A stretch of 32,000 bases of DNA from Methanothermobacter sp. (GTDB lineage: Archaea > Methanobacteriota > Methanobacteria > Methanobacteriales > Methanothermobacteraceae). The notes under the pieces are model-generated. The model worked only from the letters and a program-made list of their open reading frames with translations. It had not been told where the DNA came from and did not search any database. This document shows, in pieces, positions 1 through 32,000 of the stretch. The position numbers and the translations under genes are program-made. How positions within the stretch are numbered: position 1 is the first letter of the stretch; the number at the start of each line of letters is the position of its first letter. The stretch covers positions 51,224-83,223 of the forward strand of contig NZ_JASFYG010000002.1 of the NCBI RefSeq assembly GCF_030055435.1, read 5' to 3'.

Positions 1-1563
1 ACTGTTGAAGGCATTTGCAAGGTCCTGCACGTACTGTGCCACGGGGTGAACCCTCCTTGCCATAGCGGCCTCCTCAACAACCACAGGGAAACGGGCAAGG
101 AGACGCACAAGTTCCCTTTCATTTTCCTCAGGTTTCCAGGTCTCTTCGATGTCCTTCTCACCCTTGAAGGATGCCTTCTTGAGGAGTTTGCATGCCCTTG
201 CATGGGCATACTGTATTGATGCACAGCCACGTTCAAAGCTGAGAGCCTCATCCCACCTGAACACAATGTGCTTCTCAGGGGAAAGGCGTGCTATATAGTA
301 CCTTATGGCTCCGTTGCCGATGGCCTCGGCGATTTCATCTGCAACTTCATCTGGAAGTTTTCTTCTTTTTTTAACCTCCTCAAGGGCCCTTTTATGAGCT
401 TCGTCCATCAGTTCATCCACCGATATGAAGACACCCCTCCTGGTGGACATTGAGCCCTCGGGGAGTGTTATGAACTCATAGAATATGACCTCTGGCTTTT
501 TACCACCGAGGAGATCCACGGCGATTCCCACCTGCTCTGCTGCAAGTTTATGGTCCGATCCAAGGACGTCGATGAGAATATCCCCTTCATGGGATTTCTG
601 GAGATGGTAGGCTATGTCCCTTGTGGAGTAGAGGGAGGTTCCATCTGAACGGGTTAGCACAAGCTCCTTTTCAATGCCGAAATCCTCAAGGTCAAGGTAG
701 AGGACCTCATTTTCCCTGGTGAGTCCCGTTTTTCTGAGGGATTCTATAACCTCACCAACTGTCCCATCCCTCACCAGTTCTCCCTCCCATACGAACCTGT
801 CGTGGTGGACATGGAGCCTCTGCATGGTCTCTTTCATACCATCCAGGCAGTACTCCACAACCTGCCTGAAGACTTCCTTGTTCTCACCAGCCTCGTATTT
901 CCTCAGCAGTTCATCCACCTCGTCCTTTATACCTGGATCCTCTTTGAGTTTCTGGTTAACCTCAAGGTAGAGTCTTCCAACCCTGTGGTCCCTCTTATCC
1001 CCGGGGTAGTCATCCAGGTTTTTCTGTAGGTTCAGGAGGCCCCAGACAATCATGGCTATCTGTCGCCCCATGTCATTGACATAGTACTGGGTTTCAACCT
1101 GGTATCCTGCCTTTCTGAGTATCCTTGCAAGTGAGTCCCCTATGATGGCATTCCTTATATGTCCTATGTGCAGCGGCCCGTTGGGGTTTGCGGAGGTATG
1201 CTCAAGGATTATCCTCTCACCCCTCTCTGGCTGGGAGCCGTAGTCGTCATCAATGATTTCAAGGAGTTTCCCTGAGAGCTTCCTATAGTCAACAAAGAAG
1301 TTTATGTAGGGTCCCTTTGATTCGATGGCCTCAAAGATCTCAGGGGTTTCAATCACTGACATTATATCGGAGGTTATCTCCATTGGCGGTCTTTTGAGTT
1401 CACCTGCAAGTTCAAAGGCCACCGTGGATGCAAGATCCCCCAGCTGGGGGTTTGGTGGTTCCTCCAGTTTTATCTCTGATGGTACTGGTAGCTGGAGCTT
1501 CTCAAGCGCCTCAATTATTGAATCCCTTGCACTGTTTTCAATGTATCTGAACAATTTCCTCAC
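1..1563 (-). CDS. argS: Arginyl-tRNA synthetase, partial (C-terminal end lies beyond window start)
   Basis: Absent from the ORF track because the frame runs off the window edge. My reverse-strand translation from GTG 1563 reads [23 protein letters not shown]...[49 protein letters not shown] (class I HIGH motif in ArgRS context). The same frame at nt 120..1 reads [40 protein letters not shown] (DALR anticodon-binding-like). I did not check the middle of the frame codon by codon. Confidence 0.85.
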
Positions 1564-1569
1564 CTGCCT

Positions 1570-2007
1570 TCAGAGTCCCTTAAGCCAGAGTGTTATGTAG
1601 CCCACCTTGGGTATCATTAGCGGATTTGAACCCACCGTTATGACCCTTGCCTCAACCTGTGATGGGTACACGGGTGCAGGGTCGGGTGATGGGTTGTTGT
1701 CACCCTTTGTGATGTAGTATTTTCGGCCTGCCTTATCCTTTTCGACGGCTATAACCCTGTGTATAACAGGTTCTGGGAACCATGTGGCGTCATAGATTAT
1801 TATGTCACCCTTCTGTACGTTTTCAGGGTTCATTTCCTTTATTCCAAAAAAGTTGCTCTTCTCGATTATCACTATGTCGCCCCTGTAGAAAACGGGCTCC
1901 ATACTCCCTGATACAATCACGTTCATGTGCTGTGATGCAACAACAGCGAGTAAGAGGAGGAGAATGTATGCTGCTGCCTCAACCCATTCCCTTTTGTCAT
2001 CATTCAT
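1570..2007 (-). CDS. Archaeal-type signal peptidase I (Sec11/S26B family)
   Basis: Track ORF 1570..2076. An N-terminal TM segment ([14 protein letters not shown]) is followed by the SGSMEP serine box and the IHRV histidine box. Start moved to ATG 2007 (MNDDKREW), which avoids overlap with the ilvD stop at 2016. Confidence 0.8.
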
Positions 2008-2015
2008 GCTTACAC

Positions 2016-3665
2016 CTATCTCAGAATGGCACCTGTATCTGCTGAACCTGCGAGTTTCCTGTAGCGTGCAAGCCATCCCTTAACGTGGCGTTCTGGTTTT
2101 TCTGCAGATTCGATCCTTCTTCTGATCTCATCTTCTGTCAGATCAACCTCAAGTTTCCTTGAGGGTATATCTATCCTTATTGTGTCCCCATCTCTCACAG
2201 CCGCTATGGGTCCATTTTCCATTGCCTCGGGGGAGACGTGTCCCACGCAGGGCCCCCTGGTACCACCTGAGAACCTTCCATCGGTTATGAGGGCCACCCT
2301 TTCAAGCCCCATACCTGCAATTGCGGAGGTGGGGTTCAGCATCTCCCTCATACCAGGGCCCCCCTTGGGGCCCTCGTACCTTATTACGATGACATCACCC
2401 TCGGCTATATCTCCACTGAATATTGCCTCAACACACTCATCTTCACTCTCAAATACCCTGGCTGGGCCCTCATGGACCAGCATATCCTCTGCAACGGCCC
2501 CCTGTTTCACCACGGAGCCCCTGGGTGCCAGGTTACCCCTGAGTATGGCGAGGCCACCCTCCCGGTGGACCGGGTCATCTGGGGGCCTTATAACTGTGGT
2601 GTCACTCACCCTAGCATCCCTCATGTTCTCAGCGACGGTTTTTCCTGTGCAGGTTATGCAGCTGGTGTTGAGGTGATCCATGAGGGTTTTCATGACGGCC
2701 TGTATTCCCCCAGCCCTGTCAAGGTCTATCATCATATGATCCCCTGCCGGTGATATTGATGCTATGTGGGGTATTCTGCGGCTCAGCTCATCAAAGACGT
2801 CAAGGTTGATGCCAAGGCCCTCTATCTCAGCTGCTATGGCAGGGATGTGGAGTGCGCTGTTGGTTGACCCCCCAAGTGCAAGGTCCACCATCACCGCGTT
2901 TTCAAAGGCCTCCCTGCTCATTATATCTGTGGGTTTGAGGTTTTCCTTCACCATTTCCACTATCCTGTGACCTGAGAGCCTTGCAATCTGCCTCTTTTTT
3001 GAGCTTACAGCATGGGCAGTTGCGCATCCAGGGAGGCTCATACCCAGGGCCTCTGTGAGGCAGGCCATGGTGTTGGCTGTGAAGAGTCCTGCACATGACC
3101 CTGGACCTGGACAGGCGCATCTTTCGAGTTCGGCGAGTTCATCCTCACTCATTTCACCTGCACTCACTGCGCCTACACCCTCATATACATTTATGAGGTC
3201 AACCTTCCTTCCCTGGAACTCTCCTGGTAGCATGGGGCCACCGGTGACCACTATTGATGGTATGTCAAGTCTTGCAGCGGCCATCAGCATACCCGGTACT
3301 ATCTTATCACACGTTGGAAGAAGGACAAGTCCGTCAAGGGCATGGGCCATTACCATGCTCTCCACGGTATCTGCGACTATCTCCCTTGATGCAAGGGAGT
3401 ACTTCATGCCCTCATGGTTCATGGCTATTCCGTCGCATATGGCCATGGTGTTGAATTCAAATGCAACTCCACCTGCAGCGTTGATTCCGGCCCTGACCTC
3501 ATCTGCAAGTTCCCTAAGGTGGAGGTGGCCTGGCACGATATCCGTGTAGCTGTTGGCTATCCCTATGAATGGCTTTTCAAAGTCCTGGTCTGTCAGGCCA
3601 CATGCCCTGAGGAGGGAGCGGTGGGGCGCCCTCTGTATTCCCCTTTTTATGGTATCACTTTTCAT
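2016..3665 (-). CDS. ilvD: Dihydroxy-acid dehydratase
   Basis: Track ORF 2016..3710. IlvD/Edd hallmarks are present ([41 protein letters not shown]). ATG 3665 ([19 protein letters not shown]) matches the usual IlvD N-terminus. The Asn/Asp-rich 15-aa extension upstream is probably not translated. Confidence 0.9.
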
Positions 3666-3749
3666 GGAATCACCGTTATTATCATCACCCTGATTATTAT
3701 TAATTATCATGGAATAAATAATATTAATTTAACTGTCATATATTATAAC

Positions 3750-4985
3750 ATGGATTTCCCGGTAATTAAGTTTTTGATAGCCCTTGCCATAGGAGCCCTG
3801 GTGGGTATTGAGAGGGAGCGGAGGACCCAGGGGACTGAATTTGCGGGTATAAGGACCTTCATCCTGATATCACTCATGGGGGCCCTTTCAGCATATCTAT
3901 CAGAGATTTTCCCTCTGATGCTTCCTCTTGCCTTTCTGGGGCTGGTTGCCATAGTATCTGCGAGTTACATTGTGAGCACGAGGGATGATGGGGATATTGG
4001 GATAACAGGTGAGGTTGCAGCGTTTGTAACCTTCATGCTTGGGGCCATGTGTTTTTCATGTGATTACAGGCTTGCAGCAATGCTTGCCATCATTGTAACG
4101 GCTCTCCTTGCCCTCAAAAGGTACATTCACATTGCCGTAAGGAGGATAAGTGAGAGGGAGATGATAGATACAATAAAATTCCTTGTAATAGCCTTTGTGA
4201 TTCTCCCTCTTCTTCCGGATACATCGCTTGGCCCGTGGGGGGTTTTCAACCCCTATCAGGTGTGGCTGATGGTGGTGTTCATATCGGCCATAAGCTATTC
4301 AGGTTACATTGCCATGAAGATAGCAGGTCCAGACAGGGGCCTTAGCGCCACGGGAATAATAGGGGGACTGGTGTCAAGTACAGCTGTGGTTACGGCAATG
4401 GCAGGTCGGGTTAGGGAATCTGATGATCTCATAAGGCCTGCGGTGTTCGCATCGGTCGTTTCAAGTTCAATGATGTTTTTCAGGATCCTGCTGGAGGTCT
4501 CCGTTATAAACCCCTCACTTATGGGATACGTTGCACCCCCAATGCTTGCAATGGGGGTAACCGGGATGGCCATGGGTGTTCTGTTCATCAGGTCACCATC
4601 GAAGATTGATCAGGATATTAAAATTCAAAACCCATTCTCTGTTAAGCCTGCACTCATATTCGGGGCGCTTTTCCTGGCTATTCTATTCCTATCCAAGGCA
4701 GCGAATGTCTACATTGGTAGTGGGGGTGTCCTGGCTGCGGCTGTGATTTCTGGGGTTGCTGATGTGGATGCCATAACTGTGAGCATGTCTTTACTGGCAG
4801 CAGGGGGTTCTTTAAGTTCTTCAACAGCTGCAGCTGCCATAACCCTTGCAGGAGTCTCAAATACAATTATAAAGGGCGGACTAGCTTTTGCACTTGGCAC
4901 AAGAATGTTCGGGAAAAGGGTGGGGACCCTCTTCCTCGTCATTGTTGGCACAGGCCTCGTGGCGGTTGGCCTTATGGGTATCTAG
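3750..4985 (+). CDS. MgtC/SapB-type N-terminal domain plus DUF4010-like polytopic membrane protein
   Basis: Track ORF 3414..4985. The first 336 nt are antisense to ilvD. ATG 3750 gives MDFPVIKFLIALAIGALVGIERERR, the MgtC-family N-terminal motif, followed by many hydrophobic helices. Confidence 0.7.
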   Translation: MDFPVIKFLIALAIGALVGIERERRTQGTEFAGIRTFILISLMGALSAYLSEIFPLMLPLAFLGLVAIVSASYIVSTRDDGDIGITGEVAAFVTFMLGAMCFSCDYRLAAMLAIIVTALLALKRYIHIAVRRISEREMIDTIKFLVIAFVILPLLPDTSLGPWGVFNPYQVWLMVVFISAISYSGYIAMKIAGPDRGLSATGIIGGLVSSTAVVTAMAGRVRESDDLIRPAVFASVVSSSMMFFRILLEVSVINPSLMGYVAPPMLAMGVTGMAMGVLFIRSPSKIDQDIKIQNPFSVKPALIFGALFLAILFLSKAANVYIGSGGVLAAAVISGVADVDAITVSMSLLAAGGSLSSSTAAAAITLAGVSNTIIKGGLAFALGTRMFGKRVGTLFLVIVGTGLVAVGLMGI

Positions 4986-5010
4986 TTACTTTTGATTTGT
5001 TAGGCTTGAT

Positions 5011-5027
5011 GGTGTTGACACCTTTTT
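5011..5027 (+). terminator. Short hairpin GGTG-TTGA-CACC followed by a T5 run, downstream of the membrane protein gene
   Basis: Read directly: ggtgttgacacc then ttttt, 26 nt after stop 4985. Archaeal termination at oligo-T tracts is established, but the stem is only 4 bp. Confidence 0.35.
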
Positions 5028-5046
5028 ATTTGAATCCACCACAAAC

Positions 5047-5364
5047 TCATGACCTTATCATGGTGAGGAGCATCTTGAAGGGTTCCCTCGCCATCACTGC
5101 ATGTGGCTCGTTGGCAGGCATTATTATCATCTCCCCTGCGGCCACAAGGTTCTTCTCTCCACTTATTGTAATTTCTGCCTCACCCTCGATCACCTGGACC
5201 ATGGCATCGAAGGGCGCAGTGTGTTCACTGAGGCCCTGCCCCCTGTCAAAGGCAAAGAGGGTCACTGTACCGGTGTCCTTTCTGATGATCTCCCTGCTCA
5301 CAACTGAATCGTCCTGGTAGTCAATGAGCTCATTCAGTTTCAGAACCTTTCCCTTAATCTCCAT
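5047..5364 (-). CDS. Cupin-fold small protein
   Basis: 105-aa ORF. The G-x5-H..H...E and P...PH pattern (GQGLSEHTAPFDAMVQVIEGE ... PANEPHAV) is typical of cupin_2. It lies 6 nt downstream of hcp on the same strand, so it is probably co-transcribed. Confidence 0.6.
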   Translation of the reverse strand: MEIKGKVLKLNELIDYQDDSVVSREIIRKDTGTVTLFAFDRGQGLSEHTAPFDAMVQVIEGEAEITISGEKNLVAAGEMIIMPANEPHAVMAREPFKMLLTMIRS

Positions 5365-5370
5365 TTTTCA

Positions 5371-6846
5371 TCACCCCATCATTTTCTTCATGTCCTCTTC
5401 AGGGTCACCTATTGGTGTGAGTTCATAGTTATCAACGAGCACATTTATGATGTCGTCGTTGGCCCATCCAGGCAGTATGGGACCTATGTACATGCCCCTG
5501 AGGTTGAGTGATAGGAGGCTCCAGAGTATTGCAGCGGCCTTCTGCTCCATCCAGCTGAGGACTATGCTGAGGGGCAGCTCATTCACATCCAGATTGAAGA
5601 GGTTGCTCAGTGCCTCCACAAGTTCCACTGCCACTATGGAGTCGTTGCACTGGCCAAGGTCTATTAGCCTGGGGATCCCCTCAATGTCACCCAGATCCAT
5701 TGAGTTGAAACGGTACTTGCCGCAGGCCAGTGTGAGGACCACGGTATCCTGGGGGAGCTTCCTCACAAATTCGGTGTAGTACTTTGCCTGTGGCAGGGGT
5801 GAATCACACCCACCAACAAGGAAGAATCTCCTGATTTTACCCTCCTCCACCAGCTCCTTTATTTTATCTGCAAGTGAGAGGATTGTTGAGAGTCCGAAAC
5901 CTGTTGTTAGTGTCGTTGCCTCCTCCTCTTTAAGGGGTGGAAGTTCCAGTGCCTTCTCTATCACTGGACTGAAGTCGTAGCCATCCACATGTTCAACCCC
6001 CGGGAGCCGGGCAACGCCACAGGTGAACATTCTATCCCTGTAGCTGTCATGGGGTATCAGAACACAGTTTGAGGTCCCAAGTACTGCGGCGCTGTAGCGT
6101 GAGAAGGTCTCCCTCTGGTCGAACCAGGGGCCGCCGAGCTGCCCGGCAAGGTGCGGGTACTTCCTGAGGCCAGGGTAACCATGGGCTGGGAGCAGCTCCG
6201 AGTGTGTATACACATTCACACCAGTATCCTCGGTCTGCTTGAGCAGCTCTTCAAGCGCCTTCAGACTGTGACCTGTTGCTATTATGGCGGGGCCATCAAG
6301 GGCCCCCACCCTCACCTCTGTGGGGTCAGGTTCCCCGTAGGTGTCAATGTGGGCCTTTTTGAGGAGCTTCATGGTCCTCAGGTTCATCTCACCAGCCTCA
6401 AGGGCGAGGCTTACGAATTCCTCTGCATCGAAGTTCACGTTGGTGAGTGTTGAGTAGAATCCCCTCTCAAGGAAGGCATCCACAACTTCATCGGTGTATC
6501 CGAGTTCACGGGCATGGTAGAGGTAGGCCGAGATACCCTTAATTGCAAATAGAAGGTTGTCCTGGAGTCTTGCAACGGTTGCTTCCTTTCCACAGACCCC
6601 CTTTACTGTGCAGGCCCTTCCACGGACGGTCTGGGAGCACTGGTAGCAGAACATGTCTATGTCCTCTGGCCTCACGCGCCTCACCTCACCCTTCAGGGGC
6701 TCGAACTGGTCCTTACCCACATTGCATACCGGGCAGACCCAGTCCTCTGGAAGTTCCTGGAAGGGGGTTCCAGGTTTTATACCTGATGTGGGGTCACCCA
6801 CGTCAGGGTCGTATATGTAGTCACATACCTTGCAGCGGTACTTCAT
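5371..6846 (-). CDS. hcp: Rubredoxin-domain / hybrid-cluster protein (Hcp, hydroxylamine reductase family) fusion
   Basis: Track ORF 5371..6897. The N-terminus [14 protein letters not shown]...[13 protein letters not shown] is a rubredoxin CxxC...CPxC domain. After a linker comes [23 protein letters not shown], the Hcp N-terminal cysteine cluster, and the remainder has a prismane/CODH-like fold. Start is ATG 6846 or ATG 6858 (MVIEM). Confidence 0.8.
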
Positions 6847-6945
6847 TTCAATCACCATATTAAAAACTGACAGCAAATTATATATAGATTTTGTCACTAT
6901 TTGAGTATAAAATGTAACAATAGGGGTGTCTGTTTGGAGAGGAAG

Positions 6946-7680
6946 GTGAGGAATGCGCTTAGAATCCTGGGACTTACAGATTATCAGGCGGCTGCATACA
7001 CTGCAATGGTGTCACTGGTATCTGCAGGGGCATCCGAGGCAGCCGAGGCATCAGGAATCCCAAGGTCAAGGATCTATGAGGTACTGAGGCAGCTTTCAGA
7101 AAGGGGATTCGTGGAGGTTGAGCGCGGCAAACCCCTCAGGTACCATGTGGTCCCCCCTGCAGAGGTTTTCAGGAGGGAAAAGAAGAGAATAGTGAAGGAA
7201 CTGGATGATGCCATGCACCAGCTCAGGCGAACCTATGAGGACCAGGTTTCAAGGGTACCGGCCCCGGTATGGCTCATACACGGACAGGAGAAGATAATGA
7301 AGAAGGAACTCGAGATCATATCGAGGACAAGGTCCGAACTCAAAATGAGGATGGGTTTCATATTCAGGGGCGAGCTGAGGGAGCTGCGCCCTGCAATTGA
7401 TAGGATAATGGATAGGGGCGCTGATGTAAGGATAATGGCCCCCGAGGACCTTGATCTGCCCTGTGAGGTTAGGGTCGTGAGCATGCCACCTGTTCGGATG
7501 TTTGTGAGGGACTCAGTGGAGATGATGTGGATATTCTCCAGGTTCACACCTGAGGGATCACCGCTACCTGAGACTGCAATGGGTATATGGAACCAGTACC
7601 CTGAGATAGCAGAGAACTACTCTAGGATATTTGACGGTATATGGTATGGGAAGTCCTATGGGGATACAGGAGGTATCTAG
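6946..7680 (+). CDS. TrmB-family transcriptional regulator
   Basis: Track ORF 6901..7680 (TTG). [54 protein letters not shown] is a TrmB-type winged HTH. Start is uncertain: GTG 6946 is preceded by GGAGAGG, and TTG 6934 and TTG 6901 are alternatives. It is divergent from hcp. Confidence 0.7.
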
Positions 7681-7779
7681 TCACACCATTTATGCAGTAA
7701 TCTGCAGGGTATTCAGCACTTAATCCATGGATATGCAGTTTTCTGGAGTCTTTTATCATTCCCCTTCACATAGGCAATA

Positions 7780-7787
7780 TTTAAAAA
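7780..7787 (+). promoter_or_regulatory. TATA-like box (TTTAAAAA) upstream of thrS
   Basis: atatTTTAAAAAcc lies about 50 nt upstream of ATG 7837. AGGTGA ribosome-binding site at 7828..7833. Confidence 0.35.
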
Positions 7788-7836
7788 CCTTCGCCCTTAA
7801 AACAATAACATTATATTATTCTTACAAGGTGATGGC

Positions 7837-9654
7837 ATGAGGATACTGTTAATTCACTCTGATTACCTGGAATACGAGACAAAGAACAAAACAGGGATAG
7901 CGGAGGAAATACCTGAAGATAAAATGAAGGGACACTTCACTGAGTCCCTTGTGGTCTTCACAGCGGTGGAGGCTGAGGATGAGGAGAATCCGGATTCAGT
8001 CATTGAAAATGCGGTAAATGAGATAGTGAGAGTTTTTGGCGACGTTAAGGCTGATAATGTTGTTATATATCCATACGCGCACCTCAGCTCTTCACTGAGC
8101 TCTCCGAAGACAGCCCGCAGGGTTCTTGAGGGAATGGAGGAGGCACTGAGGGAAAGGGGACTTGAGGTCTCAAGGGTCCCCTTCGGCTGGTACAAGGCAT
8201 TCAGAATATCCTGCAAGGGTCACCCCCTATCGGAGCTCTCAAGGACCATAAGGCCGGAACCCCTCAAAGAGGAGGAGGAATCAGAGGAATCAGAGTGGTT
8301 CATACTATACAAGGGCCAGAAAATCAGACCAGAGGAATTTGAGTTCACAAGCAGGGACCTTGAAAACCTTGTGAAGTATGAACTGGGTGTGCTCGAATCA
8401 TCCGGAGAGGAGCCACCACACGTTAGACTCATGAGGGAGAAGGGCCTGGCGGATTATGAGCCATCAGCCGATGTGGGACACCTCCGATGGTACCCCAGGG
8501 GAAGGCTGATAAGGGATCTTCTTGCAGACTACGTTTACATGCTCGTAACCAGTGAGGGGGCGATGCCGGTTGAGACCCCCATAATGTATGACCTTGAGGA
8601 CGAGGCCATCAGGGTCCATGCAGAGAAGTTCGGTGAAAGGCAGTACAGGATGAAGAACAAGAAGGAACTCATGCTGCGATATGCATGCTGCTTTGGGGCC
8701 TTCAGGATACTCTCAGATTCCTTCCTCACATGGAAGAATCTCCCCGCCTCAATATATGAACTCTCCACCTACAGCTTCAGGCTTGAGAAGAAGGGTGAGG
8801 TGGTTGGCCTCAAAAGGCTCAGGGGCTTTACAATGCCCGACCTTCACACTGTATGCGCCGACCTTGAACAGGCCCTCACCGAGTTTGCAGGGCAGGTGGA
8901 GATGTGCATGAAGACCGGTGAGGACCTCCAGGTGAACTATGAGGTGATATTCAGGGCTACCAGGGATTTCTATGAGGAGTACTCTGACTGGGTGCACTCA
9001 GTGGCCGATAAGATAGGAAAACCAATACTACTTGAACTTCTACCCTCAAGAAAGCACTACTGGATTGCCAAGATGGACTTCGCAGCCATAGATTACCTTG
9101 GAAGGCCAATAGAGAACCCAACAGTGCAGATAGATGTTGAGAGTGGGGAAAGGTTTGGCATAACCTATGTTAACAGTGATGAGGAGGAGGTGAACCCCAT
9201 AATCCTCCACTGCAGCCCAACAGGGAGCATAGAGAGGGTTATCTGCAGTTTACTTGAAAAGACAGCCATTGAAATGGATGAGAAACCACCCATGCTACCT
9301 GTCTGGCTTTCACCGACACAGGTAAGGGTGCTTCCAATTTCCGAGCGCCACCTCGAATTTGCAGAGTCCCTTGTATCAGAGATGACTGCAAATGATGTGA
9401 GGGCGGACCTTGACGACAGGGCAGAGACCCTTGGTAAGAAGATAAGGAACGCTGCACAGGACTGGGTACCCTACGTTGTGGTTGTGGGTGACAGCGAACT
9501 GGAGGGCAAACTCACAGTTAACATCAGGAGCACAGGTGAAAAGGTTCAGATGGATCTCCATGAGCTCATCGAACTCGTCAGATCAGAGACCCAGGGGATG
9601 CCATTCAGAAGGCTACCCCTCCCTGTCAGACTTTCAGAGAGAATCAACTTCTAA
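7837..9654 (+). CDS. thrS: Threonyl-tRNA synthetase, archaeal type with N-terminal editing domain
   Basis: 605-aa ORF. The N-terminus [19 protein letters not shown] is the archaeal ThrRS editing-domain start, followed by a class II catalytic core and a C-terminal anticodon-binding region. AGGTGA ribosome-binding site upstream. Confidence 0.9.
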
Positions 9655-9659
9655 AAAAA

Positions 9660-9665
9660 TTTTTT
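9660..9665 (+). terminator. Oligo-T tract immediately after the thrS stop
   Basis: taAAAAAAATTTTTTga. The T6 run starts 6 nt after stop 9654. Confidence 0.35.
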
Positions 9666-9674
9666 GACCCATCT

Positions 9675-9698
9675 TCTTATAAGTTATAACTTATAAGA
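9675..9698. promoter_or_regulatory. Perfect 24-bp palindrome TCTTATAAGTTATAACTTATAAGA, candidate centromere/operator upstream of parA
   Basis: I checked the reverse complement by hand and it equals the forward sequence. Further TTATAAGTT / CTAAATT / CTAAGTT iterons follow to about 9727. The element lies 65 nt upstream of ATG 9763 and overlaps the AT-rich stretch where a TATA box would sit. Confidence 0.6.
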
Positions 9699-9762
9699 TA
9701 TAATTTATAAGTTCTAAATTCTAAGTTCCAAGTGATCATCCTAATCAGTTGATGGTGATTAA

Positions 9763-10530
9763 ATGGGAGAGATAATTTCAATCATAAACCAGAAGGGTGG
9801 CTGTGGCAAGACAACAACCGCGGTGAACCTCTCAGCAGCCCTTTCACTCCTTGAGAGGAGGGTGCTGGTGGTTGACATGGACCCCCAGGGTAACGCAACA
9901 ACAGGGTTCGGTGTGAATAAATCTGAACTGGACTCAACCATCTACACAGTACTCAGCAGAAAGGCATCCCTCAGGGATGTGATACTGCCAGCCGAACTCG
10001 AGGACCTTTACCTTGCACCCAGCAACATATCCCTGAGCGGTGCAGAAATCGAACTCAGCAGCGAGATAGGCTACCACGCCATCCTCAAGGAGGCCCTTGG
10101 GGACGTGAGGGATGAATTCGATTACATATTCATAGACGCCCCGCCGTCACTGGGGATACTCACACTCAACGCCCTCGTGGCATCTGACAGTGTCATAATA
10201 CCAATACAGGCAGAGTACTATGCCCTCGAGGGAATGGCCGACCTCCTCAGGACAATGAACCTTGTTGAGGAACGTCTCCAGAGTCCCTGCCCCATAAAGG
10301 GGATACTCATAACCCTCTATGACTCGAGGACACGCCTTGCAAGGGACGTGCAGAGGGAGGTTGAAAGGTTCTTTGGTGAAAGGGAGAACATCTTCAGAAC
10401 AAGGATACCGAGAAACGTACGCCTTGCAGAGGCCCCAAGTCATGGAAAACCATGCATCACCTATGACCCTGAAAGCACGGGAACGGGGGCCTACATGAAA
10501 CTCGCAGCTGAAATACTGGATATGGAGTGA
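9763..10530 (+). CDS. parA: ParA/Soj/SegA-family partition ATPase (deviant Walker A)
   Basis: 255-aa ORF. IINQKGGCGKTTTAVNLSAAL is the deviant Walker A KGGxGKT. It also has DMDPQGNAT, FIDAPPSLG, and no N-terminal HTH (small ParA type). GGTGAT ribosome-binding site upstream. Confidence 0.85.
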   Translation: MGEIISIINQKGGCGKTTTAVNLSAALSLLERRVLVVDMDPQGNATTGFGVNKSELDSTIYTVLSRKASLRDVILPAELEDLYLAPSNISLSGAEIELSSEIGYHAILKEALGDVRDEFDYIFIDAPPSLGILTLNALVASDSVIIPIQAEYYALEGMADLLRTMNLVEERLQSPCPIKGILITLYDSRTRLARDVQREVERFFGERENIFRTRIPRNVRLAEAPSHGKPCITYDPESTGTGAYMKLAAEILDME

Positions 10531-10534
10531 TATA

Positions 10535-10834
10535 ATGGCACAGAAGAAGGGCCTTGGGATGGGACTCGATGCACTCATCCAGTCAAGGACAAGGAAGGAA
10601 GTGAAGGAGACCTCTGACTCAGTGGCCGGAGATGTGCAGGTTGAGGCTGTTATAAGGGAGGTTAAACGCAACCCCCGCATAACCCTCTGGTCTGCAAGGT
10701 CTGCAGCGGTACTCCGGTACCTGAAAAAGACACAGCCAGAGTTCAGCATAAGCAGGGAGGCATCGAACCTCATAGAAAGGGCCGTGAAGGAGAAGTACCC
10801 TGAAATATGGGAAATGTTCTCTGAACTCCAGTAA
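10535..10834 (+). CDS. 99-aa partition adaptor candidate: ParB-type N-terminal peptide plus putative ribbon-helix-helix (SegB/ParG-like)
   Basis: Starts 4 nt after parA with its own GGAGTGA ribosome-binding site. The N-terminus MAQKKGLGMGLDALI matches the conserved ParB/Spo0J N-terminal GLGxGLxAL peptide. There is no ParB CTPase box or HTH. The C-terminal part RITLWSA-SAAVLRYLKK-ISREASNLIERAVKEKY has a strand-helix-helix pattern, which is my inference. Confidence 0.6.
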   Translation: MAQKKGLGMGLDALIQSRTRKEVKETSDSVAGDVQVEAVIREVKRNPRITLWSARSAAVLRYLKKTQPEFSISREASNLIERAVKEKYPEIWEMFSELQ

Positions 10835-10835
10835 T

Positions 10836-11960
10836 TCAATCGCTCTTATTCCAGCTGCTGAGGGTTGTCTGGGATCCATCAAGGTATATGAAGGGTTCAG
10901 CCCTGCCCAGCCTCACCCCCATTCCCTTCAGGATATCCGGGGTGAGGTTAACCTTAGCCCTCAGTTCAATTATTTTTCTGGCCGACCTTGGTCCTATTCC
11001 AGGAACCCTGATGAGTTCATGATAGGGGGCGGTCTTGAGGTCCACCGGGAAGATATCCATCTCCATGGCTGCGGCGTACTTTGGATCCACAGAGGTGTCC
11101 AGGTAGCCCCCACTGAACCTCAACTCATCAACACCGAAATCATAGGACTTCAGGAGCGCGTCTGTCTGGTAAAGTCTGAAGACACGCCTGGGGTCTGCTT
11201 CGGCCCTTTTCTCAAGTGCAGTCCCTTCAATGGGCTGAAAACCACTGAAGTACACCCTCCTGAGGTAATATTTATCGTAGATCCACTTAACACGTTTAAC
11301 TATATCCTCATCTGTTTCATCAACAGCCCCAACCATCAGCTGGGTGCTCTGACCTGAGGGCGCAAGTTCAGGGTGTCTCCTCTTGAACCTGCTGATCCAC
11401 CTCATTCTCCGCAGGATGTCAACACTGTAGTCCTTGGTGGATGAAAGTTCATCAAGGCCATCCCTGGTCGCGGTCTCAAGGTTGATGCTCACACGACTTG
11501 CAAGTTCCATGGCCCTTCTTACGGTGTCCATGGATGAGCCCGGTATGATCTTGAGGTGTATGTAACCGCCATAACCCTCAAGTCTTAGGATTCTGAGTGT
11601 CTCCAGGAGCTTCTCCATGGTTTCATCAGGGTCCCTGCTCACCCCAGAGCTGAGGAAGAGTCCATCAACGTAGCGCCTCTCATAGTAGTCAAGGAATATC
11701 CCTGCAACTTCCTCCGGCTTCAGCTCAACAGGCTCTTTCTCTGCGCTGTTTATACAGTACCTGCAGTCGTTGCAGCACCTGTTGGTGAGCAGAACCTTGA
11801 AGAGGGGGACCCTGCAGCCCCTGTAACTGGTGTAGTAGATACCCGGCAGCGAAGGGTTCCGCTGGGAGGGGTCTGCACTGTAGTCGCAGAGGTCAAACTG
11901 GGCACTGTCACTCAGCACCCGGACCCTTTCAGCAAGACTCATGGTGAATAATATGTCCAT
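10836..11960 (-). CDS. Radical SAM protein with C-terminal helix-hairpin-helix (putative DNA modification/repair radical SAM family)
   Basis: 374-aa ORF. LLTNRCCNDCRYCIN is a CxxxCxxC radical SAM cluster. The C-terminus ELIRVPGIGPRSARKIIELR is an HhH motif. Alternative start ATG 11942 (MSLAERVRVL). Confidence 0.75.
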   Translation of the reverse strand: MDILFTMSLAERVRVLSDSAQFDLCDYSADPSQRNPSLPGIYYTSYRGCRVPLFKVLLTNRCCNDCRYCINSAEKEPVELKPEEVAGIFLDYYERRYVDGLFLSSGVSRDPDETMEKLLETLRILRLEGYGGYIHLKIIPGSSMDTVRRAMELASRVSINLETATRDGLDELSSTKDYSVDILRRMRWISRFKRRHPELAPSGQSTQLMVGAVDETDEDIVKRVKWIYDKYYLRRVYFSGFQPIEGTALEKRAEADPRRVFRLYQTDALLKSYDFGVDELRFSGGYLDTSVDPKYAAAMEMDIFPVDLKTAPYHELIRVPGIGPRSARKIIELRAKVNLTPDILKGMGVRLGRAEPFIYLDGSQTTLSSWNKSD

Positions 11961-12398
11961 GATTCTATAACTAATTTATCACGGGCTCGCGGGATCCGCA
12001 GTGATTCTGATGGGGAGATAAGATGAATGATTTGAAAGCATTATAATTGATTTTAAGTCATTATAATAATTTAAATTAGATTTTAGATCACCAGAAAAGT
12101 TTAAAATTTCAAAGCATCCATATAATGCTCTGATATAAACGCAGGTCCTTTTTTAAGGTTCTGGATCCTCTCAGTATGGTGCCACTGCACCCCCTTAAAT
12201 AAACCATCAGATCATTCAATTTAAAAAACGGTTTAATATGGCTTATTTTTTGAAAAAAGGAAATGGTAGTGTCAAAGTGATTTAAAGAAGAAATTAAAAC
12301 ATCACATCCATTACTTCAATTTTTAAAAAGTAATTAGAATGCTCTGATTGAAAAAAAGAGTTCTAAAACGTCTTATTTTTCAATTCTGAGGCAAAATA

Positions 12399-12406
12399 TT
12401 TATATA
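12399..12406 (+). promoter_or_regulatory. Consensus archaeal TATA box TTTATATA upstream of the small Cys-rich protein gene
   Basis: gcaaaataTTTATATAtgagg. The expected transcription start near 12430 lies upstream of the GGAGG at 12464..12468. Confidence 0.5.
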
Positions 12407-12586
12407 TGAGGTCACAGTTATATTCCCAACATCCAGAGGGAACATTAAATATCTTCCTGGATTGGAGGCGGTAAAATTAAGCGACTTTTTATTGCATCTT
12501 TATTTCTATTCTCCATAGCTGCAGCGGGCATAACCGCTTCTGAGGCGGAGGATAGAGGAACTGAAATCAGCGCAAAGCCCCTGAAG

Positions 12587-12967
12587 GTGGATGCCAAGAA
12601 ATATCATAAGAAGTACAGCAAAAAAAGAATCCATACAAAGGCATACTATAAAAAGAGGGTCCTCAAAAGGAAACATGTGAGGGCCTACAGACACACATCA
12701 AGGGATGTGGGAGCGTCATCCCACACTGTAACCGCGACTTACGTTGAGGCCAGCGGAAGGTGTTCATGTTCACTTCATGTGGACTACAAGGAGCATCAGT
12801 CACGATTCAGGAATTACTGCCCATTCTGTGGCAGGCACGGAACACTGAGATATGAAGAGGGCTCCACATGTCCAGAGGGGATGTGGTTCTGCAGCAGATG
12901 CGATGCAGACTTCTGCCTTGTCCATGGCAAGTCACACACATCAAGGGCAAGATACCTTCTCAGATGA
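12587..12967 (+). CDS. Small, very basic Cys-rich (zinc-ribbon-like) protein, probably secreted; the true start probably lies upstream near 12476
   Basis: Track ORF starts at GTG 12587. It has a Lys/Arg/His/Tyr-rich segment (KKYHKKYSKKRIHTKAYYKKRVLKRKHVRAYRH), then CSC...CPFCG...CPEGMWFCSRCDADFC. The in-frame upstream sequence KIKRLFIASLFLFSIAAAGITASEAED looks like a Sec signal peptide (see findings). Confidence 0.6.
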   Translation: MDAKKYHKKYSKKRIHTKAYYKKRVLKRKHVRAYRHTSRDVGASSHTVTATYVEASGRCSCSLHVDYKEHQSRFRNYCPFCGRHGTLRYEEGSTCPEGMWFCSRCDADFCLVHGKSHTSRARYLLR

Positions 12968-12983
12968 AATTTCTGACAAATCC

Positions 12984-12990
12984 TTTTTTT
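12984..12990 (+). terminator. T7 tract after the small Cys-rich protein gene
   Basis: tccTTTTTTTattt, 17 nt after stop 12967. Confidence 0.4.
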
Positions 12991-13059
12991 ATTTCTGGGA
13001 AACAGAAGAAAGATGCTATTCTCCCAAAACTTAAATAAATGTAGCATCGAGTTTCATAT

Positions 13060-14415
13060 ATGAGACTTGTACTTGCAGGGACAGGGAGCGCAGTTGGCAA
13101 GACCACCATAGCGACCGGGATAATGAGGGCACTCTCCGATAGGGGCATCCAGCCCTTCAAGGTGGGTCCGGACTACATAGACCCATCATATCATACCATG
13201 GCCACAGGCAACATCTCAAGGAACCTCGACTCCTTCTTCATGACAGATGCCCAGATAAGGGAGGCCTTCACAAGGGCAATGAAGATATCAGGGGCCAGAA
13301 TGGGTATAATAGAGGGTGTTAGGGGACTGTATGAGGGTATAAGTGCAACCGGGGACACTGGAAGTACAGCTTCAGTTGCAAAGGCCCTTAAGGCCCCGGT
13401 GGTTCTCATAATAAATTCGAGAAGCCTTGTTAAAAGCGCGGCGGCCATGGTGCTGGGTTTCAGGTCCCTTGATCCTGAGGTTAAAATCAGGGGGGTTATC
13501 CTGAACCAGGTTAAGAACAGGAGGCACTACCTCAAGACAAAGGAGGCTGTGGAGGAACTCACAGGCACTGAGGTGGTGGGGGGAATACCAAGGAGCGCAG
13601 AACTGGAGGTTGAGCAGAGGCACCTTGGACTTGTACCTGCCGTTGAAAGGGAGCAGATAGCATCCTACATTGAGAGGTGGGGCAGTGCAATGGAGGAGTA
13701 CCTGGACCTTGAGGCCCTTGAGGATATAATGGCATCTGCGGGGAAAATTGATGGGAACAGGGAACCCCTCTGGCGGAGGGAGAACAAAAGGAAGGTTAAA
13801 ATAGGCGTGGCATTTGATGAGGCCTTTAACTTTTATTACAGGGAGAACATAGAGGCACTTGAGGATAACGGGGCTTCAGTTGTCTACTTCAGCCCCCTCC
13901 ATGATGAGGAGCTTCCTGATGTTGACGCGGTATACATAGGGGGCGGCTACCCTGAGGTATTTGCAGGGGAACTTGAATCCAACAGATCCATGAGGATGTC
14001 GGTGAGGAGGTTTCACGCAGACGGCAGACCCATCTTCGGGGAATGTGGCGGCCTGATGTACCTGATGAGGTCCATTGATGGGCGCGAGATGTGTGGTGTG
14101 TTCCCCTACGATGCTGAGATGACAAAAAAGGTCCAGGGACTGAGCTACGTGATCTCTGAGGCGGTCTCTGACAACCTGATAACAGGGGAGGGGGATGTGT
14201 TCAGGGGGCATGAATTCCACTACTCAAGGGTCTCAGTCACCGGAGATGCGCAATTTGCCTTCAGGGTGCTCAGGGGAAGGGGCATAATGGACTACATGGA
14301 TGGAATAACCTCTGGATCGGCCCTTGCAAGTTACGTGCACATACATGCAGCATCATGCCCCAACTTTGCCGCGAACTTCACAAGGAATGCATGGGAGCTC
14401 CAGGATGAGGTTTGA
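13060..14415 (+). CDS. cbiA: Cobyrinate / Ni-sirohydrochlorin a,c-diamide synthase (CbiA/CfbB family amidotransferase)
   Basis: 451-aa ORF. N-terminal P-loop [12 protein letters not shown] and a C-terminal GATase-1 nucleophile elbow [11 protein letters not shown] cannot distinguish the cobamide (CbiA) from the F430 (CfbB) paralogue by eye. Confidence 0.85.
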
Positions 14416-15487
14416 TATATTCTCTCCCTATTCTGTCATCATAGCGCTGCTCATATACCTTGTGCTTGCCATTTCAGGGACACTGATGGGTATCAGGGGT
14501 CTGAGACTTCCATCAGGGCTTTCAATTCTCTATATAGTTCTTGGTGCCACCATATTCATCCTTGGAGCGCATATATCTGGAAGGATACGAACAGAGAAAC
14601 CTGCCAGTCCAAGAAATCCACGGGAAACACTTCTGGCCCTTCTTGTCACGTTTGGAATCATTCTACAGGCACTGAACCTTTATATGCTGGGGGGAATTCC
14701 TCTCCTCAGCGGTTATCTCAAGGCAAGGGCTGTTACGAAGATATGGCTTCTCTCATACCTCATATTCCTCCCATCTGTTAACATCCTTCTTGCAGCTTAT
14801 CCCAGGAGGAGGTACTGTATTCCACTTATCATTGGAGCCACACTCTTTGCCCTCACAGGCTACAGGACAACCGTTGTGGTTATACTGCTGAGCGGTATCA
14901 TAACCATCTACTACTCTGCAAGACCATCCCCCCGCCAGATAGGCCTCCTGCTATCAGCTCTTGCCATTGTGGCAATATCAGTCGGTTACATTGCTGTTAA
15001 ATCAATTGAATGGCAGAGCTGGACCCTCAATCCACTGGAACTCCTTCTCTACAGGGCAGGCTACACCCTCATGGTATTTGACAGGCTCCTGGACCATCAG
15101 GGGGCAACTGCCGGTAAACTCCTCTATTACACCCTTACAGGATACCTGCACTCAACGGATCCACGGGCAATCGTTGGTGAGGTTGTGCTCGGCTACAGGC
15201 ACTCAACAACATCACTCATATTCGGACCCCCCCTCCTGGACTTCGGGCTTCCTGCAATGGTTATCCAGATGTTCCTCCTGGGAATGATCCTTGGATTAAT
15301 GCACAGGATTCAGATATCACTGAACGGGATCTTCACAGGTATCTATTCAGTAATTCTGGCCCATACCATAATCTGGGTTGAAACAGGCCCAACAGACCTT
15401 GTGGTATGGTTTTTCTACATGGTCGCCGTCATATCAGTTATATACGTCCTCTGGAGGTGTTATCCTGAAACTGGCAGTTGCAGCTGA
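14405..15487 (+). CDS. Polytopic membrane protein, possibly Wzy-type oligosaccharide repeat-unit polymerase (function tentative)
   Basis: Track ORF 14324..15487. ATG 14405 ([25 protein letters not shown]) overlaps the cbiA stop by 11 nt. There are about 10 or more hydrophobic helices with one longer loop ([35 protein letters not shown]). The family assignment is an inference. Confidence 0.55.
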
Positions 15488-16505
15488 ACTGGCACCTGCA
15501 AAGACCTTCCATCCCCTGATGCAGGAATCTGGACATGAATACCACTGTCTGTGCCATGGTGGGGGAGTGAGGGATGTCCTGGGAGACCTCTGCCGGAGGT
15601 ACTACTCCATGGGGACCAGCAGGAGCAGATCCGGCGGTAAGATGGAAATCGCATACCTCCTCCTGAGGGATATTGTAGCTACCTGGCGCCACCTTGGAAA
15701 AATAAATCCGGATCTTGTTCTCACATGCGGGAATGCAGGGGATGTACGGAAGGCCATCGCAGCATCATATCTCAGGGGGAAGGCTGTCCTTCATATTGAA
15801 CAGGACATTTACAACCCCATTGAAATGATAGCCTTTGCAGACATTGTAACGGCACCATCCACCCGCTACAGGGATTACCTTGAGGATGAGTACCTCCTTG
15901 AGAATGTTGAGGTCATAGGTGGCTACCCCCATGCCCTCTATGTGAGCCGCCTCCAGACTGAGGATCCGGGTATCGGGAATTACACTCTCCTGGTCCTTGG
16001 AGGCGACCTGCGAAGGGAGGATATACCTGACCTCATATCGAGAGTTGAATCACTTGGAAGACGCATTATAGTGGTACCCTTCCGCTTCAGTCCACATTAT
16101 GTGAGGAGCTTCGCGGGTTCAGAGAAGACTGAGGTCCTTGAGGGATTTGTTGATCTTCCATCCCTCATGGACTACGCTGATCTTGTCATATACGGGGCAG
16201 GAATGGGCCTCACCATCGAAGCTGCGGTGCTGGGTGTTCCGGCAATTAAGCTCCGGGGCTTCCATGAGAGACACGCTAGTGTGGACCTTGCAGGTGAGGT
16301 GGGGATTCCCGTGGTTGATTCTACCAGCCTAGGTGAGGTGGCTGATGATGTGAAACCACCCGAGTCCTCAGAAATTGTAGAGGATGCTGAGCGGGCCGTA
16401 AGGAAGCTAATGGGGCTCATTGATGATTTCCATGAGGTAGCGGGTCCCAGGGGCGGATTGAGGTCTATGAAGCGCATCTGGGATGCCCGAAAAGGTTTCA
16501 GGTAG
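15378..16505 (+). CDS. GT-B glycosyltransferase, MurG-like (GT28-type C-terminal domain)
   Basis: NPDLVLTCGNAGDVRKAIAASYLRGKAVLHIEQD and ADLVIYGAGMGLTIEAAVLGVPAI resemble the MurG N- and C-domain motifs. Start is uncertain: TTG 15378 overlaps the upstream gene by 110 nt, the next ATG is 15519, and GGAGGTG at 15453..15459 precedes KLAVAA (see findings). Confidence 0.6.
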   Translation: MKQAQQTLWYGFSTWSPSYQLYTSSGGVILKLAVAAELAPAKTFHPLMQESGHEYHCLCHGGGVRDVLGDLCRRYYSMGTSRSRSGGKMEIAYLLLRDIVATWRHLGKINPDLVLTCGNAGDVRKAIAASYLRGKAVLHIEQDIYNPIEMIAFADIVTAPSTRYRDYLEDEYLLENVEVIGGYPHALYVSRLQTEDPGIGNYTLLVLGGDLRREDIPDLISRVESLGRRIIVVPFRFSPHYVRSFAGSEKTEVLEGFVDLPSLMDYADLVIYGAGMGLTIEAAVLGVPAIKLRGFHERHASVDLAGEVGIPVVDSTSLGEVADDVKPPESSEIVEDAERAVRKLMGLIDDFHEVAGPRGGLRSMKRIWDARKGFR

Positions 16506-16723
16506 CTGATGGATATCTTCACCCTTAATTCTGCGCCGGAGCATCACTCTGGGCGATGGTTAACCCATTTTCTAATTGCTTATTTAACCTCCTTTTCGTT
16601 TGGAGCAAGAACAGTGCACGGTACATGAGCTCATGGGTTTGTGTTTCACTTCAACCATATACATTTATTAATAATAATTAATAATTTATTATGAGTACTG
16701 GTATTAAAATGGAGGTTTTTGAT

Positions 16724-17137
16724 ATGAAATCGTCTCTGGGTGATGAGGTTATAGTGAGGCAGAGCAGCGGATACAGCTGTGGCCCGGCGGCACTTGCCAC
16801 GGTTCTCAGAAACCTTGGAGTTCACTGCAGCGAGGCAGAACTGGCGGCGCTTGCAGGTACAGACGAATCAGGGACCACCATGTATGGACTGATATTCGCG
16901 GCAACCTCGAAGGGGTTGAGTGCAAGGGGTGTAAGGATGAAAATATCGGATCTGAGAAGGAATCACATTGCATTTGTAAAGTACGGTGACACGGCGCACT
17001 ACACTGTTGTTCTCTCGGTTGATGATAGAAACATCACACTGGCTGACCCTGCCATGGGGAGGATCAAGATAAGGAGGGAGATCTTCTCAAAAATATTTAC
17101 AGGTAACGTTCTTGTGGTTGAAAGGGAGGGGGATTAA
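16724..17137 (+). CDS. Standalone peptidase C39-like cysteine protease domain protein
   Basis: Track ORF 16691..17137. ATG 16724 is preceded by GGAGGT (16711..16716) with a 7-nt spacer. VRQSSGYSCGPAALATVL supplies the Gln and catalytic Cys, and AHYTVVLSVDDRNITLADP supplies His and Asp. No signal peptide, TM segment or ABC domain. Confidence 0.7.
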   Translation: MKSSLGDEVIVRQSSGYSCGPAALATVLRNLGVHCSEAELAALAGTDESGTTMYGLIFAATSKGLSARGVRMKISDLRRNHIAFVKYGDTAHYTVVLSVDDRNITLADPAMGRIKIRREIFSKIFTGNVLVVEREGD

Positions 17138-17305
17138 TAAACTTAATATTAAATTAAATGATTAAGATATTAACTATAATTTAAATTTTAATCATCATGA
17201 TCCCAGGAAAGGTAAAAATTATACTACTGGTATAAAAGCTTAATCATAATCTTTAAATCATAAAATACTTAATAAGGCACAAAATAATAAGATTCTGGTG
17301 ATCTA

Positions 17306-18136
17306 ATGGTTGTAAAAATTGGTATAATAAAATGCGGTAACATCGGGACCTCACCTGTGCTTGACCTGTTACTTGATGAGAGGGCAGACAGGCCAAACAT
17401 AGATGTCTGTGTCGTGGGTTCAGGTGCAAAGATGAACCCCGATGAAATCGAAAGGGCAGTGCCAACCATGCTTGAAATGGATAGGGACTTTGTTATATTC
17501 ATAAGCCCAAACCCAGGTGCACCTGGCCCTGCAAAGGCAAGGGAGCTTCTATCAGAGGCTGATGTTCCAGCCATGATCATAGGTGACGCACCTGGCCTCA
17601 GGGTCAAGGATGAAATCGAGGAGCAGGGGCTTGGTTACATAATAGTAAAGGCCGACCCGATGATAGGGGCAAGAAGGGAGTTCCTGGACCCAACAGAGAT
17701 GGCCTCCTTCAACTCAGACGTTATAAAGGTTCTTGCATTTACAGGCGCATACAGGGTTGTGCAGAACACAATCGATGCAATGATTGCAGATGTTGAAGCC
17801 GGAAAGGCACCTGAACTTCCACAGGTGGTAATAGATACAGATAAGGCGGTGGAGGCAGCAGGCTACACCAATCCATATGCAAAGGCCAAGGCAATGGCTG
17901 CATATGAGATAGCAACCAAGGTGGCTGACATAGACGTCAGGGGCTGCTTCATGGTACAGGATCCTGACCAGTACATACCAATAGTTGCCTCAGCACACGA
18001 AATGCTATCTGCAGCTGCCAGACTTGCGGTTGAAGCAAGGGAAATCGAGAAGTCCAACGATACCGTGCTTAGAACACCACACGGTAAGGAAGGCGAAACA
18101 CTGAGCAAGAAGGATCTTCTGGCCAAGCCAGAATAG
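17306..18136 (+). CDS. mtd: F420-dependent methylenetetrahydromethanopterin dehydrogenase
   Basis: 276-aa ORF. MVVKIGIIKCGNIGTSPVLDLLLDERADR is the characteristic Mtd N-terminus. GGTGAT ribosome-binding site and a long AT-rich upstream region. Confidence 0.92.
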   Translation: MVVKIGIIKCGNIGTSPVLDLLLDERADRPNIDVCVVGSGAKMNPDEIERAVPTMLEMDRDFVIFISPNPGAPGPAKARELLSEADVPAMIIGDAPGLRVKDEIEEQGLGYIIVKADPMIGARREFLDPTEMASFNSDVIKVLAFTGAYRVVQNTIDAMIADVEAGKAPELPQVVIDTDKAVEAAGYTNPYAKAKAMAAYEIATKVADIDVRGCFMVQDPDQYIPIVASAHEMLSAAARLAVEAREIEKSNDTVLRTPHGKEGETLSKKDLLAKPE

Positions 18137-18150
18137 ATCTTCAACCACTA

Positions 18151-18156
18151 TTTTTT
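18151..18156 (+). terminator. T6 tract after mtd
   Basis: ccactaTTTTTTctg, 15 nt after stop 18136. Confidence 0.35.
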
Positions 18157-18324
18157 CTGATATACCGATCCTTTTAATAGGATTTTAATTCGCACAGTTA
18201 AGTTATACCTCCCAGAGCATGGCGTATACTCTGGATGATTAATTGGTCCAGTGGTCACTTGAATGTTATTATAAAACTTTAAAATAGGATTGCATGGAGC
18301 TTGCGGAAATAAATTATCTACCAC

Positions 18325-19116
18325 TTACTCCGAGCGGATGCTCTCCTCACTGACCCTGAAGATTAACTTTCCGTCTCTGTAGACCCTCAATTCTCCTTGA
18401 ATGAAGGCCTCCCATTTTTCACTGGTCAGAGGTTTACTTGCGATTATGTAACCCTCCTGATCAGGCTTCTTCTCATGGGCGAGGTCTATCTGGTAATCAT
18501 CATCAAGGAGTTCAACGGGACCGTAGGGCGCCCTTCGATGCAACTGGTGGAGGCCCTTGTATCCCTTCATGTCATGATAGGAGAAGAGGTGCTTACCCTC
18601 GGAGAGGAGGCAGTTAAAATTTCCATAGCCGTTGATATCATTCAAAACGCTCCAGAGCCACAAGTAATCCTCATCATCCCTGAATTTAACGCCCTCCTCA
18701 CTGATACGGTTCATGATGTGGCAGAATGCGATCTCGGAGTCAGTTGTCCCAACAGGATTATACCTTCCACCCTCAGGGTTATCAATGTTGAGGGTGCCAT
18801 TGTGGGCGAACACATAGTCCCGTCCATACCATTCCCTCTGGAAGGGATGAGTGTTCCTGTGGGACTCATCTCCCCTGCTTATCCGACGTATATGGGATAT
18901 TATGATCCTGGAAGCTATGGGTTCATAGTTCTCCAGGAACTGTGACAGTGGACTTTCCTTTGATGGGCATGGCTCTTTGTAAACCTGTACCGATTGATCC
19001 GGATAGAAGGCCAGCCCCCAGCCATGAGGGTTATCCTCTGACCTCATCCTGAAACCCCTGAGGGAAAAGGAGGGTTTCACTTCCCGGTTAAAACAGAACC
19101 CCAAAAGTTCACACAA
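18325..19116 (-). CDS. Class II (Ntn-type) glutamine amidotransferase-like protein
   Basis: Track ORF 18325..19125 (GTG). TTG 19116 gives M-CELLGFCF, i.e. the Cys directly after the initiator Met that class II GATases require. The GGGGGTGG ribosome-binding site sits just upstream of TTG and covers the GTG. Confidence 0.75.
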   Translation of the reverse strand: MCELLGFCFNREVKPSFSLRGFRMRSEDNPHGWGLAFYPDQSVQVYKEPCPSKESPLSQFLENYEPIASRIIISHIRRISRGDESHRNTHPFQREWYGRDYVFAHNGTLNIDNPEGGRYNPVGTTDSEIAFCHIMNRISEEGVKFRDDEDYLWLWSVLNDINGYGNFNCLLSEGKHLFSYHDMKGYKGLHQLHRRAPYGPVELLDDDYQIDLAHEKKPDQEGYIIASKPLTSEKWEAFIQGELRVYRDGKLIFRVSEESIRSE

Positions 19117-19330
19117 ACCAACCACCCCCTAAAATGTAATGAGATCATTCTCTTGGATTGTGATGCAGTCTAAGGTCAATGTCATGCTTGGATGCAGATC
19201 CTATGATTATATTATTATGCATCCATAAAGTAAAAATACTACTGATTGATATAGTGAGTTGGACTCCCAGCTGCGGAAATAGATGCATAATGAAATGACT
19301 TTAGGGTGCACGTTGCCATGCACAGATTCT

Positions 19331-19915
19331 TTACAATCTGCCCTTGGTGCTTGGAATCATATCGTGTTCAACCCGTACAGCATCCCTGAGTGCCATTGCA
19401 AGTGCCTTGAAGAGTGCCTCGGCCTTGTGGTGGTCGTTACTTCCCCTCACAGAGGCGTGGATGTTGATGGCCGCAGAAGCCGCAAATGACTCAAAGAAAT
19501 GCCCTATATTATCTGATGAGACATCCCCAATCCTGGCACCACTGAACTCAAGTTCAAGTACCGTGTAGGGTCTTCCACCCAGGTCCAGTGCAACTGTGGC
19601 CAGAGATTCATCCATGGGGACCATCGCATGGGCCATTCTCCTTATACCCTTTCCATCACCGAGGGCCTCCCTGAAAGCCTCGCCCAGTGTCAGCGCAACA
19701 TCCTCAACAGTGTGGTGGTCGTCCACCTCCAGATCTCCCCTTGCCTCCACCTCAAGGTCCATGAGCCCGTGACGGGCCAGCGATCCAAGCATGTGGTCAA
19801 GGAATCCAAGACCTGTATTCACATTTGACCTTCCACTACCATCAAGGTTCAGATCAACCTTCACATGGGTTTCAAGGGTTTCCCTGCTCTTCAGACTTCT
19901 TCTCATAGTTATCAT
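19331..19915 (-). CDS. hisB: Imidazoleglycerol-phosphate dehydratase
   Basis: 194-aa ORF. Both IGPD histidine motifs are present (EVDDHHTVEDVALTLG and GSNDHHKAEALFKA). Alternative start ATG 19906. Confidence 0.9.
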   Translation of the reverse strand: MITMRRSLKSRETLETHVKVDLNLDGSGRSNVNTGLGFLDHMLGSLARHGLMDLEVEARGDLEVDDHHTVEDVALTLGEAFREALGDGKGIRRMAHAMVPMDESLATVALDLGGRPYTVLELEFSGARIGDVSSDNIGHFFESFAASAAINIHASVRGSNDHHKAEALFKALAMALRDAVRVEHDMIPSTKGRL

Positions 19916-20102
19916 CCCTTATGATCCTTATAGCCCCTTCAGGACATTTACTTGCACATATCATGCACTGGTGGCAGAATTCAAGATTTGAGGCTCTGGC
20001 AGGTTTTCTCCTGTCTATTGTCCATATCTTGCCTCCCTTGGGACAAGCCTCCCGGCACTCCCCGCATCCGGTGCATTTATCTGAATCCACAATTATCTTC
20101 AA
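19872..20102 (-). CDS. 2x[4Fe-4S] ferredoxin
   Basis: 76-aa ORF with two CxxCxxCxxxCP motifs (CTGCGECREACP, CHQCMICASKCP). Its 3-prime end overlaps the hisB start by 35-44 nt. Confidence 0.75.
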   Translation of the reverse strand: MKIIVDSDKCTGCGECREACPKGGKIWTIDRRKPARASNLEFCHQCMICASKCPEGAIRIIRDDNYEKKSEEQGNP

Positions 20103-20120
20103 TTAAATCACCACCATCAG

Positions 20121-20792
20121 TCATATCTTAAGAACAGTAACAGCAACGGCCTTAAAACCGGCATATACATCGGATCCTAGGTTAATATTCAGTTTACGCT
20201 GAGATTCACGTGTTATACGGGTTTTGAGTTTAATATCACCTGCCTTGATCCTGACGGTCACGATGTCCCCATGCAGTTCCAGGCCTGTAACAGTTCCTGG
20301 AAGGGTGTTCCTCATGCTGGTATCGTACCTCTCACCCATGAGCACAATGTCCTCAGGGTCAACGAGGAGCATGACCTCATCTCCAGGGGATAAACCATCA
20401 ACCACTGGCGCCTCCAGGAGGGAGTTTCCTACCCTTATTCTTGAACCATCCCCTGAAATCTCCTCAACGATTCCCCGGATTTCGTTACTGGAAATCTGCC
20501 TTTCAAGGGCCCTTTTTAATTTAAGATACTCAAGGACGACCCTGACGCCTGTTTCTGTGAGTCTGCTACCTCCACCACCCCCCTTTCCACCCCTTCTGGT
20601 TTCCACGACCTCTTCACCGAGGAGTTCCTCAAGGTTCTTTATATATGCAAGGGCACTGCGGTAGGGGATACCCACCTCCTCTGCTGCTCTGCTTATGGAA
20701 CCCCTGTTCTGGATCAGCCTGAGAAGCCGGAACCTTCTCTCATCCACAGGGACTTCGGTTCCCTCAATGGCAATTCTGTAGCTGAAACTCAT
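20121..20792 (-). CDS. ModE-like regulator: N-terminal HTH plus C-terminal TOBE/Mop (molybdate/tungstate-binding type) domain
   Basis: 223-aa ORF. RLLRLIQNRGSISRAAEEVGIPYRSALAYIKNLEE is a ModE/LysR-type HTH. A Gly-rich linker (GGKGGGGGS) follows, then a TOBE-like beta domain (NTLPGTVTGLELHGDIVTVRIK). Confidence 0.7.
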   Translation of the reverse strand: MSFSYRIAIEGTEVPVDERRFRLLRLIQNRGSISRAAEEVGIPYRSALAYIKNLEELLGEEVVETRRGGKGGGGGSRLTETGVRVVLEYLKLKRALERQISSNEIRGIVEEISGDGSRIRVGNSLLEAPVVDGLSPGDEVMLLVDPEDIVLMGERYDTSMRNTLPGTVTGLELHGDIVTVRIKAGDIKLKTRITRESQRKLNINLGSDVYAGFKAVAVTVLKI

Positions 20793-20832
20793 TTTAGAAC
20801 CTATGGATCTTGTTCTTTATATCCTTATGCCA

Positions 20833-22389
20833 TCACCTTGCCCAGCGGTCCATAAGATCAGCCACCCTGCTTACTGCTCCTGAGAGGGGACCCATCCTTG
20901 ATGCAGACTTCCTCACAAGCCTCACATCCCGCTTCTCAACACCACCTATAAGGAGTAGGCTCGCACCGTAAACCAGGGGACTGAAGATTATTGCCAGAAG
21001 GAGCCCCATGATGGTCCGGGGAAGAGGCAGCATGAAGACCCCCATAGCCCCTGATGCGAATCCTATCCTGAGAAGTGAGAGGCCCGGTGGCTTCACACCG
21101 GTTATCTCTGAGGTCTTCCAGAGGATTATGATCATTATGATAAGGGCTGCGATTGTTGTTGCAAGGGCTCCCCCCTCGATTCCAAGTAAAGGTACGAGGG
21201 CAACGTTCAGTGCAAGGTTTATGACAGTTCCAGCAACCAGAACGTACATTGGAAGACGGGGGTAACCTATCCCCTGGGCGATGCTTGACGATATCATGAA
21301 GAGGGTATAGAAGCTCATCCCAACAACCAGTATGCTCAGAGCACCAGCACCGAAGATAAACTTGCTTCCAAAGAGCAGTTCAAGGAGGGGCTCTGAGAAG
21401 ACTGCTATGCCAACACACATGGGAAGTACAAGGAGAGTCACGACCCTGTATGACTGTACAATGTAGGTTTCAAGGAGCCTCCTGTCCTTCAGTGCGAAGG
21501 CCTCTGAGGCCGCAGGAAGAACCGCGGTTGCCACAGAGAGGGATACTACAAGGGGAAGCCTTGCAACGGGATCAGCCGCAGTATAGTATCCCACGGAGGT
21601 TGTTGCCATGAACACACCTATCACAAATACACTTATATCATATATCGCCATCTCAGAGAGGGCTGTGATTATGACGGGAATGGAGAATGAGAGAAGCACT
21701 TTCACAAGTCCCAGTTCCTCCCTGATGGTCAGCCTCTTTTCTGGGGGTACTGGTGGGAAGTAGCTGTTCATCAGTCTTTTGAATATCAGGATAGCTGATA
21801 TGGCCGAGGCAAGAAAACCCATGGCGGTACCTATAACCGCCCCTGCTGCATAGAAACCGGCCATCACAAAGACAACTGCGAGGGTTATCATGAAAACCTG
21901 CTCAACGGCCCTTGTAACCACGACGTATTCCATCCGGTATATGCCCTGAAATGCACCCCTGAAGGCACCTACTATAACACTGAATGGTGTTATAAGTGCA
22001 ACAGCCTGGAGTGGGTACTGGGCTGCTGGTTTATGAAAGAACTGGTTTGCAAGCCAGGGGGCTGTGAAGAACATTACAAGGGAGAAGGTCAGACCAAGAA
22101 ATATCATGACCTTCAGCGCGGTTACAACAACCTGCCTGGCCATTTCATCCTCCTTGAGGGCCCGGTGCTGGGCCACATACTTGGCTATTGCCGGCGGAAG
22201 CCCTCCAGCGGCCAGTATCTGGAATATTCCCTGGAATGGGAGTGTCAGTCCCAGGAGTCCGTAGCCCTCGGGTCCGAGGAGGCGTGTCATGAGAACCCTG
22301 TAGATGTATCCACCCACCCTGAAAAGGAGGTTGCCGATTATTATAAAGAAGCTGCCCTTTAAGAGTTTGGAAGTACCTGAAGATGCCAT
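20833..22389 (-). CDS. MOP-superfamily flippase (Wzx/MurJ-like polysaccharide or lipid-linked oligosaccharide transporter)
   Basis: 518-aa ORF with about 14 hydrophobic helices. The N-terminal GNLLFRVGGYIYRVLMTRLLGPEGYG is typical of polysaccharide biosynthesis/MviN-type proteins. Confidence 0.7.
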   Translation of the reverse strand: MASSGTSKLLKGSFFIIIGNLLFRVGGYIYRVLMTRLLGPEGYGLLGLTLPFQGIFQILAAGGLPPAIAKYVAQHRALKEDEMARQVVVTALKVMIFLGLTFSLVMFFTAPWLANQFFHKPAAQYPLQAVALITPFSVIVGAFRGAFQGIYRMEYVVVTRAVEQVFMITLAVVFVMAGFYAAGAVIGTAMGFLASAISAILIFKRLMNSYFPPVPPEKRLTIREELGLVKVLLSFSIPVIITALSEMAIYDISVFVIGVFMATTSVGYYTAADPVARLPLVVSLSVATAVLPAASEAFALKDRRLLETYIVQSYRVVTLLVLPMCVGIAVFSEPLLELLFGSKFIFGAGALSILVVGMSFYTLFMISSSIAQGIGYPRLPMYVLVAGTVINLALNVALVPLLGIEGGALATTIAALIIMIIILWKTSEITGVKPPGLSLLRIGFASGAMGVFMLPLPRTIMGLLLAIIFSPLVYGASLLLIGGVEKRDVRLVRKSASRMGPLSGAVSRVADLMDRWAR

Positions 22390-22459
22390 TGAATCACCGA
22401 ATAGATCTGGTGGTGCCTTAAATAAGCCTTTGGGTCGAGGTTGCCATGATAAAAAAAGC

Positions 22460-23044
22460 TTATGGTTTATGGAAATTCAGAAATCTTTTAAACATTTTGA
22501 GGGTTTTATCAAGGGTTTTAAACCCGTAGGAGTCCTCCTTAACGCCCTCAACGGTATCCCTTGACCAGAGACATGCACCGAGGTTCGCTCCGAAGGACCC
22601 TCCGCTTACAGGTATTACTCCGTTGAGGATGTAGAAGGTGTGTATCTGCATGAGGGCAGGTTCCTGCCCCCCGCACCTGTCACCACCAACAGCTATGCCC
22701 ATACCCACCTTTCCCCTCAGGGAGTCGTAGTCCTCTGCACCAAGCGCCCGGCAGCGGTCCATTATGGCCTTCACCTGGGCGCTGACACCGCCATTGTAGA
22801 CAGGGGTTGCAATTATAATTCCCTGAGCCCTCCTAAGGAGGTCATAGAGTGGGTACATGTCGTCCTTCAGCACACACTCCTTATTTCTAAGGCAGTAGTC
22901 GCAGTGCCTGCAGGGGGAGATGTTCTTACCCCTCACAGTGAAGAACTCAGTTTCAAGTCCTTCATCCGCCAGTGTTCCAAGGGCCCTCTCAAGGACGTAA
23001 TGGGTGGCCTGTTTCCTAGGGCTTCCACATATACCCAATATCAT
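22460..23044 (-). CDS. Iron-sulfur flavoprotein (NADPH-dependent FMN reductase fold with compact Cys cluster)
   Basis: Track ORF to 23050 (TTG). ATG 23044 gives MILGICGSPRK, a flavodoxin-like start. CRHCDYCLRNKEC is a CX2CX2CX5C cluster motif typical of Isf. Confidence 0.7.
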   Translation of the reverse strand: MILGICGSPRKQATHYVLERALGTLADEGLETEFFTVRGKNISPCRHCDYCLRNKECVLKDDMYPLYDLLRRAQGIIIATPVYNGGVSAQVKAIMDRCRALGAEDYDSLRGKVGMGIAVGGDRCGGQEPALMQIHTFYILNGVIPVSGGSFGANLGACLWSRDTVEGVKEDSYGFKTLDKTLKMFKRFLNFHKP

Positions 23045-23062
23045 GTGCAATCCCCTTCTAGG

Positions 23063-24283
23063 CTAGATTGACTCGTCCTCGTCAAGGGGCAGTCTCATGG
23101 TGTCGGGGTCCTGGGGCATGTGCTCCAGGAAGTCCTCTGCGGCCCTCCTCACATCCCTTGAGCCGATTATGTACCTTCCAACCACTATTATGTCGGCGCC
23201 GCTATCAAGGGCCTCCTGCATCTTGGATGGTGTTATACCCCCTGCAACGGCCACAAGGCCCCTGGGGCCAAGTATATCCTTTATTTCCCTGATGTTCCCC
23301 CATTCGCTCATTTCACCAATGTCCTCTCCACGCTCTGCCCTGAGGGTTTCAAGGTCAACATTTCTGTGGAGTAGTACGATGTCTGGCTTGTATCTGAGGC
23401 CCCTGAGTTTATCAACGAAGTTTTCAACATTCATCATGTCCAGTATGGAGTATATGCCCTGCTTCTGGGCCTCGTGGATGGCCTTCTCAATGGATTCAAC
23501 GGTTCCAAGACCTGATATGGCCACGGCATCAGCGGTCTCATCTGCGGCCATCTTAACCTCTATCCTCCCAACGTCAAGGGTTTTGAGGTCGGCTATTATG
23601 AAAGCGTCCCTTCGAAGCTCCCTTATCTTGCTTACAACACCAACACCGAATTTCTTGACAAGGGGTGTTCCGGCCTCAAGGAGTATCCTCTCTCTGTTGG
23701 GTAGGGCGTCAATAATCCTCTCCATCTCCTCAATGCTGTCAAGGTCAAGGGCAACCTGCAGGTAGGGGGGGTTCCAGAGCCTGACTGCCCTGAAGCCCAT
23801 GATGGGGTGGCTTCCCCGGTCCTTCTCACTGAGGACCTTCCTTGCTGAGGGATAGTTTTCCATGGCCCTTCTGAGTGCTAGTTTGGTTGCCCCGTAGTTG
23901 TACTGGTATATCTTGCGGTAGTCCTCTGCCTCGGGGTGTATGAATACGCTTACAATTACCACAAGGTCCTCAACCTTTTCCTCTGGGATTATTCCCTCCT
24001 CAACTGCATCTGCAACTGCACGGGCAACTGCTGTCTGTGCCGGCCCGAAGACCTTATCAGCGTCCTCAAGGCAGCTCACTGTGACCTTGGGTACTATGAG
24101 GGTAGCTGGCTTTGTCATGAGGTTGGGCCTTATCACCGAAAGAAGTGGTGTGTGACCGAGTGAGAGGCTGGTGAGGCCATTTGCAAAGGCGGCCCCTACG
24201 TTTCCCTCCTTATCACCTATGATGAGATCTATATGGGCAACCTCATTGCCGCTTCCTATGAGTGCTTCACCTATTCTGTACAA
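23063..24283 (-). CDS. fae-hps: Bifunctional formaldehyde-activating enzyme / 3-hexulose-6-phosphate synthase
   Basis: 406-aa ORF. The N-terminal Fae domain is [23 protein letters not shown]...[13 protein letters not shown]. The C-terminal OMP-decarboxylase-fold Hps has YLQVALDL and [10 protein letters not shown]. Confidence 0.9.
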
Positions 24284-24295
24284 TCTTTATCCTCC

Positions 24296-24580
24296 TTATG
24301 TGGTTTGATTTTGAGACGGTGGTTCTGGTTCTTCCGGTGTGGTGTTTCCTTCACCAGGTGTGATTTCTGGTCGGGTCTTCTTTGCGGTTTTTTTGGTATT
24401 GTCTGTGCTTACCGGAGCAGGGGATTCATTTGCAAAACTCATATCTGTTGTTGCATTATCAGCCCAGTCCAGTTGGGTCACGTTCTGTTCCTGAGCCCCC
24501 ATGTACAGGGCAACATTGAAACCGACCATCAGTGCTATGATAAGGATCATGGCACCGATAACGATATTTCTGTAGTCCAT
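24296..24580 (-). CDS. Small N-terminally anchored membrane protein with a low-complexity, sequon-rich tail
   Basis: 94-aa ORF. One TM segment (IVIGAMILIIALMVGFNVAL) is followed by an acidic/Pro/Thr-rich tail with 5 N-x-S/T sequons (NVT, NAT, NES, NTT, NQT). It ends 12 nt upstream of the fae-hps start on the same strand. Confidence 0.45.
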   Translation of the reverse strand: MDYRNIVIGAMILIIALMVGFNVALYMGAQEQNVTQLDWADNATTDMSFANESPAPVSTDNTKKTAKKTRPEITPGEGNTTPEEPEPPSQNQTT

Positions 24581-24660
24581 CAGATCACCTTGATGAGATT
24601 GATATAAACTAATTTAGTGTAGGTGATGATGGTATTTATATGTATTGAAGAAGAAGATAC

Positions 24661-24722
24661 GGGATTTCATGGCTGAAATCCAGTGGAGTTCCAGGTATCA
24701 TGGAGTTTCAGCCAGAAATCCC
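24661..24722 (-). other. Long imperfect hairpin (17 bp, one bulge) between the trpB2 stop and the small membrane protein gene
   Basis: gggatttcAtggctgaaa (24661..24678) pairs with tttcagccagaaatccc (24706..24722). A competing local hairpin ggatttc-atggct-gaaatcc lies at 24662..24681. Confidence 0.5.
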
Positions 24723-24740
24723 ATGGATTAATCAGGGATC

Positions 24741-26027
24741 TCAGATTTTACCCTCAAGATAGTCTTCGTAACCCTTGAGGTCAAGGAGCCCGTGGCCAGA
24801 GAAGCTTATGACTATGGTTTTCTCCTCACCGGTCTCTCTGCACTTCAGGGCTTCTTCCATGGCAACACTTATGGCGTGGCAGGTTTCTGGGGCAGGGACA
24901 ACACCCTCGGCCTTTGCAAATTTAACACCGCTTTCAAATATTTTATGCTGATCCACGGCCCTTGCCTTGATGATGCCCTCCTTCACCAGCAGCGCAACCT
25001 GTGGTGACATCCCGTGGTACCTCAAGCCGCCTGCATGCACGGAGGGGGGTACAAAGTCGTGGCCAAGTGTGTACATCTTGAGGAGTGGTGTCATACCTGC
25101 AGTGTCACCGAAGTCGTACCGGTATTCTCCCTGGGTGAGGGTCGGGCAAGATTTTGGTTCAGCTGCTATGAATTCACAGTCGAGTTTACCATCAATTTTA
25201 TCCTTTATGAATGGGAAAACTGCCCCACCAAAGTTGCTGCCCCCTCCAACACAGCCTATCATTATGTCAGGTGTTTCACCTGCTATTTCCAGCTGCTTCT
25301 GTGTTTCAAGACCTATCACCGTCTGGTGTAGCAGAACGTGGTTGAGCACGCTTCCAAGGGAGTAGTAAACGTTTTCATACTGGAGGGCCTCCTCTATAGC
25401 CTCTGATATTGCTATACCAAGGGAGCCCGGGTGTTCAGGGTCCTCACTAAGTATTTTCCTTCCGAATTCGGTATGGTCACTTGGTGATGGGACAACCTCG
25501 CCACCATAGAGCTGCATTATTGTTTTCCTGAAGGGCTTCTGGTTGAAGGAAACCCTGACCATGTAGACCTTGCACTGGAGGTCCATGAGTGAACATGCAA
25601 GGGAAAGGGCTGTTCCCCACTGACCGGCACCTGTTTCTGTCGTGAGCCTTTCGGCGCCATCTTCACGGGCATAGTATGCCTGTGCTATGGCAGTATTCAA
25701 TTTGTGGCTTCCTGTGGGTGAGTAATCCTCTCTCTTGTAATATATCCTGGCGGGGGTGTCAAGCATCTCCTCAAGACCCTTTGCCCGAAAGAGTGGGGTG
25801 GGTCTTCCGATCATCTTGTAGACATCTCTTACCTCCTTGGGGATCTTTATCCAGCGCTCCATTGACATCTCCTGCTCAAGGACACCCCTTGAGAACACCC
25901 TTGGAAGGTTCTCCAGATTCTTTCCACCCTCCGGGTTTCTGGGTTCTGGTAGTGGTGATGGCAGGTCCGGGTTGATGTTATACCATTTCTTGGGTATTTC
26001 GTTTTCGTCAAGAACGATCTTGTTCAT
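24741..26027 (-). CDS. trpB2: TrpB2-type tryptophan synthase beta-like PLP enzyme
   Basis: 428-aa ORF. It has the extended N-terminus [22 protein letters not shown] typical of TrpB2, the PLP-lysine motif SPTGSHKLN, and GGGSNFGG. Confidence 0.85.
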
Positions 26028-26166
26028 GATATCACCTTAGATTTCATGATATTATTATCAGCATTTACATGCATGATGTCTCTTCAAAGAACTATTTAAA
26101 ACTTTACAGTACACATCTGTACATTTAGGAAACGGTTAATAAATGGGGGGAAGATATGATTCCCAT

Positions 26167-27189
26167 ATGAAGATACTTGCAGTTGATGTGGGTGCAGGGA
26201 CCCAGGATATAATGTACCATGACACGGCAGTTGATAGAATTGAAAATTCCATAAAGATGGTAATGCCTTCACCCACAAGGATAATCGCAGAAAGGATCAG
26301 GGGAATCACTGAGGACATCTTCATTCATGGTCAGACAATGGGTGGGGGACCCGTAAGCAGGGCCATAATGGAACACATTGAGAAGGGTTGCAGGGTTGTA
26401 ATGACCCCTGAGGCAGCAAGGACCATCAGGGATGACCTTGAAAGGGTCAGGGCAATGGGGATAGAAATATCTGACAGGAACCCGGGCCTGAGGAGGGTGA
26501 AGTTGGGGGATCTTGATCTAGAGGCCATAGGTGGGGCCCTGGGACACTTTGATGTTGAACTGGAGATTGACTTCCTGGGGGTGGCTGTTCAGGACCATGG
26601 TGCAGGTGGTGATATGGGTGATAGGAACTTCCGTTTCATGAAGATCAGGGAGAAACTCAGAGAACCATTGAAACCTCAGCAGTTCTCATACCTCGGCGAC
26701 GTACCCGATTACTTCACAAGGATGAAATCCATTGAGGAGGCACTTGATTATCCTCTCCTTATGATGGACTCCAAGTTCGCCTCAATAGCAGGGGCACTCC
26801 TTGACCCCGCAGTGGACTCAGAGGGGCCTCTCGTCGCTGTTGATGTGGGTAACGGCCACACACTGGCAGCCAGCATACTGGATGGCAGGATACATGGGGT
26901 CATGGAGCACCACACAAAAATGCTGTCCCCTGAGAAACTTGAGGAACTCCTCCTGAAACTCGCCCATGGTGAGATAACCCACCAGGAGGTCCATGGCGAC
27001 GGAGGTCATGGTGCCCATGTCCTTGGGGGAGTGGGTGAGCCTGAGGTGGTTGTTGCAACTGGTCCACAGAGGAGTATTCTCGATGAAACATCCCTCAGGG
27101 TCCACCATGCTGCACCTGCAGGGGACGTCATGATGACAGGGCCCGTGGGCCTCATAGGAAGCATAGAATACAGGGTGGTGATGCAATGA
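26167..27189 (+). CDS. DUF1786-like protein with ASKHA (actin/sugar-kinase-like) phosphate motifs
   Basis: Track ORF 26143..27189. MKILAVDVGAGTQDIM (DxGxGT) and LVAVDVGNGHTLAA suggest an ASKHA fold. The start (26143 or 26167) is uncertain. Confidence 0.55.
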   Translation: MKILAVDVGAGTQDIMYHDTAVDRIENSIKMVMPSPTRIIAERIRGITEDIFIHGQTMGGGPVSRAIMEHIEKGCRVVMTPEAARTIRDDLERVRAMGIEISDRNPGLRRVKLGDLDLEAIGGALGHFDVELEIDFLGVAVQDHGAGGDMGDRNFRFMKIREKLREPLKPQQFSYLGDVPDYFTRMKSIEEALDYPLLMMDSKFASIAGALLDPAVDSEGPLVAVDVGNGHTLAASILDGRIHGVMEHHTKMLSPEKLEELLLKLAHGEITHQEVHGDGGHGAHVLGGVGEPEVVVATGPQRSILDETSLRVHHAAPAGDVMMTGPVGLIGSIEYRVVMQ

Positions 27190-27229
27190 TGGGTCCAGGG
27201 AACATGAGGGCAATTGTTAAGGTGGTTTC

Positions 27230-27892
27230 ATGATAAGGATTGATCCACACATACACACGGTATACTCAGGGGATGCAAGGGGAACACCACGGGATGTGCT
27301 GAAGAGGGCATCCCATGTGGGCCTCGATGCAGTTGCGATTGCAGACCACAATACAATGAAGGGATCATGGCTTGCAATGGAGGACTCAGCAGAGTTTGGG
27401 GTCACGGTGGTCCCTGCAGTGGAGCTCAGCACATCCGCCGGTCACATAGTGGCACTGGGTGTGCAGGAGGAAATAAAGAGGGGCCTCACACCTGCAGAGA
27501 CCCTGGATGAGATACACTCACAGGACGCACTTGCCATAATCCCACACCCATTTGTCAGGTACAGAAAGGGACTCTTTGTGAACGAGAGAAACCTCCGTGT
27601 TGATGCAGTTGAAACCCTTAACTCCCGCTACATAGTTGGGTACTCCAACTGGAGGGCGAGAAAATTCGCAAGAAAGAGGGGCATCCCTGAGATAGGTGCA
27701 AGCGACGCACACTTCGTGGAGGCCGTTGGAAGCTCATTCACGATTGTAGAGTCTGAAAATACGGCTGATGATATAATTGAAGGTATAAAGAGGGGTAGAA
27801 CCAGGCCAGAGGGAAGAAGGACACCTCTTCCACTGATTGTGAGGGAGGTAATCAACAAAAAAATCATAGGCAGGATGAGAAATGATATCTGA
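27230..27892 (+). CDS. PHP-domain metal-dependent phosphoesterase
   Basis: 220-aa ORF. IDPHIHTVYSGD, AIADHNT and HPF are PHP His/Asp motifs. AAGGTGG ribosome-binding site upstream. Confidence 0.75.
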   Translation: MIRIDPHIHTVYSGDARGTPRDVLKRASHVGLDAVAIADHNTMKGSWLAMEDSAEFGVTVVPAVELSTSAGHIVALGVQEEIKRGLTPAETLDEIHSQDALAIIPHPFVRYRKGLFVNERNLRVDAVETLNSRYIVGYSNWRARKFARKRGIPEIGASDAHFVEAVGSSFTIVESENTADDIIEGIKRGRTRPEGRRTPLPLIVREVINKKIIGRMRNDI

Positions 27893-28673
27893 TCTTCAGA
27901 AGTTCCTGGAGAGCAACTTCTTCTACCTCCACCCTGGCTACACACCCCTCAACACGGTTGTTTTCGGCCTTGTACTCGGGGCTGTTGTTCTCATCATACT
28001 GAGGATGTTCAGGTGGCTTAAAAAGGACCCCAGGGAACTCCTGGTGCCACTGCTTCCCTTCATATTTCTAGGGTCAGGTGCAAGGGCCCTTGTTGATAAT
28101 GGAGTCTATCCACTCACCCATCTCCTTGTGACCCCAGGCATATACATCCTTGTGGGACTTACGGCAATAGCAACGCTTCTATTCTCAGTTAAACTTGAGA
28201 AACTTTATGGATGGGATTACAGAAAGCTTGTATTTGCTACAGGGGCGGTTCTTTCCATTCCAAACATCATAAACATGCAGAAAATTAATGCCGTACCATT
28301 TTTCTCTGTACTGGGAGTGTTCATGGCATCGGCAGTCCTTCTCTATATAATAAGTATTAAATGGGAACTTCTAAGGGAGAGGATGAACCTCTATGTGGTA
28401 TACGCGCACATTTTTGATGCATCCTCAACCTACGTTGCGGTTGACCTCTATGGCTATGCTGAACAGCATGTCCTGCCATCGGCATTCACGGCCCTGACCG
28501 GCACTGCCCTTGTGATGTTCCCCCTCAAGATAGCGGTCATACTGGCGGCTCTCTATTCCATTGACAGGTACGTTGAGGAGCCAGGGGACTCGGCTCTACT
28601 TAAACTTGTGATATTCATACTTGGCCTTGCACCGGGCCTCAGGAACTTTTTGAGTCTCAGCATGGCGGTTTAA
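27882..28673 (+). CDS. Archaeal DUF63-like polytopic membrane protein
   Basis: 263-aa ORF with about 7 hydrophobic helices. The start overlaps the PHP gene stop by 11 nt. The family assignment is from memory of the N-terminal pattern and is moderate to low. Confidence 0.5.
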   Translation: MISDLQKFLESNFFYLHPGYTPLNTVVFGLVLGAVVLIILRMFRWLKKDPRELLVPLLPFIFLGSGARALVDNGVYPLTHLLVTPGIYILVGLTAIATLLFSVKLEKLYGWDYRKLVFATGAVLSIPNIINMQKINAVPFFSVLGVFMASAVLLYIISIKWELLRERMNLYVVYAHIFDASSTYVAVDLYGYAEQHVLPSAFTALTGTALVMFPLKIAVILAALYSIDRYVEEPGDSALLKLVIFILGLAPGLRNFLSLSMAV

Positions 28674-28703
28674 ATATCCAGGACCCTGTCTCTGACAGCA
28701 GAG

Positions 28704-28727
28704 CCCTTCTTCTAACTTTTAAGTTAT
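28704..28727. repeat. Second copy of the parA-upstream palindrome core (exact 18-mer TAAGTTATAACTTATAAG) with a flanking AACTT/AAGTT half-site
   Basis: aacttttAAGTTATAACTTATAAGtc. The 18-mer at 28710..28727 is identical to 9680..9697. It lies in the intergenic region between the DUF63 gene and leuA. Confidence 0.6.
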
Positions 28728-28809
28728 AACTTATAAGTCTGCTGTGTAAAAGCTTTTAATTGTGGCAGCATATAGATCATGATAAAAGGCCAGACCACGG
28801 GGAATTTAA

Positions 28810-30327
28810 ATGTACATAGAAGAGGTTAAACCGGAAATGAAGCTACCTGAGACGGTTAGAATATTTGACACAACACTAAGGGACGGTGAGCAGACACCTG
28901 GAGTGGCGCTCACGGTGGATGAGAAGATATGCATAGCAAGGAAACTGGACTCCCTTGGAGTTGACACAATAGAGGCAGGGTTTCCTGCAGCCTCCCCGGG
29001 GGAGATGGACTCGGTAAGGAGGATAGCTGACCTTGATCTTGATGCGAATACCTGTGGTTTGGCAAGGGTGCTCAGGGAGGACATAGACGCTGTTATTGAC
29101 TGCGGCGCTGATTACATACACACCTTCATAGGGACCTCACCCCTCCACAGGAAGTACAAGCTCAAAATGTCCCCTGAGGAGATAATAGACAGGGCGGTAT
29201 TTGGGGTGGAATATGCGGTTGAACATGGGCTCAGGGTGGAATTCTCTGCCGAGGACGCCACGAGGACAGAATTTGATTACCTTGTGGAGGTATACAGGGC
29301 CGCAGAGGATGCAGGGGCTGATATGATAAATGTGCCGGACACAGTTGGGGTGATGATACCCCGGGCCATGAACCACCTCATAAGGGGCCTCAGGGATGAG
29401 GTCAGGACACCCATAAGCGTCCACTGCCACGATGACTTTGGACTGGCCGTTGCAAACTCTCTTGCAGCGGTGGAGGCCGGCGCATCACAGGTACATGCAA
29501 CTATCAACGGGCTCGGTGAAAGGGCAGGAAATGCAGCCCTTGAGGAGGTTGTGATGGCCCTCATAACCCGCTATGACCTCCCACTCACCATAAAGACAAC
29601 GGAACTTGTGAACATCTCGGAATTCGTATCAAAGATAACAGGGGTTAGGATGCCCCCCAACAAGGCAATCGTGGGTGAAAATGCCTTTGCGCATGAGGCA
29701 GGTATACACGTCCATGGGGTTCTTGAGAAGGCAGAGACCTATGAACCCATAACCCCTGAGATGGTTGGCCACAAGAGGAGGATAGTCCTCGGCAAACACA
29801 CAGGGGCCAACGCCCTCAGATCAAAGCTTCAGGAATACGGTATAGATATGAACGAGGACCAGTTCTGCACCCTCTATGAACAGGTCAAAAGACTCGGTGA
29901 TAAGGGTAAAAGGATCACTGACGCAGATCTTCGGGCAATGGCGGTCACGATCCTTGGAAAGGCAACAAGGGAGATCGTGAAGCTTGAGGGCATAGCGGTG
30001 ATGACAGGTGAGAGTGTGATGCCAACAGCCACAGTTAAGCTGAGGATAGGAGATGAGATCAAGACAACAGCAATGACCGGTGTGGGACCAGTTGATGCGG
30101 CCATAAACGCCATACAGAGTCTTGTAAGTGAAACAGCAGATATAGAACTTGATGAATACAACATAGAGGCAATAACAGGAGGTACCAATGCCCTTGCAGA
30201 GGTCTTCGTTGTCATGAGTGACGCCGAAGGCAACAAGGCAACAGGAAGATCCACAAGGGAGGATATAGTAATGGCGAGTGTGGAGGCGGTTCTCGATGCA
30301 ATCAACAAGATCCTGAGCCTCAAATAG
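28810..30327 (+). CDS. leuA: 2-isopropylmalate synthase (LeuA/CimA family; [11 protein letters not shown] favours LeuA)
   Basis: 505-aa ORF with [50 protein letters not shown] and a C-terminal LeuA-type regulatory domain. Alternative start ATG 28837. Confidence 0.85.
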
Positions 30328-30335
30328 GTGTTTCG

Positions 30336-31520
30336 ATGGAGCCAGTATCAACATGTAAACTCTTCGGGGCTGTAAGGGCTGTTTCAGGCATCCGCAATGC
30401 CGTACCGCTCATCCACGGCCCCAGGGGCTGCGCATACCACATTGGATACCTTCTGAAGGCAAGGGGAGGTAAAAGGATAAGGGTTCTATCAACAGAACTC
30501 ACTGAATCAGACGTGGTATTTGGAGCCACCGATAAACTCAAAAAGGTCATAATTGACGCTGACAGAACCCTTAAACCGGAACTCATAGCTGTTATGAGCT
30601 CCTGTGCAACAAGCATAATAGGTGAGGATATAGGTAGGGCTGCAGAGGAGGTTAAGGGGGAACTTGATTCTAAGATCATAACCATCAGTGCAGGGGGTTT
30701 TGAGTCAAACCAGGGCGAAGGATATCTCGAGGTTATGATGGCACTCCTTGAGTCCATTGCAGCTGATGCGAAACCATCAGATGAGCCATCAATCAACATC
30801 ATAGGTGAGTTCAGGGGCGGCCCCGACCTCAAACATATTGTGGATACCCTTGGCAGGATGGGTGTTTCTGTGAACTGTGTTCTTACATCCGGGAGCACAG
30901 TCGGTGATATTGAGGGGATTTTGTCCGCCCATCTGAACTATTCCTTCTGTGATGTATCAGGGATAGGGCCCTGCAGGTTTCTTGAGAAGGAATTTGGGGT
31001 ACCCTTCATCCACCACCCCATCCCCCTGGGATTCTCAAACACCCTAAGGTTCTATGAGGTGATACTTGAACACCTCAGCATTGATTACCCCCTTCAGGAT
31101 GAAATCGGTGAATACGCTGAGGAAAGGGATCGTCTGAAATCGGAACTGGAGGGTGTGAGGGTTGGTATAGTCTCAGGGCCCACAAGGGCTGTTGGACTCG
31201 CTGGATTTGTAAGTGAACTTGCAATGAAACCGGCTCTGGTGGCAATGGACATGATTGGTGAGTACACACTTGAGAACCTCTCTGAAACTGGCCTGAGGTC
31301 GGAGGTTCTGGTTGGGGCTGATCTCTCTGAGCTGGAGGATGCGCTTATCAGGAATGAACCTGAGGTCATACTCGGTGGAGTTGCAGAGACACGGTTTTCA
31401 GAATCACTTGGAGCGCCACTTATTGATGTTATGCATGGCTCTGCCCTCACTGCAGGGTTCAGGGGGGCCGCTGTAACTGGGGGCAGGATACTTGAAGCTG
31501 TTAAGTCCAGAAGTTATTAA
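30336..31520 (+). CDS. cfbD: Nitrogenase NifD/E-like protein, probable Ni-sirohydrochlorin a,c-diamide reductive cyclase subunit CfbD (NflD)
   Basis: 394-aa ORF. CKLFGAVRAVSGIRNAVPLIHGPRGCAYH is the nitrogenase component-1-type N-terminal pattern. It is a short single subunit in a methanogen context. AGGTG ribosome-binding site upstream. Confidence 0.72.
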   Translation: MEPVSTCKLFGAVRAVSGIRNAVPLIHGPRGCAYHIGYLLKARGGKRIRVLSTELTESDVVFGATDKLKKVIIDADRTLKPELIAVMSSCATSIIGEDIGRAAEEVKGELDSKIITISAGGFESNQGEGYLEVMMALLESIAADAKPSDEPSINIIGEFRGGPDLKHIVDTLGRMGVSVNCVLTSGSTVGDIEGILSAHLNYSFCDVSGIGPCRFLEKEFGVPFIHHPIPLGFSNTLRFYEVILEHLSIDYPLQDEIGEYAEERDRLKSELEGVRVGIVSGPTRAVGLAGFVSELAMKPALVAMDMIGEYTLENLSETGLRSEVLVGADLSELEDALIRNEPEVILGGVAETRFSESLGAPLIDVMHGSALTAGFRGAAVTGGRILEAVKSRSY

Positions 31521-31521
31521 A

Positions 31522-31527
31522 TTTTTT
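31522..31527 (+). terminator. T6 tract after cfbD
   Basis: taaaTTTTTTaatt, directly after stop 31520. Confidence 0.35.
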
Positions 31528-31545
31528 AATTAGCATATCACAAAC

Positions 31546-31553
31546 TTTATATA
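31546..31553 (+). promoter_or_regulatory. Consensus TATA box TTTATATA upstream of albA
   Basis: caaacTTTATATAatgc, 47 nt upstream of ATG 31600. GGAGGT ribosome-binding site at 31588..31593. Confidence 0.55.
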
Positions 31554-31599
31554 ATGCAGGGTTTCTATCTTTATTACAGACACTCTTGGAGGTTAAGTG

Positions 31600-31875
31600 A
31601 TGTCAGAGGAGAATGTAGTATACATCGGAAACAAGCCTGTAATGAACTATGTTCTGGCCGTAGTGACTCAGATGAACGGTGGAACCAGTGAAGTGATCCT
31701 TAAAGCCCGTGGAAGAGCTATAAGCAGGGCTGTTGATGTTGCAGAGATTGTCAGGAACCGTTTCATCCCAGACATACAGATAGAGAACATCGACATATGT
31801 ACAGAGGAGATCATTGGTAACGAGGGAACCGCTACCAATGTTTCAGCAATAGAAATCCAGCTCAAAAAGGATTAG
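31600..31875 (+). CDS. albA: Alba (Sac10b family) DNA/RNA-binding chromatin protein
   Basis: Track ORF from GTG 31597. ATG 31600 has better spacing (6 nt) from [26 protein letters not shown]...[24 protein letters not shown] is a typical Alba sequence. Confidence 0.9.
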
Positions 31876-32000
31876 GGATATAAAAGATGGAAACCACAGG
31901 TTTCCATTCTTTTATATTTTATATGCACTGAATTTTCAGGACATCTGCTCTTTATCAGTTATTCAGAATAGTCATTGCCTTCTCACTTAACCCCCCATAC

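Follow-up and report, generated by a model that had tools for sequence, protein, structure and literature searches.

The type Ib partition system of plasmid pSM19035 includes an RHH protein, omega, which binds as a dimer to 7-bp heptads. The heptads follow each other without spacers as direct or inverted repeats, and upstream of the gene for the ParA protein, delta, 7-10 of them form arrays that are both the centromere and the operator of this system. Omega wraps the straight DNA as a left-handed helix. As for archaea, to our knowledge chromosome segregation is understood only in the Sulfolobales, in which the system consists of SegA, SegB, and the site named segS. The in vivo site of S. solfataricus (Sso) SegB is TCTAGA-S-TCTAGA and occurs, among other places, immediately 5' of segA (PMC12284271), and segS of S. 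acidocaldarius (Saci) has the structure [AGNGTNN]x3 and is located at -25 to -6 of segA (PMC12139799). Kabli et al. reported that a euryarchaeon searched with the Sulfolobus motif had no site close to segAB that was convincing, and that a different motif is to be expected (PMC12284271). M. thermautotrophicus was named among the carriers of segAB in an earlier review (PMC5120986).

The window, which is the whole 32-kb stretch of Methanothermobacter DNA that was analysed, includes a locus with the organization of the SegAB-segS systems: the gene for a ParA-type ATPase is followed by that for a small RHH protein, SegB. The locus is preceded by an array with the same 7-bp period as the Sso and Saci sites (Table 1). 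The element is ordinary in kind, i.e. repeats of the type used by RHH centromere-binding proteins in front of a parA-type gene. The array is apparently undescribed for Methanobacteriales; a full-text literature search for the heptad strings returned no archaeal paper. Like segS of S. solfataricus, it has two copies of a self-complementary hexamer on either side of a G/C center (TTATAA-S-TTATAA). Further chromosomal sites exist in Sulfolobales, and a second array, which may be such a site, is found elsewhere in the window. On the other hand, the unit is TTATAA-S instead of the Sso TCTAGA-S, and the arrays are longer: the one described here reaches 8 contiguous units, and there are relatives in which the boxes number dozens. 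In Methanobacteriales they are often found downstream of segB as well. Since three intact heptads put TAA in all six reading frames, the arrays cannot lie inside genes, whereas about 83% of the SegB sites of Sulfolobus are intragenic (PMC12284271). A search of the window for the Sulfolobus consensus TCTAGASTCTAGA (core AGA-S-TCT) that allowed up to 2 mismatches found nothing. Because the Sso and Saci consensus sequences differ from each other, the Sulfolobales consensus is species-specific and does not define the family. The G/C-ambiguous spacer is what a two-fold-symmetric dimer centered on one base pair would be expected to tolerate.

The system of pSM19035 differs from the one described here in that its heptad, WATCACW, is unrelated and in that it is plasmid-borne and bacterial; we know of no detectable sequence homology between omega and the 99-amino acid SegB protein of the window. 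The ParF/ParG-parH system of TP228, also of type Ib, has a small ParA protein, an RHH protein with a flexible ATPase-stimulating N-terminal tail, and short repeated boxes upstream of the operon that are both centromere and operator, but the boxes are tetramers separated by AT-rich spacers, the system belongs to a plasmid, and the tail includes an arginine finger (PMC8682754). The locus in the window has the type Ib combination of a 255-amino acid ATPase devoid of an N-terminal HTH and an RHH protein with a probably flexible N-terminal tail, the RHH fold being assigned through SegB homology, but instead of being on a plasmid it is found in a chromosomal housekeeping context (thrS, ilvD, mtd, hisB, leuA) with synteny kept across genera. 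Bacterial ParABS (Soj/Spo0J-parS) systems resemble it in the Soj-like ATPase, in an N-terminal peptide that is also present in canonical ParB proteins, and in the clustering of sites near the par operon. They differ in that the 99-amino acid protein has no ParB_N, HTH or CTPase domain in Pfam or NCBIfam. A search of the window with the parS 16-mer TGTTTCACGTGAAACA gave one match with 3 mismatches, at 16642, which is at chance level (12/100 shuffles).

Repeats and promoter features upstream of segA

A previous examination of the letters of this DNA, from here on the sequence-only reading, had called attention to a perfect 24-bp palindrome and to AAGTT/AACTT iterons immediately upstream of parA (segA). 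The palindrome, TCTTATAAGTTATAACTTATAAGA, is indeed identical to its reverse complement and is the longest perfect palindrome in the 32-kb window. In 300 dinucleotide-preserving shuffles of the window the longest palindrome per shuffle measured 12-22 bp and a length of 24 bp was reached in none (0/300), in agreement with the claim that it is unlikely by chance. The smaller units TTATAAGTT (9705-9713), CTAAATT (9714-9720) and CTAAGTT (9721-9727) were correctly located, as was the placement of the whole between the oligo-T run at the end of thrS (9654) and the segA ribosome-binding site (9754-9759). What needed revision is the description of the repeat. The iterons are real but are better described as TTATAA-S heptads, of which AAGTT/AACTT is another register, and the palindrome is part of an array of eight heptads and is not conserved in relatives.

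Table 1. Features of the segAB locus and of the second array; coordinates are those of the window.
Feature	Coordinates	Strand	Basis or remarks
thrS, archaeal threonyl-tRNA synthetase; upstream neighbor outside the system	7837..9654	+	Pfam tRNA-Thr_ED, tRNA-synt_2b, HGTP_anticodon
A6T6 palindrome AAAAAATTTTTT, 12 bp, with oligo-T run (A7T6) at the thrS stop	9654..9665	+	sequence
Perfect palindrome TCTTATAAGTTATAACTTATAAGA	9675..9698	.	three TTATAA hexamers plus alternating C/G spacers
Array of eight contiguous heptads TTATAA+S, predicted SegB-binding segS-like centromere/operator	9677..9732	.	TRF, in-phase scoring, conserved position
Candidate TATA box TTTATAAG of the segAB promoter, inside heptads 4-5	9704..9711	+	inferred
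segA ribosome-binding site GGTGAT	9754..9759	+	sequence
segA/parA, 255-aa deviant Walker A ParA/Soj ATPase	9763..10530	+	Pfam AAA_31 7.6e-64, CbiA
segB, 99-aa centromere-binding protein homologue: N-terminal LGxGLDALI, variable linker, C-terminal RHH	10535..10834	+	PDB matches, alignment
SegB N-terminal tail peptide MAQKKGLGMGLDALIQSRTR			candidate ATPase-stimulating segment
Four-heptad array TTCTAAC TTTTAAG TTATAAC TTATAAG, predicted auxiliary SegB site	28710..28737	.	between DUF63 membrane-protein gene and leuA

[quoted passage not shown] Tandem Repeats Finder reported a period of 7, 7.3 copies and the consensus TTATAAG. When the window was scored for three in-phase TTATAAS units (maximum 21/21) only two loci were above background, with 21/21 and 20/21, the maximum among 300 shuffles being 17/21; the other promoters in the window have no such array. 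The long palindrome results from the self-complementarity of the hexamer TTATAA together with spacers that happen to alternate C-G-C-G. In the relatives compared the heptads are retained and the palindrome is not. The 24-bp palindrome is therefore incidental, and the presumed functional unit is the 7-bp TTATAA-S repeat.

The A6T6 palindrome at the thrS stop codon is likely an archaeal oligo-T terminator. The candidate TATA box TTTATAAG lies 52-59 nt before the segA ATG, and a presumed leuA promoter in the same window, AAAAGCTTTTAAT, has a similar spacing (about 55 nt before the ATG). An archaeal TATA box is located about 26 nt before the transcription start, which together with a short 5' UTR would fit the distance found for TTTATAAG; a literature search for transcription-start data for Methanothermobacter found none. 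The gene downstream of segB is convergent and encodes a radical-SAM/HhH protein that resembles TIGR03916 (putative DNA modification/repair radical SAM protein), and on the upstream side a TrmB-like gene is found at 2 kb. The rest of the window is housekeeping in nature and includes ilvD, a cobyrinic acid a,c-diamide synthase-like gene, mtd, hisB, a ModE-like regulator gene and leuA. The nearest relatives of the encoded proteins are without exception from Methanothermobacter. No Cdc6/Orc1 gene was found within the 32-kb window; in M. thermautotrophicus strain Delta H cdc6-1 is presumably about 45 genes away from thrS.

The second array, which the sequence-only reading did not mention, has in common with the array upstream of segA the exact 18-mer TAAGTTATAACTTATAAG, the two copies being 19 kb apart. 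Six heptads are found at its place in M. thermautotrophicus (L164, 3834-3875), where the upstream flank could not be aligned, and no counterpart was found in relatives more distant than M. thermautotrophicus. The possibility of a mobile element (MITE) was rejected, as the two arrays of the window have only the heptads in common and their flanks differ.

The SegA and SegB proteins

The segA-segB pairing recurs in every relative examined. A search of the segA product against the PDB gave Soj-type ParA proteins with E values of 2e-72 to 1e-60 and S. solfataricus SegA (7DUT) with 6e-19. By these matches the similarity of the ATPase to bacterial Soj far exceeds that to SegA of S. solfataricus, which sets it apart from the SegAB system of that species.

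The 99-amino acid protein had been regarded by the sequence-only reading as a candidate centromere-binding protein, and the comparisons lead to the same assignment. In a phmmer search against the PDB its sole matches were the S. solfataricus SegB structures 7DUV and 7DV2 (E=5e-8, residues 38-94), and a profile of 31 family members matched 7DUV with E=5.7e-15 over nearly the full length of SegB. The SegB signature, published as K/R-D/N-P-K/R-I-G/T-V/L-W-S by authors who had already listed Methanobacteriales homologues (PMC12139799), reads R-N-P-R-I-T-L-W-S at residues 45-53 of this protein. On this evidence the protein is a homologue of Sulfolobus SegB and a member of the RHH centromere-binding family, with no family match in Pfam or NCBIfam. 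The 313 sequences collected for the family of this protein are from Methanobacteriales only, except for one from a MAG labelled Methanomicrobiales (P0056). A linker of variable sequence separates the two modules conserved in the family, which are the LGxGLDALI peptide at the N-terminus and the RHH domain at the C-terminus. An AF2 model of the monomer (pLDDT 70) has the helix order of the SegB topology and a low-confidence or disordered N-terminus. Foldseek ranked SegB first with this model, with a non-significant E value (1.6), as is expected for an obligate dimer, whose RHH strand is not formed when a single chain is modelled.

In the crystal of Sso SegB with DNA the residues in contact with bases are K52, W56 and K75, the first of which is an Arg in euryarchaea (PMC8682754). 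The three residues align to R48, W52 and S71 of the 99-amino acid protein. Two of the three base-reading residues are thus replaced and the scaffold is kept, which is consistent with the same binding mode with a changed specificity. The comparison suggests a re-tuning of SegB specificity (K52R, K75S) in which the 7-bp binding geometry was kept.

The N-terminal tail differs from that of Sulfolobus SegB in having the full ParB-type LG(R/K/M)GLDALI motif. Residues L7, G8, G10, L11, A13, L14 and I15 are invariant in the 31 family members. As a single sequence the N-terminal 35 residues had no match in the PDB, and a profile of the motif had as best match residues 6-15 of T. thermophilus Spo0J, with weak significance (E=0.12). 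A metagenome scan with LG[RMK]GLDALI recovered in addition canonical ParB proteins with ParB_N, HTH_ParB and ParB_C domains, which start with MAxxxGLG[RK]GLDALIP and are encoded next to Soj-like genes (L155-L162). The second half of the motif can be aligned with S. solfataricus SegB (LDFLLKKK), the first 21 residues of which are needed for stimulation of SegA (PMC8682754). This alignment and this requirement lend support by homology to the tail as an ATPase activator, and we infer such a role for the tail of the protein described here.

Distribution of the heptad arrays

A set of segAB loci was collected by way of the SegB protein or by metagenome sample, the motif not being used for selection, and an array was called when a three-heptad match of at least 18/21 was found within 200 bp. 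The sequence-only reading had named absence of the motif upstream of parA orthologues as the outcome that would speak against it. The array was instead found at 200 bp or less upstream of segA in 15/17 loci, for each of which 0/200 shuffles reached 18/21 or more. The two exceptions are a contig with a score of 17/21 and Methanothermus fervidus, which has a SegB orthologue with 61% identity and no array within 4 kb. Arrays were also found at 200 bp or less downstream of segB in 12 of 30 regions. The loci of a further Methanothermobacter species, of M. tenebrarum and of Methanobacterium also have the array directly upstream of segA, with different neighboring genes and a different remainder of the spacer; the Methanobacterium locus includes a second array 3' of segB, between convergent genes. 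The consensus from 302 heptads is T (.92), T (.93), A (.85), T (.84), A (.91), A (.92), followed by C (.56) or G (.28), and the commonest box size is three heptads (21 bp, two helical turns). The long palindrome is not conserved because the pattern of G/C spacers varies between species, and the array itself is conserved.

The exact 18-mer TAAGTTATAACTTATAAG was scanned in 185,579 species genomes, and the counts that follow are from the 120 matches listed. About 79 of these are from Methanobacteriaceae (Methanothermobacter, Methanobacterium, Methanobrevibacter and Methanosphaera), a number that includes three contigs binned under wrong names, and about 30 are immediate neighbors of segAB. Judged from these matches, the 18-mer is strongly over-represented in Methanobacteriaceae. 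The matches listed include five long records (0.48-2.7 Mb), in which 6/6 exact copies are at 20 kb or less from segAB and 5/6 are adjacent to it; pairs of 18-mers 6-20 kb apart on the same contig were also seen among these matches. Again among the matches listed, 74 copies could be classified, with 28 between convergent, 34 between tandem and 11 between divergent genes. No promoter is expected between convergent genes, and the recurrence of the motif at such places and downstream of segB speaks more for a role like that of a centromere than for one confined to the promoter. The heptad phase, the G/C spacer and the exact 18-mer are kept in genomes that go from about 50% to about 30% GC, and the range of the motif matches that of this SegB subfamily in the genomes compared.

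Conserved sites in relatives that are presumably auxiliary are located 6-20 kb from segAB at places that depend on the lineage. In many Methanobrevibacter the site is in the convergent spacer between an AP-endonuclease-fold gene and a HAD gene, in Methanobacterium in the spacer between an aminotransferase-IV (ilvE-like) gene and BacA, and in the Methanobacteriaceae MAG L030 in the spacer between hisB and a ModE-like gene, a site with no counterpart in the window. A possible hijacking of the motif by viruses was also considered and no sign of it was seen: the seven 18-mer matches on viral contigs are isolated, with 0 inside a heptad array and 0 accompanied by segAB.

Proposed role of the arrays and alternatives

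The sequence-only reading, with type Ib loci and the SegB sites upstream of segA as its models, had taken the repeats for an operator or centromere to which the small par-cassette protein would bind, and the comparative data (the SegB homology, the arrays in 15/17 loci, and the downstream and convergent sites) speak for it. We consider it probable, at about 0.7, that the heptad array is both a centromere of the segS type and the operator of segAB in a Methanobacteriales SegAB system. Binding by SegB, which is encoded 0.8 kb downstream of the array, is predicted from the significance of the repeat, its conservation, its tight linkage to segAB and the homology of both proteins; the stoichiometry, the repression, the stimulation of the ATPase and the role in segregation described next are likewise put forward on sequence comparison. 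Each 7-bp unit, taken as TTATAA with its G/C spacer or as TAA-S-TTA centered on the G:C pair, would bind one RHH dimer of SegB, so that on heptad DNA such as TTATAAGTTATAAC the binding register could be hexamer-centered or S-centered. The eight contiguous units would be coated cooperatively to form a helical nucleoprotein filament, as in the lattice of the SegB-S1 crystal, and the filament would display many flexible N-terminal LGxGLDALI tails. These could engage and stimulate the Soj-like SegA ATPase on the nucleoid, with the result that the chromosome region would be moved apart after replication. Autoregulation of segAB is predicted because the array overlaps the place of the BRE/TATA elements, including the TATA-like TTTATAAG: occupancy of -86 to -31 by SegB would shut off transcription. 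The second array would act as an auxiliary loading or bridging site.

An unlikely competitor of SegB as the ligand is a different sequence-specific protein whose sites co-localise with segAB, e.g. a nucleoid protein, a member of the TrmB family of regulators or another RHH cell-cycle regulator similar in type to aCcr1/CdrS. The Sulfolobus segAB promoter is also under the control of the RHH regulator aCcr1 (PMC12284271), M. fervidus keeps SegB with no adjacent array, arrays are also found upstream of leuA and in the hisB-modE and ilvE-like/bacA spacers, and the window has the TrmB-like gene 2 kb upstream. That gene, however, has no counterpart in the loci of M. tenebrarum and Methanobacterium, and across Methanothermobacter, Methanobacterium and Methanobrevibacter the only consistent neighbor of the arrays is segAB, whereas others such as thrS and an M24 peptidase gene change. 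The 7-bp architecture of hexamer plus S is that of known SegB sites, and the coincidence of the motif with this SegB subfamily also argues against another ligand. It is less probable still that the array is just an AT-rich archaeal core promoter made of tandem TATA-like boxes for TBP/TFB. TTATAA resembles the archaeal TATA box, so that the protein actually bound might be TBP or some other factor, TTTATAAG is TATA-like and at the expected distance from the ATG, and the array occupies the sole possible place of the segAB promoter; but arrays between convergent genes and 3' of segB need no promoter, the other promoters of the window have no array, and the preservation of 18-mer, phase and spacer from about 50% to 30% GC goes beyond normal promoter conservation.

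Two further explanations both seem very improbable. A neutral heptanucleotide microsatellite generated by replication slippage would agree with the plain TTATAAG tandem repeats found in unrelated bacteria (Poribacteria, Arcticibacter, Niallia and Flavobacterium) and with the variable copy number, which is four heptads in the second array and six in its M. thermautotrophicus counterpart. Slippage does not account for the strong linkage of the arrays to one operon or for a position relative to segA that is kept across genera where the flanking intergenic sequence cannot be aligned, and the units diverge in a patterned way that is not that of a pure microsatellite. The least probable of all is an RNA or DNA hairpin, such as a thrS terminator or a 5'-UTR structure, even though a 13-bp stem can be drawn and the palindrome follows thrS. 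The oligo-T run precedes the stem instead of following it, and relatives conserve the heptads and not the palindrome. Methanothermobacter is a thermophile, a fact that bears on the stability of a hairpin at growth temperature, and the predicted fold is weak already at 37 C (-10.4 kcal/mol, z = -1.46, 19/200 shuffles folding as well). On this weak fold and the absence of any Rfam match the RNA hairpin or terminator was rejected.

The reading of the array as a segS-type centromere and operator has practical consequences. With its exact coordinates and defined consensus it leads to simple predictions that EMSA, ChIP-seq or promoter assays could address in Methanothermobacter, a methanogen of industrial relevance which is now genetically tractable. 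The array is also a concrete, family-wide candidate for the different euryarchaeal motif predicted by the 2025 ChIP-seq study (PMC12284271).

A broader proposal, which is tentative and may well prove wrong as a whole, is that these elements make up a chromosomal centromere region, the first in a euryarchaeon, and that a chimeric adaptor reads it, with SegB competing with TBP. The adaptor would combine the RHH DNA-binding domain of SegB with a Soj-activating peptide of the bacterial ParB type and would drive a Soj ATPase of the bacterial type. As the unit is similar to a TATA box, SegB would compete with TBP and in this way could couple assembly of the segregation complex to promoter shut-off. 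If this is true, its conservation in the rod-shaped, diploid Methanothermobacter would argue against the proposal that SegB functions in spherical cells only (PMC12139799). The primary array of the region would be the one at the segAB promoter. Auxiliary arrays that vary with the lineage would be added within about 20 kb, and in some gut methanogens these would have grown into iteron fields of >16 boxes. In one lineage about 16 three-heptad boxes, arranged as a 52-bp tandem repeat, fill the 1.1-kb spacer between segB and the radical-SAM gene.

The SegA ATPase and the N-terminal peptide of SegB

In PDB comparisons the ATPase encoded by segA, as the gene is named in the literature, matches bacterial Soj (1WCV, 1e-60; 8RAY, 2e-72) much more closely than the SegA of S. 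solfataricus (7DUT, 6e-19). A bacterial-type Soj paired with an archaeal SegB may make up the Methanobacteriales cassette.

The LGxGLDALI peptide found at the N-terminus of the 99-aa SegB homologue is invariant across the family, and canonical bacterial-type ParB proteins adjoining Soj-like genes (loci L155-L162) have it as their own N-terminus. As a consequence of this identity, the SegB tail looks like a ParB-type ParA-activating peptide.

The segA gene is split into two ORFs (114 and 143 aa) in a Logan assembly (L001, 3232-4004), while it is intact in an ENA assembly of the same species (L002, 3231-4004). The split reflects a frameshift, or else the Logan sequence was assembled wrongly at this point.

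The second heptad array and the surroundings of segB

Features of the segAB region and of the leuA side, in window positions
Feature	Position	Strand	Remarks
segA ATPase	9763-10530		
SegB N-terminal peptide	10535-10582		LGxGLDALI, residues 1-16
Radical-SAM + HhH gene	10836-11960	-	TIGR03916-like, below cutoff; TIGR03916 is named 'putative DNA modification/repair radical SAM protein'
AT-rich spacer	11961-12586		Unusually long, ~39% GC; between radical-SAM gene and 126-aa Cys-rich ORF
20-bp tandem repeat	12023-12062		Inside AT-rich spacer
AATGCTCTGAT, two copies	12125-12135 and 12340-12350		Inside AT-rich spacer
Second heptad array	28710-28737		Four heptads; between DUF63 membrane-protein gene and leuA

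A second array of the 7-bp TTATAA+S heptads precedes leuA and has an exact 18-mer in common with the array upstream of segA. It is followed, after ~10 bp, by a conserved GTGTAAAAGCTTTTAAT whose appearance suggests the leuA promoter. M. thermautotrophicus retains six heptads at the same place (L164, 3834-3875), and no leuA-side array is present in the M. tenebrarum-like and Methanobacterium loci.

The radical-SAM/HhH gene is the convergent neighbor of segB in nearly all of the Methanobacteriaceae loci examined, and in many of them a heptad array is located between the two genes. The AT-rich spacer on the other side of this gene also includes several dispersed repeats of 12-28 nt; comparison of the spacer with Rfam gave no significant match.

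Heptad arrays and SegB among the relatives

The metagenome contig Ga0256406_1000110 includes an expanded repeat field (L146, 4110-11132), in which ~16 three-heptad boxes with a 52-bp tandem unit take up the 1.1 kb that separate segB from the radical-SAM gene, and more heptad clusters are found 1-6 kb upstream of segA. A large array similar to this field is located upstream of segA in L144 (1899-2269). Methanobrevibacter RUG012 (L117) has another multi-box arrangement, with three copies of the 18-mer at an exact 34-bp spacing within a divergent spacer (1594-1679) and a fourth copy 5 kb from the other three, at 6611.

Methanothermus fervidus (L005/L006) is the one clear exception to the linkage of segAB with an array. 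A SegB orthologue is present (61% identity), but 14 nt separate the preceding gene from the segA start, and a search within 4 kb found no heptad array.

Methanothermobacter and Methanobacterium form rod-shaped cells. PMC5120986 describes this shape for M. thermautotrophicus. Both genera have kept segB together with strongly conserved arrays, despite a 2025 preprint in which the presence of segB was tied to spherical cell shape (PMC12139799).

Heptads under other taxon names

Three contigs deposited as 'Bacilli bacterium' (L010), 'Clostridia bacterium' (L085), and 'Thermococci archaeon' (L110) include Methanobacteriaceae-type segA, segB, radical-SAM or leuA genes as well as heptad arrays, and appear to have been mis-binned in public MAGs. 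L010 has the same tblastn coordinates and the same flanks around the 18-mer as the Methanobrevibacter locus L100.

Among the matches listed, plain TTATAAG tandem repeats were also found in unrelated bacteria, namely Poribacteria (L037, L055, L099), Arcticibacter (L060), Niallia (L039, L046), and Flavobacterium (L077). These repeats, which have no segAB nearby, are probably ordinary microsatellites. It is curious that their unit is identical to the Methanobacteriaceae heptad.

Follow-up and report, generated by a model that had tools for sequence, protein, structure and literature searches.

A probable SegAB chromosome-partition cassette in Methanothermobacter with a Soj-type ATPase and flanking heptad arrays

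A two-gene cassette in the genome of Methanothermobacter sp. is very probably the local orthologue of the archaeal SegAB chromosome-partition system, and a working mechanism can be proposed for it. The cassette resides in a stretch of 32,000 nucleotides, called the window hereafter. The assignment draws on homology, on linkage of the two genes, and on the conservation seen in motifs and sites. To our knowledge, all experiments on SegAB have been carried out to date in Sulfolobales, and none in euryarchaea. SegAB orthologues in Methanobacteriales, M. thermautotrophicus included, have already been named (PMC5120986, PMC12139799), and euryarchaeal orthologues are treated by Kalliomaa-Sanford et al. 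2012, as far as that work is represented in PMC5120986 and PMC8682754. Falling in a family already named, the cassette does not represent a novel type of system. The description as a SegAB-like cassette in an earlier, sequence-only reading was understated, since the profile match to 7DUV and the synteny mark the pair as a member of that family; the accompanying claim of a hybrid adaptor uncharacterised in methanogens was overstated, because Methanobacteriales SegAB pairs are published (PMC5120986, PMC12139799). [quoted passage not shown]

The segA (parA) gene lies on the plus strand at 9763..10530, and encodes a Soj-type deviant Walker A ATPase of 255 aa. The hexanucleotide GGTGAT (9754..9759, plus strand), located 4–9 nt 5' of the start codon, resembles a Shine-Dalgarno sequence and may function as such. 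segB (10535..10834, plus strand) begins 4 nt past the stop codon of parA, and encodes a protein of 99 aa with the N-terminus MAQKKGLGMGLDALI, predicted to be a centromere-binding protein of the SegB family by homologue search, alignment, profile and BLASTP. The Shine-Dalgarno-like motif GGAGTGA (10524..10530, plus strand), presumably serving segB, covers the segA stop codon, and this overlap hints at translational coupling within one operon. A convergent radical-SAM/HhH gene (10836..11960, minus strand) ends 1 nt beyond segB. Spacing of the two genes, GGAGTGA motif and convergent neighbour had all been reported from the letters, and the coordinates agree. Judged by its conservation, the 99-aa ORF is a real gene: 313 homologues were found in the database, relatives reside in 223 species-level genomes, and N-terminal and C-terminal blocks of the product are invariant in the family alignment.

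The pairing of the two genes also holds in relatives. ParA is encoded directly 5' of segB, on the same strand, in 76/76 related loci featuring enough upstream DNA for the check. Most of these loci share the order thrS-segA-segB-(convergent rSAM) across genera, with ParA identities of 60–99%. The neighbours in the window are housekeeping genes (thrS, ilvD, mtd, hisB, leuA-like), and integrase or other mobile-element genes were not found among the window ORFs scanned (at least 150 aa).

The product of segB is, by profile and pairwise comparison, a true homologue of Sulfolobus SegB. The family profile matched 7DUV (7duv_A, E = 1.7e-14) and 7DV2 (7dv2_A, E = 1.9e-10) in the PDB, and BLASTP against Sulfolobus SegB gave 35% identity over 54 aa (E = 1e-13). 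Sulfolobus SegB is a ribbon-helix-helix (RHH) centromere binder, of which the N-terminal 21–33 residues stimulate SegA (PMC8682754). The SegB signature K/R-D/N-P-K/R-I-G/T-V/L-W-S-Y/P-P/E (PMC12139799) is matched at 9 of 11 positions by the residues R-N-P-R-I-T-L-W-S-A-R of the window protein; the last two positions (A, R) differ throughout the Methanobacteriales branch. The motif [KRNH][DN]PR[IV][ST][LV]WS was found in 119/120 homologues. The putative DNA-binding domain (residues ~38–95; 10646..10819, plus strand) is made by a helix, the NPRITLWS ribbon strand and three helices, and can be aligned with the RHH domain crystallised from Sso SegB, R48 replacing Sso K52. It is separated from the N-terminal motif by a short, poorly conserved linker (residues 16–37; 10580..10645, plus strand; pLDDT <50 at residues 20–30), which in other genera has grown to ~90 residues, mostly Lys/Ser/Glu-rich.

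From the homology to SegB we infer an RHH fold for the window protein. An RHH DNA binder had been proposed earlier, and the profile match to the solved RHH domain speaks for it; the AlphaFold monomer does not show the fold. The model is of low confidence (pLDDT 67.7), features helices at residues 31–45, 54–62, 74–87 and 89–94, and leaves the ribbon strand unformed; Foldseek with this low-confidence model returned SegB as top match (E = 0.89). The 99-aa protein had no significant match in Pfam or NCBIfam, and weak matches to Rap1a and AAA_lid_6 (E about 0.1) were dismissed as noise. Among the adaptor families put forward in the sequence-only reading, SegB was recovered by profile search, and ParG and Omega_Repress were not detected at E <= 1 in Pfam. 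Neither ParB_N nor HTH_ParB was found in the protein at E <= 1 in Pfam, or in NCBIfam; as the protein also measures only 99 aa, it is not a ParB. The ParB/Srx CTPase domain (GERRxR), the HTH parS-binding domain and the C-terminal dimerisation domain of bacterial ParBs are missing, as had been recognised, and an RHH domain is predicted in their place. CTP-dependent clamping and sliding would be impossible for a protein devoid of the ParB/Srx CTPase domain.

The ATPase is, by sequence comparison, a canonical bacterial Soj-type ParA and not a Sulfolobus-type SegA. It matches Pfam AAA_31 with E = 7.6e-64. The Walker A motif KGGCGKTT spans residues 11–18, which leaves no room for an N-terminal HTH, in agreement with the small, HTH-free ParA noticed at the outset. 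Catalytic residues (K11, K16; Motif 2 D38/D40/N44; Walker B D125) are kept in all 75 readable loci, save for a change of N44 to Ala in one locus (L067). Bit scores are 247 to M. xanthus ParA (8RAY), 208 to Thermus Soj, 72 to Sso SegA (7dut_A) and 44 to ParF; in one alignment, identity is 49–51% to bacterial Soj versus 29% to Sso SegA. Among ParA subfamilies, the closest similarity of the window ParA is not to Sso SegA. The non-specific DNA-binding arginine of bacterial ParA/Soj is R238 in M. xanthus and R189 in B. subtilis; R220 of the window protein, in the segment PRNVRLAEAPS, aligns with M. xanthus R238 (8RAY), and is predicted to have the same role.

The pocket that receives the ParB peptide is also retained. 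In M. xanthus it is formed by V116, L150, L152, L155, L187 and L192 (PMC12462528). The equivalent positions of the window ParA are I96, L130, I132, L135, L167 and L172, 6/6 hydrophobic, and are invariant or conservatively replaced across 76 loci. The site proposed to receive ParB R13 in M. xanthus includes Y81, E82, D110 and E117 (PMC12462528). Two of these four positions are kept (Y61 = Y81, E97 = E117) and conserved across the 76 loci; the other two, T62 and S90, are not acidic.

A putative ligand for this pocket lies at the start of SegB. Residues L7-G-M-G-L-D-A-L-I15 (10553..10579, plus strand), with K4 and K5 just upstream, correspond to the ParB-type ParA-binding motif LGxGLxxLI. This motif recurs in 117/120 homologues and at all loci (76/76), and the family alignment shows no variation at L7, G8, G10, L11, A13, L14 and I15. 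The ParA-binding motif of M. xanthus ParB hinges on four essential hydrophobic positions, L11/L15/L18/I19 (PMC12462528), all of which are matched; the resemblance to the ParA-contacting peptide of ParB/Spo0J, pointed out earlier, is thus sustained position by position. The N-termini of ParBs that adjoin the nearest Soj genes of bacteria feature ALGKGLGALL, GLGKGLGALL and RLGRGLGALL.

It is conceivable, at a clearly lower probability, that the cassette is a SegAB system in which the ParB-like N-terminus of SegB is convergent or coincidental, and the ATPase is activated otherwise, along lines proposed for Sulfolobus SegA or ParG-ParF, through a different surface or a lysine/arginine finger provided by K4/K5. 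Distant ParA systems may indeed bind their partners in other ways (PMC12462528), but the window ATPase is not distant, being ~50% identical to bacterial Soj. The Sulfolobales SegB N-terminus, MSELDFLLKKK, features only the second half of the motif, LDxL(L/I) followed by basic residues, as convergence would have it. The central basic residue of ParB (R13 in M. xanthus) is Met in the window SegB; this position is K or R in 65/76 loci, and Met or Leu in 11/76. Such laxity, like the non-acidic residues at ParA positions 62 and 90, fits convergence, while the invariance across the order of the four hydrophobic and two glycine positions, the conservation across the 76 loci of the six pocket residues along with Y61 and E97, and the agreement with the ParBs found next to the closest Soj genes argue against it. 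Profile evidence is marginal: a 20-column peptide profile against the PDB found as best match residues 4–15 of Thermus Spo0J (E = 0.062), a value which convergence would accommodate, and the single 24-aa N-peptide gave no match to the PDB by phmmer. When the central motif residue (K/R versus M/L) was compared with ParA positions 62 and 90, position 90 was acidic only with K/R partners (16 versus 0), a co-variation discounted as evidence because numbers are small and sequences related.

Short tandem repeats mark the DNA upstream of segA. Eight heptads with the consensus (G/C)TTATAA are arrayed at 9676..9732, from -87 to -31 relative to the segA start codon, and form a candidate segS and operator; the units are CTTATAA GTTATAA CTTATAA GATATAA TTTATAA GTTCTAA ATTCTAA GTTCCAA. 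The array includes a perfect 22-bp palindrome (9676–9697), and overlaps the likely TATA-box region. Four additional heptads (CTTCTAA CTTTTAA GTTATAA CTTATAA G; 28709..28737), 19 kb from segAB, make up a candidate second segS. They are intergenic, flanked by a DUF63 membrane-protein gene on one side and a leuA/cimA-like gene on the other. By chance, a window would be expected to contain the double-heptad pattern 0.01 times. CTTATAAGTTATAACTTATAAG was found at 9676–9697 (0 mismatches), 9690–9711 (2 mismatches) and 28716–28737 (1 mismatch), with 0 matches expected from shuffles; the two DNA sites singled out from the letters are therefore real and non-random.

TTATAA(G/C) heptad arrays flank segAB in nearly all Methanobacteriales. 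TTATAA-S-TTATAA was found within 300 bp upstream of parA in 69/71 loci featuring at least 310 bp of upstream DNA, and in 71/76 loci when this length filter was not applied. Motif density is 10.1/kb in these 300 bp upstream of parA versus 0.35/kb elsewhere in the loci, and upstream matches number 216 versus 1.3 in shuffles. Runs of at least 3 heptads mark 62/71 loci, versus at most 2 in shuffles. The 76 loci contain 415 matches in all: the 300 bp preceding parA account for 221 of these and the 200 bp following segB for 132, and just 1 falls inside the genes. TTATAA repeats resemble archaeal TATA boxes, and their conservation upstream could be partly a promoter signal. A scan of metagenomes for an exact 18-mer retrieved 120 loci, about 20 of which adjoin segAB, and exposed sites just downstream of segB; it is uninformative on genome-wide distribution, since an AT-rich 18-mer recurs by chance and the other loci are unassignable. 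SegB sites experimentally defined in Sulfolobus have the same 7-bp register, being TCTAGA-S-TCTAGA for Sso SegB, as defined by ChIP (PMC12284271), and 3x[AGNGTNN] for Saci SegB (PMC12139799). The methanogen arrays share the hexamer-S-hexamer layout of the ChIP-defined site, and are probably the SegB binding sites, or centromere.

The same arrays could be read as plain operators, the small protein being mainly an RHH repressor that acts on the operon and, at the distal site, on the leuA-like gene, and the ATPase serving in some other positioning or regulatory task, such as cell division or replication control, or the positioning of protein cargo. RHH proteins are often repressors, Soj/MinD relatives have many roles other than segregation, the proximal array runs into the likely promoter, and the distal one is also intergenic, upstream of a gene. 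This is nonetheless improbable. Arrays are found also downstream of segB in 42/76 loci, where a role as operon operator is impossible; the protein has a conserved tail predicted to contact the ATPase, which in turn retains the arginine by which segregation ParAs typically bind DNA non-specifically. Deletion or overexpression of the Sulfolobus homologue leads to segregation defects (PMC12284271, PMC12139799). Repression largely overlaps with a partition role anyway, as type Ib systems combine autoregulation with centromere function.

If the cassette works as a SegAB partition system, SegB would dimerise through its C-terminal RHH domain, and the NPRITLWS ribbon of the dimer would enter the major groove of tandem (G/C)TTATAA heptads. 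Loading of the 8-heptad array and of at least one distal 4-heptad site may assemble a multi-dimer partition complex; at the proximal array SegB would probably also autoregulate the operon, since this array overlaps the promoter region. SegA bound to ATP would dimerise and bind the nucleoid non-specifically via R220. The SegB tail may dock at the pocket used by bacterial ParB, triggering ATP hydrolysis and release, so that the partition complex would trail a retreating ParA-ATP gradient, in a diffusion-ratchet or DNA-relay fashion. In this scheme the DNA-binding half would work as in SegB, ParG or omega, the ATPase-activation half as in bacterial ParB-ParA. A bacterial-style ratchet is not to be assumed, because Sulfolobus SegAB behaves differently from ParAB, SegA forming a bipolar figure (PMC12139799).

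The window cassette and the SegAB pairs of Sulfolobales (S. solfataricus SSO0034/SSO0035; S. acidocaldarius) share homologous SegB proteins, in which DPKIGVWS corresponds to NPRITLWS, and a layout of N-terminal tail, variable linker and RHH domain, the last predicted in the window protein. In both, segB is immediately downstream of, and coupled to, a ParA-family gene, and repeats in 7-bp register immediately precede segA and recur at other chromosomal positions. In contrast, Sso SegA is a shortened, divergent ParA of 220 aa, in which the Y61 segment, a block of 14 residues and the DNA-binding motif PRNVR are all missing, whereas the window ParA is full-length (255 aa) and has both Y61 and PRNVR. 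The N-tail carries the full ParB-type LGxGLDALI in the methanogen versus MSELDFLLKKK in Sulfolobales, and the heptad is TTATAA-S versus TCTAGA-S or AGNGTNN. The gene upstream of segA is thrS in the methanogen, with no segC-like gene, unlike Sulfolobales. The hosts differ too, a rod-shaped methanogen dividing by FtsZ versus coccoid cells dividing by ESCRT-III.

With bacterial ParABS (Soj/Spo0J; M. xanthus, T. thermophilus, B. subtilis) the window shares the ParA subfamily, including catalytic motifs, non-specific DNA-binding arginine and ParB-peptide pocket, and a partner gene located directly downstream, whose product starts with (A/G)LG(K/R)GLxAL(I/L). The centromere differs, being a 16-bp parS palindrome in ParABS and a candidate heptad array in the window. 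The pNOB8 AspA-ParB-ParA system of a Sulfolobus plasmid similarly pairs a ParA of bacterial type with a site-specific DNA binder peculiar to archaea. It has three components, including a real ParB-like adaptor and the winged-HTH AspA, whereas a single 99-aa protein appears to unite adaptor peptide and DNA binder in the window.

Type Ib plasmid systems (ParF/ParG of TP228; delta/omega of pSM19035) offer an analogy in working logic. They too combine a small Walker ParA with a dimeric RHH binder, the flexible N-tail of which stimulates the ATPase, and rely on cooperative binding to iterated short repeats doubling as operator, features that may apply to the window by analogy. The sites of the pSM19035 omega protein are 7-bp heptads too, and these may be direct or inverted. 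The earlier label of type-Ib-like holds for this logic, and not for descent: the cassette is chromosomal, vertically conserved and syntenic, it belongs to neither the ParG nor the omega family, and its ATPase is nearer to chromosomal Soj than to ParF. That the cassette is a leftover plasmid or provirus module integrated in the chromosome, as the classic type-Ib layout of small ParA, RHH adaptor and iterated repeats might suggest, is very improbable and was rejected on account of the housekeeping neighbourhood free of mobile-element genes among the ORFs scanned and the synteny kept across genera, the lack of a ParG or omega match in Pfam adding to the case.

Chromosome segregation in archaea is poorly understood. 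In the largest SegB-carrying euryarchaeal group, ATPase and activating peptide resemble the bacterial ParA-ParB interface, and the centromere binder is SegB; the combination leads to a CTP-free model which is directly testable. It is about as likely as not that euryarchaeal SegAB represents a distinct chimeric branch, made by a Soj ATPase, a genuine ParB-type helix and an archaeal RHH body reading TTATAA-S heptads, and covering Methanobacteriales and at least some Thermococcales. The ParB-type helix would be grafted onto, or inherited with, the RHH body, replacing the CTP-dependent ParB clamp. Were this true, the interface for ParA-ParB activation could be carried over from one centromere binder to another, unrelated one, and would be common to domains of life; a partner that neither clamps nor slides in a CTP-dependent way could drive a Soj-type ParA; and the Sulfolobales pair could be the derived form. 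Two published ideas would be questioned: a tie of SegB to spherical cells, and its acquisition by Methanobacteriales from Sulfolobaceae. Methanobacteriales are largely rod-shaped methanogens, and the wide diffusion of SegB in this order tempers the proposed link to spherical cells. TTATAA-S heptads are the predicted euryarchaeal segS motif; a ChIP and motif study of 2025 found no segS near segAB in Thermococcus, and methanogens were outside its motif search. The SegB family is devoid of Pfam or NCBIfam models, and its members are annotated as 'hypothetical' or, wrongly, as 'AAA family ATPase'.

The two genes of the cassette are adjacent on the forward strand. segA/parA (9763..10530, +) encodes a 255-aa ParA with a deviant Walker A motif (KGGCGKTT, residues 11-18) and no N-terminal extension, and matches the Pfam AAA_31 model at 7.6e-64. 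segB, a 99-aa ORF (10535..10834, +), begins four nucleotides past the parA end, and its start is preceded by a GGAGTGA sequence at 10524-10530. The thrS gene (7837..9654) is located upstream of segA. At the opposite side, a convergent radical-SAM gene (10836..11960, -), featuring a C-terminal helix-hairpin-helix, ends one nucleotide past segB. Its hit to TIGR03916 ('putative DNA modification/repair radical SAM protein'), at E = 1.9e-88, scores 297 bits, below the curated cut-off of 343, and the gene is found tail-to-tail with segB in most Methanobacteriales loci. No Pfam or NCBIfam model, ParB_N and HTH_ParB included, matches the 99-aa protein. All that the sequence-only reading had stated on the two genes (coordinates, Walker A, GGAGTGA, convergent neighbour, lack of ParB domains) was borne out.

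The 99-aa ORF is conserved as a gene: among ~5.8 billion proteins searched, 313 homologues were identified, by source name nearly all from Methanobacteriales (Methanothermobacter, Methanobacterium, Methanothermus, unnamed MAGs); Methanobrevibacter and Methanosphaera are represented among the loci of the genome scan. Homologues are annotated as hypothetical or, wrongly, as 'AAA family ATPase', the wrong label being attached to several long-linker forms in NCBI records. In an alignment of 28 diverse members, an invariant block (L-G-x-G-L-(D/E)-A-L-I), located few residues from the start, is separated by a linker from a nearly invariant C-terminal block of ~55 residues (NPRI(T/S)LWSxxSAAVLRxLxxTxPxFSISxEASxLIxxAxxxKYPxxW). 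The two blocks were found in 117 and 119, respectively, of the 120 listed homologues. The linker measures 0 to ~90 residues according to genus, and is mostly rich in Lys, Ser and Glu, as in Pro (proteins P0024, P0027, P0029, P0035 and others); similar linker expansions have been described in Sulfolobales SegB.

By homology, the 99-aa protein is a SegB. The alignment profile matched one family only among all PDB sequences, S. solfataricus SegB (7duv_A, E = 1.7e-14; 7dv2_A, E = 1.9e-10), over the DNA-contacting strand (DPKIGVWSY vs NPRISLWSA) and the subsequent helices; in BLASTP the window protein and S. solfataricus SegB share 35% identity over 54 residues (E = 1e-13). SegB crystallizes as a ribbon-helix-helix dimer whose strand recognizes the centromere-like site, and stimulation of the SegA ATPase requires its disordered N-terminal tail of 21-33 residues (PMC8682754). 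Euryarchaeal homologues carry Arg in place of strand residue Lys52 (PMC8682754), the counterpart being R48 in the window protein, which fits 9 of 11 positions of the published signature K/R-D/N-P-K/R-I-G/T-V/L-WS-Y/P-P/E (PMC12139799). The ribbon-helix-helix fold proposed from sequence is thus predicted through homology to a solved SegB, and structure modelling adds little. The monomer model (pLDDT 67.7) features helices 31-45, 54-62, 74-87 and 89-94 in SegB order and no strand, and Foldseek ranked 7duv_A first with E = 0.89 only, as expected of a fold that forms solely in an intertwined dimer.

The ATPase is, by sequence, a bacterial-type Soj rather than a Sulfolobus-type SegA. PDB searches scored M. 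xanthus ParA (8RAY) at 247 bits, Thermus Soj at 208, H. pylori Soj at 193-197, and S. solfataricus SegA (7DUT) at 72, over residues 4-163 only. The nearest relatives outside the family, among 1.84 billion cluster representatives, are 45-54% identical, and those with a name are bacterial (Selenomonas Soj, Synergistaceae, Longimicrobiales). In an alignment including the real S. solfataricus segA-segB locus, identity to the window ParA is 61-68% for other euryarchaeal SegAs, 49-51% for bacterial Soj, and 29% for S. solfataricus SegA. In contrast to the window protein, the latter lacks the segment bearing Y61, a 14-residue block and the PRNVRLAEAPS motif. K11/K16, D38/D40/N44, D125 and R220 are retained in the window ParA. 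R220 corresponds in the 8RAY alignment to M. xanthus R238, mutation of which abolishes non-specific DNA binding (PMC12462528).

The ParA-binding motif of M. xanthus ParB spans residues 11-19 (L11-G-R13-G-L15-x-x-L18-I19), where L11, L15, L18 and I19 are individually essential (PMC12462528). The receiving ParA pocket is formed by V116, L150, L152, L155, L187 and L192, and the R13 site by Y81, E82, D110 and E117 (PMC12462528). The corresponding SegB stretch, L7-G-M9-G-L11-D-A-L14-I15, matches at the four hydrophobic and both glycine positions, invariant in the family alignment, in keeping with the ParB-like peptide noticed in the sequence-only reading. The pocket, located by the 8RAY alignment offset (window residue + 20), reads I96, L130, I132, L135, L167 and L172, and Y61 and E97 are retained; Y61, E97, L130, L167 and L172 are invariant in 76 loci, and only I, V, L or M occur at the other pocket positions. 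When the SegB N-peptide was compared, as a 20-column profile, with 177,635 PDB sequences, the best hit was to Thermus Spo0J, at residues 4-15 (KPSGLGRGLEAL; E = 0.062). In the three nearest named bacterial Soj loci, the gene directly downstream encodes a canonical ParB (ParB_N + HTH_ParB), with N-termini VAKTRALGKGLGALL, VANKAHGGLGKGLGALL and MMNKRDRLGRGLGALL. Sulfolobales SegBs all begin with MSELD(F/L)(L/I)(L/I)x(K/R)(K/R)K, which corresponds to the second half of the motif only, whereas Methanobacteriales SegBs carry the full ParB-type motif. The sole Thermococcaceae homologue recovered (locus L067, DUII01000070.1, a MAG; 2582-3621) is of the same variant, its SegB featuring ALGRGLEAII and NPRITLWS next to a Soj-type ParA 60% identical to that of the window.

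The likeness to ParB may also be convergent, the ATPase being activated by another route. We regard this as unlikely. The ParB-type reading is weakened in that the central motif residue, K or R in 65 of 76 loci, is M or L in 11 (Met in Methanothermobacter), and in that ParA positions 62 and 90 are non-acidic in the window. No convincing co-variation of the central residue with these two positions was observed in the 76 loci. The positive charge could instead come from K4 and K5, which immediately precede GLG and which the earlier reading had singled out for substitution.

Heptads of (G/C)TTATAA type mark the surroundings of the cassette. Eight in tandem (CTTATAA, GTTATAA, CTTATAA, GATATAA, TTTATAA, GTTCTAA, ATTCTAA, GTTCCAA) are found upstream of segA at 9676-9732, and include a perfect 22-bp palindrome. 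A four-heptad copy resides 19 kb from segAB at 28709-28737, in the intergenic spacer that separates a DUF63 membrane-protein gene (27882-28673) from a leuA/cimA-like gene (28810-30327), and could either bind SegB as a further site or act as operator for the leuA/cimA-like gene. The double-heptad pattern, for which chance predicts 0.01 occurrences per window, occurs in these two places only. Scored as TTATAA-S-TTATAA with up to one mismatch, the motif is conserved throughout the order: 69 of 71 loci carry it in the 300 bp preceding parA, at 10.1 matches per kb vs 0.35 elsewhere; upstream regions hold 216 matches, shuffles 1.3 in total. The longest consecutive run has a median of 3 heptads; 62 of 71 loci have a run of 3 or more, and shuffles never exceed 2.

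Matches in the 76 loci number 415, of which 221 fall in the 300 bp before parA, 132 in the 200 bp after segB, and 1 inside the two genes. The operon is bracketed in 42 of 76 loci (as L015, L025 and L052), and copies just downstream of segB were also found in metagenome contigs (L093, L142, L168, L175, L187, L188). In Methanothermobacter the segB downstream spacer measures 1 nt and holds no heptad site. In the Thermococcaceae MAG, upstream repeats are degenerate (CTTATAAGTTCTGA...TTTATAACTT) and better matches lie downstream of segB. Sites on both sides make promoter elements alone hard to accept as explanation, and argue against a pair that is mainly an autoregulated operon with an ATPase devoted to another task, which we deem improbable. 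The S. solfataricus SegB ChIP-seq consensus is TCTAGA-S-TCTAGA; that study found no good site around Thermococcus segAB, and did not include methanogens (PMC12284271). In S. acidocaldarius, segS spans -25 to -6 relative to segA and consists of three heptads of the form [AGNGTNN] (PMC12139799). A 7-bp register is common to Sulfolobus sites and methanogen arrays, as are the palindromic hexamer and the single G/C; the hexamer itself differs, which fits the change of the ribbon strand from K-I-G-V to R-I-T-L. The array is a candidate centromere and operator, and a predicted SegB site.

SegAB was defined in S. solfataricus. A 2016 review had already noted the cassette in several euryarchaea, M. thermautotrophicus among them (PMC5120986), and a 2025 preprint lists 22 euryarchaeal SegBs, each adjoining a ParA-like gene, proposes transfer from Sulfolobaceae to the Methanobacteriales ancestor, and remarks that the euryarchaeal N-terminal domain is poorly conserved (PMC12139799). 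Our literature search found no experimental work on any methanogen SegAB. A scan of one genome per species revealed relatives in 223 genomes, 80 loci being retained; in 76 of 76 loci with enough upstream DNA, segB is directly preceded, on the same strand, by a ParA that shares 60-99% identity with that of the window, the co-occurrence which the sequence-only reading had proposed to check. Its SegAB-like assignment stands on SegB homology and this linkage, but its claim of novelty went too far, since the system had been named (PMC5120986, PMC12139799): the cassette belongs, as an uncharacterised member, to an established family and does not represent a novel hybrid adaptor. An integrated or stray plasmid module is ruled out as highly improbable by the thrS-segA-segB-(convergent rSAM) order common to most loci, the housekeeping surroundings (ilvD, mtd, hisB, fae-hps, leuA-like, cobyrinate/F430-type amidase and nitrogenase-like genes) and the lack of integrase, as of cdc6, among the scanned window ORFs, all 150 aa or longer.

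The analysis documents homology and gene linkage, together with a conserved motif, pocket and set of sites. We infer that methanogen SegAB binds DNA, stimulates its ATPase and serves segregation. SegB dimers would bind cooperatively to the heptad arrays, forming a partition complex and, as type Ib plasmid systems do, probably repressing the operon. ParA-ATP dimers would coat the nucleoid through R220, and the two flexible tails of each SegB dimer would dock in the two ParA dimer-edge pockets and trigger hydrolysis, as bacterial ParB does, the complex travelling up the ParA gradient. In vivo, the behaviour of Sulfolobus SegAB departs from that of ParAB (PMC12139799), so that a bacterial-style ratchet is a hypothesis specific to the Soj-type branch. 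Three features are apparently unreported: a Soj-type ATPase with an intact ParB pocket, the complete ParB-type motif of SegB, and the arrays of TTATAA-S heptads that flank segAB. Together they suggest a euryarchaeal branch intermediate between ParABS and SegAB. Methanobacteriales is an order of largely rod-shaped methanogens. The wide spread of SegB in it sits awkwardly with a proposed association of SegB with spherical cells (PMC12139799).

Three Methanobrevibacter- or Methanobacteriaceae-type segAB contigs come from MAGs labelled 'Clostridia bacterium' (L065, CALAUK010000157.1), 'Bacteroidaceae bacterium' (L070, CAVDAS010000003.1) and 'Methanomicrobiales archaeon' (L007, JBNGDB010000022.1), probably through binning contamination or mislabelling. 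In the window, a CobB/CobQ-type amidase gene (13060-14415, +) and a nitrogenase-component-1-like gene (30336-31520, +) are probably involved in cofactor F430 or cobamide biosynthesis. The former, with its CbiA/ParA-like P-loop domain, encodes a second ParA/MinD-superfamily member, unrelated to partition.
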